NCBI GenBank assembly: GCA_025451045.1
Contig: JANWLD010000003.1
Coordinates: 197,690 to 261,689, forward strand
DNA length: 64,000 bases
From: Candidatus Saccharimonadales bacterium
Lineage (GTDB): Bacteria; Patescibacteriota; Saccharimonadia; Saccharimonadales; 2-12-FULL-41-12
Direction: 5' to 3'
The notes below the pieces were generated by a model. It did no database searches and had not been told where the DNA came from. It saw only the letters and a list, made by a program, of their open reading frames with translations. Of this stretch, positions 1 through 64,000 are shown one piece after another; position 1 is the stretch's first letter; each line of letters opens with the position of its first letter. The translations under genes and the position numbers were made by a program.

Positions 1-333
1 TGCAAATGGCTGAAGCGCCAAGGCGGCGTTGAGGGAATCGCCAAAATTAACGATAAAAAAGCCGAGAAACTCTATAAGTTCATAGATCAATCAGGCTTTT
101 ACAAGAACGATGTGGACAAAAAATACCGCTCAAAGATGAACATAGTCTTTACCCTTCCCGACAATGAACTGGATAAGGCTTTTGCCGAACAGGCTCATGC
201 GATGGGGCTGAAAAATCTGGAAGGCCACCGTAGTATCGGCGGGATGCGAGCCAGTATCTACAACGCCATGCCGGAAGCCGGCGTGGATGCCCTGATAAAA
301 TTCATGAAGGAGTTTGAATCTAAAAATGGCTAA
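1..333 (+). CDS. serC: Phosphoserine aminotransferase, C-terminal part (5' end outside window)
   Basis: Frame 1 is open from nt 1. The C-terminal sequence HRSIGGMRASIYNAMP is the characteristic SerC tail. It lies directly upstream of serA. Confidence 0.85.
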   Translation, partial: CKWLKRQGGVEGIAKINDKKAEKLYKFIDQSGFYKNDVDKKYRSKMNIVFTLPDNELDKAFAEQAHAMGLKNLEGHRSIGGMRASIYNAMPEAGVDALIKFMKEFESKNG

Positions 334-1498
334 GCAAAACTACTCTGTCAGGACTTATAACAAGATTGCCAATATCGGCATCAAACGGTTTAAAACTAAC
401 TACAAAGTTTCCGAAAACGAAAAAAATCCTGACGCGATAATGTTGCGCTCATATAATTTGCACGATGAATTGATCCCGGATTCAGTGATTGCTGTCGGCC
501 GAGCTGGCGCCGGAGTTAACAATATCCCGATTGACGAGCTTTCAACTCGTGGCGTAGCCGTGTTCAATGCACCCGGCGCAAACGCCAATTCGGTCAAAGA
601 GCTGGTACTGGCCGGCATGTTATTGTCCAGCCGCAATATATACGAAGCGCTTGAATACACCAAAAGCCTGTCGTCTGAAAACATGAAGGAAAACGTCGAA
701 GCTGGCAAGAAAAAATTCGCCGGGCATGAACTGCGCGGCAAGACACTGGGTGTTATCGGACTGGGGGCTATTGGTTATAGGGTTGCTAATGCCGGACTAG
801 ACTTGGGGATGAAAGTCATCGGCTGTGACCCGTCCTTGAGCCTGCCAAACGCGCGGCAACTATCTTCTGCCGTATCAATGGTCGAGGATATTGACGAGCT
901 TTTAATCGAATCCGACTATATAACTATCCATGTGCCCTTGCTTCCGTCTACCAAAGGAATGATTAGTAAAGACAAGATAGCCAAACTAAAAAAGAACTCA
1001 GTACTGATTAACTTTTCCCGCGATGAACTGGTAGATGAAGAAGAACTGCTGGAGGCATTGAATAAGGGTAAGATTTACAGGTATGTATCGGATTTTCCTA
1101 ACCCGACCGTAAATGGCCATGATAAAGTAATCACTTTGCCGCACCTTGGCGCGTCAACGTCTGAAGCCGAAGATAACTGCGCGGTTATGATAGCCGACCA
1201 ACTGCAAGATTATCTGGAGAACGGCAATATTCAAAACGCGGTCAACTTGCCTAACACCGTATTGTCGCGTAAAGGCAATCTGCGCCTAACCTTGGTACAT
1301 AAGAACAAGCCGGGCGTGGTCGCCCAAATTAGTAACATCTTAAGTAAACAGAATATTAATATTATGGATCTTTTAAACCGTAGCCGCGACAAGCTGGCCT
1401 ACACTATGGTGGATATCAGCGAAAAAGAAATCTCGCCGAAAATTCAGAAAGAGCTGGAGGATATTACCGAAGTCTTCAAGCTCAGAGTACTATCCTAA
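326..1498 (+). CDS. serA: D-3-phosphoglycerate dehydrogenase with C-terminal ACT domain
   Basis: Contains the 2-hydroxyacid dehydrogenase NAD-binding motif GVIGLGAIG and the catalytic region LPHLGASTSEA, plus an ACT-like tail. The ATG at 326 (MAKQNY) is preferred over 314; either overlaps the serC stop. Confidence 0.85.
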   Translation: MAKQNYSVRTYNKIANIGIKRFKTNYKVSENEKNPDAIMLRSYNLHDELIPDSVIAVGRAGAGVNNIPIDELSTRGVAVFNAPGANANSVKELVLAGMLLSSRNIYEALEYTKSLSSENMKENVEAGKKKFAGHELRGKTLGVIGLGAIGYRVANAGLDLGMKVIGCDPSLSLPNARQLSSAVSMVEDIDELLIESDYITIHVPLLPSTKGMISKDKIAKLKKNSVLINFSRDELVDEEELLEALNKGKIYRYVSDFPNPTVNGHDKVITLPHLGASTSEAEDNCAVMIADQLQDYLENGNIQNAVNLPNTVLSRKGNLRLTLVHKNKPGVVAQISNILSKQNINIMDLLNRSRDKLAYTMVDISEKEISPKIQKELEDITEVFKLRVLS

Positions 1499-2250
1499 GC
1501 CGTTTCAATTGTATGGATCCGTCTTGTTTGACTCTCCCAAACATACAATGGATCACCTTTATGGATTCGAGAAGTTAAATAAACCCGGCGTTTAGCAGTC
1601 CTCTTCTCCGCGCCAACACCACTGTGGCGGTGTCCGGTTACAAAAATTCGGGAATCAACTGTCTCGGGCACGGCTTGAGCTCCTGATAGCTTATGAGTGG
1701 AATCGCATATTTGAATAGGCGCCGAAAAAGTGCTTCCATTTGGCTTGGCTTGTTTTTTGATTTTTTTGCGCTGAACATCCCAGGGCTCGTCTAGTTTTGG
1801 TCCGGCATGCACCATTACAGTCTCTTCGCTTTCATAAAATGGAGGCAAAGCTTCCATCCAGGATAGATGGCCTTCTTCAGTCATGGCTTGGGTGAGATTT
1901 GTAGCATCTTCCAGCAGATTGCCTTCTCGTTCTACACTGTATGATTTCATCATTTCTTTTAAATAGCGCCTGCCTTTTGGATATATGAAGTGGCCGTTTT
2001 TTATAGCGACTAAAATATTCAAAAAGAACAGTTCGTGGTTACCAAGAATTGTCGTGCCATTTTCACAGGCCAGTTCAACCGTTCCTTTAACATTGGGCCC
2101 CTGCCGGCCTATTAAATCACCCAAAAATACCGGAGTTGCCTCTAGCTTACTTGCCAAATCAACTGCTCTTTTGCCGATTTCCAGTTCCCCGTGCAAATCA
2201 GGTATTGCCAGAAAATCTTCTTGGGCCGGTCTGGTTTCCGCCTTGCTCAT
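1495..2250 (-). CDS. Calcineurin-like metallophosphoesterase (Ser/Thr phosphatase/ApaH-like family)
   Basis: Motifs are present in canonical order: DLHGE, GDLIGR, GNHE, VHAGP and GHRH. The stop overlaps the serA stop by 4 nt (convergent genes). Confidence 0.7.
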   Translation of the reverse strand: MSKAETRPAQEDFLAIPDLHGELEIGKRAVDLASKLEATPVFLGDLIGRQGPNVKGTVELACENGTTILGNHELFFLNILVAIKNGHFIYPKGRRYLKEMMKSYSVEREGNLLEDATNLTQAMTEEGHLSWMEALPPFYESEETVMVHAGPKLDEPWDVQRKKIKKQAKPNGSTFSAPIQICDSTHKLSGAQAVPETVDSRIFVTGHRHSGVGAEKRTAKRRVYLTSRIHKGDPLYVWESQTRRIHTIETA

Positions 2251-2289
2251 CTGGTTTCAATTATTATTAATTTATTAAATTACGCAAGC

Positions 2290-2676
2290 TTAAACATTTT
2301 TAAGCTTAAAAACACATAGTACGAATCCAAGGCCAAAAAAGATATGCTGGCCGACAATTAACCAGCCGAAAGAATCAAACTCGGAATAATAAGCGATGGT
2401 TACAACAGAAGCAATTAAAAGCGTGCTTAGATTTCCCCAGACGGCGAATTCCTGCATATGGCGGTTCTTGTCCAGGCTGGCAAGCATATTAAGTACCGAA
2501 TAGCCGATAAGGGTCGAGCCGGTTATTCGGGCAAAGAACTCGGTTTGGACAGATATATCGTTAAAAAATATTTCACTGACGGCCGAGGGCCAAAGAAGCA
2601 GCAAGAGCCCCAAAATAGCGGTAATTACACCAACTATACGCAGATAATACCGAACAAAATCAATCTGGTTCATCAA
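2290..2676 (-). CDS. Hypothetical integral membrane protein (about 4 TM segments)
   Basis: The ORF has four hydrophobic stretches. No recognisable family motif. Confidence 0.5.
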   Translation of the reverse strand: MMNQIDFVRYYLRIVGVITAILGLLLLLWPSAVSEIFFNDISVQTEFFARITGSTLIGYSVLNMLASLDKNRHMQEFAVWGNLSTLLIASVVTIAYYSEFDSFGWLIVGQHIFFGLGFVLCVFKLKNV

Positions 2677-2766
2677 GTAAGTATTTTACAGAACAAACAC
2701 CGGAGCTCCTAGAAGCTAAGTTTACTGCCGTTAAGAGTTGTCAGCTATACTGTAAGAGGTAGGTTT

Positions 2767-4959
2767 ATGGCCAAGAAGAAGTTCATCGTTGTTTCCAACC
2801 GTTTACCGGTTAGTGTGACAAGGGGTAAAGACGGGATAATCTTTAGCCCCAGTTCCGGTGGGTTGGCCACTGCCATTGCCCGCTTTTATCGTGACAAGCC
2901 TGATAGCATATGGATAGGTTGGCCCGGTATTTGCGAGGAGGATACTACGGCTGCCGAGCGCCGTATGATTGTTAAAAAACTTAAAAGTTACGGATGCCAC
3001 CCGATTTTTCTGACCCGTCATCAGGTACGCCAATATTACGACGGCTACTGTAACGATACTATCTGGCCGCTGTTCCATTATTTTCAGACGTATGTGAAAA
3101 ACGAACCGGGGTATTGGAGCGTCTATAAAAAGGTCAACCAGCTTTTTGCCGATAAGGTAGTGAAGTTCGCCGCTAAAGACAGTACGATTTGGGTGCATGA
3201 TTACCATTTGATGTTGCTTCCTGATAAACTGCGGCAAAAATTGCCGGAGGTAGCTATTGGCTTTTTCCTGCATGTGCCGTTTCCGTCTTATGAAATTTTC
3301 CGGCTGTTGCCGAATCGGGCGGATATCCTGCGCGGTTTACTTGGCGCCGATTTGATAGGTTTTCATGTTTATGACTATGCCCGGCACTTCTTGTCCAGTT
3401 TGCTGCGCACCATGGGGCTGGAAGCTGCCAACGGTACGCTGACATTCGGAAAACGGCTGGTTAGGATAGATGCTTTTCCTATAGGAATTGATTATGAGAA
3501 GTTTGCCTCTAGCAAAACTGACAAAAAAGTCGCCAAAGAACTGGCGGCCATTGAAAAGTACTACAAAGGCAAGAAAGTGATTCTGTCTATGGACAGGCTG
3601 GATTATTCAAAGGGGATTTTAGGCCGTCTGCGAGCCTTTGAGCAGTTTTTGAGTAAGTATCCGAAATACCTGCAAAAAGTAGTGCTGGTAATGGTGGCCG
3701 TGCCCTCGCGGGTGGAAGTACCGGCTTATAAAAATCTGAAAAAAGAAATTGAGCGGATGATAAGCCGTATAAACGGCAAATACTCTACAGTAAGCTGGAG
3801 CCCTATAGCCTATCAGTTCAAAAACCTGCCGTTCGAGCAGGTTGCCGCCTTGCTTACCAGGGCTGACGTGGCATTGCTTACACCATTACGCGACGGAATG
3901 AATTTGGTTGCCAAAGAATATATAGCTACCAAGCAAGGCCAACCGGGAGTATTGATTCTAAGCGAAATGACCGGCGCTATAGACGAAATGCCGGAAGCCA
4001 TTCGAGTCAACCCGAACGATATTAGCGATATACAGCGTAGTATTAAGGCGGCGTTGGAGATGCCAAAAAATTTGCAAAAACAGAAAATTAACCTGATGCA
4101 AAAACGCTTGAGCCACTACACCATCAACCGCTGGGCCGAGGACTTCACCCAGCAGTTGCAAAAATTTAAAAACCGCCAGCACGGCCAGATTGATAAGCTG
4201 CTGGACAAGCCAAGGGAGCAGCGGATAATCCGTAGTTTTAAAAGGGCTTCCCGTCGTCTAATACTGCTGGATTACGATGGGACTATCACCAATTTGGCTT
4301 CTACCCATCATCCTGAAAAGACCAAGCCTTCCCCGCAGCTGCTTGAACTGCTAAAGAAAATTAACAATCTGGAAAACACTACGCTGGGTATAGTCAGCGG
4401 CCGGCCGAAGAAAGTTTTAGACTCATGGTTCAAGGATATCCCAATGGCTCTGTCAGCCGAACACGGCATATGGGTCAAAACTGATAACATCTGGTCGCGC
4501 CGTGAAGTATCACTGGGTAAATCCAGGGAGAAAGTTATCCGATTACTCGAGCAATACGCTGATCGGACACCGGGCGCGGTTATCGAGAAAAAAGATTTTG
4601 GCGTAGTCTGGCATTACCGCAACGTTCCGCCCGAATTAGCACAAGCTCGCAATGCCGGCATCGAGTATGAGCTAAGGGATATATTGAGAAACTCGGACTT
4701 CTCTATTATGCGCGGTTCAAAAACCTTGGAGATAAAGCCGACGCATATTAACAAAGGCGTAGTAGCCGAGGAGCTGATAGCGATGAACAATCCGGATTTT
4801 ATCCTTTGTATAGGCGATGACAACACCGATGAGGATATGTTCCAGGCAATGCCGGAAAAAGCCTTTACCATAAAGGTTGGTTTGAGCGAAACTCATGCCC
4901 GTTTTCAACTAATTGAAGTAAGCGAAGTCTTAAAACTACTGGAAAAACTTATAAAATAA
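2767..4959 (+). CDS. Bifunctional trehalose-6-phosphate synthase (GT20) / trehalose-6-phosphate phosphatase (HAD) fusion
   Basis: The N-terminal ~470 aa resemble OtsA (VVSNRLP, WVHDYHL, GFFLHVPFP, DGMNLVAKEY). The C-terminal ~240 aa carry the HAD motifs of OtsB (LLDYDGT, GIVSGR, IGDDNTDEDMF). Confidence 0.9.
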   Translation: MAKKKFIVVSNRLPVSVTRGKDGIIFSPSSGGLATAIARFYRDKPDSIWIGWPGICEEDTTAAERRMIVKKLKSYGCHPIFLTRHQVRQYYDGYCNDTIWPLFHYFQTYVKNEPGYWSVYKKVNQLFADKVVKFAAKDSTIWVHDYHLMLLPDKLRQKLPEVAIGFFLHVPFPSYEIFRLLPNRADILRGLLGADLIGFHVYDYARHFLSSLLRTMGLEAANGTLTFGKRLVRIDAFPIGIDYEKFASSKTDKKVAKELAAIEKYYKGKKVILSMDRLDYSKGILGRLRAFEQFLSKYPKYLQKVVLVMVAVPSRVEVPAYKNLKKEIERMISRINGKYSTVSWSPIAYQFKNLPFEQVAALLTRADVALLTPLRDGMNLVAKEYIATKQGQPGVLILSEMTGAIDEMPEAIRVNPNDISDIQRSIKAALEMPKNLQKQKINLMQKRLSHYTINRWAEDFTQQLQKFKNRQHGQIDKLLDKPREQRIIRSFKRASRRLILLDYDGTITNLASTHHPEKTKPSPQLLELLKKINNLENTTLGIVSGRPKKVLDSWFKDIPMALSAEHGIWVKTDNIWSRREVSLGKSREKVIRLLEQYADRTPGAVIEKKDFGVVWHYRNVPPELAQARNAGIEYELRDILRNSDFSIMRGSKTLEIKPTHINKGVVAEELIAMNNPDFILCIGDDNTDEDMFQAMPEKAFTIKVGLSETHARFQLIEVSEVLKLLEKLIK

Positions 4960-4962
4960 CGG

Positions 4963-5847
4963 CTACGACCGTGCTTTAAACCAGCCGTTGATAGCAGTAT
5001 CGGACTTTTTAACTATTTCTATATCCGGCATGTCTTTTTGGCTCAGCGGCAAGCGGACGCTGTTTGAACTGATTATTCCCGTGGCATGCATCAGTGCTTT
5101 GACTGGCACCGGATTACTGGCGCAAAACAGGGATTGTATGGCAGATTCCCAGATGCTGTTGTCTTTGAAGCTGCCATTTGCGCACTGCTCGGCATAAAGC
5201 TTTGTAGCTTGTGGCCAGACATTGCTGGCAACCGAAACTACTCCTTTAGCTCCCAGTTTAGAAAAAGCCGGCAGCATCAGGTCATCGCCGCTCATCATTA
5301 AGGCTTCCGGCACGGTTTTAACGTATTTGGCAAATTCTTCTTCCGAACCGCTGGCCTCTTTAATGGCCCAGAAGTTCTGGTGGCTTTTGAGCATGCTCAG
5401 CGTCCCAAACTCCAAATTCTTGGCCGTCCGGCCGGGGATGTTATAGAGCATGCAAGGCTTGTCGGCCTCATTTAAAAGCGCCTTAAACCAGCCATACTGG
5501 CCATGTACGCCGGGCTTGGCATACAGCGGCACTACCATCAGGTAACAATCCAGCTCCAGCGTATTCAGGTATTTTACCCAATCAAGCTGGGTGTGCAGGT
5601 TAATTCCGCCGACACCGGCCATTAGAGGTACTGACAGCTTCAGCCCGATGGCAAAATCAAGAACCTTCTTTTTTTCGTCCTCGTCGATATTCAGCGCTTC
5701 GCCGGTACTGCCCAGCAGAGTGATCGCATTGCCAGCCGACTCTTGCTGTTTAAGGATTTTTTCAAAATCAGCGTAGTTGATAGAGCCGTCTTGGTTCATC
5801 GGCGTGATTATCGCCGTCCATACTTTGTAGGAGTTTAAATCTTTCAT
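4963..5847 (-). CDS. dapA: 4-hydroxy-tetrahydrodipicolinate synthase
   Basis: DapA/NAL family motifs are present (TAIITPM, GSTGE, YNIPGRT, IKEASG). It is the last gene of the lysC-dapB-dapA operon. Confidence 0.85.
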   Translation of the reverse strand: MKDLNSYKVWTAIITPMNQDGSINYADFEKILKQQESAGNAITLLGSTGEALNIDEDEKKKVLDFAIGLKLSVPLMAGVGGINLHTQLDWVKYLNTLELDCYLMVVPLYAKPGVHGQYGWFKALLNEADKPCMLYNIPGRTAKNLEFGTLSMLKSHQNFWAIKEASGSEEEFAKYVKTVPEALMMSGDDLMLPAFSKLGAKGVVSVASNVWPQATKLYAEQCANGSFKDNSIWESAIQSLFCASNPVPVKALMHATGIISSNSVRLPLSQKDMPDIEIVKKSDTAINGWFKARS

Positions 5848-6512
5848 AGTCCCAATTCCTTTTGCATTATCTCCTCAAGGTCGTGCAGACCGGGGGCTAT
5901 CTCGCCGCTAGCTAGTTTTTTAGCGGTCCAAATAGCTCCCTGCGCAAAAATTTTGCGGTCTTTGCTTTTGTGCTCTACGGAAATATCTTCATATTGAGTG
6001 ACTAAAGTCAGTTTATGCTCGCCCGGGTTATCGCCTTCACGCTCGCTGGTAATGTCGGCTTTCTGGCCCAGCCATTTTTGCCAGGCCAAAGCCGTGCCGC
6101 TGGGTTTGTCTTTCTTGTGGATATGGTGGATTTCGCGCAATTTAAAATCGAACTCGTCAAAGAGCTCAGGGGTCTTGGACATAACCTTTATCATGCCGCG
6201 CACCAAGTTCATGCCTAAACTGAAATTTGAGGCGGTTATCCACGCAACGCCTTTGGCTTTGAGCCGGCTATCAATGTCCTTAGGCCATTCAAAGCCGGTA
6301 CTGCCGGTCGCCAGCGGCAAGCCGCTATCAACCAAAAGCTCAAGGTGTTCTAATAAGGCCGGACCGGGCAAAAATGATATCGCCACGTCGCAGCTTTTCA
6401 GTTTATCAAGCGTTGGCAGATTGGTCTCGTCAAAGGCAACGACGTTTTCAACGCCTAAAATGTCTCTCACTCTGCCGCCGGTTCTGCCGGTACCAAGTAA
6501 AGCTACTTTCAT
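5844..6512 (-). CDS. dapB: 4-hydroxy-tetrahydrodipicolinate reductase (short form)
   Basis: Has an N-terminal GTGRTG Rossmann motif and the EIHHxxKxDxPSGTA signature (EIHHIHKKDKPSGTA). It overlaps dapA by 4 nt. Confidence 0.85.
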   Translation of the reverse strand: MKVALLGTGRTGGRVRDILGVENVVAFDETNLPTLDKLKSCDVAISFLPGPALLEHLELLVDSGLPLATGSTGFEWPKDIDSRLKAKGVAWITASNFSLGMNLVRGMIKVMSKTPELFDEFDFKLREIHHIHKKDKPSGTALAWQKWLGQKADITSEREGDNPGEHKLTLVTQYEDISVEHKSKDRKIFAQGAIWTAKKLASGEIAPGLHDLEEIMQKELGL

Positions 6513-6513
6513 A

Positions 6514-7974
6514 TTATTTACCTATAAATTCCTCGTGAAGTTTGCGCACAGATTCTTCGCCATATTTTCCTTCTACTACAAAACAAAAATTGTGTTTACT
6601 GGCGCCCTGACAAATCATCCTGATAGCAATTTTACTATCTTTTGTTTCCAGGCAGGCAAAGATTTTGTTGGCCAGTCCCGGCGTGTTGTTAATATCGTTG
6701 CCGATGAGCGAGACTAAACTCATGCCGTTCTCAATAGTTACATCACCGAGCTCACGCAGTTCGCCGAGCATCTGCGCGTGCGATGATAAATAACCATCAA
6801 GCGTAAAAGCCACGGCGATTTCACTAGTGCTTATCTGGTTGATGCTAACTTTATGCCTGGCAAAGATTGCGAAAATCTTAGCCAAATAACCGAATTCCTG
6901 GCTCATTTGCTCCGTTGTCAACGTAACCAAACTTTGCTTCGGTTTAAGCGATACGGCGGTCGCCAATGGTTTTTTACTGCTGGATTTTTCAATCCGCGTA
7001 CCCGGCGTGTCAGGTTGGAAAGTGTGTCCGACGTATACCGGTATATTGGCCCGGCGCATCGGAATTATCGTCTTGGGATAAAGTATCTTCGCGCCGGCGG
7101 TAGCTAGCTCCGCCGCTTCCTGAAAGGTCAAAAGGTCGATTTGACGGGTATTTTTAACAATCCGCGGATCGGCGGTAGCCACGCCCGGAACATCACTCCA
7201 AATCTGCAGTTCATCGGCATTCAGCGCTTCGGCGAACAGCGCGGCGCTGTAGTCGCTACCGCCCCTGCCCAGCGTGGTGGTACTGCTGTCCGGCGCGCGG
7301 CCGATAAAGCCTTGGGTGACGACCGTTTTCCCGTTTTTTACTTCGGGTACCAGCAATTCTTCGGTGTGGAATCTGATTTCATCAACCAGCGGTGTCGCAA
7401 AGCGATGGTTCCTATCGGTCTTGATGATTTTGCGGGCATCGACTACCGTCGTTTTGGCTCCGGCTTTTTCCAGCGCGTCGGCCATCAGTACAGAAGAAAT
7501 TCTTTCGCCATAGCTGAGGACATGGTCGCTTATCCGTTTTGGATAGCGGTTCAGGGAACTGCCGTCCAAAGTACTGGGGATATCCTTTATGCGTTGTCGG
7601 TAGACATGGCGCATGCTCGGATAAAGTTCTTTGAGCGCCGATGGGTAATCCTTTGCAATAATACTCAGGGCCAAGTTGTTAAGGCGCGTAAATAGCGCGT
7701 CCAGATTTTTTGTAGCGTGAGCCGACAGCTTGAGGCCGCTGGCAATCTTTTGATGTTTTATCTTCAAGCTTTCTATTGTTTTGAGCGATTCTATCGACGG
7801 CTTTTTGGTGAGGCTTTCTGCTAGCCTCAGAAGTTCATCGGTAGTGCCTGAGGTAGCGGACACCACCACCACCGAGACATTATGGAGTATTGCTACCTTA
7901 GCCGACTGTCTGATAGCTTCAGCGTCAGCCAAAGATGTACCGCCAAACTTAGCAACAGTTAGTTTTTTACTCAT
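6514..7974 (-). CDS. lysC: Aspartate kinase
   Basis: Starts with KFGGTSLA, contains the GGSDYSA motif and has a C-terminal ACT pair. It lies 1 nt upstream of dapB. Confidence 0.9.
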   Translation of the reverse strand: MSKKLTVAKFGGTSLADAEAIRQSAKVAILHNVSVVVVSATSGTTDELLRLAESLTKKPSIESLKTIESLKIKHQKIASGLKLSAHATKNLDALFTRLNNLALSIIAKDYPSALKELYPSMRHVYRQRIKDIPSTLDGSSLNRYPKRISDHVLSYGERISSVLMADALEKAGAKTTVVDARKIIKTDRNHRFATPLVDEIRFHTEELLVPEVKNGKTVVTQGFIGRAPDSSTTTLGRGGSDYSAALFAEALNADELQIWSDVPGVATADPRIVKNTRQIDLLTFQEAAELATAGAKILYPKTIIPMRRANIPVYVGHTFQPDTPGTRIEKSSSKKPLATAVSLKPKQSLVTLTTEQMSQEFGYLAKIFAIFARHKVSINQISTSEIAVAFTLDGYLSSHAQMLGELRELGDVTIENGMSLVSLIGNDINNTPGLANKIFACLETKDSKIAIRMICQGASKHNFCFVVEGKYGEESVRKLHEEFIGK

Positions 7975-8023
7975 TTTCAGCTATTTATTGTAACAGATAT
8001 AAGGCCTCTGGAAGGATGTTATT

Positions 8024-9151
8024 ATGTACTCTATGAGTAAAATGCAAGTCGGTTTCCCCGGATATCGCGGAATGGTTGGTTCCGTACTTCAGGAACGCAT
8101 GATTGAAGAAGGCGATTTTAAAGAATTTGACCCGATATTCCTCTCAACATCGCAGGCCGGTCAGCCGGGCCCTGAAGTTAATGGCGAGCCAACCGTACTG
8201 GCTGACGCTTACGACATCGCAGCGTTGAGCGGGCTAGATGCAATTGTCAGCTGCCATGGTAGTGAATATACCGAAAAAGTCCACACCGAGCTGAGAAGCA
8301 AAGGCTGGGATGGTTTTTGGATAGACTCAGCCAGCCATTTGAGAAATGAGCCTTCATCGGTGTTAGTACTTGACCCGGTCAACGCGGGGGTCATAGATAA
8401 AGCTTTGGAGGATGGCAAAAAAGACCTAATTGGTGCTAATTGTACGGTCAGCGTGATGCTGATGGGCCTCGCCGGATTGTTCAAGTCCGGGCTTGTTGAA
8501 TACGCTTCAATTGCTACCTATCAAGCGGTTTCCGGTGCCGGCTCGAAAAACGTAATCGAACTGCTTAAGCAGGCCGGGTCGCTTGGAAGCGTTGTTTCCG
8601 AAGATTTGGACAACCCGGCCAAAACTATTCTTGAAATTGACAAAAAAACCAAAGAACATCTTATTTCCAGCGATTTGCCTACAGATGAATTCGGCTTCCC
8701 GATAATGGGCAATGTCCTGCCTTGGATTGACAGCAAGGTCGAAAACGGCCAGTCGCGCGAGGAACAAAAAGGCCTGATTGAGACCAATGGGATATTAGGA
8801 CTCGAACCTGATACCATAATTACCGATAGCTTATGCGCGCGCGTTGGCAGTATGCGTTCGCACGGCGAAGCCCTTTTTATTGACCTCAAAAAAGATCTTC
8901 CGATGGATGAGCTGGAAGAGATAATTAAATCGGCGCACCAGTGGGTCAAGCTTGTCCCGAACACGAAAGAAGACACCTTGACCAACTTAACGCCTGTGGC
9001 TACCAGCGGTACGCTGGAAGTCGCCGTAGGCCGGCTTAGAAAGCTTAACAAAGGGCCGAAACATCTTGGCGCTTTCGTAGTCGGCGACCAGTTGCTCTGG
9101 GGGGCTGCCGAGCCTCTAAGGCGAGCCTTACAGATAGTTATTTCCAGATAA
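8024..9151 (+). CDS. asd: Aspartate-semialdehyde dehydrogenase (long, E. coli-like type)
   Basis: GYRGMVGSVLQERM and GANCTVSVMLMGL closely resemble E. coli Asd (GWRGMVGSVLMQRM, GGNCTVSLMLMSL). The start could be 8024, 8033 or 8042. GGAAGGA lies 7 nt upstream of 8024. Confidence 0.9.
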   Translation: MYSMSKMQVGFPGYRGMVGSVLQERMIEEGDFKEFDPIFLSTSQAGQPGPEVNGEPTVLADAYDIAALSGLDAIVSCHGSEYTEKVHTELRSKGWDGFWIDSASHLRNEPSSVLVLDPVNAGVIDKALEDGKKDLIGANCTVSVMLMGLAGLFKSGLVEYASIATYQAVSGAGSKNVIELLKQAGSLGSVVSEDLDNPAKTILEIDKKTKEHLISSDLPTDEFGFPIMGNVLPWIDSKVENGQSREEQKGLIETNGILGLEPDTIITDSLCARVGSMRSHGEALFIDLKKDLPMDELEEIIKSAHQWVKLVPNTKEDTLTNLTPVATSGTLEVAVGRLRKLNKGPKHLGAFVVGDQLLWGAAEPLRRALQIVISR

Positions 9152-9154
9152 AGC

Positions 9155-10333
9155 TTATTGATTTAGGCGTTTTACCAAATCCTGGATTTGGCTGTAGTCG
9201 TTTACGCCACCTAATGGGATCAAGGCGGATTGACCAGTTGGCGTGCGATAACTTGTCAGCAGATTGATTTTCTTTTTTTCATCACGCAAACCGACGGATT
9301 TGAGCTGATTGTCGGGAACGCTGTTGAACAACTTATAAAACGGCAAAATATTATTTAGGCCAAGGTCGGTCTTTATATTGCTGGCTATGGCATCTAAAAT
9401 CGGTTCATTCTTTCTTGGATCAAGCAGAAGTTGCCAGGTAATTTTCTCCTTAATACCCTTTATAACTGTTCGTTGGTTCTTGGCCCTGTCAAAATCCGAT
9501 TGGCTAAGGCCGTAAGATTTGTAGGTTGAACCGCGGGCCCGGGTCAGCCTTAGCGCGGTTTTGGCATCAATTTTTTGCTTGCCGTTCTTTAGTCTCAAAG
9601 GGCCACCCTCAATCTTCTTAAAGTTTCCATCATAAATACCGCGCGGGTCATTGCTGTCAATAGTGACGGTTATGCCGTGCAGGGCTTTCACAGTGTCCTT
9701 CACTGCCCCATAGTTAATAAGCACGTAATAATCAAACTTAATACCAAAATCTCGCGAAATCACTTTCTCCAGCATCCCCATACCGCCCTTGGCGTAGCCG
9801 GGTTCTTTGAATCTAGCCGTTTCACCGTCTTGATAAGCCTCGTTTATCTTAGCTTGTCCAAAACCGGGGATGTTGACATATAGATCGCGCGGAATGCTTA
9901 GCATATATCCGGTCTTGCTGTCTTTATCCAAGCTCATGACCATTATAGAGTCAGTCAATTTAGCGCCGGCATGGCCCGGGTCATCAGCCGAGAAACCGGC
10001 CATCAGGACATTGGTTCGCCCATCTTGGCTTTTAAGGTTATTTGGCGGCAGAGCGGCCAGAATATAGCTGGAACCGAACATCTTTTGGCTAGCTTTGGAA
10101 AAATTACGGTAATCCCAGATACCGAAGTACAACAAAGGTATAAGAATAATGACAAAAACTAAAAGCAACGCTTTTTTCCAGGTAAAACGGCGTTTTTTCC
10201 TGCCCGACTTAGCTTCGTCCGGAGGCAGGTTTAATTCGGCTGATACCGGAGGTTTGTATTTGCGTTCGGAACTTTGCAGTGTGCGGTGGACATCAAATTT
10301 CTTTGGCTGATGCCGCTTTCGCGGTTTTGGCAT
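9155..10333 (-). CDS. LytR-CpsA-Psr (LCP) family cell-wall glycopolymer ligase, N-terminal TM anchor
   Basis: LCP core motifs are present: NVLMAGFS...DSIMVMSLD and SIPRDLYVNIPG...KINEAY. A single TM segment follows a basic N-terminus. Confidence 0.8.
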   Translation of the reverse strand: MPKPRKRHQPKKFDVHRTLQSSERKYKPPVSAELNLPPDEAKSGRKKRRFTWKKALLLVFVIILIPLLYFGIWDYRNFSKASQKMFGSSYILAALPPNNLKSQDGRTNVLMAGFSADDPGHAGAKLTDSIMVMSLDKDSKTGYMLSIPRDLYVNIPGFGQAKINEAYQDGETARFKEPGYAKGGMGMLEKVISRDFGIKFDYYVLINYGAVKDTVKALHGITVTIDSNDPRGIYDGNFKKIEGGPLRLKNGKQKIDAKTALRLTRARGSTYKSYGLSQSDFDRAKNQRTVIKGIKEKITWQLLLDPRKNEPILDAIASNIKTDLGLNNILPFYKLFNSVPDNQLKSVGLRDEKKKINLLTSYRTPTGQSALIPLGGVNDYSQIQDLVKRLNQ

Positions 10334-10388
10334 AGAATAATCATACCAAAAACCGCTTCAAATAAGGTAATTTACAAGACTATCTTAA

Positions 10389-11000
10389 TTACGGGCTGGA
10401 AGAGTGCTGTTGTATGTAGGAGGTGAAGTTTTGGGTAACTTGCTCTATTTGGTCTTTTGTGGTTGAGTAATTGCCTTTGTCGTTTACGAAGGTCAAGTAG
10501 TAAGTAGCTGAAGATGTAGGAATAACAATTAAGGTTCCTTCCTCGTTTTTTGAACTGGCGTCACTATATCTGACCTGCACGGCATCATAGGCGCCTATCT
10601 TTAAAGTACCCTTGGATATTAAATGGAAGCCAGGGGTTTCTTTTTTAAGCTTGACAACTAATTTATCTGGTAGTTCGTCAATTTTAACGCCTTTGCTGAG
10701 TTTTCCCACAAGGTTACGTGCTTTTAGCGATATATGGGGATTGTTCCGCCCGGCCTTTATGATAACTCCGGACTGTTGTTCTATCTGGTCCGGTTTGAGC
10801 TCAATCCAGCCCTCGGGGTATTGGATAGTAGTATTAGCCGCGGAGTTGCTGGCTTGCTTATCGTTATCCGTGGCATTCTTGTATATAAGGAATCCGCCAC
10901 CGATAAATAGCAATATTATTACTACCAAACCGACTAAGCGCAGACCGCCGCCCCTCTTGGTTTTTTTGTGTCCCGACTTAACGTTATAAGATTCTTCCAT
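10389..11000 (-). CDS. Hypothetical membrane-anchored extracytoplasmic protein (paralog 1 of a pair, PsbP/DcrB-like by eye)
   Basis: Has an N-terminal TM segment. It shares the motif order (YPEGW.., ..KAGRNNP.., ATYYLTF) with the neighbouring ORF at 11060-11653. Confidence 0.55.
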   Translation of the reverse strand: MEESYNVKSGHKKTKRGGGLRLVGLVVIILLFIGGGFLIYKNATDNDKQASNSAANTTIQYPEGWIELKPDQIEQQSGVIIKAGRNNPHISLKARNLVGKLSKGVKIDELPDKLVVKLKKETPGFHLISKGTLKIGAYDAVQVRYSDASSKNEEGTLIVIPTSSATYYLTFVNDKGNYSTTKDQIEQVTQNFTSYIQQHSSSP

Positions 11001-11059
11001 GTTTAAAAATTGTACTATACAAGCTCAATCGGTTCAATTTTTGCCATAAGTAAGATGGT

Positions 11060-11653
11060 TCAGTTGATTTGGAGGCTGTTTTGGAGGCTTTGTGCGTCCG
11101 AATCGGCTTTCGGCTGGTCAGTAGACTGTACGGTTGCGTAATATGCGTCATTGCCGGCTGGAATTATAAAGAAATGCATGTACAAGATTGTTTTGCCATC
11201 GGTGCCAGTGTATGTAAAAGTTATTTTCGAAGCGTCATGCCCGGCAATGCTTATACGCTTGGTTTGTTCCAGCTTGTAGCCTTTGTAGCGCACTGGAAAG
11301 CCTCTCGCGGCACTGCTTTCCAAAAAATCAAGGAAGTTTTTATTAGTACTGTTTGCTCCAACAATCGCGCCGGTTTCTTTAGCAACTTCAATAATTCTTA
11401 TAGGGTTGTCTTCGGCAAGCTTGACTATACTATTGGCCTGGTTAACCTGCGCCTTTGGCTTTGGCTGCTGCATATACCCTTCCGGATATTTGAAAGATAT
11501 CCCACCTTCACTAAATTGCTGCAGGTTTGTTTGGGCTTGCGGAGGGGTAGTATTGTTGTCTTGGGTTATGACAAAAATACCAACAGCTATGACAAGTATT
11601 GTTACGCAAGCAATAATTATTTTCTTGGATTTGAGAAACGGCAAGCTAGGCAT
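11060..11653 (-). CDS. Hypothetical membrane-anchored extracytoplasmic protein (paralog 2)
   Basis: Has an N-terminal TM segment, then FKYPEGY, LAEDNP and DAYYATV, which parallel the ORF at 10389-11000. The ATG at 11653 is preferred to the TTG at 11665. Confidence 0.55.
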   Translation of the reverse strand: MPSLPFLKSKKIIIACVTILVIAVGIFVITQDNNTTPPQAQTNLQQFSEGGISFKYPEGYMQQPKPKAQVNQANSIVKLAEDNPIRIIEVAKETGAIVGANSTNKNFLDFLESSAARGFPVRYKGYKLEQTKRISIAGHDASKITFTYTGTDGKTILYMHFFIIPAGNDAYYATVQSTDQPKADSDAQSLQNSLQIN

Positions 11654-11671
11654 GAGTACTTTCAATTATAT

Positions 11672-11704
11672 CAAAAAGAGCCTCCGTGAAGAGACTCTTT
11701 TCTT
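11672..11704 (-). terminator. Rho-independent terminator downstream of the fibre gene
   Basis: AAAAAGAGCCTC-cgtgaa-GAGACTCTTTTT is an imperfect 12-bp stem with one C/A mismatch. It is flanked by A- and T-runs and lies 17 nt after the stop at 11721. Confidence 0.6.
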
Positions 11705-11720
11705 TAAAAGCTAGCTTCTA

Positions 11721-12899
11721 TTAGTTGTTAGAAGTAGCAGTTTCGACCCATCGGTCGGTAGCGTAGCGGTAGCCTAAGCTATCCCACTGTCCGAGAACTA
11801 CTGAACCAGTAGTTTCGCTCAGACCGCTGGTGTCAGCAAAGGTGGAAACACCTGCCGCTTCAACGATTGACAATGTGTCGCCCGTTGTTGCGCTGCCTTC
11901 ACCTAATGTTACTGTACATCCGTCACTGTCTGAACAAGTTACTTCAACGTATGAGCTGGTTGGTGTCAGCGTGCCAGTTGCGGCTGTGCCGCCACCGTTG
12001 TCAGCTATTGAGAAGCTTTGTTTGCCAAGCGTCTCGATGCCGGATACTGATACGTTAGTACCTACGACTGCGCCAGTGTGAGTACCGGCACTGTTACCGG
12101 TTAGGCTTGCAGTAATAGTTCCAGCTGAGAAGTTACCACTTCCATCACGGGCTACGATAGCGCTTGCAGTGTTAGCAGAAGCGGCTGTTGTAGCGGCATT
12201 ACCTACGGCTGCACAGGTTAGCGCACCACTTGCTGCAATAGTAGTAGCAAAGGTGTTTGCCGCACAGTCAGCAGGGTTAGCTGCCAAAGCTGTGGCTGTG
12301 TCCGCGTTACCTACGAATCCGCCGGTAGCTGTGATAGTACCGTCAGTCGTGATGTTGGTATTGAATGAACCGTTAGTGTTGCCAAAGTTAACTGTTACGT
12401 TGGCTGCACCTAAGTCAGCAGCAGCGCTTTGTAGCTTAGGAGCTGTAACAGCGCCAGAAGCTATGTCAGCGGCAGCTATGGTGCCATCGTTAATTTCGCT
12501 TGTACCTACTGCGCTGGCTACAATTTCTGCAGAACCTACTGCGTCAGTCGCGATTTCTGAAGAAGAAACAGCGTCCGGAGCAATCTCTGCAGTGTTGACC
12601 GCGTCAGTTGCAATCTCGCTTGCTCCAACAGAGTCAGCAGCTAAGCTGGATGCTGAAAGGCTGTTATCTACAACAGCTCCATCACCGACTGAGTTGTCGG
12701 CAAGTTCAGCTGAGGTAACAGCATTTGTAGCGATATCAGCAGCTGTAACAGCGCCATTTACTATGTCGCCGCTATTCACACAATTACTACACGACAGCGC
12801 CGATGTTTTCGGTGCAGAAAGCATCGCAATAGCTAACAGCAAAGCAACTACCACACCCAGGGTTCCTAGCCCTAATTTAATTACTTGTTTTTCTACCAT
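11721..12899 (-). CDS. Secreted fibre/adhesin-like protein with decapeptide repeats and tail-fibre-like C-terminal region
   Basis: AGGAGGA lies 7 nt upstream of the ATG at 12899. A signal peptide is present (MVEKQVIKLGLGTLGVVVALLLAIAMLSAPKTSA). Eleven (D/E)IAxxAVxxx repeats follow, then a Gly/Thr/Ala-rich region with IVARDGSGNFSAGTITA. The 12900-13022 extension in the ORF track is rejected. Confidence 0.75.
   Translation of the reverse strand: MVEKQVIKLGLGTLGVVVALLLAIAMLSAPKTSALSCSNCVNSGDIVNGAVTAADIATNAVTSAELADNSVGDGAVVDNSLSASSLAADSVGASEIATDAVNTAEIAPDAVSSSEIATDAVGSAEIVASAVGTSEINDGTIAAADIASGAVTAPKLQSAAADLGAANVTVNFGNTNGSFNTNITTDGTITATGGFVGNADTATALAANPADCAANTFATTIAASGALTCAAVGNAATTAASANTASAIVARDGSGNFSAGTITASLTGNSAGTHTGAVVGTNVSVSGIETLGKQSFSIADNGGGTAATGTLTPTSSYVEVTCSDSDGCTVTLGEGSATTGDTLSIVEAAGVSTFADTSGLSETTGSVVLGQWDSLGYRYATDRWVETATSNN
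12438..12767 (-). repeat. Coding tandem repeat, about 11 x 30 bp (10-aa period)
   Basis: The peptide reads DIVNGAVTAA DIATNAVTSA ELADNSVGDG ... EIATDAVGSA EIVASAVGTS EINDGTIAAA DIASGAVTAP. Coordinates were derived from codon positions. Confidence 0.7.
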
Positions 12900-13090
12900 A
12901 TGTTTAATTCCTCCTACGGAATACTTTAGTTTATATGACCTCATTATTATAGTACGGCTTATGCTTAATGCAAATAACTTTGTACAATCTGTGGATAACC
13001 CTAAATCGGCTATGAAAGGCAATGTTTAATAGGATGATGCAGAAATTTTCCGGAAATGCGGTAAGGATTATCCGAAAGACTGCTTTAGGC

Positions 13091-13558
13091 CTAGTGCGGT
13101 TTTACGAACGTCCACCAATAAATGAACACGTATGCCCCGCTGGCAAAGAATATACCGGCTACCATCCAGCGTTTATAGACTTTCCGATCGAGCTCGAGCA
13201 GATACACGGCAGACGTCGATATCAGTACCCCCGGGAAAATCGGGCACAGGAATGAAAAGAGCCTCAAGCCGTGCTTATTGATAAGAACGCGGGCCTTCAT
13301 GACTTTTTTGTTATCATCCCCTTGCTCAAAAACAGTGACAATTTTTTTACCAACCCGGCGCTTGCTAACCTTGCCTTTGAACTGGTCGCTGGTTATACGG
13401 TTGCCGATAGCAATGACAACAAGCGCGGAGAGTAGTGAGCCGAGCGCGTTGCCGAACCACACGATTAGCGGGTTACTATTCACTTCAAAACTTATCGGGA
13501 TAGAAACACTACCGAAAACAACACAAAGGACAGCGATTCTTAGAATATCTGAAAGCAC
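13091..13558 (-). CDS. Integral membrane protein (possibly small multidrug-export/COG2426-like)
   Basis: Has 4 hydrophobic helices. The family assignment is from memory of the general pattern only. Confidence 0.4.
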   Translation of the reverse strand: MLSDILRIAVLCVVFGSVSIPISFEVNSNPLIVWFGNALGSLLSALVVIAIGNRITSDQFKGKVSKRRVGKKIVTVFEQGDDNKKVMKARVLINKHGLRLFSFLCPIFPGVLISTSAVYLLELDRKVYKRWMVAGIFFASGAYVFIYWWTFVKPH

Positions 13559-13671
13559 AATGTCATTACTGTAGCACGTGCTCGTCCAGTTCGTATCTTG
13601 GGTTGCCTTGCTAAATAACTGGTCGTATGAGACAGTAAGACCAGCTATATAATTAGCATAAAGGAGGTGTT

Positions 13672-13872
13672 ATGTTTTTTGTCATTCTAGGGATCGTGCT
13701 TTGGATAGCCATTGCGTTATGGCCCGCCTCCATCGCCAGACGAAAGGGCTATAGCTTTTTGCTTTTTTTCCTTATAAGTTTATTTTTCTGGTGGATTACG
13801 TTGTTCGTAACCTTGTTCATGAAGCCCAAAAACCAGCAGGCTTCCAGCCCTCCGCCGCCTCAAGCCGGTTAA
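13672..13872 (+). CDS. Small membrane protein (2 TM), Pro-rich tail
   Basis: AAGGAGG lies 6 nt upstream of the ATG. Two hydrophobic helices are separated by RRKGY. Confidence 0.55.
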   Translation: MFFVILGIVLWIAIALWPASIARRKGYSFLLFFLISLFFWWITLFVTLFMKPKNQQASSPPPPQAG

Positions 13873-13996
13873 TGTCAGCTATATCATTGGCCGCTACCTC
13901 ATCTATTTGAAATAAAACACCACAAAAGTGGTATCGAGTGAGTAGAAAATATATTTGAAAAAATATGAAAAAAGTTATATTATAATAATATTTTTT

Positions 13997-14749
13997 ATGG
14001 AAAACTCAATAGAATCTATGCGCGCGGCGGGCGAAGCCTGTCCTGATAGTTCAGATACAGGAGCTGGTACGGTTTTAGACCCTGTGTCGCCTTTTGTTAA
14101 GGCCGAAGCGGCGGAAAGGTTCGCTCACAGGTTTCAGCACAGTTATAGCCAGGCGGGTTCTTTTGGCAAAACATTGCTGGAAGCGGCCGCCCAGACCCTG
14201 CCGTTGGGGAGCGGCGCGGAAAAGATCGTTTATGAGTTTGGTGCCAACAAAGTAGCCGCTATATTGGCTCCATATTCACCCGAGCACTCAAATAAAGATT
14301 ATTCCCCGGAAGTCATGAAAAGAAAGTTTTATGAAAGAAAACTTCTGAATTTACTGGCGCCGGAGAGCATACCGGACATACATATGGCCGGTACATCGCC
14401 GCCGATGCTTATCCTAGATCGCGTGCACCGGGCAGGGTCCCGCGACGAGGTGGCGGTGGCAATAGAAAGAAAAACGCGGTTTGGCAGAAAAGATCCGCAG
14501 AGCGAGCTTTCTGCCTTGGGCCTAAGGATTGACCCTACCGGGGATAACTTGATACTGGATAAGGGTGGTAATACGGTTTATGTAGATAATCCTATGGGCA
14601 AGTTAAACAAACAAGCTTTAGTGGAAGCCATAGATGCATTGTCGGATTTGGACAAGAAGAGAGCCTTAAAATATTTAAGCCGTCTTAAGGAGCATGGTGC
14701 CGAGTTCGCCGCGGATGAAGAGAATGAAAATCTGGAACTCGCTGCTTAA
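13997..14749 (+). CDS. Hypothetical protein with protein-kinase-like motif order
   Basis: Motifs occur in kinase-like order: LGSGAEKIVYEF (Gly-rich loop-like), NKVAAIL, RIDPTGDNLILD (HxDxxxxN-like catalytic loop) and VYVDN (DFG position). The ATG at 13997 is preferred to 13955, which would add an implausible AT-rich leader peptide. Confidence 0.4.
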   Translation: MENSIESMRAAGEACPDSSDTGAGTVLDPVSPFVKAEAAERFAHRFQHSYSQAGSFGKTLLEAAAQTLPLGSGAEKIVYEFGANKVAAILAPYSPEHSNKDYSPEVMKRKFYERKLLNLLAPESIPDIHMAGTSPPMLILDRVHRAGSRDEVAVAIERKTRFGRKDPQSELSALGLRIDPTGDNLILDKGGNTVYVDNPMGKLNKQALVEAIDALSDLDKKRALKYLSRLKEHGAEFAADEENENLELAA

Positions 14750-14955
14750 GATTTACCATTGAGGTACTTGCCGGCTACGCTTAGCGCGAATGAAGACAGT
14801 ATGACGAAGACAGTAACCATGAAGAGCTTGCCTATTACTTTCTCGAGGCCGGTATCACCCTCGCCAGGGTCAGTGTTGGTAAGCACCATGATAATACCTA
14901 GTACCCCAAACAGAACTGAAGCACATATAAATATTTTTGTAGCTATTTTTTGCAT
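14746..14955 (-). CDS. Small membrane protein (2 TM)
   Basis: Two hydrophobic helices. It overlaps the upstream convergent gene by 4 nt. Confidence 0.45.
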   Translation of the reverse strand: MQKIATKIFICASVLFGVLGIIMVLTNTDPGEGDTGLEKVIGKLFMVTVFVILSSFALSVAGKYLNGKS

Positions 14956-14988
14956 GAGTTGATTATACCAAAAACTTTAAGGACGATA

Positions 14989-15300
14989 TTATTTAGACTT
15001 GGATTGTTTATCGAGCGCCCATTGCACCGACGGGCTTATCGGTTTATCCGTGCGGTGAATACAGCCAATCCAGCAGCAAGGGCGGCGTTTTCCCTCTTTC
15101 AACTCCGTAATAGTCCGCTCAATGTGGTTTTTCCTCGTTTCCGGCTTTTTGGTCATAACAGTCCAGCATATCCATTCATTGCGCGCCAGCGGAGTAAGGT
15201 CTTCCCATCTTTCCAGGGCAGATTCATCACTCGTCAGGGCTTTATGTAAATCTGCCGGTACTTCATGTACCACTCCGGTTGCGATTGTTTTAGTCGCCAT
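14989..15300 (-). CDS. YdeI/OmpD-associated family protein
   Basis: The pattern LTPLARNEWICWTVMTKKPETRKNHIERTITEL is typical of the YdeI C-terminal domain family. Confidence 0.6.
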   Translation of the reverse strand: MATKTIATGVVHEVPADLHKALTSDESALERWEDLTPLARNEWICWTVMTKKPETRKNHIERTITELKEGKRRPCCWIGCIHRTDKPISPSVQWALDKQSKSK

Positions 15301-15329
15301 ACCTATATTTTACATCCCCTGACAAGTTT

Positions 15330-15404
15330 TGGCTCCCGGGGCCGGACTCGAACCGGCAACCTTGAAGTTAACAGCTTCCTGCTCCACCATTGAGCTACCC
15401 GGGA
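15330..15404 (-). tRNA. tRNA-Asn (anticodon GTT), CCA encoded
   Basis: The reverse complement folds as a cloverleaf. The acceptor stem is TCCCGGG/CCCGGGA and the D arm is GCTC-AATGGTG-GAGC. The anticodon loop is CTGTTAA, the T arm is GCCGG-TTCGAGT-CCGGC, and it ends in GCCA. Confidence 0.9.
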
Positions 15405-15511
15405 ATAAGACTTATCTATTCTAACTTCGAAGCCTGTTTCAGTAAATACCACTTAGTTGACACTTATTCGCTTCACTCTTATTATAAAGGCAAGATAAAC
15501 TTAAGCGAAAA

Positions 15512-17179
15512 GTGGATATGGACAATCAAACACAAGACAATCAAAAATTAAATGATGTAGCACCGCCAGCATCAAATAACAAACCCGAAGAAGAATCTTC
15601 GGATACATCGGCCCAACGGCCTAATATTCCCCAGGTTATCTCCAACAACCATAAGCCAAAGAAAAAGTGGCCAAAGATATTGGCGGCCATACTTATCCTG
15701 CTTTTAGCCGCAGGCGGCTGGTATTTGTATGACCAAAACAAGAAAGATAATAACCAATCAGCCGGATCAGTTACCCAGAATAAAGATATAGAGCAGTTGA
15801 ACATAGGCTTATTAACAGCTGATTATGGCAAGTTATACCCTGATTGGTCAGTACCTAGCAGCTATTCCTATCTAACCAATGGCCAGATGTTTGAAGGGCT
15901 AGTTCGTTATGAAAATAAGAGCAAAATCGCACCCTTACTGGTCACGGATTGGACTAATCCGGATGATAATACATGGGTTTTTAACCTCAAGTCCGGTGTG
16001 AAATTCCACGACGGCAACACAATGCAGGCCGATGACGTCAAGTATAGTCTGGACAAAATAAGAACCGACGAAACGGATTTTGCCGGTATCTTTACTTCAA
16101 CCATCAAATCGGTCAAAGCCATGAACGATAATCAGGTTGAAATCAAAACCAGCGAAGCTGACCCTACCCTGCTGAATAAACTGGCGTTTCTCTACATTAT
16201 TGACGCCCAGCTGCCAAAGAATAGCGAGCCAAGCCAAGCAGGCACAGGCCCTTACCAGATAAAACCCGGAACCAAACCGACTACAAAAGAACTTCAAATG
16301 GTCGCCTTTGATGGTTACCATGGCAACAGGCCAACTACTCGGGCCGTTAACTTTGGCAGCGAACCTACTGACAAGGATCTGGTTAAGGCATTTCAGGATG
16401 GTAAATATAATATTGTCGGGCCTATGGGCATCGAAGACGTAGCGAAATCAGACGCTATAAAGTTTGTAACATCAGAACCGGAAGTCTCGTTTATCGGCTT
16501 TAACACTCTAAAACCCGGGCCGCTGCAGAAAGCGAAAGTTCGTGAAGCTGTCCGTTACGCGGTGGATCCGGCCAAACTAGGCGAAGCCCAAGGAGACAAG
16601 GTAACGCCAATCAGCCAAATCGTCCCGGAATCTATACCGGGCTACAATCCGGCCATCATGCCCTATAAGCAGGATTTTGCTAAAGCCCGCGCTTTGCTTA
16701 AAGAAGCTGGTTATCCAAATGGCCTGACTATGGAACTCTCCTACAGCAGCGATAAAGCCTTTGCAGAAGAACTAGCCAGCGAACTCAAGCAGGCGAATAT
16801 CAAGGCCAACCTTAAATTTTATGACGACTTTGGTGCGTTTTTAGATAATTTTTTGGCTGGCAATGCGGAAATGTTTACCGTGGTATACTCCAGCGATGTC
16901 TTGGACGGACTTGATGTTTATCAATCCACTGTCAATGGTACAGGTAATTATGAGAGCAAAGATTTAGACAAAACACTAGCCGAGGTCGCCAAAACTGTCG
17001 ATCCTGAAAAGAGGCTCAAACTGTTGCAAGACGCGGCTGTTATTGTAGATAAGGACGTCGCAGTGGTTCCTCTTAGTACGCGAGATACATTGTGGCTGAT
17101 GGATGAAGATTACAATATCACTCAAGACATGCCCAGTGCTTACCTCTCAGCATATCTATACAAAACAAGCCAAAAGTAA
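15512..17179 (+). CDS. ABC-transporter family-5 (peptide/nickel type) substrate-binding protein, TM-anchored
   Basis: Has an N-terminal low-complexity region plus a TM segment (ILAAILILLLAAGGW). Family-5 SBP motifs are present, including GTGPYQIK. The start is the GTG at 15512 or the ATG at 15518. No permease or ATPase genes are nearby. Confidence 0.75.
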   Translation: MDMDNQTQDNQKLNDVAPPASNNKPEEESSDTSAQRPNIPQVISNNHKPKKKWPKILAAILILLLAAGGWYLYDQNKKDNNQSAGSVTQNKDIEQLNIGLLTADYGKLYPDWSVPSSYSYLTNGQMFEGLVRYENKSKIAPLLVTDWTNPDDNTWVFNLKSGVKFHDGNTMQADDVKYSLDKIRTDETDFAGIFTSTIKSVKAMNDNQVEIKTSEADPTLLNKLAFLYIIDAQLPKNSEPSQAGTGPYQIKPGTKPTTKELQMVAFDGYHGNRPTTRAVNFGSEPTDKDLVKAFQDGKYNIVGPMGIEDVAKSDAIKFVTSEPEVSFIGFNTLKPGPLQKAKVREAVRYAVDPAKLGEAQGDKVTPISQIVPESIPGYNPAIMPYKQDFAKARALLKEAGYPNGLTMELSYSSDKAFAEELASELKQANIKANLKFYDDFGAFLDNFLAGNAEMFTVVYSSDVLDGLDVYQSTVNGTGNYESKDLDKTLAEVAKTVDPEKRLKLLQDAAVIVDKDVAVVPLSTRDTLWLMDEDYNITQDMPSAYLSAYLYKTSQK

Positions 17180-17191
17180 CGAAAGTTTTTG

Positions 17192-18607
17192 ATGCGTCTG
17201 AGCATTCGAGCGAAAGTCCTGATGGTTGTCAGCTTGTCGCTGATATTGATATTCACCCTTATTATCTATATTTTGGTGCGCCAGAACACAAACAATCTAC
17301 GCTCCAGCCTTAATGAACACTCCAAATCCTTTGCCTCTCTTGCGACCAAACCTATCGGCGCCACCTTTGTTTTGTACAAGGACTCCGGCCGCATCCGCAT
17401 AACCCAGCAGGTAGATAAGTTTCTAGATCTTGATCCGGATGTTACCGCTATAAGAGTCGTAGGGGTTGACGGCACCGAGCTTTTCAGCAGTCTTGAAAAG
17501 CCAAGTCCGCCGCTGGATAAGGATCTTGCGGCCTCGTTTGAGGCAAAGTTCGTGACCAATGATAAAGGATACATTGATAAAGTAATCCAACCATATTTTG
17601 AAGATTCCGGGGCGCACCGTTATTCGGTAGTTTATCGAATTTCAACTAAACGCGTTGAACAGAACGTCCGCGAAGTGGTCAGGCTTATTCTGTATGCCGG
17701 AGCGGTAATACTGGCAATAACGATCTTTGCAACTGTCTTTATGCTCAACAGCTTTTTCATAAAACCTTTGAAAAAAGTCAGTGAATCGGCAAATATCATC
17801 AGCTCGGGCGATTTTGACCACAAGATTACAAGCAAGCGCCATGATGAGATTGGCGATTTGGCTGCCTCAGTTGAGAAAATGGCTGACTTTTTGAAGGCGG
17901 ATATTGTCAAGCTGCGCGAGCTGGACAAGCTTAAAAGTGAGTTCATGATGATAACCTCGCATAACTTGCGTACGCCGATAACTATCATCCAAGGCTATAT
18001 TGACTTAGCCAGAGAAGTTGAGTCATCCAAAGAGCTGAAAAACATCATCGGCACTATACAGGAAAGCGTCATGCGCTTACACCTGCTTGCCGAAAATGTG
18101 CTGACTATCTCCACGCTTGAGGCCGGTAAAACTACTATGAGTAAATCGTCTACTCCAATTGCTAGCTTTATAAATGCCATAAGCAAAGAATTTGGCCTGT
18201 TGGCCGAAAAAAAGAATCTAAAATGGAATTTTATAAATAGCGTTCCGGATGAAACCAGTTTGGCGATAAATTCAACAAACATGCGCAGCGCATTGGGCAA
18301 TCTGATTGACAACGCAATCAAATTTACTAAAACTGGCGGCAGTGTTTCGGTTGAATCCAAGATAGAAAATGGCCAGCTTGTCTTCCGTGTTTCCGACACG
18401 GGGATTGGAATCAGCCCGGATGAAATGACCAAATTATTCACGAAGTTTCACAGAGGTACGAGTACGATGAGCTACGACTATGAAGGTATCGGAATCGGCC
18501 TGTATCTTAGTAAATTAATAGTCGAGCAGCACGGCGGCCGGGTAGAAGCTTCCAGCGAGCTGAACAAAGGCTCCGTCTTCACTGTAACCCTACCTCTTAG
18601 CGCGTAG
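17192..18607 (+). CDS. Sensor histidine kinase (2 TM, periplasmic-type sensor domain, HAMP, HisKA, HATPase_c)
   Basis: Contains the H-box ITSHNLRTPIT, N-box DNAIKFT, G1 DTGIGI and G2 GIGIGL. A HAMP-like segment follows TM2. No response regulator is adjacent. Confidence 0.85.
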   Translation: MRLSIRAKVLMVVSLSLILIFTLIIYILVRQNTNNLRSSLNEHSKSFASLATKPIGATFVLYKDSGRIRITQQVDKFLDLDPDVTAIRVVGVDGTELFSSLEKPSPPLDKDLAASFEAKFVTNDKGYIDKVIQPYFEDSGAHRYSVVYRISTKRVEQNVREVVRLILYAGAVILAITIFATVFMLNSFFIKPLKKVSESANIISSGDFDHKITSKRHDEIGDLAASVEKMADFLKADIVKLRELDKLKSEFMMITSHNLRTPITIIQGYIDLAREVESSKELKNIIGTIQESVMRLHLLAENVLTISTLEAGKTTMSKSSTPIASFINAISKEFGLLAEKKNLKWNFINSVPDETSLAINSTNMRSALGNLIDNAIKFTKTGGSVSVESKIENGQLVFRVSDTGIGISPDEMTKLFTKFHRGTSTMSYDYEGIGIGLYLSKLIVEQHGGRVEASSELNKGSVFTVTLPLSA

Positions 18608-18643
18608 TTCTCTCTGTGTATCCCTATCTTGGTCGCGTTTTTT
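18606..18643. repeat. Copy 1 of a perfect 38-bp direct repeat (ghost smpB 3' end)
   Basis: AGTTCTCTCTGTGTATCCCTATCTTGGTCGCGTTTTTT is identical to 18743-18780. On the minus strand it reads KKRDQDRDTQRE then LRAKR-stop (stop at 18590-18592). Confidence 0.95.
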
Positions 18644-18729
18644 TCGGCTACGCCTAATAAGACACCCTTTCAGGGTTTCTCATCGTGCGGGGCGCGGAAT
18701 GAATCCGACGCTCCGACTGCTCTTCCCGA

Positions 18730-19194
18730 TTAGATATTTTTGAGTTCTCTCTGTGTATCCCTATCTTGGTCGCGTTTTTTGATAAGCTGGCGTTTGTCGT
18801 AGCGTTTTCTGCCCTTGCCTACCGATAATTTCAATTTTATAAAGCGGCCTTTGGTTAAAAGCTCCAAAGGGACAATAGTCTTGCCCTCGTCCTTTGATTT
18901 TAAAAGTGCTGTAAGTTCACGTTTTTTGACAAGGAGTTTGCGCGGGCGGGTCTGTTCGGATGCGTCAATAAGGTAGCCGTTAGCGCTGGTAATGGTCGCG
19001 TTAATCAGCCAAAGCTCGCTGTCTTTTACAGTTACATAAGCGCCTTTTAAGTGGCCATGGCCAAGCCTGAGGGACTTAGTTTCCCGTCCGCTCAATGAAA
19101 TTCCGGCAATGAGGGAATCACCGAGCTCGTAATCATACTTAGCCCGTCGGTTGGAGATGGATTTAACCGGTGATTTCTTTGACTTCTTAGCCAT
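18730..19194 (-). CDS. smpB: SsrA-binding protein
   Basis: NRRAKYDYELGDSLIAGISLSGRETKSLR and the basic C-terminal tail are typical of SmpB. Confidence 0.9.
   Translation of the reverse strand: MAKKSKKSPVKSISNRRAKYDYELGDSLIAGISLSGRETKSLRLGHGHLKGAYVTVKDSELWLINATITSANGYLIDASEQTRPRKLLVKKRELTALLKSKDEGKTIVPLELLTKGRFIKLKLSVGKGRKRYDKRQLIKKRDQDRDTQRELKNI
18743..18780. repeat. Copy 2 of the 38-bp direct repeat (inside the functional smpB 3' end)
   Basis: Same 38-mer as copy 1. It encodes SmpB residues KKRDQDRDTQRE, followed by LKNI-stop. Confidence 0.95.
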
Positions 19195-19228
19195 AGTTAG
19201 TTCTTAGTATTTAGTCGTTAGTTTTTAG
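19194..19228. repeat. Five tandem heptamers NNNTTAG (CTAANNN on the smpB strand) abutting the smpB start codon
   Basis: TTAG occurs at 19197, 19204, 19211, 19218 and 19225, an exact 7-nt period. On the minus strand this reads CTAAAAA CTAACGA CTAAATA CTAAGAA CTAACT-ATG. Confidence 0.8.
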
Positions 19229-19308
19229 TAATTAACTTTTAGACTTAAGCTTTTAGCTCAGTTTAAGTATGAAGTATATTGCAATAATTTACAATATGTT
19301 GCGTAGTA

Positions 19309-20463
19309 TTACTTTTGATTATTATACTGTTCGATTTTGGCCTTGGCGATATCCCACAGGCTAGGGTCGTGGGCAGCTACTTTACGCCAATACCACCACT
19401 CTACGCCCCAGACGTCGATAGTACGCATTCCGGTGGCCACGCCGTAATCAAACCTCGGTCCGAGGCTTTGGGCGTTTAAGGATTTGTTCTGCTCGGGTAT
19501 AGAGTCTATATCATTCATCTTTGGTATGGTTTTGCCGAACCCTTTGCTATCCGGCAACCAGGCTTCAGCCTGCAGTTCATGGATGAAGGTGTTATGCCCG
19601 GTGGTTAGCTCCTCCCCGCCGGCCAAAAACGCGTAAAACCAAGCCGGAAGCGGATACTCAAAATAGCGGTTAGTTACAGTCTTGTCCCAGACGCGTTTAT
19701 AGATGGACGCGCCGTTGATATCAGCTCTCGGTTCGCCAATAGGCCAGCTGGGGACGGCATTATTGCTTCTGGTTACAATGACCGGTTTGCTAGCATCCTT
19801 GGATTTGACAAAATTAAACTCGTCAACGAGTCGAGCTTTACTGTGGTCAGGACATTTGCCGAAGACACTCAGGAAATATTCGTTCTCAAGCTGGTAGCTT
19901 ACTAAAGAGGGGCTGTTTTTGTACCGGTCAATCACTTTACCCATATAAGTTTTTAGTTCTTTTGCCCATACGTCTTTCGGCTGAGATTGAGCCCATTTGG
20001 GCATATGGCATTCCGGCCAGCGCGGTTGGCGCAAGCCAATAGCCAAGCTGACCTGTACATGATTCTGCTCGGCTTTTTTAAATTGCCAGTCCAGCTCCGA
20101 AAAGTCATATTTACCCGGTTTAGGCTCCCCGTTATCCCAATAACTAACCAGCCGCAGGCGCTTGACGCCCAAGTCGTGGATAACGGCATCCATGGTCTGT
20201 TTCGGATCCAGGCCGAACCCTTTGGCGTAATCCGGTGAAAAAGTAGCGCCGATAACCAGCGGTTCGCTGGCGTGCTTGGCAATATACCAGCGCGCGATAC
20301 CGTACATACCGCTGATTATAAGAAAAACGGCTACTATAAACCCGTACAGAAGACCTCGCAGAACTTTTTGTTTGGGCCGGGCAAAACCAAACCAATTTAG
20401 TATAATTCCGGCTAATCCGCGGTTGCTTTCTTTTCGGCCAGATTTCTTCTTTTGCTTCGGCAT
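19309..20463 (-). CDS. Membrane-anchored clan GH-A-like glycoside hydrolase (GH5/GH42-like by motif)
   Basis: Has an N-terminal TM segment. RLVSYWDNGEPKPGKYDFSELDW and YQLENEY (an NE acid/base-type motif) are typical of (beta/alpha)8 GH-A enzymes. The family was not resolved. Confidence 0.5.
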   Translation of the reverse strand: MPKQKKKSGRKESNRGLAGIILNWFGFARPKQKVLRGLLYGFIVAVFLIISGMYGIARWYIAKHASEPLVIGATFSPDYAKGFGLDPKQTMDAVIHDLGVKRLRLVSYWDNGEPKPGKYDFSELDWQFKKAEQNHVQVSLAIGLRQPRWPECHMPKWAQSQPKDVWAKELKTYMGKVIDRYKNSPSLVSYQLENEYFLSVFGKCPDHSKARLVDEFNFVKSKDASKPVIVTRSNNAVPSWPIGEPRADINGASIYKRVWDKTVTNRYFEYPLPAWFYAFLAGGEELTTGHNTFIHELQAEAWLPDSKGFGKTIPKMNDIDSIPEQNKSLNAQSLGPRFDYGVATGMRTIDVWGVEWWYWRKVAAHDPSLWDIAKAKIEQYNNQK

Positions 20464-20482
20464 TTGAATAAAATTTGTTAAG

Positions 20483-21322
20483 ATGTCTTTAGTGGTTAAA
20501 AAACAAAAAACGCTTTCGCTTATAATACCAGTTTACAACGAGGAAAACTATTTACTTGGTTGCCTGGAATCCATAGCTCAGCAGACTATTATGCCGCTGG
20601 AAGTCATCGTGGTAGATAACAATTCCACCGACAGTACCCCCGATATAGCTAAAAGTTTCAATTTCGTAAGGCTGGTCCGGGAAAAACGCCAGCACCAATC
20701 TTACGCGCAGCACACCGGTTTTTCTCTTGCCAAAGGTGATATTTTAGGCCGGATAGATGCTGATACCGTTTTGCCGCCGACGTGGGTTGAGCGCAGTCTG
20801 GCCGAGTTTGAAAAGAATCCAAAGATGCTTGGCTTTTGTGGTAGCGGATGGGCTTATGATATCGCCTTGCAACGGTTCGGCAAGTTTATCTATGGGTTGT
20901 ATTTTGGCGTTGCTAACACCTTCGCCGGTGTTCAGCTGATCTGGGGTTCCAACTCGGTTTTCAAAGCTTCCGCCTGGAAAGATATAAAAAATGAAGTGGC
21001 GCTGCGCGATGATATCTGGGAAGATTATGATCTTGCTTTTTGTCTGGGTAAGCACGGTCGGATTGGCAAGATGGACAACGACGTATCGGTATCTTATCGG
21101 GCTATTCACCGTTCGCCGCTCAAACAGTTGCGCTACCAAACCCGTTCAATTCGGACTTTCCTGCTTCATCGCAATCATCCGACGGCCATTCTTTTCGGTA
21201 CGCTGTGGTTCAGTATGATAGTTTTGGGCCCGATAGTAATGTTTGATTATTATGTACTTCGGCCGCTTAAAGACACGCGGCCGTTCAAGCTACTGCTAGA
21301 AGCTGCCTTCCCCGATATCTAG
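20483..21322 (+). CDS. Glycosyltransferase family 2
   Basis: LSLIIPVYNEENYL, VVDNNSTD and GRIDADT are the GT2 (GT-A fold, DxD) motifs. A C-terminal TM segment is present. Confidence 0.8.
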   Translation: MSLVVKKQKTLSLIIPVYNEENYLLGCLESIAQQTIMPLEVIVVDNNSTDSTPDIAKSFNFVRLVREKRQHQSYAQHTGFSLAKGDILGRIDADTVLPPTWVERSLAEFEKNPKMLGFCGSGWAYDIALQRFGKFIYGLYFGVANTFAGVQLIWGSNSVFKASAWKDIKNEVALRDDIWEDYDLAFCLGKHGRIGKMDNDVSVSYRAIHRSPLKQLRYQTRSIRTFLLHRNHPTAILFGTLWFSMIVLGPIVMFDYYVLRPLKDTRPFKLLLEAAFPDI

Positions 21323-21325
21323 GTT

Positions 21326-21844
21326 TTAATTCAGGGCTTTTTTGATAGTTTTGGCGTCTATTTTATTACCGTTTATGATTATTGATTTTTCACTGTTTTT
21401 CGGCGGTTCTATCTGGTTGATTAAACGCTCAAATACTTTTGGCTCCATATTACCAAACGGCCGGTGGGCCGGATAACTCTTAGCTTCGACGGTGGCTCTT
21501 TTGCGGGCTTCATTCTCGTCGGTTTTGACCCATATCAGCCGGGCCTTGGCGCCGCTGAGCGCCGCGATATCGTACTTTTCTTTACGGTGGGCGTAACGGT
21601 TAAGGTTGGCATCATAAATTACGCTTTTGCCGCTCCCCAGCGTCTGCTTGGTGATGTGGTCAAGCATCCGATACATATTCTCGTGTTCGGTTTCGGATAT
21701 TTCCAGCGGATTTTTAAACATGTTCAATCTGAATTGGTCGCTGTTAAGGTGTACCGCGCCGGTCAGTTGGGCAATATATTCGGCAACGGTTGTCTTGCCC
21801 GCTCCCGGATAACCCAGCATCAGATATAAAGTTGGTTTTATCAT
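21326..21844 (-). CDS. Small P-loop kinase (AAA_33/zeta-toxin/PNK-kinase-like)
   Basis: Has the Walker A motif GYPGAGKTT near the N-terminus and YDANL (Walker B-like). It is 172 aa and lies 47 nt downstream of the RSH gene on the same strand. Confidence 0.65.
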   Translation of the reverse strand: MIKPTLYLMLGYPGAGKTTVAEYIAQLTGAVHLNSDQFRLNMFKNPLEISETEHENMYRMLDHITKQTLGSGKSVIYDANLNRYAHRKEKYDIAALSGAKARLIWVKTDENEARKRATVEAKSYPAHRPFGNMEPKVFERLINQIEPPKNSEKSIIINGNKIDAKTIKKALN

Positions 21845-21891
21845 ACAATTAGCCTACCCTATTTGCGTAAAACGCCCCACTCATCAAGCGC

Positions 21892-24171
21892 TCAAAGTTC
21901 TTCAAACAGGTTTTTTGCCATGCTGGCTACCATCTTGTAGGCTTGGCTATATTCGGAGGGCATCTTTTCATTGGTGAACAGCGGATTAAGATAACGAAGG
22001 GTTTTTTTGAAATATTTTTTAATATTATTGACGACTTTTACTGACGGGTCAGAATTGGCTAAAAGTACCAGGTCGACAATATGGTTTTGTAATCTATCTG
22101 GTAATTTTATGAAAGGCGCCATAGTATTTTCTTCCAGCTGTTTGGCATAGGCGAGACGCCTTTCGTTAGAGTTTTTTATATGTCCGGGAGATGACAGGGC
22201 GTCAACGGTGTCGGCTATTCTATCGCCGAAGAGGGATTGTATCCGAACTCTCATTTCACCGCGATCTTCTTCCTCTATGTCTTCGATAATATCGTGGAGC
22301 AAGGCAATAACTATGGTGTCGGACAAAAACCGGCTGGAATCTTTGCTATCCCAGTGCCTCGCGGATAGGGATGCCATCAAACCGGCGTGAAAAGCTACCG
22401 GCAATAGATGTCCTTCCATTTGGCCGATACCGCCGCGCCGTAGTGGCAAGTCTTGACTCATAACTAGATTAATCGCATTTTGTATTTGTTCATCATTGTC
22501 CAGTGTTGGGTCAAGTTGGCTGACCATCCACTTGAAATCTTCCAGATTCAAATATGAAGGAGGTAAAAATATGTTACCGCTGAATTCTGATCCTTCAAGC
22601 GCTTCGGAAACAAACCCGGCAATTTCATGAGGGACCATGAATCTTGCACCATCTTTCTCGACTAATTTATAAGTTCGGTTTACGGGCGAGTTCAAATTAG
22701 GCAGCTGTTTTGCTATATCAATCCAGGTACTGGGAATAAGTTCCTGGTTTAAAGGCTTGTTCTTCAAATGTTCTGACCGTTTGCCCATATGGACAAGGTC
22801 GTCGATACGACTGGACGAAGGCTCGCTATCAGTCTTTCGCAAAACCTCACTGGCTTTTGCGTAGGTATGAAGCCACTCCTGCTCTTGGGTGACGGTTTGT
22901 ATCTCAAATGGTACTGTATCGCCATCAATTTCAGCCATAAACACTACATGGTGGCTTTTATATCCGGAGGGTTTAGGGTTATTAATATAATCCTCTTCAG
23001 CCGGTTCGTTAGGATGAGGGTGGGCTACTCTTATTGAGATACCCTCTTTATTATCAGCACCATAAACATCAGAGATTACCTGCTTCATCTTTTGTCCTAT
23101 TTTTATAGCTCCTACTCCGCCTAATAAGTTCGGAACAATTATCCTAAAACCGATTGAATCGGGTAATAATTCCACGCTTTTGTCTTTGTACCTCGGCGAT
23201 AATAGTTTTTTAGTTGCTGACCCTATCGTTTTTGGCCTTCCTTCTTGTTCAATACTCGAGGCTTGAATAGAGCCTTTTAGCTCAGGTATTGTTCCCATTG
23301 CTATGTCTTGTTTTCTTTCAGTTTCCAGTTGGACTATTGATTGGCCCAGCGCATCATTAAAAATTTCTTCAATCTGATTAAAATGACGCGACGCCACGCG
23401 GTTTTGTTCCTGCGCTTTGCTATATTCCGGCTCGTTTTTGTGGAACCATTCCAAAGCTTCGCCTCGGAGTTCGGTGGCTAACTTTTTAGCCCCGAAAAAT
23501 ATTAAAGCCGAGTAATAACAACTTAGGGCTTCTATGCAATCCCGCCATACCGCCCTTGAATCAGGGGGCGGGTTACGAAGATTGTCAAGAAGTTCTATGC
23601 CGCCATTAATGAACCCTTCTATATTTTGGGTTTCCATAGCGTGTTTTATTGAAGAAGTATCAAGCTCATAAACACCAGCCGATCTAAGTACTTTTTCATC
23701 GACCTTTACAGAATCATCTTTGTAAATTGCCGCGGCCAACTGTTTCTTTTCTTCTTTGGGCCTGTCGGAGTATCCTTCAATTCCAGCGTGCCGCCAGTTC
23801 TCGGCTACAGTTTCTTCAATTTGGCTTTGACTAAGAGCGCAGCCTAAAGCGTAATATAGCTGCCCGGTGTCGCTGACCCGTTCCCACAAATCATAAATTA
23901 GCATCTGTACTCTGGTTTTTGTTTCTTCGTCCTTTGGGTTGCTCAAGCCATGATCTACTAAATCATGAAGAGCAACGGTCATTTCCATACCGGGAGTTCT
24001 TGTGTCAAACTTCTCATGCAGTTCCAGCATCCGTTGGTTATGCTCGGGATAACGGACTTCGCCTAAGAAGTAATTTGCGGTACGTAAAGCTAAGTCTAGG
24101 TCGGTGGGCTGAGATAAATTTTTACTTTCCGGACCTAATTCGAAAGGTGTATATTCGCCAACAGGAATCAT
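21892..24171 (-). CDS. RelA/SpoT-homologue: N-terminal degenerate HD-like region, central alarmone-synthetase domain, C-terminal complete HD hydrolase domain
   Basis: The synthetase motifs are GRPKTIGSATKKL, DSIGFRIIV, YINNPKPSGYKSHHVVF and FEIQTVT. The C-terminal HD motifs are GHLLPVAFHAGL, ALLHDIIEDI, FGDRIADTVDALS and IKLPDRLQNH. The N-terminal weaker set is PEHNQRMLELH, VALHDLVDHG and IELLDNLRN. Confidence 0.75.
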   Translation of the reverse strand: MIPVGEYTPFELGPESKNLSQPTDLDLALRTANYFLGEVRYPEHNQRMLELHEKFDTRTPGMEMTVALHDLVDHGLSNPKDEETKTRVQMLIYDLWERVSDTGQLYYALGCALSQSQIEETVAENWRHAGIEGYSDRPKEEKKQLAAAIYKDDSVKVDEKVLRSAGVYELDTSSIKHAMETQNIEGFINGGIELLDNLRNPPPDSRAVWRDCIEALSCYYSALIFFGAKKLATELRGEALEWFHKNEPEYSKAQEQNRVASRHFNQIEEIFNDALGQSIVQLETERKQDIAMGTIPELKGSIQASSIEQEGRPKTIGSATKKLLSPRYKDKSVELLPDSIGFRIIVPNLLGGVGAIKIGQKMKQVISDVYGADNKEGISIRVAHPHPNEPAEEDYINNPKPSGYKSHHVVFMAEIDGDTVPFEIQTVTQEQEWLHTYAKASEVLRKTDSEPSSSRIDDLVHMGKRSEHLKNKPLNQELIPSTWIDIAKQLPNLNSPVNRTYKLVEKDGARFMVPHEIAGFVSEALEGSEFSGNIFLPPSYLNLEDFKWMVSQLDPTLDNDEQIQNAINLVMSQDLPLRRGGIGQMEGHLLPVAFHAGLMASLSARHWDSKDSSRFLSDTIVIALLHDIIEDIEEEDRGEMRVRIQSLFGDRIADTVDALSSPGHIKNSNERRLAYAKQLEENTMAPFIKLPDRLQNHIVDLVLLANSDPSVKVVNNIKKYFKKTLRYLNPLFTNEKMPSEYSQAYKMVASMAKNLFEEL

Positions 24172-24177
24172 TAGTAT

Positions 24178-24186
24178 ATTATATCA
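24178..24186 (-). promoter_or_regulatory. Extended -10 promoter (TGaTATAAT) 6 nt upstream of the RSH ATG
   Basis: The minus strand reads TTGATATAATATACTA-ATG. The geometry implies a leaderless or near-leaderless transcript. Confidence 0.45.
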
Positions 24187-24195
24187 AAAAACAGC

Positions 24196-24765
24196 CTAAA
24201 AGTCAATACCGGGGTTAGCTAAATAACCCCTATCGAAATGATGTTTTAGCTTAGCCATATCGGTTGCAATATCAACTTTATCCAGCAGTTTCTTAGGAAA
24301 GTTCCGGCCGGTCAGGCAAAGGCTGGTCTTTTTATGCTTGGAATCAATCAATTTTTTCAAATCTTTTTCAGATAAAAGTCCGTCATGGACGGCATTATTT
24401 ATTTCATCGCAAATAACCAGCTCGTATTTGCCGCTTGAAACGGCGTTCAATGCTTCGGAGTAAGTTTCTTTAGCGGCTTGTTTATGCTGTTTTTCACTTA
24501 TGTTTTCGGCGCTGAGCTCCCCGGCGTCATAAAAACCCTTACCCCCTTTGTAAAAATACAGCTGGTCTTTGAACAGGTCCTGAATGTCATGGATAAATAC
24601 GTGCTCGCCGACGCCCCAGTATTTGATGAATTGGATGAAAGCGACATTATGGCGATTGCCCAAGGCGCGAGCTAGTAAGCCCAAAGAAGCGCTAGTCTTG
24701 CCCTTGCCATCGCCGGTAAAAACCAACACAAGCGATTGTTTGTTCTTGTATTCTTCCAAACCCAT
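24196..24765 (-). CDS. cobO: ATP:cob(I)alamin adenosyltransferase (CobA/CobO/BtuR family)
   Basis: VFTGDGKGKTSASLGLLARALG...VAFIQFIK, VICDEIN and the C-terminal GIDF parallel Salmonella CobA (VFTGNGKGKTTAAFG, VVQFIK, VLDELT, GIDY). The start was moved to the ATG at 24765 (MGLEEY). Confidence 0.8.
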   Translation of the reverse strand: MGLEEYKNKQSLVLVFTGDGKGKTSASLGLLARALGNRHNVAFIQFIKYWGVGEHVFIHDIQDLFKDQLYFYKGGKGFYDAGELSAENISEKQHKQAAKETYSEALNAVSSGKYELVICDEINNAVHDGLLSEKDLKKLIDSKHKKTSLCLTGRNFPKKLLDKVDIATDMAKLKHHFDRGYLANPGIDF

Positions 24766-24872
24766 AGTCGCCAGTATACTGGCTCTAATTATCAATTTCC
24801 ATTTTTCAATTATCAAAAATATAAAGCGAAAGCATTTTTCTTGATGAGCGAAACCTGTGATAATTGCAATCC

Positions 24873-25634
24873 ATGAGCGCACACATCTTTCCGCCAAAAC
24901 ACTTTAAAACTGCTGAGAAACTTAATGTTGAAAGGTTCGAAAATCCTGAAGTCGAAATAATGATGGAGTTGGCGTCGACTCTGCCGGTCCTGAAAAAAGA
25001 GAATGGTGTATTGGGGTTCAACTTCGACGAACTGTCAGCTTATCACATGCTACATTATGGAGCTAACAGATTATTGGTTGAAGAAGTTGGCCGGAGTCTG
25101 AAAGAGGAAAAATACGCTGCGGTTTTGCCCTTGGGCTCTATAAAAAACAGAGTCAAGAAGCTTGAAGAGATTTTAATAGCCGCGCTTGAAATAGGAGAAC
25201 TGCAAAGTCCGATGACGTTAGGCAGACTTGCGATAAGAGAAGGTTTTGCCCTACCGGCGAAGATGAAAGAGTTTACAGAAGAAACGAGGATTTATCCTCA
25301 CGCTACCAGTTCAGCTGTTAGGTACGAGAGGTTTTTATATCCGTCATCGCAAACGAGGATATCAATGAGTTATATGGGGATAGTACCCACTTGGAACGAA
25401 GCCGATGTGAACCGCGTAGCGGAAGCACATCCGCCGTTGCAGGATTACGTTAGTAAGATGCCATATGCCGAGATAGATTTTCATGAGATTAGAATAAGAC
25501 GAGGCGATGAGCGAAACTCTTTCTTAACAGTGTCTTCTTTTGAGCAAATCGACAGTATTGAGAATCAAATGGGTGGCATAGCCGCATTTACTCCGGAAGA
25601 TTTCCAGGACTTATACCAGCATTACGAAGATTAA
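24873..25634 (+). CDS. Hypothetical protein, tandem paralog 1 of 3 (unknown family)
   Basis: Begins MSAHIFPPKHFKTAEK. It shares YH(M/L)(L/I)HYGA(N/D)RLL, GR(L/I)A(I/L), FLYP, MSY(M/I)G and a (F/V)SS tail with paralog 2. TGtGATAAT lies 8 nt upstream of the ATG. Confidence 0.7.
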   Translation: MSAHIFPPKHFKTAEKLNVERFENPEVEIMMELASTLPVLKKENGVLGFNFDELSAYHMLHYGANRLLVEEVGRSLKEEKYAAVLPLGSIKNRVKKLEEILIAALEIGELQSPMTLGRLAIREGFALPAKMKEFTEETRIYPHATSSAVRYERFLYPSSQTRISMSYMGIVPTWNEADVNRVAEAHPPLQDYVSKMPYAEIDFHEIRIRRGDERNSFLTVSSFEQIDSIENQMGGIAAFTPEDFQDLYQHYED

Positions 25635-25683
25635 TACCTTAAGCAATTTTCTTAGCCTTAATAAGCTGGGATAATAAGCGTCC

Positions 25684-26397
25684 ATGAGCGCGCATATATT
25701 TCCGGAGAGCCATTTTAATACAGCTGAGAAATTCGATGTCGATGGATTTGATGGAGAGGACATGGAAATAGTCGCCGAGTTGGCAGAAACGTTGCCAAAG
25801 CTGCTGGACAATAATGGCGTACTTGGCTTTAGCGCAAACGAATTAGCATCTTATCACCTGATACATTACGGAGCTGACCGCTTGCTTACCAAAGCGCTGG
25901 CAGAAACCCTTAACCAGGAAGTTTTAGATGAGGATTGGATGCAAAGCTTGCCCGGTAATACGGCTAGCAAGGTGAAAAATTTAGTAAACGTCGTGAAAAC
26001 CGGTTTGGAAGCCGGGGGTTTGAAGGGCGGCAGCCTAGCTTTGGGTAGAATTGCGTTAAGCCAGATATATCAGGATGACATTGATATACCGGATGAGCTT
26101 TCTGGGTTAACCACGGCAAAAACTATACCTGAGGATCCTTCAGAGACCAGGCGGCCGGGAAAATTTTTATATCCCAAACAAGATGTTGCTATGAGTTATA
26201 TAGGCCAAATGCAAACAGTGGATAATAAATTTGTTGACTATCTGAGAGGCGAATCCCCTATAAGGGAGTTTGTTAAAGATAAACCGGCGTATGACGTCTT
26301 TTTTGATGAAATCCATGTTAGGTCAAAAGACCGCAGAGAATTCTTTGTAATAGTGTCTTCTGCTCACCATATAGGGGCGATAGTACCTTTTGAGTAA
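25684..26397 (+). CDS. Hypothetical protein, tandem paralog 2 of 3
   Basis: Begins MSAHIFPESHFNTAEK and is collinear with paralog 1. TGgGATAAT lies 8 nt upstream of the ATG. Confidence 0.7.
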   Translation: MSAHIFPESHFNTAEKFDVDGFDGEDMEIVAELAETLPKLLDNNGVLGFSANELASYHLIHYGADRLLTKALAETLNQEVLDEDWMQSLPGNTASKVKNLVNVVKTGLEAGGLKGGSLALGRIALSQIYQDDIDIPDELSGLTTAKTIPEDPSETRRPGKFLYPKQDVAMSYIGQMQTVDNKFVDYLRGESPIREFVKDKPAYDVFFDEIHVRSKDRREFFVIVSSAHHIGAIVPFE

Positions 26398-26480
26398 TAC
26401 TGCTAGATAAGTTTCTTTTCCTAGGCATAAACACTTTGTTTTAGTTCGCTACGGTGTATTATTAGCATAATGGGGGTTTT

Positions 26481-27128
26481 ATGAGTCAACCAACATCACC
26501 GGAATTTTATGATGCTGCAAAACATTATGGCGTAGAGCATTTTTCAGATACTCAATCTCAAGTTTCTGCTGAATTAAGCCTGATGCTAAGAGGTGTAAGA
26601 GAGAATGACCCCGACGTTCGGTTTAGGAGTCAGGATTTAGCCGGATATCACTTCCTGCATTTTGGTGGTGATCCGGAGATTGTAGAGGAGGTAATAGAGA
26701 GTCGTCTTGCTGGCGCGGATGATAAGCCTTGGAACATTGAGACCCGGGAGCATTTGCGTAATACGATAATTGAAGCCGAGCCAAACTGGGAGCATGTATT
26801 GCCCGTCGGTAGAATAGCCATAGATGCGACTACCGAATTAGATTCATTAATCCAAGTGGATTTTCACAGAGGCGACAAATTTCTATATCCCGGAAACATG
26901 TTTCGAGAAGACCTTGCAATATATCTTGGCAGAAGCAGTTTTGATTATGATACGACAATGTATCTTGGGGAGGATAGGTTTGAGTATGGTAAAGAAAGAA
27001 TTTATATTGATAGCATCAAGATTGAAGGTCGCTATGTGGATACGCTGATCCAGGCTATTTCTGCTAATTCAAAAATGCTGAAAATAAATAGACAATCTCT
27101 TCTGCGTTCCTCAAAGAAGGAAGCTTAA
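26481..27128 (+). CDS. Hypothetical protein, tandem paralog 3 of 3 (most divergent)
   Basis: YHFLHFGGDP, GRIAIDAT and KFLYPGN occur in the same order as in paralogs 1 and 2. CATAAT lies 9 nt upstream of the ATG. Confidence 0.65.
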   Translation: MSQPTSPEFYDAAKHYGVEHFSDTQSQVSAELSLMLRGVRENDPDVRFRSQDLAGYHFLHFGGDPEIVEEVIESRLAGADDKPWNIETREHLRNTIIEAEPNWEHVLPVGRIAIDATTELDSLIQVDFHRGDKFLYPGNMFREDLAIYLGRSSFDYDTTMYLGEDRFEYGKERIYIDSIKIEGRYVDTLIQAISANSKMLKINRQSLLRSSKKEA

Positions 27129-27131
27129 GTT

Positions 27132-27371
27132 TTAGATAAGTTTCTTCTCGCGGAGTAGCAGGTCAAGATGCGGGCGGTTGAAGCCGATAATCACCTCGCC
27201 GTCAAAATCTATCACCGGTACGCCGAGTTGGCCGGATTTTTCAATCAACTTTTGGGCGCCGCCGGGAATTTCGTCAACCTTTACTTCTTCATAGGGAACC
27301 TTCAGGCCGCTCAAGTACTGCTTGGCCGCGTGGCAAAAGCCGCAAGTGCGCGTTGAATAAATCGTTATCAT
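27132..27371 (-). CDS. Glutaredoxin-like protein (NrdH/YruB type)
   Basis: MITIYSTRTCGFCHAAKQYL contains the CxxC motif, and GVPVI is present. The start was moved to the ATG at 27371; the upstream extension has no support. Confidence 0.8.
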   Translation of the reverse strand: MITIYSTRTCGFCHAAKQYLSGLKVPYEEVKVDEIPGGAQKLIEKSGQLGVPVIDFDGEVIIGFNRPHLDLLLREKKLI

Positions 27372-27406
27372 ACCGCTAATTATTATAACATTTTGCGGAT
27401 TTGGTA

Positions 27407-27435
27407 TTGATGTCGGCCAACAGGGGTGATATACT
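27407..27435 (+). promoter_or_regulatory. Sigma70-type promoter of the atp operon (TTGATG-17-TATACT), 8 nt from the ATG
   Basis: The -35 box is at 27407-27412 and the -10 box at 27430-27435. The ATG is at 27444. Confidence 0.5.
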
Positions 27436-27443
27436 GGCATTAA

Positions 27444-27707
27444 ATGATGGCAAAAGCCGCCGAAAAGGCGACTAATACTGATACGAAAACTAAAAAAGCT
27501 AAACGATTATTTTACGCCGGATTGTTTGATTTGAGTTGGCGATTGAGCGCGGCAATAATATTACCTGTCCTATTCGGTAGTTATTTGGACAAGCGATTTG
27601 ATAAAGATTCGCTATTTACAGTATTAGGATTATTAATTGGATTTGTACTGGCCGCACTGGTTATTCGCGGAGTAGTTATTAAGCTTCAAAAGGAGACAGA
27701 TGTTTAG
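27444..27707 (+). CDS. atpZ: AtpZ/AtpI-family small membrane protein of the ATP synthase operon
   Basis: It is 87 aa with 2 TM segments and is the first gene of the atp operon. It overlaps atpB by 8 nt. Confidence 0.65.
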   Translation: MMAKAAEKATNTDTKTKKAKRLFYAGLFDLSWRLSAAIILPVLFGSYLDKRFDKDSLFTVLGLLIGFVLAALVIRGVVIKLQKETDV

Positions 27708-28479
27708 TTTGTTTGCGGCCGAAGAGCTAAAGGTGGTGATAGCGCCGGAAACATTGTTCACTATAGGTAGTTACCAGATTACTAATTCGATGTTTTATGG
27801 CTGGATTTGCTCGGTAGTTATTATTGTATTGCTTTATCGAGCCCGAACAAGGATTACTCTGGCCGGTACGAAGGGCTTTAGCCAGCTTGTAGATGCCGGC
27901 GCCGAATTTATTGTTGACACTGTCAGTAACAGTCTCGGCAGCCGTAAACTGGCGCTTAAATACGCCCCGTTGTTCGCCAGCTTGTTCTTCTTCATTTTAA
28001 TAAGCAATTGGTTCGGCCTGATCCCGGGCGTGGGCCATTCAGTCCAATACAACCACGTGGCATTGTTCCGGCCGTTTACTGCTGACTTGAACGCAACCCT
28101 AGCCATGGCTTTGTTCGGAATGGTTGTCGTTCAAATCATTGCCCTAAAAGAATCCGGTTTGCGCGGTTATAGCAAACACTATTTCCCCGGTAAATTAACC
28201 AACCCGGCGACATATTTGATAGGCGCTTTTGAAATTTTCTCTGAGTTTACCCGCTTGTTAACGCTTGGGCTTCGGTTATTCTTCAATGTAGCCATCGGAG
28301 AAGTCTTGATTTCGGTCTTTGCTACTTTGGCTGGCTACGCCGGGCCGTTAGCCGCCCTGCCCTTCACTCTGCTCGAACTATTTGTCGGATTGCTTCAGGC
28401 GTTCATCTTTGTCGTGCTGTGCGCTTCATATTTATCATTAGCGATTTCACACCAGGAACATACCGAGGAGGCCGCCTAG
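27700..28479 (+). CDS. atpB: F0F1 ATP synthase subunit a
   Basis: The polytopic protein carries the conserved region LTLGLRLFFNVAIGE, which includes the essential Arg. Operon context supports the call. Confidence 0.9.
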   Translation: MFSLFAAEELKVVIAPETLFTIGSYQITNSMFYGWICSVVIIVLLYRARTRITLAGTKGFSQLVDAGAEFIVDTVSNSLGSRKLALKYAPLFASLFFFILISNWFGLIPGVGHSVQYNHVALFRPFTADLNATLAMALFGMVVVQIIALKESGLRGYSKHYFPGKLTNPATYLIGAFEIFSEFTRLLTLGLRLFFNVAIGEVLISVFATLAGYAGPLAALPFTLLELFVGLLQAFIFVVLCASYLSLAISHQEHTEEAA

Positions 28480-28542
28480 AGGAATATTAATTTGTTAGCA
28501 ACCATTAGGATATGTAATTATAAAAGTAAAGGAGGAAGATAA

Positions 28543-28773
28543 ATGGAAATATTAGCAGAAGCAGTAAACACAACAGTAATTGCCAAAGGAATCCTGCTTG
28601 GATTCGGCGGTATCGGTCCGGCCATCGCCATCGGCTTGATGGGGGCTTCATATATGACAGCTGTCAGCCGCAACCCGGAGTCGTCCAAGTTCCTTGGCCA
28701 GCTATTCATTTTTATCGGTATAGCCGAGGTTTTTGGAATTTTGGCGATAGCTGGATTCTTTATAGTTCAGTAG
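28543..28773 (+). CDS. atpE: F0F1 ATP synthase subunit c
   Basis: It is a 76-aa helical hairpin with the loop RNPE and the carboxylate in IGIAEVFGI. AAGGAGGAAG lies upstream. Confidence 0.9.
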   Translation: MEILAEAVNTTVIAKGILLGFGGIGPAIAIGLMGASYMTAVSRNPESSKFLGQLFIFIGIAEVFGILAIAGFFIVQ

Positions 28774-28791
28774 GTGGTTAAAAGTATATAG

Positions 28792-29334
28792 ATGATTGAA
28801 ACCTTGATAACAAAATTCGCAAGCGAAGAAACTGGCAGCGCGTCAGGCTTAGGGGCATTAGGCCTTGATTTTAAGGCTTTTATCATCCAGCTGATTACCT
28901 TTTTACTGGTGTTTTATATATTGAAGCGGTTTGTCTTTGAAAAAGTCGTTGAACTGTTGGAAAAACGCCGCAAGACAATAGAAGAAGGTATCAGCCTGAC
29001 GACCCGGATGCAGGCCGAAAAGGAAAAGCTTGACGAGGAAATAGCACTAGCCCATAAAGAAGTCAGAAAAGAGGCGGACGAATTGATTGCGGCCGCCCAA
29101 GAGCAGGCTACGGATATTCTCAAGCAAGCGGAAGAATCGGCACAGTCCAAGACCGAACGGCTGATTACTGAGGCCCGCGAAAAAATCAAAGAAGAAACCC
29201 AAAAAGCCAAGCGCGACCTGGAAAAAGACGTAGTTGATTTGGTGATTTCTACGACCGAACAGGTAACCCGCGAAAAACTGACTGGTACCAAGGACCGTAC
29301 GCTTATTAGCAATACCCTGAGGGAGCAGATATGA
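28792..29334 (+). CDS. atpF: F0F1 ATP synthase subunit b
   Basis: A single N-terminal TM segment is followed by a long charged helix. Its position in the operon supports the call. Confidence 0.85.
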   Translation: MIETLITKFASEETGSASGLGALGLDFKAFIIQLITFLLVFYILKRFVFEKVVELLEKRRKTIEEGISLTTRMQAEKEKLDEEIALAHKEVRKEADELIAAAQEQATDILKQAEESAQSKTERLITEAREKIKEETQKAKRDLEKDVVDLVISTTEQVTREKLTGTKDRTLISNTLREQI

Positions 29335-29726
29335 GTTTTTCCAGAACTTCTCTTGCAGGTGAGATTGCCAAACGCCTGAGCGGCAAACAGCCGAGAAAAC
29401 TGGCTAAAGAAGTCGCCGCTTATCTGATAGAAAATAACAAGGCGGCTGAGCTTAATTCCTTGGAGCGGGATATCATGGAAGAAAGAGGTGCTAAAAACGG
29501 TATTATTGAACTTACCGCTATCAGCGTCCATCAGCTGGAGTCAGCCCAAATTACGAATATCGAGCGGTTGGTCAAGAAACTTTATCCGAATTGCAAGCAA
29601 GTTATTGTAGACCAGGTATTGGACGAATCAATAACCGGCGGTGTCAGATTAGAGTTTGCCAACCAGTTGTTGGATCTTTCTGCCGGGGCAAAATTAAACA
29701 GATTAAGAAAACTAACCGCTAAATAA
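29331..29726 (+). CDS. atpH: F0F1 ATP synthase subunit delta (short, 131 aa)
   Basis: The C-terminal OSCP-like signature [25 protein letters not shown] is present. It sits between atpF and atpA. Confidence 0.75.
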
Positions 29727-29746
29727 GGAGAAGTGAAAAACAAACT

Positions 29747-31285
29747 ATGAGTCAGATATCAGTCAAGGAACTATCAGCAGACATAAGAAAAGCGATCGAT
29801 CAGCTGAAAAATCGACCAGAAATAGAAAACGTCGGTGTTGTTACTCGCAGCGCGGATGGAATCGCCTGGATATACGGTCTTCGGGCTTGCGGTGCCAATG
29901 AAGTGGTAGAGATAGAAGGAACCGACGGTAGCATGGTCCAGGCTTTCGCATTGAACTTAAGTGAGAATGAAATCGGCGCGGTATTGCTTGGCAGCGAGGA
30001 AAAAGTCAAGGCCGGAGCCAGGGTCAAGTTGACTGGAAAAGTCCAGCAGGTACCAGTCGGACCGGAATTAGTCGGCCGGGTGGTTGATCCGTTGGGACGG
30101 CCGTTGGACGACAAAGGTCCGATAAAGGCCAAGAAATTTAACAACATTGAACAGCCTGCCCCGGGTGTTTTGGACAGAAAAAGCGTTCATGAACCGCTGA
30201 TGACCGGTATTACCGCTATTGACGCGATGGTGCCTATCGGCCGCGGCCAGCGTGAACTTATCATCGGTGACCGCCAGACCGGTAAAACCGCGATTGCCAT
30301 TGATACGATGATAAATCAGTTTCGCCAAAAAACCGGGGTAATTAATATCTTCGTCGCTATCGGCCAAAAATCCAGCAAGACGGCTCGGATGGTTGAGCGG
30401 CTGAAGCGTGAAGGCGTCATGGGGCAAACCATCGTGGTCGCGACTTCCCCTTCCGACCCGGCCAGCTTGCAGTTCATCGCGCCATATGCCGGAGCGGCTA
30501 TCGGCGAGTATTTCCGAGATAACAAACAGCATGCGCTTATCATTTATGATGACCTTTCAAAGCATGCCAACGCTTATCGCCAGATGAGTTTGCTGCTTCG
30601 GCGCCCGCCGGGGCGCGAAGCCTTCCCTGGCGACGTGTTCTATCTCCACTCGCGTTTGCTTGAGCGCTCGGCCAAATTATCCGATAGTCTTGGCGGCGGC
30701 AGTTTAACCGCTTTGCCGATTATTGAGACCCAGGCTGGTGATGTCAGCGCGTTTATCCCGACCAATGTCATTTCAATAACCGACGGCCAGATTTATCTTG
30801 AAACCGATTTGTTCTATCAAGGTATAAGGCCGGCTATCTCGGTAGGTCTTTCCGTTTCGCGTGTTGGCGGCGCGGCCCAGACCAAAGCGGTAAAAAGCGT
30901 AGCCGGCAGTTTGCGTTTGAATTTGGCGCAATACCGCGAACTGGCGGCTTTTGCCCAGTTTTCGACTGATTTGGACGCTGAAACCAAACAACAGCTTGAC
31001 AGGGGCCAACGGCTGACCGAACTGTTAAAACAACCTCAATATTCGCCTTATTCTATCTGGGAGCAGACCTCGATGCTGCTAGCCGCCACTGAGGGCGCTT
31101 TTGACAAAGTTCCGGTACGCGATATCAAAAAGGCCGTCAATGCCCTGCTAAGCGAACTGAATCACAAGCACAAAAAAGCAATGGATAAATTAAACGAGGG
31201 TGACAAGCCCGATGACAAGCTAAAGAATACAATTTTGACCGCCGCGAAATCGATCGCTAAAGATTACAAGGAATCCGATAAATAA
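29747..31285 (+). CDS. atpA: F0F1 ATP synthase subunit alpha
   Basis: Contains Walker A GDRQTGKT and the motifs [20 protein letters not shown] and ITDGQIYL. Confidence 0.95.
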
Positions 31286-31306
31286 TGAGGGATAAACCGA
31301 GGCGAA

Positions 31307-32173
31307 ATGTCTAATACCACTGCCCTAAAACGCCGCATCGGCAGCGTCAAAAACACTCGCCAGATTACCAAGGCGATGGAGCTGGTCGCGGCAAGCAAGA
31401 TGAAACGGGCCCAAGCCCAAGCCCAAGCCACCCGAGAATACCGAGTTTCTGCCCAGGGAATCTTAAGCCGTTTGGCCGGTATTACGGACGTATCTAATAA
31501 CCCGCTTTTCAGTGTGCGCGATACCAAGACCCACATGGTAATGCTGATATCCAGCGATTTGGGCCTGGCCGGCGGTTATGATGCCAATGTTTTTAAAAAA
31601 TTTACCGCGATGATGAAAGAAAACAGCAAGCACAAGGTCAAAACCATTGCCGTTGGCAAGAAAGCCGGCCAGTTCGTCTCTCGTCTTAAGGAAGTTGATA
31701 TGGCCAGCGCTTACGGAATGTTCTCGGATCACCCCTCGCCTGCCGATATCCGACCGGCTATTACAGACATATTGAAGCGGTATGAAGAAGGCAGTATCGA
31801 CAAAGCCAGCATCATTTATACCGAATTCATTTCCAACCTTACCCAGGAAGTCAGGGTTATCGACCTGCTGCCAGCCAAGGTAGAAAAACAGGAAAAAGTA
31901 TCCGAATTGGAAGTTGCTATCTTTGAACCGAATATTGATGAAATCGTCGAGGATGCAGTACTCCGCCTTATTGAAGTTCAGGTCTGGCAGGCGGTACTGG
32001 AAAGCTTGGCCTCTGAGTATTCGATGCGGATGGTAGCGATGAAAAACGCGTCGGATAACGCCAAAGACATCATAGATGATTTGACGCTGGAATATAACAC
32101 CGCTCGCCAATCAGTAATAACCCAGGAAATAGCGGAAATAGTCGGCGGCGCCGAAGCAGTAAGCCAATTATAA
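31307..32173 (+). CDS. atpG: F0F1 ATP synthase subunit gamma
   Basis: N-terminal IKRRIGSVKNTRQITKAMELVAASK and C-terminal NTARQSVITQEIAEIVGGAEA are typical gamma termini. Confidence 0.9.
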   Translation: MSNTTALKRRIGSVKNTRQITKAMELVAASKMKRAQAQAQATREYRVSAQGILSRLAGITDVSNNPLFSVRDTKTHMVMLISSDLGLAGGYDANVFKKFTAMMKENSKHKVKTIAVGKKAGQFVSRLKEVDMASAYGMFSDHPSPADIRPAITDILKRYEEGSIDKASIIYTEFISNLTQEVRVIDLLPAKVEKQEKVSELEVAIFEPNIDEIVEDAVLRLIEVQVWQAVLESLASEYSMRMVAMKNASDNAKDIIDDLTLEYNTARQSVITQEIAEIVGGAEAVSQL

Positions 32174-32184
32174 TAACAGAATAA

Positions 32185-34004
<1,820 letters not shown>

Positions 34005-34057
34005 TCGTTGCATAACGACTTGCAAATAATTAGCATTTGTGTCATTATTACATTATC

Positions 34058-34525
34058 ATGAATGGTGAGTACGATTTGGAAGGATTTAGACAAAACATTG
34101 GCCGAACTAGCCAGGGTATGAAGCTACCTGAGACTATACCTGCGGCCGTTAGAAAGATAGCCTTGGTAACGACTACTATGGTGCTGCCTGTAGAGGGCGA
34201 AAGAAGCCGCTCGGTAAAATACGTGACTTTATCAAACGAAGACGTAGCCTTAAGCGGTGACGAAGAAGACATTACCGTACATTTTCCGGTAAGAAAAGAT
34301 TCTGAAACAACTGAAGAGATGAAAGCAGGTATTGTCCAGCCAGCACCAGACGAAGCCGACAGCGTGGAGCCTATTCTTGTGGTACTTCGCCAACCAAAAG
34401 AACAATATGTTGCTAAAGGCAAAGCCGTAGATTATAAAGCGGAAGTTGAAAACAGGATTGCAGCAGAATTTGTGCTAGATCATTTGGATCAATTTCCGGC
34501 TAGATCCCTCTTTGAAGACGGCTAA
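34058..34525 (+). CDS. Hypothetical acidic protein
   Basis: ORF with an ATG at 34058. An upstream promoter-like element reads TTGCAA(34019)-17-TGtCATTAT. No family was recognised. Confidence 0.5.
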   Translation: MNGEYDLEGFRQNIGRTSQGMKLPETIPAAVRKIALVTTTMVLPVEGERSRSVKYVTLSNEDVALSGDEEDITVHFPVRKDSETTEEMKAGIVQPAPDEADSVEPILVVLRQPKEQYVAKGKAVDYKAEVENRIAAEFVLDHLDQFPARSLFEDG

Positions 34526-34548
34526 ATCTGAATACCTGCCAAGACCCC

Positions 34549-34577
34549 TTGATTTAATGCTCCGACAGGAGTATATT
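34549..34577 (+). promoter_or_regulatory. Sigma70-type promoter (TTGATT-17-TATATT) ahead of the 34700 gene
   Basis: The -35 box is at 34549-34554 and the -10 box at 34572-34577. This implies a leader of roughly 100 nt containing a duplicated CAGAGGAAA..GGACT element (34610-34623 and 34678-34695). Confidence 0.45.
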
Positions 34578-34699
34578 ATTTTACTGTTTGAATAATATAA
34601 ATAGCTAATCAGAGGAAAGGACTGAGGCACAGAATAAGCGGTGCGGGATTTTTTGGTGCGTCAAGATAAATGGAAACCAGAGGAAATATAGGACTCGAA

Positions 34700-35692
34700 A
34701 TGAACGAACAAGATAAAACTTCAGAATATAAAGTAACCTGCTTATTACCTGAAGGGCTGGGTTACGGAGAAGGAAGCATTTCGGTTGAGCAAAGGTTGAA
34801 CGACCCAAACGATCCCCTTACGTCTGAAATAATAGATAAAGTCGATACGATAATAGCTGGCGGAGAGATATTAGTAGCAAGACAGGGTTCGGATGACGGC
34901 TGCCCTGACGGCAGACGGGCTGGCCGTTTTATGAAAGGGCTTAAGTTTTTGGAGCACGCCTATAACCGTGTTAAAACATTTGGCGGTGGCCTTACGCAGA
35001 GTGTCGCTTCTCAGGTAGGACTTGGGCGGGCAAAAAGTGGTTTGAGAAAACTATTTAAGAGTGAAGCAGACGAGCTTGAAAAAGCCGGCATAGATTATGG
35101 CGCACATACCCACAAGAACGCATCAGGTGACGAATCTGGCTGCGGCGCAATCGATCAGGCCCCGTTAATCGTGTCAAATGTAGGGGTATTTAGAAAACAA
35201 ATAAAGCAAACCATAGGTGGGCTCAAGGATTTGCTTGGAAGAAACGGCGTCGATGCATCCGATGAAAATTCTAACGAAGTGCTGGATAATTTTGAAGACT
35301 ATGCCAAAGAGCATCCAAATGATGATTACACGGGTAGGTCGGTGATAGAAAATGTCCTTGAAAAGGAAAGAGTAGTTGCTGAGCTTGAAGACGACCATCT
35401 TGAGGTTGCAATAGTTATAAACCTGGTTGAAGGTATGACTGTCGACCAGGAACTGATCCGATCCGTTACCGAAGATGTTGCTCAGGTTTTCCCCATAGAC
35501 CTACCGAGAAAAATGGAAATCGCGGATAAACGTTATGATGACGAGGATGATAGCGTCAAGTCAAAAGCTGTTTTATCAATGCTTGCTTATGCGCTTTCTA
35601 CTTCGGCTACCCTTACTGATGGTACTTTGCGCGTTTATGTCATCGAACCTGTCGAAGAAAGCCAGAAGATGCCTGAACCGGCTTTAGTTTAA
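34700..35692 (+). CDS. Hypothetical protein with CxDxR and CGA(I) motifs (possible divergent beta-carbonic-anhydrase-like metal site)
   Basis: Contains DDGCPDGRRAG and, about 70 aa later, GAHTHKNASGDESGCGAIDQ. The ATG at 34700 has AGGA about 7 nt upstream; 34670 is an alternative start. Confidence 0.5.
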   Translation: MNEQDKTSEYKVTCLLPEGLGYGEGSISVEQRLNDPNDPLTSEIIDKVDTIIAGGEILVARQGSDDGCPDGRRAGRFMKGLKFLEHAYNRVKTFGGGLTQSVASQVGLGRAKSGLRKLFKSEADELEKAGIDYGAHTHKNASGDESGCGAIDQAPLIVSNVGVFRKQIKQTIGGLKDLLGRNGVDASDENSNEVLDNFEDYAKEHPNDDYTGRSVIENVLEKERVVAELEDDHLEVAIVINLVEGMTVDQELIRSVTEDVAQVFPIDLPRKMEIADKRYDDEDDSVKSKAVLSMLAYALSTSATLTDGTLRVYVIEPVEESQKMPEPALV

Positions 35693-38600
35693 ATTTTCCC
35701 GTCTACCAAGTCTTTTTCAAATTGCTTTATGCCGGATAAATTCTTAGGATATTTGGATATATCCGGAAAGTTAAGATCCATAATATGATCCCAGACTGTT
35801 TTTATCAGCCGACTGAAATCAGCCAGCTCTTTAACGTCAAATTGCAGGCCCAAACTGTTTGTTAGCCGGCCGTTTTCATCAGGCTCAATGAACTCAAGCA
35901 TACCTCTGCTTACTGTCTGCCGGCCGCTAAAGCTGGCAGAATTTTCAATCAGGAGCTTATAAAAGAGCAACTGTCGGCGGTATTTATGAAGTTTGATTTT
36001 TTCGTACTCGTCTTTGCCTTTCCAGCCTTTAGCCGGCTTGCCGGTCTTAAAATCCGTTACTTCAAGCGTGTTTTTGTCCGTAAAATGTATTTTGTCCACT
36101 TTTCCGCTCAAACGTGCTTGGCTTATGGCTACACCTTCGTTGTTAAAGCTGCGTTCCAGCATATCTTGGCCTGACAAATTCTTACCTTTTTCTTTTAAAT
36201 AAAGTTTCAAGGCTTCCCGTCCGCGCTTATCCATTTTTTTATATTCAGAACTTTTTAAATGGCTGCGGCTCAACATATCCACAAAATAATTTTCCACTTT
36301 GGCAGTTCTCGGCAATTTGGCGGTGGTTTTTAGCTCAAGATGTACCCATTGAAGCGTTTTATGAACAGCGTCGCCATAAGCTGCTGACGGGGTCAATGCT
36401 TGGGGAAAACGCAGCAGGTTATGAACCAAAAAATAATCCGGTCCGCCTCCAGATACATCGATAAAATTATTTAAATGGGTAACACTGAGTTTGTAATTAA
36501 CTAAAATTGGTTCAAATAGGGCTTTTTTATCCGCAATGACTTGCCGGAAGCGGTAGGTGAAGTCCGTAGACAAAATTTCAAGCGCGTCCGGAGGCGCTGG
36601 CCGGTCAATAATTTTTTCTTCCAAGCCGTTGTCTTCCAAAAAGCTCAGGCTCGGCGAAAGCTTATTCTCCATTGTATGGCTGTAACCAGTGATGTGCAGG
36701 GTGTGCTTGGCCCGCGTCATAGCTACAAACAGCAATCTAAGCTTGTCGTTATCCCCTTGGCCGGCCGGTTCTATAGGCAGGTTCTTTGGCAAAGAAATTC
36801 TTGCCGTCTGTGTTCGTGCGGTTGGCCCCCATACTTCATCTTGAGCGTTAATCACAAATACTATGTCAAATTCCAAGCCTTTGGCTTTATAAGCTGTCAT
36901 TACCTGCACGGCGCTTGTGGTTTGGGTGTGGGGGTTGGTATCAACAATTTTAAGGTTTGCCGCCTGGTGAAGTCGGGTAAACTCAATTAAGTCTTTTATA
37001 TAGATAGTTCGGTTGGGTTTCCAGAGCCGCAAACGATGGCGCAATGTCGATAGCTGGCCGAGAAGGGCCAAATAAGTATCGGTTGCCTGTTCATAACGCT
37101 TTGAGTTGAAATAGTATTGCCTCATCGGCGATATAAATTTATTATCCTTGGCCTCCGGCAATAGCAAATCGTCATATTCACTATCAGTACCTTTTTTGGC
37201 GGCACCAAGCAGTTGGTCAAGCATATACTCCATAGGCTCCAAGCGGCTGCGCTTTGCCAATCGTACGAACCATCTTGTAATTTGCTTTAAGTTTTTATCT
37301 TTTTGAGAATTTAAAACCGGTAGCCAATGCAAATGCTCGTTATAACATTCTAAACTAAGCTTTATAAGTTGCTCATTGGAAATACCCCAAAAATCATAGC
37401 CTAAAACCTGGCTAAACAAATTATCTACGGCGTCTTGGTTGTTTTCGGCTATCGCAACTACCAATTCGGACATTGTTAAAAGTTGCAGGATTAAGGGCGC
37501 TTCTAAAATATTTTCACGCCGCTCATAAGCCACCGGTAGTTTTTCACTGCCCAAATACGGCATAAGTCTTTCCAGGTATTTATGCCGAGGTGCTATGACG
37601 GCAATTTTTTCCGGTTTTATTCCATTTTTTAATGATTTTTTAATTTCTTTTGATAGCCAGTCATATTGTGAAAGCTCGCTATTGAATGTCAGCCGGTCTA
37701 GAACACCGGTCTTATATTTTTGTTTGGCGATTAAATTTTTATGGGCACCCTTCACCACTGAATCCAGACGATCAGTGATTTGTTCGGCTACCGCCTCGCC
37801 CGTTTTCAGTATTGGTTCGCTACTGCGGTAATTGTCTTCAAGGGCAATCAGCTTAGGCTCGTCATACATTTTGGCAAAAACAGCCATGTTGGAAACTTCA
37901 GCTCCCTGAAAAGCGTATATTGCTTGATTATCATCCCCGACAGCCATAATGTTGGGCTTGTTTTCATGTACCGGATTGTCGCCTAGCGCTGCCAACATTC
38001 GAAGCTGGGCTTTATTAGTATCCTGAAATTCATCCACCAAGATATACTGGTAGCGTTCCTGCAGGTTGTAGCGTAGTTCATCATTGTTTTCCATAGCATG
38101 CACGGCCTCAATTACCATGTCGTCAAAGTCATATAAGCCCTGGGCCGACATGTTATCAAGCATCATCCGGTAAACGTTGCCAATGGCATGCATTTTGCGG
38201 TAGTTTTGCCCGCCATCCTTCCAAACATATTGGCTGGAGGCGTCTTTTTTGCACCAACTGTTACGCCACTCGGTGATTTTGGGAGCAAACCGGCCGGACG
38301 AATCAGTTTGTTCAATAGCCGTTTTAAGTTCTAAAGCGCACCCTTTTGCATACCCAGCAAAGCCAAAAAGTTTTTTGCCGCCGACAAGACTTTCTATTTT
38401 TTTCAAAAATTTATTATAAATTGCCAATTGTTTGGGAGACGGTGTTTGTGAAAAAACTTCAGCTAACTCAGCGGACGTATTATCCGTAAACTTTTTGTTA
38501 TCATTTAGGATTTCATGTAATTCTTCCGGTATCAGGGCGTTTTGCTTCAACCAGCTGATTATATTAAGGGCTGGCTTGAGATTTATAAAATTATCGCCTA

Positions 38601-39021
38601 CTTTTGCGCTAAGCGGATTGCTATGCGGCAGCTCTTCAAAAACATTGCCCAGCAGTTCATATCTGCCTAGTTCGTCAATCTGCTGCAGTAATTGCCGCCG
38701 GATAAAATAATCCGGATATTGATTGATGACATCTACCCCGAAACTATGAAAAGTATGGATAGCCACATGATAGGCTGGCTGGCCGATAATACTGCTCAGA
38801 CGTTCGCGCATATTTCGTGCGGCATTATCGGTAAAGGTCAAACACAGTATATTACCGGGCAATATGTCATTTTTATGCAAAATATTAGCTACGCGCATAC
38901 TTAGAAGCTGTGTTTTGCCGGTTCCCGGGCCAGCCATCACCAACATTGGGCCTTCAGTGATGTCAACAGCTTTCTTCTGCCCCGGGTTAAGCTTTTTGTA
39001 TTCTGTTTCAAATTTGGACAT
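35689..39021 (-). CDS. UvrD/PcrA-family ATP-dependent helicase with C-terminal PD-(D/E)XK nuclease domain (AddA-like)
   Basis: Helicase motifs are present: I AGPGTGKTQ, II DEFQDTN and III VGDDNQAIYAFQGA. The C-terminal region GKVDKIHF...VTDFKTGKP...YRRQLLFYKLL fits a PD-(D/E)XK nuclease. Confidence 0.85.
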   Translation of the reverse strand: MSKFETEYKKLNPGQKKAVDITEGPMLVMAGPGTGKTQLLSMRVANILHKNDILPGNILCLTFTDNAARNMRERLSSIIGQPAYHVAIHTFHSFGVDVINQYPDYFIRRQLLQQIDELGRYELLGNVFEELPHSNPLSAKVGDNFINLKPALNIISWLKQNALIPEELHEILNDNKKFTDNTSAELAEVFSQTPSPKQLAIYNKFLKKIESLVGGKKLFGFAGYAKGCALELKTAIEQTDSSGRFAPKITEWRNSWCKKDASSQYVWKDGGQNYRKMHAIGNVYRMMLDNMSAQGLYDFDDMVIEAVHAMENNDELRYNLQERYQYILVDEFQDTNKAQLRMLAALGDNPVHENKPNIMAVGDDNQAIYAFQGAEVSNMAVFAKMYDEPKLIALEDNYRSSEPILKTGEAVAEQITDRLDSVVKGAHKNLIAKQKYKTGVLDRLTFNSELSQYDWLSKEIKKSLKNGIKPEKIAVIAPRHKYLERLMPYLGSEKLPVAYERRENILEAPLILQLLTMSELVVAIAENNQDAVDNLFSQVLGYDFWGISNEQLIKLSLECYNEHLHWLPVLNSQKDKNLKQITRWFVRLAKRSRLEPMEYMLDQLLGAAKKGTDSEYDDLLLPEAKDNKFISPMRQYYFNSKRYEQATDTYLALLGQLSTLRHRLRLWKPNRTIYIKDLIEFTRLHQAANLKIVDTNPHTQTTSAVQVMTAYKAKGLEFDIVFVINAQDEVWGPTARTQTARISLPKNLPIEPAGQGDNDKLRLLFVAMTRAKHTLHITGYSHTMENKLSPSLSFLEDNGLEEKIIDRPAPPDALEILSTDFTYRFRQVIADKKALFEPILVNYKLSVTHLNNFIDVSGGGPDYFLVHNLLRFPQALTPSAAYGDAVHKTLQWVHLELKTTAKLPRTAKVENYFVDMLSRSHLKSSEYKKMDKRGREALKLYLKEKGKNLSGQDMLERSFNNEGVAISQARLSGKVDKIHFTDKNTLEVTDFKTGKPAKGWKGKDEYEKIKLHKYRRQLLFYKLLIENSASFSGRQTVSRGMLEFIEPDENGRLTNSLGLQFDVKELADFSRLIKTVWDHIMDLNFPDISKYPKNLSGIKQFEKDLVDGKI

Positions 39022-39133
39022 TTATAATATTGTAACCCAGGGATGTTTATCCACAGAAACAAGCAACGGCTATTGAACTTGAATCACGCCGGCTGTATGC
39101 TTAAAAGCAATAAAGTTAAAGGGAGAGCTTGCA

Positions 39134-39631
39134 ATGTCACAAGCAAAATTAGAAAAAACAATGGATGAATATTTTGTTGATAAAGCGCCGTTTCAAATAC
39201 CGGCTAACGGCAAAAAAGCTCTGGTAGAATGGTTGCCTTGGATTTCATTAATATTTGGCGTGTTATCGTTATTGGCAGCTTTGGGTTTGTGGCATGCCGG
39301 CCACACGGTGAATATATTAGTTGATTACGCCAACACTATATCGCAAGCGTACGGCGGAGAAACGGTAAGCCTAGGCTTTATGTATTACATAGCTCTTCTC
39401 GCACTGGTTGTAGAAGGGGCGCTGATGTTGATAGCTTTTCCGGGGCTTCGGGCAAAAAGTAAAAAAAGAGGTTGGGACATACTGCTGTTGAGTACGTTGT
39501 TAAACTTCATTTATGGTATTTTTGTAGCTTTCACCGACTACGGCAGTATCGGAAACATCATCGGTTCGCTGATTGGCGTGGTCATCGGGCTTTACATACT
39601 GGCCCAGATAAAAAGCCACTACAAGAAATAA
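39134..39631 (+). CDS. Hypothetical integral membrane protein (4 TM)
   Basis: AAGGGAGAG lies upstream of the ATG. Four hydrophobic helices are present. Confidence 0.55.
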   Translation: MSQAKLEKTMDEYFVDKAPFQIPANGKKALVEWLPWISLIFGVLSLLAALGLWHAGHTVNILVDYANTISQAYGGETVSLGFMYYIALLALVVEGALMLIAFPGLRAKSKKRGWDILLLSTLLNFIYGIFVAFTDYGSIGNIIGSLIGVVIGLYILAQIKSHYKK

Positions 39632-39634
39632 AGG

Positions 39635-40924
39635 CTACTGCAGATACTTGCTTGCGAAATAGCTAAATACGGAGTTAGTCCAGCCAAAGCCGGTCTGAGA
39701 AGGATACAGTCCCTTTTCCGGCGGGTTTTCCGGTGTTACGACGTTATACTTTTCCAAAAAAACACCATGCTTGTTGAACCAGTCGAGGTTGGTTTTTAGC
39801 CATTTAAGCGCTATCCGCTTGGCATCTTCATGATAACCGTAGTTTTCCAACCCGATAACAACCAGATAATGCAGCGGCGCCCAGCCATTAGGATAAGCCC
39901 ATTGGGTAGGCGTCATAGTCACGCCCGGTACAAATTTGGTCAACTGGATAGTATCAGTGGTAGCCAGGCCGCCGTCATGTTCAAACCGGCGCAGTGATTT
40001 AACCAGGCGTTTAGCCTGTTCTTTGCTGGCCATCTTGGTCCATAACGGATAATAACTGGCTAGCGAGCTGACCGTGCCGCGGCGCTTCTTAATGTAATTG
40101 TAATCATAAAAAAGCGATTTGATGTTATTCCACATCAAGCTGTTGATTTCGCGCTTGCGTTTGTCGGCGCGGTTTTTCCAGTCTTCACTTGTCTTATGTT
40201 TGCCAATCAATTCATAGTAACGGGCAAAATCCATTTCGTATTTATATAACAGCGTATTTAAGTCTATTGGCAGATAATCCAGCGCCTTGCGGCTAAAACG
40301 CGGCGTCATGTCCCAGCCGCTTTCGGTCTCGGCGATGTCATTGAGGTAGTTAAAGTCATAGTAACGGCTTAAACCCTTGTAAACTTGGCGGGCATTAGGC
40401 TTTTGGGTTCCCATCCAGACGGTTTCGTATTCTCTTTCAGCAACTTTGATTTTCTTGCTCAGCCATTTTTTATCCATGCCGTAAGCATCGTATATATCCC
40501 ATATAAAGCTGGTCAAAAAGGGCGGTTGCGAGCGGCTGGTCAAATACAAGCGCGAAGCATTCGGGATTATGTTGAACCGCTCAAACAGATAGATAATATT
40601 GTCTAATATACCCAGCACCAGGTCTTTGTGTTTTTCATCCAGCAGGCCCTGAATCATAAAATAACTATCCCAGTAATAAAGTTCGTTGTAGTCAAACTCA
40701 TGTCCGGCTTCAAATGATGGTACCAAAAAGTTTTTAGGCAAGCCTATCAGGTTTCCTTCGTCTTTCGGGTGAAAGCGTTCCAGCTTGTGCCAGTAGGCTT
40801 GAATATAGTCGAGCGCTGTCTCGGCGTCGACTTTCGTCAGCCGCATATGACTGTCGTCAAATACTATTTGTTGCAGCTTGGCTTTAATTTGTTTTGCCCT
40901 GCCTTTTGCTTTGTCTATGACCAT
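39635..40924 (-). CDS. treA: Trehalase, glycoside hydrolase family 37 (cytoplasmic type, no signal peptide seen)
   Basis: The GH37 signatures are present: EFDYNELYYWDSYF (signature 1-like), RSQPPFL, ESGWDMTPRF and QWAYPNGWAPLH (signature 2). Confidence 0.85.
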   Translation of the reverse strand: MVIDKAKGRAKQIKAKLQQIVFDDSHMRLTKVDAETALDYIQAYWHKLERFHPKDEGNLIGLPKNFLVPSFEAGHEFDYNELYYWDSYFMIQGLLDEKHKDLVLGILDNIIYLFERFNIIPNASRLYLTSRSQPPFLTSFIWDIYDAYGMDKKWLSKKIKVAEREYETVWMGTQKPNARQVYKGLSRYYDFNYLNDIAETESGWDMTPRFSRKALDYLPIDLNTLLYKYEMDFARYYELIGKHKTSEDWKNRADKRKREINSLMWNNIKSLFYDYNYIKKRRGTVSSLASYYPLWTKMASKEQAKRLVKSLRRFEHDGGLATTDTIQLTKFVPGVTMTPTQWAYPNGWAPLHYLVVIGLENYGYHEDAKRIALKWLKTNLDWFNKHGVFLEKYNVVTPENPPEKGLYPSQTGFGWTNSVFSYFASKYLQ

Positions 40925-40964
40925 CTGTTTAGACTAAGGTTTGTGGAGCGGTTTCGTCAAGGAA

Positions 40965-43900
40965 TTAGTTATTTTCAACCCAAGCCCGGGCATTTTTAAA
41001 CATTTCAAGCCATGGGCTGCGAGCCGGCCAATCATCCGGATGCCAGGAGTGTTGATAAGTCAAAAAGGCTCGTTCAGGATGGGGCATCATGATAAGCGCC
41101 CTGCCGTCGGTAGAACTCAAAGCGGTAATTCCTGACCCTGAGCCGTTGGGATTAAGCGGATAAGTTTCACTAACCTTGTGGCGATTGTCTACGAATTGCA
41201 GAGGTACGAGCTTATCGCCGAGCGCTGATTTGAGTACTTGAGGGGTTTCAAACACTGCCCGGCCTTCGCCGTGGGCTATCGGAATCGGCAGGACGGAACC
41301 AGCCATACCCTTAAAGAAAATCGATGGACTGTCGTTTATTCTTACGCTTACTTGTCGGGCCTCGAATTGCTCGGAGCGGTTTTTGAGGAACTTTGGCCAA
41401 CGTTTTGCGCCGGGGATTATCTCTTTAAGCGCTGATAGCATCTGGCAGCCGTTGCAAACGCCCAGGCTAAAAGTATCTTTCCTTTCAAAAAATTCTTTAA
41501 ACATGGACCGAAGATTGTCATTGATGAGTATGCCTTTGGCCCAGCCTTGGCCAGCCCCCAGTACGTCGCCGTAGCTGAAGCCGCCGCAAACGGCCAATCC
41601 ATTAAAATCATTCAAATTAGCTTCTCCATCAATCAAGTCTTTCATATGCACATCCACCGAAGTGAAACCCGCCAGATGAAAAGCGCCGGCCATCTCATTT
41701 TGGCCGTTCACGCCTTCTTCGCGCAGGATGGCTACTCTCGGTCTTGTAGTAAAATTTAAGTCCTTAGGCATAAAGCTAAGCTTTGGAGTGATACCGGGGT
41801 CGTTATCATCATTTATCAGCGCATATTCTTCATCGGCGCAAGCTGAGTTATCCCTTATTTTTTGTATCTGGTGACTAGTTGCGGCCCACAACGACTCAAG
41901 CTCTCGCCTAGGCTGATTAACAAACATTTTAGGGCCGTCTTTGATAGTAATCATCTGGTCTTGGCTTGGCGAGCCTATCTCATAAAAGCCTGTCTTTAGA
42001 TATTTTTTGAGCATTTTGATTGCCATGGACAAGTCAGCCTTATTTATCTGTATGATAGCTCCGGCTTCTTCGTTGAAAAGTTTTTCCAAATTTGTGCCGG
42101 GCAATTCGTCCAGGTCAACATCCAGGCCGCAGTGGCCGGCGAATGACATCTCGACTAGGCTAGCCAGCAATCCGCCGTCCGAACGGTCATGGTAAGCTGT
42201 GATTAAACCTTGTTGATTCATAGACTGGATGCAGTCAAAAAACTGTTTCAACAGCTGAGAGTTGTCAATGTCCGGCACTTCACTGCCAAGGCGATTGTAA
42301 GCTTGGGCCAAAGCCGAACCGCCCAAGCGGGTCTTACCGCCGGAAAGGTCGATAAATACAAGCACTGACCGTTCAGCGGTTTGAAGCTGAGCTGTCAGCG
42401 TCCGGTTGATATTCGAGACAGGCGCAAAGGCACTTATTATCAAGGATACGGGCGAAATTACTGATTTAGTTTTATTTTTATCCTGCCAGATAGTACGCAT
42501 GCTAAGTGAATCCTTGCCAACCGGAATAGTCAGGTCCAGGTCAGGACAAAATTCTTCACCTACGGCTTTGACAGCTTCATATAAGTTGTAATCTTCCTTC
42601 TGTTGGCCGGAAGCGGCCATCCAGTTGGCTGAGAGCTTTATATCTGACAATTTCTCTATTTTTGCGGCGGCAATATTGGTTATAGCTTCGGCGATGGCCA
42701 TCCGGGCGGAAGCCGGGGCATTTACCGTTGCCAATGGCGTCCTTTCCCCCATCGCCATGGCTTCACCGGTTTTTCCAGCATAGCCGGTAGCTGAAACCGC
42801 TACATCGCTGACTGGGATCTGCCATGGCCCGACCATTTGATCGCGAGCAATCAAGCCGCCGACAGTCCTATCGCCGATAGTAATCAGAAATTTTTTGCTG
42901 CCCACAGCCGGCACTTGAAGCACTCGTTTAATAGCTTCTTCCATGTCTATGCCTGATTCATCAAATGAAGTGTTTTTATAATCCTGGGCGGAAATTTCTT
43001 TGCTAATTTTAGGCGGACCGCCGAATAGCAGCGACATCGGGATGTCAGCCGGACGGTTGTTAAATAGCGAATCATTAATAATCAATTGCCGATTTTTGGT
43101 GGTTTCACCAACCACTTTGTAGGGACATCTTTCCCTCGCGCAGATTTGGTCAAAAAGCTCCAAATCCTCAGTTTTGACGGCCAAGACATACCTTTCCTGC
43201 GCTTCGTTGCACCAGATTTCCATCGGACTGAGACCCGGTTCAGCACAGTCAATATCCCTTAGTTCAAACTTCGCCCCCAAACCAGAATCGTGCACCAGCT
43301 CGGTCAAAGCATTAGACAGTCCTCCCGCGCCGACGTCATGTACAGATATCACAGGATTACCTTTTTCCAAGCTGGCACAGGCATCAATGACTTCAAAAGC
43401 CCGCCGTTGAATCTCGGCATTACCACGCTGTACCGAAGCAAAATCAAGCTCAGCATCGCTCTCGCCGGAGTCCATGCTGGAAGCCGCTCCGCCAGCCAAG
43501 CCTATCAGCATAGCCGGACCGCCCAAGACAATCAGCTTTGCACCTTGAGGTATCGTCCGTTTGTCGGTATTGTCGTCCTTTATGGAGCCAACGCCGCCAG
43601 CTATCATAATAGGTTTGTGATAACCCCACAGCTCATTGGTGTTATCCGACTGTTTTAAGTTCTCATAAGTGCGGAAATACCCTGCGGTGTTTGGCCGGCC
43701 GAATTCATTGTTAAAGGCGGCGCCGCCAAGAGGGGCTTTTATCATGATGTCAAGCGGCGATGATATGCGCTCCGGCTTATCGGACGCACCCTCCCACGGC
43801 TGGCTAAAGCCCGGAATGTTCAGGTTTGAAACACAGAAGCCGGTCAATCCCATCTTAGTCCGGGCACCGCGTCCGGTAGCATTCTCATCGCGTATCTCCC

Positions 43901-44828
43901 CGCCAGAGCCTGTAGCCGCTCCGGGAAACGGCGCAATGGCCGTTGGATGGTTATGTGTTTCAACTTTGGCTACCAGATGGGTTTGTTCGATTTTTTCCTC
44001 ATAAGTACGGTTCTCAGGGTTAATTCTCAACTGCTTTTCCTTATGGCCGTTTAAAATGGCAGAGTTATCGCTGTAAGCGCTGATAACACCATTCGGATAC
44101 TTTTCGTAGGTGTTTTTTATCATTTTAAACAAGCTTTTCGGCTGTTTCTGCCCGTCTATGTACCAATCAGCATTAAATATCTTATGCCGGCAGTGTTCGC
44201 TGTTAACCACGCCAAACATCATTAGTTCCAAGTCGGTCGGGTTGCGGCCTATTACCCGGTATGAATCATACAAATAGTTAATTTCTTCTTCGGAAAGTGC
44301 CAGACCCATTGTTTTGTCAGCTTTCTTCAGGGCGCCAATACCGTCTTTTTGTATATCGATAGTAACCAGCGGCCGCGGCTTTTCGGCCTTGAATAACAGT
44401 TCGGAAGCCTCTAGGCTATCAAAGACGTTTTCCGTCATCCGGTCATGCAGATAACCGGCTACTAAATCATGGTTAGCTGTGCCGGAAAACTTTAGGTAGT
44501 AGGCTATGCCGCGCTCAATGCGTCTTACGCCGAGCCCTGAGTTGTGGGCGATTGAAGTAGCTTTTGACGACCAGGGCGATATGGTGCCAGGCCGCGGAAC
44601 TACAAAAAACAACTCGCCATCGCGAGCGCCTTTATAAGCGGTATCGTAAGTTAGTAGTTTTTCAAGTATTTTTTTCTGGTTGCTGGCGGGCGGTTTAACA
44701 CTTTCCACCAAATGAATATATTCGGCGGATAGTCCAACAACCTCAGGACAAGTCTGTTGAATCCGGCTCAAAAGCTGCTTCGCGCGGAAGTCGCTGATTG
44801 CACAAACACCTTTGAACCTTAAAAGCAT
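40965..44828 (-). CDS. purL: Phosphoribosylformylglycinamidine synthase, single-chain large type
   Basis: At 1287 aa it spans the N-terminal, AIRS-like and C-terminal glutaminase domains. The glutaminase domain shows GVCNGCQM and the HPER motif. Confidence 0.95.
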   Translation of the reverse strand: MLLRFKGVCAISDFRAKQLLSRIQQTCPEVVGLSAEYIHLVESVKPPASNQKKILEKLLTYDTAYKGARDGELFFVVPRPGTISPWSSKATSIAHNSGLGVRRIERGIAYYLKFSGTANHDLVAGYLHDRMTENVFDSLEASELLFKAEKPRPLVTIDIQKDGIGALKKADKTMGLALSEEEINYLYDSYRVIGRNPTDLELMMFGVVNSEHCRHKIFNADWYIDGQKQPKSLFKMIKNTYEKYPNGVISAYSDNSAILNGHKEKQLRINPENRTYEEKIEQTHLVAKVETHNHPTAIAPFPGAATGSGGEIRDENATGRGARTKMGLTGFCVSNLNIPGFSQPWEGASDKPERISSPLDIMIKAPLGGAAFNNEFGRPNTAGYFRTYENLKQSDNTNELWGYHKPIMIAGGVGSIKDDNTDKRTIPQGAKLIVLGGPAMLIGLAGGAASSMDSGESDAELDFASVQRGNAEIQRRAFEVIDACASLEKGNPVISVHDVGAGGLSNALTELVHDSGLGAKFELRDIDCAEPGLSPMEIWCNEAQERYVLAVKTEDLELFDQICARERCPYKVVGETTKNRQLIINDSLFNNRPADIPMSLLFGGPPKISKEISAQDYKNTSFDESGIDMEEAIKRVLQVPAVGSKKFLITIGDRTVGGLIARDQMVGPWQIPVSDVAVSATGYAGKTGEAMAMGERTPLATVNAPASARMAIAEAITNIAAAKIEKLSDIKLSANWMAASGQQKEDYNLYEAVKAVGEEFCPDLDLTIPVGKDSLSMRTIWQDKNKTKSVISPVSLIISAFAPVSNINRTLTAQLQTAERSVLVFIDLSGGKTRLGGSALAQAYNRLGSEVPDIDNSQLLKQFFDCIQSMNQQGLITAYHDRSDGGLLASLVEMSFAGHCGLDVDLDELPGTNLEKLFNEEAGAIIQINKADLSMAIKMLKKYLKTGFYEIGSPSQDQMITIKDGPKMFVNQPRRELESLWAATSHQIQKIRDNSACADEEYALINDDNDPGITPKLSFMPKDLNFTTRPRVAILREEGVNGQNEMAGAFHLAGFTSVDVHMKDLIDGEANLNDFNGLAVCGGFSYGDVLGAGQGWAKGILINDNLRSMFKEFFERKDTFSLGVCNGCQMLSALKEIIPGAKRWPKFLKNRSEQFEARQVSVRINDSPSIFFKGMAGSVLPIPIAHGEGRAVFETPQVLKSALGDKLVPLQFVDNRHKVSETYPLNPNGSGSGITALSSTDGRALIMMPHPERAFLTYQHSWHPDDWPARSPWLEMFKNARAWVENN

Positions 44829-44901
44829 GCGTTTTGAATGTCTACCCTGTTAATAACTATATACTACACTGTTAACGGCTTTGGATTCAACCAGTGTTAT
44901 A

Positions 44902-45999
44902 TTATCGTACGGCTAGGCTATCGCCGGCAAAATTTATATTTTTAGGAATTATCTGAAGCTGTTTGTTACCAGACTCAACTTTTCCGGCTACAAGAGCGTC
45001 AATGCCGCAAGCTTTTGATATCTCAACAGCTTTTTGAGCTTGGCCAGCCGGCAGATAAATAGCGTAACCCGCGCCCATATTGTAGTTGCCATACATTTCA
45101 GTTTCATCATTACCGCTCTTTTCGGCAATAAAATCAAAAATCTCTTGAACGGCAGGAATATCTTCAATTACATATTTAAAGTTAGCATTAGCGCGCATAA
45201 TCTTACGCCAGCCGTGGCCGGTGATGTTAGACAAGTAATGCACGTCAAGCCCCGCGCTAAAGATTTGCCGCACCACATTTGAGTAAAGATGCGTTGGTAC
45301 TAGCAAGGCTTCGCCGTAAGTTACGCCGGACTTAAGAGGGGTTTGGTAGCCGTCTGCTAGGTTTTCGGCAATTTGGCGGGTAAGGCTGATGCCGTTGGCA
45401 TGGACGCCGCTTGAAGCCAACAGGACTATCGCGTCGCCAGCCTTAAGCTTTGATTCCTGAACTAGTTCCGATTTGGGACTTATAACGCCGAAGGCCGAAC
45501 CGGCAAGTTCGATTGCGTCATCTTTGATGATACCGTTGAGCGATTGGGTTTCACCTCCGCCCCAGACAATTTTTGCTTCGTCGCAGGCTTCCTGCCAGCC
45601 ATTTATAAAATCCTCAGTAAGTTGTTTATCGCCCAGCCAATCATAGGATCCGGCTGACCAATAAGCATTGGTAACGACCGGTGTCGCGCCTACGCTGATA
45701 AGGTCATTGATAAAAGTCGCTACGGTATCTTTAGCAATCTGTTTAAAATAGGATTTTCCGATGTCTTTGTAGATACTTTGGGCAATCAGGCTCTTGGTAC
45801 CCAGACCCTCCTGGACCAGCGCGCCATAGTGTTCGCCCATATCAAAAACGTAAGCTGATTCCCCGCGGGTGCCGTTGACCTCAGAAAATCCGAACGGTAG
45901 ATTCTTGGCAGTTAAGGCCGCCTGCTTTTGGGCCAATACCTTGGCTGGGTCGGCGATATCATAGTTAACGTGAGCGTGGTACGAAAGTTTTTTGCCCAT
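44902..45999 (-). CDS. purM: Phosphoribosylformylglycinamidine cyclo-ligase (AIR synthetase)
   Basis: It is collinear with E. coli PurM: GLGTKSLIA/DGVGTKLRLA, NDLISVGATP/NDLVVQGAEP, GGGETQ/GGETAE, SSGVHANGISL/SSGPHSNGYSL and NMGAGYAI/NCGVGMII. Confidence 0.8.
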   Translation of the reverse strand: MGKKLSYHAHVNYDIADPAKVLAQKQAALTAKNLPFGFSEVNGTRGESAYVFDMGEHYGALVQEGLGTKSLIAQSIYKDIGKSYFKQIAKDTVATFINDLISVGATPVVTNAYWSAGSYDWLGDKQLTEDFINGWQEACDEAKIVWGGGETQSLNGIIKDDAIELAGSAFGVISPKSELVQESKLKAGDAIVLLASSGVHANGISLTRQIAENLADGYQTPLKSGVTYGEALLVPTHLYSNVVRQIFSAGLDVHYLSNITGHGWRKIMRANANFKYVIEDIPAVQEIFDFIAEKSGNDETEMYGNYNMGAGYAIYLPAGQAQKAVEISKACGIDALVAGKVESGNKQLQIIPKNINFAGDSLAVR

Positions 46000-46112
46000 T
46001 TAGATATAGCTTATCTGCTAATAAGATTATCTGCAAAAATATTTAAGTTATAAACGCCGCGGTTTGTGCTAAAATCAAAAGAAATCGCTTGATAATCTTT
46101 AGGGAGGAATGT

Positions 46113-47087
46113 TTGAACCAGACCGGTAACAGAAAACTTCAAATATTTGCCGGAAGCCACCATCCGGAATTAGCCATGATGGTAGCCAAACGCCTCGGTA
46201 TCAGCCTGTCTGATACAGGTATCGAGAAATTCGCCAACGGGGAGATAAAATGTCATTTGGAAGAGTCGGTTCGCGGGGCCGACGTTTTTGTTTTTCAAGC
46301 CCATAATGATTCTGTTGCTGAAGCGATTATGGAACAGGCGATTATCATAGATGCGGCCAAGCGGGCTTCAGCGCGGCACATTACGGCCGTTTGCCCGTTC
46401 TTGGGTTATGCCCGACAAGACAGAAAGTCGTCCGGCCGGGAGCCGATTACCGCCCGCGTGGTGATTGATATCCTAGCCGTTGCCGGTGCTAACCGTATTG
46501 CTTGCGTGGACTTGCATGCTGGCCAGATACAAGGGTTTTTTAACGGGCCGTTTGACCACCTGATAGCTTTGCCGGTGCTAGTTGACCATCTTAAGAAAAA
46601 GTTTTCCGGAGAAGATTTGGTGATAGTTTCACCTGACGCCGGACGGGTTAAACTAACCGAGCGCTATGCGTCGAGAATGAATGCCGATATAGCTATTGTC
46701 CATAAACGCCGGTCGCGCAAAAACGAAGCCGAGGCGATTGATATCATCGGAAATATCAAAGGCAAAAGGTGCATCATCATAGATGACATGATTGATACCG
46801 CCGGTACTTTGTGTGCCGCCGCCGAGCTGTTGATGGATAATGGGGCTAAGGCTGTCTCGGCCGTAGCCACACACGGTATCTTTTCTGATCCGGCAATCGA
46901 ACGGATTAAAAAGTCGCCTATAGACCACTTGGCAGTAACTAATACCCTACCGTTACCGAAAAAAAGCAAGACCTTGAACTCTATAGAAGTAGTCTCGGTA
47001 GTTGACTTAATTGCCGATGCTATAAAGGCTATTTTTGAGCAGCAATCCGTTTCAGCTTTGTTCGACGGCCTTAACCAATCCCTTTAG
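46113..47087 (+). CDS. prs: Ribose-phosphate pyrophosphokinase
   Basis: YARQDRK and the PRPP-binding loop IIDDMIDTAGT are present. The TTG start at 46113 lies 5 nt after AGGGAGGA (46101-46108). The in-frame region upstream has no RBS. Confidence 0.85.
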   Translation: MNQTGNRKLQIFAGSHHPELAMMVAKRLGISLSDTGIEKFANGEIKCHLEESVRGADVFVFQAHNDSVAEAIMEQAIIIDAAKRASARHITAVCPFLGYARQDRKSSGREPITARVVIDILAVAGANRIACVDLHAGQIQGFFNGPFDHLIALPVLVDHLKKKFSGEDLVIVSPDAGRVKLTERYASRMNADIAIVHKRRSRKNEAEAIDIIGNIKGKRCIIIDDMIDTAGTLCAAAELLMDNGAKAVSAVATHGIFSDPAIERIKKSPIDHLAVTNTLPLPKKSKTLNSIEVVSVVDLIADAIKAIFEQQSVSALFDGLNQSL

Positions 47088-48360
47088 GCGTTTCCCTTTT
47101 TCCAATATCCTTTCGGTAGTGCATACCTTCAAAATGTATTTGATTTACCGCCCCATAAGCTTTTGATATTGCTTCTTCTAATGTATCGCCGTAAGCCGTT
47201 ACGTTCATCACCCGGCCGCCTGAAGTCAGCAGTTTACCGTTCTGCAGCTTGGTTCCGGCGTGAAATAATTCTATATTTTCTATCTGTTGGGCGTTTTTCA
47301 CGCCGGTTATTTCGATATTTTTTTGGTAATCGCCCGGGTATCCGCCGGAGGCTAAAACGACTGTTACAGCGTATCCTAGTTTCCACTTGACGGTATCAGG
47401 TTTCAAATTGCCCGTAGCGCAGGCGTAAAGCAGCTCAAACAAGTCACTGTCCAGCAGCCGGACATAAATTTCAGTTTCCGGGTCGCCAAAACGTGCATTA
47501 TACTCCAGTGTCTTTGGCCCTTGTGGAGTAATCATAAGTCCCGGATATAAACAGCCGTAAAACGGACTGCCAGCTTCGGCCAAACCTTCCAGCGCTGGCT
47601 TGATGACTGTTTCATCGACTTCATCTTTCAGCGCGTCGGAAACCCAGCTTATTGGTCCAAAAGCACCCATACCGCCCGTGTTAGGGCCTTTGTCCCCGTC
47701 AAAAACCTGCTTATGGTCTTGGCTGGTTGGAAAAATGGCGTAATTTTTGCCGTCAGACAATACATGAAACGATACTTCGCTCCCGGTCAGGAACTCTTCG
47801 ATTATGATAGTTTCTCCAGCGGATTTGAAAGCTTTTTTTAGCATTATAAGCTCAATCGCTTTTTCCGCTTCATCAAAATTTTGGCAGATAATCACGCCTT
47901 TACCCAGAGCAAGTCCGCTGGCTTTAACCACTAGCGGGTAGTTCTGTTTCTTAGCGTACCCCGCGGCTTTATTCGCATCGGTAAAAGTTTCATAGCTGGA
48001 GGTGGGTATCTTTTTTTTCTTCATCAAATCTTTAGCAAAAGCTTTGGAGGCTTCTATTTGAGCCGCTTTTTTAGAAGGACCGAAAGTCGCGAGACCAGCT
48101 TGTTTGAATTTATCGGCCAATCCGGAGGCCAGCAAGTCATCCGGCCCGATGACTGCCAAGTCGACAGAGTGGGTTTTACAAAAATCGATTAATTTATCCG
48201 TTTCATTGGGCTGAATATCAACATTCTCGCCGACTTCACCAGTACCGCCATTACCCGGTGCGATGTAAACTTTCTCAACTTGGCTTGATCTTGATAGCTT
48301 CCATGCCAAAGCATGTTCTCTGCCGCCGGTTCCGCCTATAACGATAACTTTTTTGCCCAT
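47071..48360 (-). CDS. purD: Phosphoribosylamine--glycine ligase
   Basis: KVIVIGGTGGREHALAWKL and an ATP-grasp core are present. The 3' end overlaps the convergent prs gene by 17 nt. Confidence 0.95.
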   Translation of the reverse strand: MGKKVIVIGGTGGREHALAWKLSRSSQVEKVYIAPGNGGTGEVGENVDIQPNETDKLIDFCKTHSVDLAVIGPDDLLASGLADKFKQAGLATFGPSKKAAQIEASKAFAKDLMKKKKIPTSSYETFTDANKAAGYAKKQNYPLVVKASGLALGKGVIICQNFDEAEKAIELIMLKKAFKSAGETIIIEEFLTGSEVSFHVLSDGKNYAIFPTSQDHKQVFDGDKGPNTGGMGAFGPISWVSDALKDEVDETVIKPALEGLAEAGSPFYGCLYPGLMITPQGPKTLEYNARFGDPETEIYVRLLDSDLFELLYACATGNLKPDTVKWKLGYAVTVVLASGGYPGDYQKNIEITGVKNAQQIENIELFHAGTKLQNGKLLTSGGRVMNVTAYGDTLEEAISKAYGAVNQIHFEGMHYRKDIGKRETPKGIG

Positions 48361-48365
48361 ATAAC

Positions 48366-49049
48366 TTATTTGTCCTTCAGATATTCCTTCTGCTCGCTTA
48401 TGAACCGGTCAATATCACGCGCCAGGTTATCCCGTTCGGACTTTTTGACCCGTTCAAACAATATTTCCGGCGTATCCGAAGCCATCACTACTACCTTATG
48501 TTTGGCAATCACCGGCCCATCGTCGTAACTGGCATCAACAACGAATAGGCAGTTGCCAGCTTCCAGATTTTCTTTCAGTACAGTTTCCTGGACATGTATG
48601 CCATAGAGCCCTTTGGTGGCCGGAAGCAGGCCGGGATGCGTATTTATCATCCGCCCCTGGTAGATTGACTGATAGTCTTCACGCCAGCCGTAAGCGTCAA
48701 CTATGCTTTTGCCTATCAGCTTCATATAGCCCAGCAGTAGGACCAAATCAATTTTTTCATTATTAAGCTCAGCCAGTATGGCTTGCTCTTCGGCTTTGGT
48801 CTGGCGGCCATATTCAACTTCCTCATCTGCTGTGGGCGGATAATTGTTTTTGCCAATGTGGACGCCCTTGATATCCAGATTGTATTTTCGGTTCAAATCC
48901 TTGAGCTTATCAAAGACACCGGCATTTTTGTTGTTCGCAATCAACAGGGTGACTTTTGCGTCAACCTGCCGCTCGGCCGCGGCTTTAATAAAAGCTTCGG
49001 CAGTCGTACCGTTACCGGACGCCAATATAGCTATCCTAACAGATGCCAT
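48366..49049 (-). CDS. purN: Phosphoribosylglycinamide formyltransferase
   Basis: RIAILASGNGT and INTHPGLLP (the formyltransferase NxHPS/G motif) are present. Confidence 0.9.
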   Translation of the reverse strand: MASVRIAILASGNGTTAEAFIKAAAERQVDAKVTLLIANNKNAGVFDKLKDLNRKYNLDIKGVHIGKNNYPPTADEEVEYGRQTKAEEQAILAELNNEKIDLVLLLGYMKLIGKSIVDAYGWREDYQSIYQGRMINTHPGLLPATKGLYGIHVQETVLKENLEAGNCLFVVDASYDDGPVIAKHKVVVMASDTPEILFERVKKSERDNLARDIDRFISEQKEYLKDK

Positions 49050-49052
49050 TTG

Positions 49053-50540
49053 TTAAACAAGCACCTCCACTGAGCTTGCCAGTTTGGAATTTTTTTTATA
49101 GTTTTGAGCTTTGCTTTGCCGGGATTTTTTGACTACCGGCCGTGAATTTATGTAGCTAATACCTTCGGCTCTTTTGCCAATTGGAATCGGATAAACTCCA
49201 TTAAAGCATGAAGTGCAAAAGAGGCGTTCCGGCAGCTCGGTGGCTTTTATCATGCCGTCATAAGATAGGTAGTTTAGCGAATCGGCTCCCATGTGCTTAC
49301 AGATTTCCGGTATACTCATCCTTGAAGCAATCAGGTCGCTTTGCGACGGCGTGTTAATGCCGTAAAAATCGGGGTACATCACCGGCGGCGAACTTATCAT
49401 CAAGTGTACTTTTTTAGCACCGGCTTTTTTTAGCATCACCACCACTTGCTTGAGCGTAGTGCCGCGGACAATTGAATCGTCTACCAAAATAACATCCTTG
49501 CCTTTCAGCAGTTCAACTACCGGATTGAGCTTCATCATAAGATCCCGCCGCCGCAGCTCGTCGGTCGGGCGGATGAAAGTGCGGTTAATATAGCGGTTCT
49601 TAACCAAGCCGAGCTCCAACGGTATACCGCTTTTCTTTGAGTAGCCCAAGGCTGAAGGTATCGAGGAATCTGGTACCGGCACTACTATGTCGCCTTTGAC
49701 CGGATATTCTTTGGCCAGCTGACGTCCCATGTTTATCCTTACCTGGCTCACGCTCTTGCCGAGCAGTATGCTGTCCGGCCGGGCAAAGTAGACGAATTCG
49801 AAGATATCGAGCTTTTGTTCGCCTTTAGCCAGCTGGTGCGCATGCAGGCCGTCTTTGTCGATTACTATCATTTCGCCGGGCAGGACATCCCGCAAGAACT
49901 CCGCGCCAATAGTTTCAAACGCGCTGGTCTCGGAAGCTACGACATAACCGCCATCCAGCTTAGCGACGGAAAGCGGCCTGATACCGTTTCTGTCCCTGAA
50001 CGCCACCAAACAGTCCTTGTCCATTGCAACGGATGAAAAAACCCCCTGGAAGAGGGGGTATGCAAGTTTGATCGCTTGAGGGAGGTTGGAACCAGCCTGC
50101 ATGTGATAGTCGATTGCTGCGGCCATCATTCCCGAATCGTTCAGCTTGTCGACATCGACTTCCTTGCTTGTCAGGAAAGTTTCGAGCTTGTCGGTAATCG
50201 GCAGGTTGCCATTATGGGCAAAAGCGAAACTGCGGGCACGGTTTACCAATGGCTGATTATATATAGCATCACGGCCGCCGGACGTAGAATAGCGGTTATG
50301 GCCGATAGCGATGTGTCCCGGCAATTCGCTTAAGTCTTCATCGCGATAAACATTGGCTACCAGTCCGAAATCAGCGAAATTGTAAATATCTTCCCCGTCA
50401 GAAGTGGCAATTCCCGAGCTCTCCTGTCCTCTGTGCTGCAATGTCCAAAGGCTGTAATAAGCCAATCTTGATGCTTCCGTGCTGGCCCCATAGGTCCCGA
50501 CGACCGCGCACTTTTCTTTAAGCTTGTCTTCAATATGCAT
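49053..50540 (-). CDS. purF: Amidophosphoribosyltransferase
   Basis: The N-terminal Cys nucleophile context KCAVVG, the motif GIGHNRYSTSG and the PRT loop LVDDSIVRGTT are present. Confidence 0.95.
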   Translation of the reverse strand: MHIEDKLKEKCAVVGTYGASTEASRLAYYSLWTLQHRGQESSGIATSDGEDIYNFADFGLVANVYRDEDLSELPGHIAIGHNRYSTSGGRDAIYNQPLVNRARSFAFAHNGNLPITDKLETFLTSKEVDVDKLNDSGMMAAAIDYHMQAGSNLPQAIKLAYPLFQGVFSSVAMDKDCLVAFRDRNGIRPLSVAKLDGGYVVASETSAFETIGAEFLRDVLPGEMIVIDKDGLHAHQLAKGEQKLDIFEFVYFARPDSILLGKSVSQVRINMGRQLAKEYPVKGDIVVPVPDSSIPSALGYSKKSGIPLELGLVKNRYINRTFIRPTDELRRRDLMMKLNPVVELLKGKDVILVDDSIVRGTTLKQVVVMLKKAGAKKVHLMISSPPVMYPDFYGINTPSQSDLIASRMSIPEICKHMGADSLNYLSYDGMIKATELPERLFCTSCFNGVYPIPIGKRAEGISYINSRPVVKKSRQSKAQNYKKNSKLASSVEVLV

Positions 50541-50591
50541 AGCTAACCGGCTTTTACTCCTGTTTTTATTGTAAATTATTTAAGGTTTTTT

Positions 50592-51440
50592 TCAAGTTGG
50601 TTTTTGGGTTTGCCCTAGATAAGCGTCTAAAGTATTTTTAAGCAAAATGGCAGTAGTTACCGGTCCTACACCGCCGGGAACCGGAGTAATAGCTTTTACA
50701 GCTTTTTCAACCGGTTCAAAATCCACATCTCCGACCAACTCATTTTGATCATTGAAATTTGTGCCGACATCAATCACAACCGTATTTGGCCCGACCTGTT
50801 TGTCATTTATTAAGTTGGCCTTGCCCGCGGCCACGACCAAAATATCGGCATTTTGAGCGTAAGGAGTTAAATCCGGCGTACCTGAGTGACAGATAGTAAC
50901 TGTGGCGTTCAAATCCAGCAACATATGCGCAACTGGTTTGCCAACTATCCGGCTGCGGCCGACTACAACAGCGTGTTTGCCAGAAGTTTCAATCTGATAA
51001 TATTTGAGTATTTCAATCACAGCAGAGGCGGTTGCCGGCGCGAAAGATTCCAAATTGCTAAACAGCTTGCCGGCGCTTAAAGGATTAGCACCGTCAATGT
51101 CTTTTTCAAGAGGTATCAGCGAGCGGGCTTCGTCAATATCAATATCTTTTGGAGTCGGCGTCTGGATAATGATCCCATGGGTTTTTGTGTCCTCTGACAA
51201 ATTTTTAACGGCCGCCATAAGCTCGTCATGACCGACGTTTTCGCTAAGATCTATGATATTTGCTTTTATCCCAACCTTTTCGGCGGCTTTTTGAATAATT
51301 CGCACATATGTAGAGGCACTTTCGTTTTTAGTTGCCAAGACAATCGCTAAAACCGGTTTTTCGCCCAAAGCCTCGATTTTACTTTTAACTTCATCGCGTA
51401 TCTGCTTGGATATCTCTTTGCCGTCAAGAATTTGCGCCAT
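50592..51440 (-). CDS. folD: Bifunctional 5,10-methylene-THF dehydrogenase / 5,10-methenyl-THF cyclohydrolase
   Basis: MAQILDGKEISKQIRDEV, GRSRIVGKPVA and PVPGGVGPVT are present. Confidence 0.95.
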   Translation of the reverse strand: MAQILDGKEISKQIRDEVKSKIEALGEKPVLAIVLATKNESASTYVRIIQKAAEKVGIKANIIDLSENVGHDELMAAVKNLSEDTKTHGIIIQTPTPKDIDIDEARSLIPLEKDIDGANPLSAGKLFSNLESFAPATASAVIEILKYYQIETSGKHAVVVGRSRIVGKPVAHMLLDLNATVTICHSGTPDLTPYAQNADILVVAAGKANLINDKQVGPNTVVIDVGTNFNDQNELVGDVDFEPVEKAVKAITPVPGGVGPVTTAILLKNTLDAYLGQTQKPT

Positions 51441-52060
51441 TAACTACCCTCTTCCTGTTTACGGCGGGCTGAGTTAAACAACCTGTCCGCATCGCCAAAC
51501 AATTTTTCCGCTTCAACGACTGAAGCTTGCAGGCTTGCCCTAAGCGTCTCATCTTTAACCAGCTTTAGGTTTATCTCAATGTTAACTACTGCGGACTGAA
51601 GGGCCGCTTTGGCATTAGCCGCGCTGACAGCTACATCCGAAAGCAGGTTTTTATTGGATTTGTCTAAAATTTCTTCGGTAATTTCAAGTATCTTCCCTAC
51701 TGTTTTTATGGTGCCGACTGCCGGTTCTACCGCTGCCTGCAAGGCCAACTCTATAGCATCTGGCCGCCCGGAACTATCTTTTGGAATGGTAAAAGCTTCG
51801 CGCAGTTTCGAGTACGCCTTTTCGTCATTTTCAGCTTGAGCTAAAGCCTCCTCTGCTAACCCGGCCAATTTTTCAGCAGACTCTTTCATTAAGGCTTCGT
51901 TTGCCGCATATTTCGGTCCTGTGCTATATTCACAGACCATTTTAAGCGTCGCGGCAGAAATAGCGGCATTAAGTCCGGCTACGGCGCCGCCGCCGGGCAC
52001 AGGAACTTTGCTGCCTAACTCACTCAGCCACTTGTCTATAGATGAGGATTTCACCCCCAA
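51440..52060 (-). CDS. Formimino-THF cyclodeaminase / methenyl-THF cyclohydrolase family protein (FTCD_C domain)
   Basis: SKVPVPGGGAVAGLNAAISAATLKMV is the hallmark N-terminal motif of the family. Its stop overlaps the folD start. Confidence 0.8.
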   Translation of the reverse strand: MGVKSSSIDKWLSELGSKVPVPGGGAVAGLNAAISAATLKMVCEYSTGPKYAANEALMKESAEKLAGLAEEALAQAENDEKAYSKLREAFTIPKDSSGRPDAIELALQAAVEPAVGTIKTVGKILEITEEILDKSNKNLLSDVAVSAANAKAALQSAVVNIEINLKLVKDETLRASLQASVVEAEKLFGDADRLFNSARRKQEEGS

Positions 52061-52073
52061 ATTGTAGCATCAA

Positions 52074-52562
52074 TTACAGATTGTTTATATTCTTGTCGTC
52101 TTGCAAAACGGCGTCGTGCATCTTTTGCCGGTATGAGGCGTATTTACTCCGTAAATCCGTGTCATTAACAGCCAGTATCTCAATAGCCAAAAGAGCGGCG
52201 TTAACAGCGCCATTCTCCGGCATTGTCGCCAACGGTACGCCCGGCGGCATCTTGATGTTTGACCAAAGAGCCTCGTGGTCGTTTTCATTCCTTTTAATCG
52301 GGACAGCAATGACTGGCAATGTAGTGTGTGAAGCCGTCATCCCCGGCAAATGCGCTGAACCGCCGGCACCGGCGATAATTACGTTTAAGCCTCTTTCAGC
52401 CGCGGTTAAAGCGTATTCGCTCATCTCATCAGGAGTACGATGAGCCGAAACTATCCGTATTTCATAAGTAATATTAAATTCATCCAAAATTTCAGCGGCT
52501 TTGTCCATGATGTCCTTGTCAGACTTTGAACCCATGATTATGCCAACTTTGATATCACTCAT
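52074..52562 (-). CDS. purE: N5-carboxyaminoimidazole ribonucleotide mutase
   Basis: IIMGSKSD, SAHRTP and AGGSAHLPGM are class I PurE motifs. Confidence 0.95.
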   Translation of the reverse strand: MSDIKVGIIMGSKSDKDIMDKAAEILDEFNITYEIRIVSAHRTPDEMSEYALTAAERGLNVIIAGAGGSAHLPGMTASHTTLPVIAVPIKRNENDHEALWSNIKMPPGVPLATMPENGAVNAALLAIEILAVNDTDLRSKYASYRQKMHDAVLQDDKNINNL

Positions 52563-53686
52563 TAAATATTGATTAACTTTCTAGCCTCTCTAGCCTTTTG
52601 TTTTGCCTCTTCTATTGTACCTGCTGTTGCGTTGATATGTCCCATTTTTCTATCAATCTTAGTCGGTTTTTTGCCATAGATATAAACATTTACCCCTTCA
52701 ATCTTCCGGGCTTCATCTACTCCGCTGAGCTGGACCGGCCCGTCGCGTTCACCGAGTATATTGACCATACAGCAATATTTGGCTTTTGGCTTGGGCGCAG
52801 CCAGTTTTTGTCCGGTTATAGCCAGGATATGCTGCTTAAACTGGGAAACGTCGAACATATCCATAGTGTAGTGGCCGGAATTATGTACTCTTGGAGCTAT
52901 CTCATTAATCAAAATTTCATTATTTTCACTTAGGAAAAGTTCAACGCCGTACATTCCGGCTCCTTTCAAGCTTGAAACTACGCTTTCTGCAATTTTTACG
53001 GCCTTTTCAGCAATTTCCTGACCAATATCAGCTGTCGTGTAGGTTGCCGTGCATATATTGCGTTCATGCATGGTTTCGGTAAGCGGATAGCTGCTGACAT
53101 TGCCGTCTACGTCTTTGGCTACCATCATGGCTAATTCTTTTTTGAAATTAATTAGTTTTTCCGCGTAAATACCTTTGGTTTTAAACTTTTCCAGAATTTC
53201 GCTTATTTGTGATTTTTCTATCACGACTGCATTGCCACGGCCGTCAAAAGCATCAGTTTTAGACTTGAGTATCATTTTTTCGCCCCATTTATCGTAAGCT
53301 TGCTCGGCATCTTCTTTTTTATTAATTTCAACAAATTCCGCTGTCGGAAAGCCGTTTTGCCTTAAAAACCGCTTTTGGCCTAATTTATCCTGGATCAATC
53401 TGATTGTCGCGGTAGCGGGACTGACCGGTTTATTTTTCTCGACTGTTGCCAGTACGTCGGTGTTAATATGCTCAAATTCAATCGTGATAAAATCTGATTT
53501 TTCAGCCAGACGCAGCAATGCTTCGCCGTCTTTATAATCGGCGACAATTTGTTCAGCTCCGACTTGTTTGGCCGGACAGTCAGGCACCGGGTCAATTACA
53601 ACTACGTTATAGCCGAGTTTTATAGCCGGTTCGGTTAGCATCCTGCCAAGCTGGCCGCCGCCGACTATACCTATGGTCTGGGACAT
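52562..53686 (-). CDS. purK: N5-carboxyaminoimidazole ribonucleotide synthase
   Basis: IGIVGGGQLGRM and an ATP-grasp core with EIAPRVHNSGH are present. It overlaps purE by 1 nt. Confidence 0.9.
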   Translation of the reverse strand: MSQTIGIVGGGQLGRMLTEPAIKLGYNVVVIDPVPDCPAKQVGAEQIVADYKDGEALLRLAEKSDFITIEFEHINTDVLATVEKNKPVSPATATIRLIQDKLGQKRFLRQNGFPTAEFVEINKKEDAEQAYDKWGEKMILKSKTDAFDGRGNAVVIEKSQISEILEKFKTKGIYAEKLINFKKELAMMVAKDVDGNVSSYPLTETMHERNICTATYTTADIGQEIAEKAVKIAESVVSSLKGAGMYGVELFLSENNEILINEIAPRVHNSGHYTMDMFDVSQFKQHILAITGQKLAAPKPKAKYCCMVNILGERDGPVQLSGVDEARKIEGVNVYIYGKKPTKIDRKMGHINATAGTIEEAKQKAREARKLINI

Positions 53687-53727
53687 ATGAATCTATTGTA
53701 CTGCATTTAAGCTATAATAGAGGTAAG

Positions 53728-54672
53728 ATGCTACCTACTCTTGAAAATACGGAGTATAATTTTGACGACCAAACAGGCCTATATCATGGCAAAGTGCGCG
53801 ACGTTTATACGATAAAAGATAAATATCTGCTGTCGGTAGCAACGGATAGGATTTCGGCTTTTGACCGCATTTTACCCCGGCCGATACCGCACAAAGGGCA
53901 AGTGCTTAATCAGATGGCAGCTTATTTTTTAGAAGCTACCAAGGGCATTGCCCCAAATTGGCTGATAAACGTACCTGACGAGAATGCCAGCCTGGGTTAC
54001 AGATGCGAACCGTTCAAAGTCGAATTGGTTGTAAGAGGCATGCTAGTAGGACATGCCTGGCGCGAATACAAGGCTGGAAAACGCGAAATCTGCGGCCAGT
54101 CGATGGTAGACGGCTTAAGTGAATACGATTTGTTTGCTGAACCTATAATTACACCTACAACCAAAGCTAGCGCCGGCCATGATGAAGACATAACCGCCGA
54201 AGAAATAGTGGATAGCGGCCTGGCTACTCAAGAACAGTTTGAGAAGATGTGCGACATTGGGCTCAAGCTGTTTGACAAGGGCCAAACAATGGCAAAAGAA
54301 AAAGGCCTGCTTTTAGCCGATACCAAATACGAATTCGGCTTGCTAGATGGCAAAATTATTGTTATTGATGAAATCCACACGCCTGACTCATCACGCTATT
54401 TTTACTTGGAAAGTTATGAAAACCGCCAGAACCAGCCGCCGAAACACCTTTCAAAGGAGTTTTTGCGCAACTGGCTGATGGAAAACGGCTTTTCCGGCCA
54501 TCAAGGCCAAAACATGCCGGAGATGACCGACCAAGTCGCAAATGACATATCAAACCGCTATATCGAACTATATGAACAGATAACCGGCCAAGGGTTTAAA
54601 AAGCCTAAAGAGGTGGATATTGTTGCCAGAATCAAGGATAATGTAGATAAAGCAATCGGGGGTTTAGCGTAG
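53728..54672 (+). CDS. purC: Phosphoribosylaminoimidazole-succinocarboxamide synthase (long form)
   Basis: GKVRDVY, ATDRISAFD and LADTKYEFG are present. At 314 aa it is collinear with the long (yeast Ade1-like) form. TATAAT (53713-53718) lies 9 nt upstream of the ATG. Confidence 0.9.
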   Translation: MLPTLENTEYNFDDQTGLYHGKVRDVYTIKDKYLLSVATDRISAFDRILPRPIPHKGQVLNQMAAYFLEATKGIAPNWLINVPDENASLGYRCEPFKVELVVRGMLVGHAWREYKAGKREICGQSMVDGLSEYDLFAEPIITPTTKASAGHDEDITAEEIVDSGLATQEQFEKMCDIGLKLFDKGQTMAKEKGLLLADTKYEFGLLDGKIIVIDEIHTPDSSRYFYLESYENRQNQPPKHLSKEFLRNWLMENGFSGHQGQNMPEMTDQVANDISNRYIELYEQITGQGFKKPKEVDIVARIKDNVDKAIGGLA

Positions 54673-54674
54673 TT

Positions 54675-56066
54675 ATGTTAAAAAAGTTTGACTTGCCAGA
54701 TATATCACACCCGGGATATGGGACAATCGACCCGTTTGATAACCGTTATTTTGATGCTGAGGTGTCAAAATACCTGTCAGAACAGTCACGGATAATATAC
54801 CAAGCCTATATGGAGGCGGCGTTAGCTCATAGTCTGGCAGAAGCCGGGCTTTGCTCTTCGCAAATAGCTGAGGAAATTGAGAAATCTGCTAGAAGTGTCG
54901 ATATAAACAAGGTTTACGAAGAAGAAAAGATAACTCGTCATGACATCAAGGCATTGGTAAACACTATAAAGGCTGGTATTTCCGACGGGGCAAAACCGTA
55001 CGTTCATTTTGCAGCTACATCATACGATATTATTGCGAATGCGCAGGTACTGCAGCTTAAGGACGCCACCGAACAAATTATCCTTCCCCGCCTCGCTAAT
55101 CTGATAAAAATCTTGGCAGAATTGGCCGAGAAATACGCTGACACGCCCCAGATAGGCCGGACCCATGGCCAGCATGGAATACCTATAACCTTTGGTTTTG
55201 CCATAGCCGAGTATGTATCCAGGCTAAACAATTCCTACGCGGCGTTGAAAGATTTATCAAATGAGCTGAAAGGTAAATTTTCCGGAGCAGTCGGGGCCTA
55301 TAACGCGCTTAGCATATTCGTTGATGAGCCACTGAAGTTTGAAGCTTCGGTTTTGGATAAAGTAGGACTGCTACCAACCGAATACTCGACCCAGATAGCC
55401 CCGCCGGAACAGCTTATCCGCCTTTTGGACGAATACGCGGTTGTTTCCGGCATAATGTCTAATTTTGGCCATGATATGCGTCATTTGCAACGTTCTGAGA
55501 TTGCCGAAATACGTGAAAAATTTAGTGAAGGCCAAGCCGGTTCATCTACTATGGCCCAAAAACGCAATCCGTGGAATTTTGAAAATATCGTCAGCATGCA
55601 TAAGCAAGTCTTGGCTCAAGCCATGAACGCAAACCAGAACATAGCCAGCGAGCACCAGCGTGACCTTACAGATTCGGCGTCTTCACGATTTTATGTACTG
55701 GTACCTGCAATAGTCGCTAATATGCTGAACCGGCTAAACAAAGTAATGCCGAACATCGAAGTGGACGAGCAGTCGATGCAGCGCAACCTTAAGCAAAGCC
55801 AGGGTGCTATCGCCGCCGAGCCGCTTTATCTCCTGCTGGAAAAATACGGCCATACATCGGCGCATGAAAAGTCCAAACAGCTGGCCCAGCAAGCTTTAGC
55901 TGAAGGAAAATCCCTGGTTGAGTTAGCTTCAACGGATTCAGAAATAGCTGATTTTTGGGCTAAATTTACAGATAGCGAAAAAGAAATTATTAAATCGCCG
56001 GAAAGCCATTATTTAGGTTTGGCCGCAGAAAAAACCAAAAACGTCATAGCCAACCTGAAAATCTAG
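54675..56066 (+). CDS. purB: Adenylosuccinate lyase
   Basis: The fumarate-lyase family signature GSSTMAQKRNP is present. The gene directly follows purC. Confidence 0.9.
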   Translation: MLKKFDLPDISHPGYGTIDPFDNRYFDAEVSKYLSEQSRIIYQAYMEAALAHSLAEAGLCSSQIAEEIEKSARSVDINKVYEEEKITRHDIKALVNTIKAGISDGAKPYVHFAATSYDIIANAQVLQLKDATEQIILPRLANLIKILAELAEKYADTPQIGRTHGQHGIPITFGFAIAEYVSRLNNSYAALKDLSNELKGKFSGAVGAYNALSIFVDEPLKFEASVLDKVGLLPTEYSTQIAPPEQLIRLLDEYAVVSGIMSNFGHDMRHLQRSEIAEIREKFSEGQAGSSTMAQKRNPWNFENIVSMHKQVLAQAMNANQNIASEHQRDLTDSASSRFYVLVPAIVANMLNRLNKVMPNIEVDEQSMQRNLKQSQGAIAAEPLYLLLEKYGHTSAHEKSKQLAQQALAEGKSLVELASTDSEIADFWAKFTDSEKEIIKSPESHYLGLAAEKTKNVIANLKI

Positions 56067-59000
56067 TTATATTCGTCCCAGGACTTTATTTTAACTTTTT
56101 CCAAGCTTTTGTCGCTTAGACAGCGCAACAACAGACGCGCGGTTTCAGGATTGGTCATCAGGGGTATGTGATGGTCGATGGTCAGCCGCCTTATCTCATA
56201 AGCATCCTGTTCGTTTTGTTCATATTTATCAGGTACGCAGACTACCAAGTCCAGTTTTCGCTTGGAGATATAGTCTGCCAGTGAACGGGACTTATGTTCT
56301 TTTATCTTGCTCAGGCGTTTCGCGGCTATATCATGCTCGCGAAGAAATTTATAAGTACCGGGCGTAGCATATAGGTTATACCCGCGGTGGGCTAATTCTT
56401 CCAGTTCATCGACAAATTTGAACTTTTGGTCATCCGGCAGACTGACACAGATGTTTTTACCGCTTACTTCCTGGTCGGTAGCCAGCCATGATTTATAAAA
56501 GGCTTCATTTAGGTCTTCTCCGAAACAAGCCACTTCTCCGGTTGATGCCATTTCCACCGTCGCAACCGGATCGGCACCCTTTAATCGGTTATAAGAAAAT
56601 TGTGGATTTTTAACCGCTACATATCCGGGTTCAGGCACGCCATAATCGCCTGGTTTTAGTTTATTTAGCATGGCACGGGTAGCTACAGCGATAAAATTAC
56701 GTTTTGTAACTTTGGAAACAAACGGGAAACTGCGCGATGCCCGGACGTTGCACTCGATAACCTTTATCTGGTTATCTTTGGCTAAGAACTGGATATTGAA
56801 CGGTCCGGTTATGTCCAATTCTTTAATGATTTTCTCTGTTATTCGATTAATTTTACGCAGCGTTTCCAAATAAAGAGATTGGGCCGGCAGTACCACGGTC
56901 GCGTCGCCGGAATGCACGCCGGCATTTTCAATATGCTCGCTGATGATATGAACGACAAGTTTGCCATCTTTAGCTACGCCGTCAATCTCTATCTCTTTGG
57001 CTTGGGTGATGAAATCTGAGATCACCACCGGATGTTCGGGCGACAGAGTTGTCGCTTTATCGAGATAATATTTCATCTCCGAATCAGAATGGACAATACT
57101 CATAGCCCCGCCGGATAGCACGTATGACGGCCTTATTAATACTGGGTACTCGACCTTTTTAGCAAATTTCTTGGCGCTGGCAAGTGTCGTTACTTGTTGC
57201 CAGTCCGGCTGGTCAACATTCAGTTTTTGCAGCATTGAAGAAAACAACTGCCGGTTTTCGGCATTGTTAATGTTTTCTGGGCTAGTACCGAGAATTTTAA
57301 AGCCTGTTTTGTCCAGCAGTGGCGCCAAGTTGTTGGCTATCTGGCCGCCAACCGATACGACCAATGGCGTGCCTTTTTCAAACTCTGCTATATCGGCTAC
57401 CCGCTCATAGGTCAGCTCATCAAAGTATAATCGGTCTGAAATATCAAAGTCAGTAGAAACAGTCTCGGGATTTGAGTTAATAATTACAGTTCCGTAACCG
57501 CTATCTTTAAGCGTTTTTACGGTGTTAACCGCGCACCAGTCAAATTCGACGGATGAGCCAATAGAATACGGGCCTGAGCCAAGCGTAATCACGCTTTTTT
57601 TAAGCGGTTTGATGTCAGAAAAGCGGGCATTATAGGTTAAATAAAGATAGTTGGTTTCGGCTTCAAACTCACCTGCCAGCGTGTCAATCAGCTTTATGTA
57701 TGGTCTAATCCCATATTTTTGCCTAAGTTGTCTGATTTTTTGGTCGTTTGAACCAGTCAGATAGGCAATAGCCTTGTCGGAAAATCCAAGTTTTTTGGCC
57801 TGTGCCAGCAGTTCTTCGTTTAAGTTTTTTGAAGATTTTAGCTTAATTTCTACTTCAAAGACTCTATAAATTTGACCGAGGAACCAATCATCAACGTTAC
57901 TAAGCTTTTTAATCTTTGAAACGGGCTGTTTGTTCTTCAAGGCGTGGTAGATGGCGAAAATTCGGCGATAAGTCGGATTACTTATTTCGTCCAAATAATT
58001 CTTAGCAAATTTGTGCGGATGAAGGGTGAAGCCGTCACATCCGGTATTTTGCATGCGTATGGCCTTTTGCAGAGCTTCAGGAAATGACCGGGCAATAGCC
58101 ATTACTTCACCTACGCTTTTCATTTCCGAGCCGATGCGGTAGTCGGATTTTTTTAGCTTGGTTAGATCCCAGCGGGGCATTTTGACCGCAACATAGTCCA
58201 GCGCCGGTTCAAAAAAGGCCGAAGTACTGCCGGTAACAGAATTTTTGAGCTCATGTAGTTTCTTGCCTAGTATCAATTTGGCGGCAACATAAGCCAACGG
58301 ATAACCGGTAGCTTTGGAGGCTAATGCGCTGGAACGGCTAAGCCTTGCGTTGACTTCGATTACCCTATATTCGCCGGTGTGGGAATTTAGCGCGTATTGG
58401 ATATTGCATTCGCCGATTATATTGAGATGTTTGATAGTTTTTATCGCGATTTCGCGAAGCATGTGGTACTCGTGGTTTGTTAGCGTCTGCGAGGGCGCGA
58501 CAACAATGCTTTCACCGGTGTGGACACCCATTGGGTCCAGGTTTTCCATGTTGCAAACGGTAATAGTGTTATCGCCTGAATCACGGACTACTTCATATTC
58601 AATTTCCTTCCATCCTTCCAGGTATTCCTCTATCAAGACCTGGTTTACTTTATGAAAAGCCTCTCCGCAGCGCTTTTCCAGCTCAGTCTCGTTGTCTATC
58701 CTTCCGGAACCCAATCCGCCCAAACTGAAGCCGGAACGCATCATTATGGGATAACCGATAGCTTTGGCTGCTTTTTTAGCCTCATTAACTGAATAAGTTG
58801 CCCGGCTAACCGCGGTCTTAACATCAATTTGTTTAAGCGCTTGTTTAAATAATTCCCTGTCCTCGGTAACTTTTATTGACTCAATAGAAGTACCCAGTGG
58901 CTTGACCTTATATTTGGCTAAGACGCCCGTTTCCTCCAGTTGAAGACCCAGATTCAAAGCAGTCTGACCGCCAAAACTGAGCAAAATTCCGTCTGGTTTC

Positions 59001-59230
59001 TCCTTTTTAATCACTTCTTCGGCATAATCTTTATTTAAGGGCAGAAAATAAACTTTGTCGGCCATATCCTCATCTGTCTGAACCGTAGCAATATTCGGAT
59101 TAATAAGGACTGTTTTGATACCTTCTTCTTTCAACGCCTTGATAGCCTGCGAACCAGAATAATCAAACTCGCCAGCCTGGCCTATCTTCAACCCCCCGGA
59201 ACCTAAAATTAAAACTTTGCGCAATTTCAT
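56063..59230 (-). CDS. carB: Carbamoyl-phosphate synthase large subunit
   Basis: At 1055 aa it has two ATP-grasp halves and starts KVLILGSGGLKIGQAGEFDYSGSQA. It overlaps the convergent purB gene by 4 nt. Confidence 0.95.
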   Translation of the reverse strand: MKLRKVLILGSGGLKIGQAGEFDYSGSQAIKALKEEGIKTVLINPNIATVQTDEDMADKVYFLPLNKDYAEEVIKKEKPDGILLSFGGQTALNLGLQLEETGVLAKYKVKPLGTSIESIKVTEDRELFKQALKQIDVKTAVSRATYSVNEAKKAAKAIGYPIMMRSGFSLGGLGSGRIDNETELEKRCGEAFHKVNQVLIEEYLEGWKEIEYEVVRDSGDNTITVCNMENLDPMGVHTGESIVVAPSQTLTNHEYHMLREIAIKTIKHLNIIGECNIQYALNSHTGEYRVIEVNARLSRSSALASKATGYPLAYVAAKLILGKKLHELKNSVTGSTSAFFEPALDYVAVKMPRWDLTKLKKSDYRIGSEMKSVGEVMAIARSFPEALQKAIRMQNTGCDGFTLHPHKFAKNYLDEISNPTYRRIFAIYHALKNKQPVSKIKKLSNVDDWFLGQIYRVFEVEIKLKSSKNLNEELLAQAKKLGFSDKAIAYLTGSNDQKIRQLRQKYGIRPYIKLIDTLAGEFEAETNYLYLTYNARFSDIKPLKKSVITLGSGPYSIGSSVEFDWCAVNTVKTLKDSGYGTVIINSNPETVSTDFDISDRLYFDELTYERVADIAEFEKGTPLVVSVGGQIANNLAPLLDKTGFKILGTSPENINNAENRQLFSSMLQKLNVDQPDWQQVTTLASAKKFAKKVEYPVLIRPSYVLSGGAMSIVHSDSEMKYYLDKATTLSPEHPVVISDFITQAKEIEIDGVAKDGKLVVHIISEHIENAGVHSGDATVVLPAQSLYLETLRKINRITEKIIKELDITGPFNIQFLAKDNQIKVIECNVRASRSFPFVSKVTKRNFIAVATRAMLNKLKPGDYGVPEPGYVAVKNPQFSYNRLKGADPVATVEMASTGEVACFGEDLNEAFYKSWLATDQEVSGKNICVSLPDDQKFKFVDELEELAHRGYNLYATPGTYKFLREHDIAAKRLSKIKEHKSRSLADYISKRKLDLVVCVPDKYEQNEQDAYEIRRLTIDHHIPLMTNPETARLLLRCLSDKSLEKVKIKSWDEYN

Positions 59231-59324
59231 TTATTACCTCGAAATAGTCGCAAACGCCACAGGCTTGAGCATAGCGAAACCTGTAAAGAGCTATTGAGAG
59301 GGAAAGAATGAAATTTTAATTCCG

Positions 59325-60467
59325 TCATAGCAGCTCCGTGAACTTATCAAACAGCCACTCTGTATCAGTTGGGCCGGGACAGGCTTCAGGGTGGAACTGA
59401 ACGGAAAAGAATGGTTTATTTTTGTGAGCTATACCCTCCACCGAACCATCGTTCAGGTTGCTAAAATAAATCTGCCAGTTTTTAGGCATAGTGGATTTAT
59501 CAACCGCATAACCGTGGTTCTGGCTGGTGATATAGCATTTTCCGGTCAACTCATCGCGGCATGGCTGGTTGTGGCCGCGGTGGCCAAATTTAAGCTTGTA
59601 GGTCTTAGCGCCGGCGGCCAATGACATCAGCTGGCTGCCGAGGCAAATACCAAAGACCGGCTTGTTTCCTTCGATTAATCTTTTAATACTAGCAATAGCC
59701 GGCTGGTAATCAGTAGGGTCGCCGGGCCCGTTGGATAGCATCACTCCGTCATATTTTTCCTTTGATAAATCATAATCATGCGGCACGCGCAGCACGTTAA
59801 GTTTCCTGTTTTGAAGTGAGCGTACGATGTTTTCTTTGGCGCCGCAATCAAGCAACACGACGGTTTTAGTCGCACTCTTGGTCTTGTATAAGATCGGCTT
59901 GTCAATTGAAACTAGGGGCTTTTTAGTGGTGAGGTCAGGTTTGGCTGTTTTGTTGGAGCTTATAACCCCGTTCACTACGCCTTTTGAGCGTAAATGCCTG
60001 GTCAGTTCGCGCGTGTCTACGTCGTGGATTATCGATACGTTCTGCCCTTTTAACCACTGGAGAAAGGACTCTTCTGATTGCGGATGGCTCCAGCCTATGG
60101 TCTGCTCGGACACCACTACGCCCTTGGCATAGATACGTTTGGACTCCCAGCGGTCTTTATGTACGCCATAATTGCCAATTAGCGGGTAGGTAAAGACTAG
60201 TATCTGCTCGGAATACGAAGGGTCAGTCAATGACTCGACATAACCTGTCATACCGGTGTTAAAAACGACTTCGCCAGTTTCTGATTGTTTCTGCCAAATG
60301 GGAATCTGTCCTTTGAACCTCAGGCCGTTTTGCAGTATCAGTTCGCCGTTTTTTGACTTAAAAAAATCGCCCGACTGGGGGCGATTCGTCCTTTTAGCGT
60401 TGATGTTTTTTTCTCTCACTTTATTCACGCCTCGATATACACTATCAGGCAATATATTTATATGCAA
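59325..60467 (-). CDS. carA: Carbamoyl-phosphate synthase small (glutaminase) subunit, with about 35-aa N-terminal extension
   Basis: GEVVFNTGMTGYVESLTDPSY and the GATase triad region GICLGSQL are present. The extension may reflect a miscalled start. Confidence 0.85.
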   Translation of the reverse strand: MHINILPDSVYRGVNKVREKNINAKRTNRPQSGDFFKSKNGELILQNGLRFKGQIPIWQKQSETGEVVFNTGMTGYVESLTDPSYSEQILVFTYPLIGNYGVHKDRWESKRIYAKGVVVSEQTIGWSHPQSEESFLQWLKGQNVSIIHDVDTRELTRHLRSKGVVNGVISSNKTAKPDLTTKKPLVSIDKPILYKTKSATKTVVLLDCGAKENIVRSLQNRKLNVLRVPHDYDLSKEKYDGVMLSNGPGDPTDYQPAIASIKRLIEGNKPVFGICLGSQLMSLAAGAKTYKLKFGHRGHNQPCRDELTGKCYITSQNHGYAVDKSTMPKNWQIYFSNLNDGSVEGIAHKNKPFFSVQFHPEACPGPTDTEWLFDKFTELL

Positions 60468-60470
60468 GGC

Positions 60471-61031
60471 TCAGTCGCCGGAACGCAGAAGCTGAGCTAA
60501 CAAGCCGGCCGAAAGCAACATGATTAAGGAGTAAAAGCCGACCTCACCGTATAATTCGACCTTGTATCCTTCGTTAAAATTAAGCACAAAATAACTTACC
60601 GCGGTCAGCGAATACGCGGCTGCTGACAATATAGCTGTCGCGTACAGCGCGCTTCGGCTGGCCAACAGCCCGGAAATGATAATCGGTATCACAAAGAGAA
60701 ATACCGCGCGGCTAGCCATCCCGCGCTCCTCATATACCAAAAAAGAAGCAAAGGCTATGTCTGAGAGTATCATCAGTCCGAGAAGGGATTTATATAGGTG
60801 TATGTGCCCGGAGCGGGATTTTACCAAATACCAAATAATTCCATCGACAGCCATTAGTCCGGATATCGCTACCCACCTCTTTAGCACCGATTCCGGGGTA
60901 ATTAACTGGGAAGCGTCATAGATAATAGTCTGGCCAATTAGAGCCAAAATAAGTACGAAATGTAGTTTGCAAAAACCAATTAGCCCGCTTCGAAGGCGTG
61001 TTTCCGTAGGTTTATTGTTTCTTTTTGCCAT
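60471..61031 (-). CDS. Hypothetical integral membrane protein (5-6 TM)
   Basis: Hydrophobic profile only. Confidence 0.5.
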   Translation of the reverse strand: MAKRNNKPTETRLRSGLIGFCKLHFVLILALIGQTIIYDASQLITPESVLKRWVAISGLMAVDGIIWYLVKSRSGHIHLYKSLLGLMILSDIAFASFLVYEERGMASRAVFLFVIPIIISGLLASRSALYATAILSAAAYSLTAVSYFVLNFNEGYKVELYGEVGFYSLIMLLSAGLLAQLLRSGD

Positions 61032-61064
61032 AAGTTAGCCTTAAGCATTATAGCAAGCCGTTTT

Positions 61065-61466
61065 TCAATTGATAAATTGCGAAGCCGCTACCAACAAGAT
61101 GGTGATTAAAAGAGCAATTGTCGCGGACTTTTTAGTCAGTTGGTGAGCATACTTCTTGTCTTTGTCGCGTTTATTCTGGCTAAGCACGTTCTGGGTGATT
61201 CCCTGCTCGCTTGTCATGTTGTAGCGGCCGCTGCGGGCGTAATTGGTGCAAAAGCCGTATTTAGCCTCATTAAGGCCGTGAACGGATATAAAAATAGGCA
61301 CTATTATAATCGCGTACAGCCATATGGGTACATTAAAGAAAACCAGCATGGTATAAAGAGCGACGCTAACCAAACCGACGCCATAGCCAACTACCCGCTT
61401 GCGATACTTAATTTCTGATTCGCCGATATTACATTTACCGGCTTGATATTCTTTGGACATATCCAC
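61065..61466 (-). CDS. Hypothetical membrane protein (3 TM)
   Basis: Hydrophobic profile only; no motif recognised. Confidence 0.45.
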   Translation of the reverse strand: MDMSKEYQAGKCNIGESEIKYRKRVVGYGVGLVSVALYTMLVFFNVPIWLYAIIIVPIFISVHGLNEAKYGFCTNYARSGRYNMTSEQGITQNVLSQNKRDKDKKYAHQLTKKSATIALLITILLVAASQFIN

Positions 61467-61478
61467 CTATTATAACCG

Positions 61479-61706
61479 TTAGTTGCTTAAGTCTGTGGTT
61501 CGGTAATTGGCCGGCGGAGGTAATTCAAAAAGCCAGCCGGTTGTTTTAAGCCGTTTGAATACAGGAGCTACTTTTTGAACCCTTACGGCTCTTTCCACGG
61601 CTTGGGCTATGCCTTCAAGAATGGAATCGTTATCTGGCACTAGTGTTTCTTCACCGCCCACTACTTCAACTTTGTAGCCGCTGCCTAGTACTTCGCCATC
61701 TTTCAT
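61479..61706 (-). CDS. Hypothetical small protein
   Basis: The ORF abuts the downstream gene on the same strand. There is no other support. Confidence 0.35.
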   Translation of the reverse strand: MKDGEVLGSGYKVEVVGGEETLVPDNDSILEGIAQAVERAVRVQKVAPVFKRLKTTGWLFELPPPANYRTTDLSN

Positions 61707-61805
61707 AATTGAGTAAATAATGTCATATGAATGGTCTTAAGTCAAAATTTTTAGTTTAAAAAGTAATTCCTCGCAAGTACTTAATTTGTAAATTATTAAA
61801 CAATA

Positions 61806-62426
61806 TTGTATTATTTAACAATAGTGTTAGCTAAGTTTTATAAATTAAGCCATATCAACCAAGGTATTATCATCGGGTGCCTGCTGGTAATTGCTTTGGC
61901 TTGTGCTATCCCGGTTCGGCTGATTTATTCGCTAAACCATATTGGCCCGACTACCATTCAGCAGCCAGCAGTCAAGCCTTACTCCGCGCCTAAAAGCAGC
62001 ATTTCTGGCAAGCCAGTTGATCTTAACATCCCTTCCTTGCAAATTCATCTGCCGGTAATCGACGGCCAGTATAATCCAAACACGAACGGATGGACACTAA
62101 CAGATGGTAATGTCCAATATTTAGTCGATAGCGCCCAACCTAATAATCTAGGCGGCAAGACTTTCATCTATGGCCACGCCCTCAGAAGTGTTTTTGGAAG
62201 GCTGCAATACATTCAGCCTGACGCGGTATTATCATTAACTACCAACAACGGCTACCAGTTCAATTATCGGTTTAAATCTAGTTTCGCAACCTCGCCATCG
62301 GATCTTTCGGTCCTTCATAATACTAAAAAGCCCGTACTTTACGTACAAACTTGCTCGGGTGTTTTCTCCCAGCATCGTCAAATATTCAACTTCGAGTACG
62401 TCGGCTACGAAAAAATTAAAACTTAG
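61806..62426 (+). CDS. Sortase-family transpeptidase, N-terminal TM anchor
   Basis: A TM segment (GIIIGCLLVIALACAI) is followed by LNIPSLQIHLPVI, FIYGH (catalytic His), LYVQTCSG (catalytic Cys in a TLxTC-like context) and a later HR. It has a non-ATG start (TTG at 61806 or GTG at 61824). Confidence 0.7.
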   Translation: MYYLTIVLAKFYKLSHINQGIIIGCLLVIALACAIPVRLIYSLNHIGPTTIQQPAVKPYSAPKSSISGKPVDLNIPSLQIHLPVIDGQYNPNTNGWTLTDGNVQYLVDSAQPNNLGGKTFIYGHALRSVFGRLQYIQPDAVLSLTTNNGYQFNYRFKSSFATSPSDLSVLHNTKKPVLYVQTCSGVFSQHRQIFNFEYVGYEKIKT

Positions 62427-63772
62427 GCAGCCGAAACTTCAATACCCTCGCGCGTACCCCAACCGGTACGTCTGCAAGTAGCGATGGCATACCACCTAAT
62501 TATCCGAAGTACGAAATATGCCCACAGAGACGACGGCAAGGCTGTCGCGTAGGTTAACATCTGTGACTTAAACGTTTCATCGCTACGTTTAATAGTCAGA
62601 TAGAACAGGGCCTGACCATAACCAACAAGAATTGGGACAAGAATCAGGAGAGGGATAACTGTACGGGTGAGTATCGGAGTCAAAATGAACAGGGATATGA
62701 AAATTGCCAGCGAAATTGCCATCTGCAGCCAACCGAACATATGCGACCAATAGCCATAGCTGTTAAGCGGTAGGTATTTGAATCGCCAGAAGGTACGGAT
62801 AAAAGCGCCTCGCATCCATCTGACGTATTGTCGGATATGATGGTCTAGGTTTTCGGGCATTGCCGTGAAGGCGAAGCTCGAAGTCTGTTGCACTGCCTTG
62901 CCTTCGACGAGGGCATATAGGGTTAACATCGAGTCATCAGAGAATTCAACCGGCCGGCCGAAAAATGATTCGTTAATATAACCATCTAGATTCTTACGTA
63001 CAACCTTGCCGTCATAGAAAGCCAAGACACCGGAGTTCACCAGCACCGACCCCATGGTCGACATAGATGAACGATCTACCAGCTGGCCCATGACGAACCA
63101 TAGGTCGGTAAATCGAGTTAAGAAATTCTTTTGGTTGTTGATTGCCATCACAATGCCGGCAACTGACTTGACTTTAGGGTCAATGAAAGGCTTGAGCCCT
63201 TCCTTAACCGCCTCGCGGTCCAGTATCCCGTCAGAGTCGACAGTCAGGTAAACATTAGCCCGGCGGGCCATGTTAATGGCTACGTACTGGGCATGGCGTT
63301 TACCGCCGTTCTCAGTACGTTTCCAATACATCCGGATTCCGGCCTCTTCGGCGCGCTTAAAAGCCCATTTCTTGACTTCTCGGTAGTCCGCTGCGGTTGA
63401 ACCGTCATCAATAACAATAATCTTTTGCGGTTTGCGGCTCTGGGTGATGATGGAGTTAATACATCTCTCAAGAAAAACCGGGTCTTCATTGTAGGTCGGA
63501 ATTATGGCAACAACTAGCAGCTTATTGAGGTAGGCTTGCTGTTGTTTGTTGACTGATTTTGGCTTATCAAGCAAGGCCAAGGTAGTAGTCCAAGCAAGCA
63601 TTAAAAAAGCAAAAGCATAGATTAGTTCCAAGTTGTTAATCAACGCCTTAGAACCATAGAGCACTGTTAAAACATGCCGCATGGCCCATAGGGCCATTAC
63701 GGCAAATAAAAAGGCGATGACTGGAATTAGGCGAGATTGACTCTGCCTAGCTTTGGGTCTTCTATACGCCAT
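62423..63772 (-). CDS. Membrane-integrated processive GT2 (hyaluronan synthase/NodC/chitin-synthase-like)
   Basis: IPTYNEDP, IDDGS, VDSDG, SDDSMLT (GDDRxLT-like) and QYVRW (QxxRW) are present, with N- and C-terminal TM clusters. The ATG at 63772 overlaps the stop of the upstream mini-ORF; alternative starts are 63787 and 63826. Confidence 0.8.
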   Translation of the reverse strand: MAYRRPKARQSQSRLIPVIAFLFAVMALWAMRHVLTVLYGSKALINNLELIYAFAFLMLAWTTTLALLDKPKSVNKQQQAYLNKLLVVAIIPTYNEDPVFLERCINSIITQSRKPQKIIVIDDGSTAADYREVKKWAFKRAEEAGIRMYWKRTENGGKRHAQYVAINMARRANVYLTVDSDGILDREAVKEGLKPFIDPKVKSVAGIVMAINNQKNFLTRFTDLWFVMGQLVDRSSMSTMGSVLVNSGVLAFYDGKVVRKNLDGYINESFFGRPVEFSDDSMLTLYALVEGKAVQQTSSFAFTAMPENLDHHIRQYVRWMRGAFIRTFWRFKYLPLNSYGYWSHMFGWLQMAISLAIFISLFILTPILTRTVIPLLILVPILVGYGQALFYLTIKRSDETFKSQMLTYATALPSSLWAYFVLRIIRWYAIATCRRTGWGTREGIEVSAA

Positions 63773-63926
63773 TGATTGACTTGTCATGTCGCCATGCGAA
63801 ACGAATCGCAAGAGCAGCACCCACAACGATTGTTAAAGCAATCGCTAGGATCCAAGCTTGGCTTATGACAACCCCACCTACTAAAAGCCCGCCACCTGTT
63901 GCAGGTAAAGCTTTAGTGTAGTTCAT
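63762..63926 (-). CDS. Unannotated 54-codon ORF consisting of a bare LPXTG-type sorting signal
   Basis: It is below the ORF-track size cutoff and was translated by hand: MNYTKALPATGGGLLVGGVVISQAWILAIALTIVVGAALAIRFAWRHDKSINGV. AAGGAGGAG lies 4 nt upstream of the ATG. LPATG is followed by a hydrophobic stretch and a basic tail. Confidence 0.55.
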   Translation of the reverse strand: MNYTKALPATGGGLLVGGVVISQAWILAIALTIVVGAALAIRFAWRHDKSINGV

Positions 63927-63954
63927 AACTCCTCCTTACATACACCTTAAAAAA

Positions 63955-63967
63955 AGTGTTGAACACT
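63955..63967. promoter_or_regulatory. 13-bp perfect palindrome AGTGTTgAACACT between promoter and mini-ORF (candidate operator)
   Basis: It lies directly downstream of the -10 box. A 1-nt loop makes a full hairpin implausible, which favours a dimer-binding site. Confidence 0.35.
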
Positions 63968-63996
63968 ATGATAGCATTTCCTTTTCATAATTGCAA
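63968..63996 (-). promoter_or_regulatory. Sigma70-type promoter (TTGCAA-17-TATCAT) for the mini-ORF/GT2 unit
   Basis: On the minus strand the -35 box is at 63991-63996 and the -10 box at 63968-63973. Confidence 0.45.
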
Positions 63997-64000
63997 GTAT

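Follow-up and report, generated by a model that had tools for sequence, protein, structure and literature searches.

The window, a stretch of 64,000 nucleotides from a Candidatus Saccharimonadales contig, carries near its end a sortase gene, a gene for a processive family 2 glycosyltransferase (GT2) and a small open reading frame (ORF) for a microprotein with a sortase-recognition motif. The following features were located in this region (coordinates of the window):

61806-62426, (+) strand: sortase with an N-terminal membrane anchor (Pfam Sortase PF04203, 62 bits against a cut-off of 26.6)
62328-62352, (-) strand: terminator-like hairpin with a T-run (consensus scan only)
62423-63772, (-) strand: HAS/NodC-type membrane-integrated processive GT2, 449 aa (motifs, Pfam, AF2/Foldseek)
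63762-63926, (-) strand: microprotein gene, 54 codons plus stop (ORF list and sequence)
63765-63803, (-) strand: tail RFAWRHDKSINGV, codons 42-54, motif (I/V)RxxWRRxK, last codons overlapping the GT2 start
63804-63893, (-) strand: G-rich hydrophobic linker (GGGLLVGGVVIS), Q-x-W and transmembrane (TM) helix, codons 12-41 (column conservation)
63894-63908, (-) strand: LPATG sortase-recognition motif, codons 7-11 (invariant in close homologues)
63931-63937, (-) strand: Shine-Dalgarno sequence AAGGAGG (63937-63931), 4 nt before the microprotein ATG (sequence)
63955-63967, (-) strand: 13-bp palindrome AGTGTTCAACACT (6-1-6), probably due to chance (sequence)
63968-63996, (-) strand: promoter-like TTGCAA-17-(TG)TATCAT (consensus scan, 9/12 matches plus the TG extension)

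Direct inspection of the sequence confirmed the ORF at 63762-63926, its ribosome-binding site, its overlap with the GT2 gene, the GT2 motifs and the converging sortase gene, all of which had been listed in the preliminary description. The microprotein of 54 aa (MNYTKALPATGGGLLVGGVVISQAWILAIALTIVVGAALAIRFAWRHDKSINGV) is laid out as MNYTKA-LPATG-(hydrophobic 30)-RFAWRHDKSINGV. As had been proposed, it has the look of a sorting signal, with LPATG, a hydrophobic stretch and a basic tail, almost no cargo and no signal peptide. An in-frame TAA is located 4 codons 5' of the ATG, which excludes a longer form as well as a signal peptide. At the place of the Shine-Dalgarno sequence, a purine run of the GGAG/GGGAG type is found in the related loci L088, L086 and L004; in L001, a GGGAG run lies upstream, within a region bearing an insertion.

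The ORF had been claimed to be real. Close homologues of the microprotein fell into eleven clusters (69-93% identity) and had been called as genes by JGI and others. Comparison of the homologues gave pN of 0.05-0.20 versus pS of 0.23-0.96 and dN/dS of 0.08-0.28, with synonymous sites saturated. In an alignment of 12 close homologues LPATG was invariant, and loss of the ORF or its motif, which would have spoken against the claim, was seen in none of these close relatives. These results established that the microprotein ORF is a genuine gene under purifying selection. With Pfam, the microprotein gave no match at E up to 0.1, Gram_pos_anchor included; with NCBIfam (including TIGR01167), the sole match was an insignificant one to SCO2097_fam (13.5 bits, cut-off 110). 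A search with a profile of the microprotein retrieved representatives of 71 clusters (E up to 0.001). Across Actinobacteria and in the epibiotic Saccharibacteria, GT2 homologues are preceded by mini-ORFs of this kind, and the family is mobile, with members in Streptomyces phage Kromp and in a prophage-like region. Wherever a source names a member, it is a "hypothetical protein"; otherwise members are unannotated. Apparently, the family, spanning Actinobacteria, Saccharibacteria and a Streptomyces phage, is an undescribed one.

The translation of the GT2 gene contains DDGS, DSD, SDDSMLT and QYVRW and matches Pfam GT2 families. Its scores were below the cut-offs of the NodC model TIGR04242 (135 bits, cut-off 550) and the PgaC/IcaA model TIGR03937 (56 bits, cut-off 422). 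By sequence, the nearest solved relatives are the hyaluronan synthases of Chlorella virus and Xenopus (E about 1e-16). The AF2 model (pLDDT 81, pTM 0.84) predicts a fold integrated in the membrane, in which TM helices at both termini surround a channel, and its top 13 Foldseek matches were CvHAS and XlHAS1, all over the full length (E about 1e-17, TM about 0.6).

The last codons of the microprotein ORF overlap the ATG of the GT2 gene (63772) by 11 nt. To place this arrangement, we used 72 non-redundant GT2 homologues from Saccharibacteria, Actinobacteria and phage Kromp, with GT2 identities of 40-92%. A homologous mini-ORF ended at or overlapped the GT2 start in 71 of the 72 loci, the overlap being 4 nt in actinobacterial genomes and in Kromp. 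The proposed translational coupling of the microprotein to a HAS-like GT2 is supported, and the linkage of the two genes is tight and almost universal. Because 71 of 72 GT2 homologues have the mini-ORF, mostly in actinobacterial loci without a sortase nearby, the microprotein is primarily a partner of the GT2 and not of the sortase. It is most likely a subunit of the synthase, to judge from gene order and conservation; a single-sequence AF2 model of a fusion had a pLDDT of 44 and was uninformative about a complex. As for other neighbours, a UDP-sugar dehydrogenase gene lay within about 1.3 kb of the GT2 gene in 9 of the approximately 65 loci scanned, and polysaccharide deacetylase, GH26 and GH18 genes were also found; these neighbours are no more than contextual hints that the product may be hyaluronan or a chito-oligomer.

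Two layers of conservation can be distinguished in the microprotein. The universal one, comprising the TM helix and the tail, suggests a synthase subunit. Among the representatives, the linker/TM segment keeps Q (45/60), W (40/60) and a hydrophobic core, and the tail keeps R42 (59/60), W/F45 (56/60), R46 (59/60) and K (45/59). TM helix and basic tail are conserved in sequence far beyond the needs of a sorting signal, and (I/V)RxxWRRxK is present even in short forms without the N-terminus, such as the 37-aa forms of several clades that have no N-terminal extension. The microprotein is predicted to be single-pass with its N-terminus outside and its C-terminus inside; with no signal peptide, export of the N-terminus depends on the positive-inside rule alone.

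The motif itself is less evenly distributed. Of the 71 mini-ORFs that precede GT2 homologues, 31 have LPxTG or LAxTG at the place of LPATG, 34 are without LP/AxTG and 6 have a near-motif only; among the family representatives, 41 of 60 have the motif. It is scattered through the GT2 tree, being found in all deep GT2 clades yet absent from several clades. With the motif lost from about half of its members, the family evidently does not need it for its core function beside the GT2. At the motif columns, the representatives have L in 43/57, P or A in 49/57, T in 48/59 and G in 54/59, and ten different residues at X; Tyr3 is kept in 50/59. The motif is located at a fixed distance of 45-61 residues from the C-terminus. 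LPXTG and LAXTG specificities are known for sortase classes (class E sortases). Fixed L, P/A, T and G with a free X is the conservation pattern that would be expected of a sortase site. We scanned small ORFs on both strands of 733 kb (the window and the loci fetched up to then, with redundant contig copies counted) for L[PA]xTG followed by 15 or more residues without charge and then by a basic tail. Of the 41 matches, 39 were these mini-ORFs and 2 were C-termini of a classical LPXTG protein, so the pattern showed no random background.

The sortase gene converges on the GT2 gene, with 4 nt shared between its end and the GT2 stop. The catalytic His (IYGH), Cys (QTCSG) and Arg (QHRQ) of the sortase are conserved and align across 8 homologues. 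The sortase scored below the cut-off of every NCBIfam class model (class D, 34-36 bits with cut-offs of 140-165; class F, 20 bits with a cut-off of 166) and is unclassified among classes A-F by these subfamily models. It adjoins the GT2 gene in 5 of 5 distinct Saccharibacteria contigs examined (the window, L001, L086, L088 and the JGI contig of P0002), despite rearrangement of gene order. These clusters also encode a secreted polysaccharide deacetylase, a large CBM/Ig-domain protein with a signal peptide and no LPXTG, and no other LPXTG protein was found in them; the microprotein is therefore the only candidate sortase substrate in the cluster. In another cluster with a processive GT2 and a deacetylase, orthologous sortases (48-49% identity) come immediately after a second mini-protein (57 aa, LPNTG), which likewise has no signal peptide and is apparently unrelated. 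In L092, an orthologous sortase of 40% identity follows a classical substrate ending in ALPATG, and this substrate is coupled to a GT2 by 4 nt. Outside Saccharibacteria, a Pfam scan of neighbours detected no sortase within about 1.3 kb of the GT2 gene in approximately 60 loci, and a jackhmmer search started from the window sortase and run over every fetched flank (up to 5 kb or more) located one in L029 only, 4 kb downstream; the L029 mini-protein is without the motif. That the neighbouring sortase is the enzyme of the microprotein, as had been suggested, is made plausible by the synteny in all five contigs and by the sortase behind the ALPATG substrate in L092. The adjacent sortase plausibly acts on the microprotein, and the arrangement suggests that its target is a polysaccharide machine and not a surface protein.

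The reading that we prefer, to which we give about an even chance from the sequence evidence as a whole, is that of a GT2 subunit with its N-terminus serving as a sortase handle. The microprotein would then have two functional halves. Its TM helix and juxtamembrane (I/V)RxxWRRxK tail would tie it as an obligate partner to the co-translated GT2, and the ten outside residues, MNYTKALPAT|G, would be the handle. The adjacent sortase would cleave between Thr10 and Gly11 (candidate peptide MNYTKALPATGGG) and form a thioacyl intermediate, from which the N-terminal peptide would be passed to an amine acceptor. Speculatively, this acceptor may be lipid II or a wall cross-bridge, or else a sugar of the polymer de-N-acetylated by the co-clustered secreted deacetylase. 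The G11-V54 stub would stay on the synthase. The purpose, again speculative, would most likely be to link what the synthase makes to the cell envelope by a covalent bond. Several points count against the sortase-handle reading: the many members without the motif, the near-absence of sortases beside the GT2 outside Saccharibacteria, the missing signal peptide, the atypical hydrophobic stretch and tail, the failure of anchor models to match, and the lack of any evident use for a decapeptide on the wall that carries nothing.

Alternatively, the microprotein may be a synthase subunit only, with a role like that of IcaD or PgaD. Its LP/AxTG-like N-terminus would be a structural element in contact with the synthase or the glycan that emerges from it, no sortase would ever process it, and the sortase of the Saccharibacteria cluster would serve other substrates. 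The near-universal presence of the mini-ORF with GT2, when the motif is missing or approximate in more than half of the 71, fits this explanation, as do the loci outside Saccharibacteria with no sortase beside the GT2, the conservation of TM helix and tail well beyond sorting-signal needs, the missing signal peptide and the failure of LPXTG-anchor HMMs to match. However, the motif columns vary in the manner of a sortase site, with a P/A alternation that fits known sortase specificities; the sortase gene stays beside the GT2 gene in every Saccharibacteria contig examined and has survived rearrangement there; a second mini-protein, with LPNTG, lies beside the orthologous sortase in another GT2/deacetylase cluster; and the clusters offer no other LPXTG protein. 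We regard a role as subunit alone as rather unlikely, though it deserves serious attention.

A bolder form of the sortase-handle reading, which we think improbable, holds that the sortase sorts a glycan and not a protein, the N-terminal peptide being a covalent adaptor between the synthase-made polysaccharide and the wall. The polymer could be started on, or captured by, the peptide with its conserved Tyr3/Thr4, and the glycopeptide then transpeptidated onto peptidoglycan. Or, in a NodABC-like manner, sugar amines freed by the deacetylase could resolve the sortase-peptide acyl-enzyme, giving a glycan that is decorated or cross-linked with peptides. If the adaptor exists, a two-gene module of a temperate phage together with the housekeeping sortase of the host would make a minimal kit for an anchored polysaccharide coating.

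It is also conceivable, at long odds, that cleavage works as a switch: it would turn the long form into the G11-V54 stub, similar to the naturally short forms, and thereby switch the synthase on or off, or else the stub would serve as a signalling C-peptide in the membrane. The decapeptide, released or linked to the wall, would be a by-product. The need for the lipid II amine would then couple polymer synthesis to the supply of wall precursors. This idea shares the sortase evidence of the sortase-handle reading, and several clades encode only the short form starting near QxW, from which it follows that the stub alone is a functional partner. In streptococci, membrane-retained C-peptides of sortase substrates act as signals, which also counts in its favour. 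However, Tyr3 lies in the peptide to be discarded, and its conservation argues that the N-terminal peptide itself matters.

Pilin-like polymerisation is very improbable. Lys5 of one decapeptide would attack the Thr10 acyl-enzyme of another and generate an isopeptide-linked polymer, as the preliminary description had envisaged; the comparison is with the pilin motif YPKN, and Saccharibacteria sequences do have Y-T/S-K five residues before the cleavage site. However, although K is the commonest residue at this position, ahead of G and R, no more than 22 of 58 representatives have it; the MSGGSLP(K/R)TG and MSD(N/H)AQLAxTG subgroups have no Lys upstream of the motif at all, and the cluster contains neither a pilin domain nor a second (housekeeping-type) sortase. 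Lys5 as a pilin-like nucleophile is thus unsupported.

Finally, the ORF might have no protein function of its own. It could be a regulatory leader (uORF) of the GT2 gene, whose start it overlaps, or a piece of an extended GT2 beginning with the upstream TTG (63826), which opens a reading frame of 467 aa. This is already contradicted, and we give it virtually no credence, because two phyla share the conserved amino acid sequence, with dN/dS values far below 1, the microprotein has a conserved TM helix and tail, the small gene is called separately by NCBI and independent gene callers, and the extension in the GT2 frame (MWVLLLRFVSHGDMTSQS) is not conserved in L001 while the M-x-YRRP start is, favouring a separate gene.

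Compared to classical LPXTG sorting signals, the microprotein has the same tripartite layout, LPXTG (LAXTG in Actinobacteria), hydrophobic segment and positive tail, with a sortase gene adjoining, and its topology would likewise put the motif at the outer face. It differs in having no signal peptide and only six residues of cargo; its hydrophobic segment is longer (30 residues, with QxW) and its tail is conserved in sequence, both atypical, and its gene travels with a glycosyltransferase instead of forming the end of a surface protein. Like IcaD (with IcaA) and PgaD (with PgaC), it is a tiny membrane protein co-translated from the same operon as a processive GT2, and a polysaccharide deacetylase is often encoded in the cluster. 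Unlike IcaD and PgaD, it shows no detectable homology (no Pfam/NCBIfam match), has one TM helix and not two, is encoded upstream with its end overlapping the synthase start, and carries a sortase motif.

The GT2 shares the DDGS, DSD, SDDSMLT and QxxRW motifs and the fold with Class I hyaluronan synthases (Chlorella virus HAS, vertebrate HAS1) and NodC, and, as in has operons, a UDP-sugar dehydrogenase gene lies near it in some loci. It is only 15-21% identical to the solved hyaluronan synthases and, unlike them, has a microprotein partner; we noticed no small subunit in the entries retrieved for solved hyaluronan synthases. The combination of a NodC-like synthase, a NodB-family deacetylase and an amine-acylating enzyme (here it would be a transpeptidase with a peptide donor) follows the logic of NodABC, but NodA is missing and the deacetylase is a large secreted protein; the likeness is purely an analogy. 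PEP-CTERM/exosortase (EpsH) systems are linked to exopolysaccharide loci (Haft et al. 2006, PMC1569441). There, too, a signal of motif, TM segment and basic residues and a dedicated sorting enzyme are embedded in exopolysaccharide clusters, but the enzyme is an exosortase and not a sortase, and motif and cell envelope differ. A PEP-CTERM protein has a signal peptide and carries real cargo, whereas the microprotein is essentially the signal alone.

Sortases, as far as we know, have been described as attaching or polymerising secreted proteins, and in the literature we found no description of a conserved substrate with virtually no cargo and without signal peptide welded to a polysaccharide synthase. 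How cells of the Gram-positive type retain synthase-dependent polymers is, to our knowledge, poorly understood. A motif in actual use would form a new link between sortase chemistry and exopolysaccharide/capsule biology, with possible roles in anchoring, cross-linking or gating a synthase-dependent polymer. The case also shows what it costs annotation to ignore ORFs below 60 codons.

Upstream of the microprotein gene, the 13-bp palindrome had been taken as a sign of regulated expression. It is not conserved in L088, L086, L004 or L001, and a role as operator is not supported. The promoter-like sequence that had been proposed (TTGCAA at 63996-63991, TATCAT at 63973-63968) is present, and TTGC and TGnTAnnAT are kept in four related loci; however, promoter-like sites in the region numbered 5 versus 4.5 expected from shuffled sequences, showing no excess. 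On the same strand, the terminator-like hairpin is located 70 nt past the GT2 stop, within the 3' end of the sortase gene.

Checked on the sequence, the ORF, ribosome-binding site, promoter, overlap with and motifs of the glycosyltransferase (GT2) gene, and convergent sortase gene of the preliminary description were all correct. These elements of the window are as follows:

61806-62426, plus strand: sortase gene (Pfam Sortase, 62 bits), converging on the GT2 gene with a 4-nt overlap
62423-63772, minus strand: GT2 gene (449 aa), ATG at 63772, with motifs DDGS, DSD, SDDSMLT and QYVRW
63926-63762, minus strand: microprotein ORF of 54 codons, product MNYTKALPATGGGLLVGGVVISQAWILAIALTIVVGAALAIRFAWRHDKSINGV
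63937-63931, minus strand: Shine-Dalgarno sequence AAGGAGG, 4 nt 5' of the microprotein ATG
63996-63968, minus strand: promoter-like sequence TTGCAA-17-TATCAT with a TG extension

The GT2 ATG lies inside the end of the microprotein ORF and overlaps its last codons by 11 nt. The peptide around the predicted sortase site is MNYTKALPATGGGL. An in-frame TAA is located four codons 5' of the microprotein ATG, which leaves no space for a signal peptide. At 62328-62352 (minus strand), 70 nt past the stop of GT2, a terminator-like hairpin and T-run lie within the 3' end of the convergent sortase gene.

A protein search with the microprotein retrieved 11 clusters of 54-aa relatives (69-93% identity), in all of which LPATG was invariant. 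When codons of the window were compared with those of four relatives from Saccharibacteria, pN was 0.05-0.20 versus a pS of 0.23-0.96, and dN/dS, where dS was estimable, was 0.08-0.28. These results established that the microprotein gene is real, as the preliminary description had supposed, and under purifying selection. All four relatives keep the promoter elements TTGC and TGnTAnnAT upstream, and most have a purine-rich ribosome-binding site. The exact microprotein was absent from public gene calls (best match, 93% identical) and is therefore unannotated in its source; exact-sequence look-ups of the window microprotein, the GT2 and the sortase (protein P0146, 100% identical) returned no contig. 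A reading of the mini-ORF as a leader peptide was ruled out by its conservation. The proposal that the GT2 might start at TTG 63826 fell as well: in the Saccharibacteria locus L001 the extension is not conserved, and the M-x-YRRP start is. A 13-bp palindrome (63967-63955), which had been taken to suggest regulated expression, was rejected as an operator because the relatives do not conserve it.

Homologous loci were collected by a genome scan, a metagenome scan (80 loci, GT2 identity 40-92%), exact-protein look-ups and from one phage record, and linkage was counted in non-redundant loci with at least 200 nt of DNA upstream of GT2. The microprotein was near-obligately and tightly linked to the synthase: in 71 of 72 such loci, a homologous small ORF ended at or overlapped the GT2 start. 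The sole locus without it was L009 (200-700), in which another frame stops just before the GT2 start. Copies from Carbonactinospora thermoautotrophica (WP_171842976), Streptomyces sp. NPDC020794 (WP_390929242), Oryzihumus and one Saccharimonadales MAG are labelled "hypothetical protein" at NCBI. Using an exhaustive profile search, we obtained 71 cluster representatives of the family at E up to 0.001, and from 60 of these the consensus M-D-Y-G-K-T-L-P/A-x-T-G-x-G-...-G-G-...-Q-x-W-L-L-(TM)-I-R-x-x-W-R-R-G-K was derived.

Conservation of positions among representatives of the microprotein family
Y3: 50/59
Motif L: 43/57
Motif P or A: 49/57
Motif T: 48/59
Motif G: 54/59
Q of QxW: 45/60
W of QxW: 40/60
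R42: 59/60
W/F45: 56/60
R46: 59/60

Tyr3 (codon 63918-63920 in the window), within the six-residue "cargo", is as strongly conserved as the sortase motif itself; it might serve in glycosylation or priming, in recognition by the sortase, or as an interface residue. In Pfam, NCBIfam, PADLOC and PHROGs no family matched the microprotein, and the last two were equally uninformative for the GT2 and the sortase. Membership of the SCO2097 family was dismissed (13.5 bits versus a cut-off of 110), and full-text literature searches found no account of such a microprotein.

The solved structures closest to the GT2 by sequence were the Chlorella virus and Xenopus hyaluronan synthases (E about 1e-16). When modelled with AF2 (pLDDT 81, pTM 0.84), it aligned along its entire length with these synthases (Foldseek E about 1e-17, TM about 0.6), which ranked above those for cellulose and chitin. 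These comparisons place the GT2 among the membrane-integrated processive synthases of HAS/NodC type; its best NCBIfam match was NodC, with 135 bits far below the cut-off of 550. At E below 1e-30, 907 homologues were found, in Saccharimonadales and many Actinobacteria. A microprotein-GT2 fusion modelled with AF2 without an alignment reached a pLDDT of 44, too low to be informative.

The TM helix and basic tail were universal in the family, including 37-aa short forms such as MTYLSQLWPVLIAVVLVSAVALLIRMFWRRGKGVSDT, and the sortase-type motif was maintained in roughly half of it. Strict L[PA]xTG was present in 31 of the 71 mini-ORFs upstream of GT2 homologues (20 LPxTG and 11 LAxTG), and a near-motif such as LPTAG or IPRAG in six more; three further motif-bearing members (L066, L072, L086/L088 aside) surfaced only in a pattern scan. 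Among family representatives the count was 41 of 60, in a sample biased towards the LPATG query. On a neighbour-joining tree of the GT2s, the motif occurred in all deep clades and was missing from several clades, the simplest reading of which is that it is ancestral and was lost repeatedly. The N-terminal context varies by clade (M-x-YGK..., MSGGSLP(K/R)TG, MSD(N/H)AQLAxTG) and L-P/A-x-T-G persists, always 45-61 residues from the C-terminus and with ten different residues at position X. Sortases of these phyla (class E sortases) are known with LPXTG and with LAXTG specificity, to which the P/A alternation corresponds. Such substitutions are what one would expect at a sortase site. In a control scan of 733 kb, the composite pattern matched nothing else but the C-terminus of one classical LPXTG protein. 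By inspection, presence of the motif did not go along with a UDP-sugar dehydrogenase gene nearby.

The module of Saccharibacteria is syntenic with genes for a dedicated sortase and a deacetylase. The sortase, whose His, Cys and Arg line up with those of its homologues, adjoins the module in the window, in L001 (duplicate L003), L086 (and L087) and L088, and in the JGI contig of protein P0002. GT2 identity among these loci was 69-90%; the adjacency, on which the preliminary description had built, was retained in every one despite variable gene order. The cluster always contains a large secreted CBM_4_9/Big_7/Polysacc_deac_1 protein. We considered this deacetylase as the true sortase substrate and rejected it: all five homologues examined had a signal peptide and none had LPxTG. 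This leaves the microprotein as the sole candidate substrate of the cluster; it is also the only sorting-signal-like ORF within the 64-kb window. In loci outside Saccharibacteria, no sortase was present among the neighbours within about 1.3 kb of GT2. A sortase acting on the actinobacterial forms would need to be a housekeeping enzyme with its gene in another part of the genome. The association with a sortase is confined to Saccharibacteria, where it is robust. Neighbours of GT2 in about 65 scanned loci included UDP-sugar dehydrogenase (9), polysaccharide deacetylase (7), GH26 (6) and GH18 (2). Between carA and the sortase gene, the window (60471-61706, minus strand) encodes a 186-aa protein (weak PilS-like 6TM match), a 133-aa membrane protein and a 75-aa ORF, none with a significant family assignment; in L088 the same interval holds genes of comparable size (189, 138 and 138 aa).

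More distant homologues of the window sortase were found in two other settings:

L089 5753-7962 and L090/L091 5750-8005: second cluster type, with Big_7-deacetylase, LPNTG mini-protein, orthologous sortase and convergent GT2
L092 5401-7787: sortase orthologue (40% identity) with a 4-nt coupling to another GT2 (394 aa)

In L089-L091, the sortase (48-49% identity) clusters with the same type of deacetylase and a different processive GT2 (414 aa in L090/L091, 408 aa in L089), and lies directly 3' of a signal-less 57-aa mini-protein, MSGQTPKVLSATTGAVL-LPNTG-GSRLVFWVAVIALGIGLVTLAV...KQRFNRA. In L090/L091 that GT2 shares its last 4 nt with an extra 54-aa basic/TM ORF (MKKNSLGQSGQRRKKK...). The L092 sortase is preceded by a classical substrate, a 195-aa N/T/S-rich signal-peptide protein ending in ALPATG-TM-YRRFTLG, which has the hexapeptide ALPATG in common with the window microprotein. 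The window sortase lineage thus recurs beside processive GT2s, and on two independent occasions it stands next to a cargo-poor LPXTG mini-protein.

The two-gene module is evidently self-sufficient. In Streptomyces phage Kromp (locus L094, MH744420; 1190-2868) it consists of genes 78 and 79 with a 4-nt overlap, annotated only as hypothetical protein and glycosyltransferase. Gene 78 encodes a 56-aa LASTG microprotein (VSDHARLASTG...IRFGFRRGKNAGQQ) and gene 79 a HAS-like GT2 56% identical to a Streptomyces homologue. The phage module may be a lysogenic-conversion or surface-modification moron relying on a host sortase. The copy of Streptomyces sp. NPDC020794 (L085 1-17476) is within a long run of small same-strand genes with an RNA ligase, a zeta-toxin/PNKP gene and DUF6011, which gives the region the look of a prophage; that of C. 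thermoautotrophica (L083 1-14417) adjoins a type I R-M system and an OLD-family nuclease. From these settings, the module seems to travel with mobile or defence regions. In the GT2 tree of L001-L088 and the window, the Saccharibacteria clade was nested in the actinobacterial radiation (nearest L028 and L002, Oryzihumus), which suggests horizontal transfer between the epibionts and the phylum of their hosts.

The microprotein has charges of +4/-1 in its tail and a single Lys at its N-terminus; GT2 likewise has a basic N-terminus. We infer that the microprotein would be oriented N-out/C-in, that its helix and tail may dock on the synthase, and that the sortase would cleave it at T10|G11. We favour, speculatively, a transpeptidation that would couple the output of the synthase covalently to the envelope, because a wall-linked decapeptide would be pointless unless it carried something, because Tyr3 is conserved, because the cluster always encodes an enzyme creating sugar amines, and because the minimal module occurs in a phage. 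The main rival, in which the LP/AxTG motif is structural and never processed, has genuine support but appears less likely to us; the loss of the motif in half of the family, the atypical sorting signal, the missing signal peptide and the failure of anchor HMMs to match speak for it. A variant in which cleavage serves as a switch seems improbable. Pilin-like polymerisation, for which Lys5 had been put forward as a nucleophile and rejected as a family feature, is close to excluded, as are non-gene readings of the mini-ORF in view of its dN/dS.

We classified the microprotein as a putative sortase substrate without cargo that is at the same time a putative synthase subunit, and its protein family as undescribed. 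It resembles an LPXTG sorting signal but lacks two of the defining features, a signal peptide and a match to the HMMs. In genetic behaviour it is similar to IcaD/PgaD, although the sequences share no detectable homology. The arrangement parallels the PEP-CTERM/exosortase association with EPS (PMC1569441), whereas the envelope type and the enzyme are different here. About 0.5 kb upstream of the module in two loci of one actinobacterial lineage, L051 (3826-4125, minus strand) and L056 (646-945, minus strand), we observed the C-terminus of a classical P/T-rich LPXTG surface protein; the motif is LPVTG in the former and LPATG in the latter, and the microprotein of this lineage has LPVTG.
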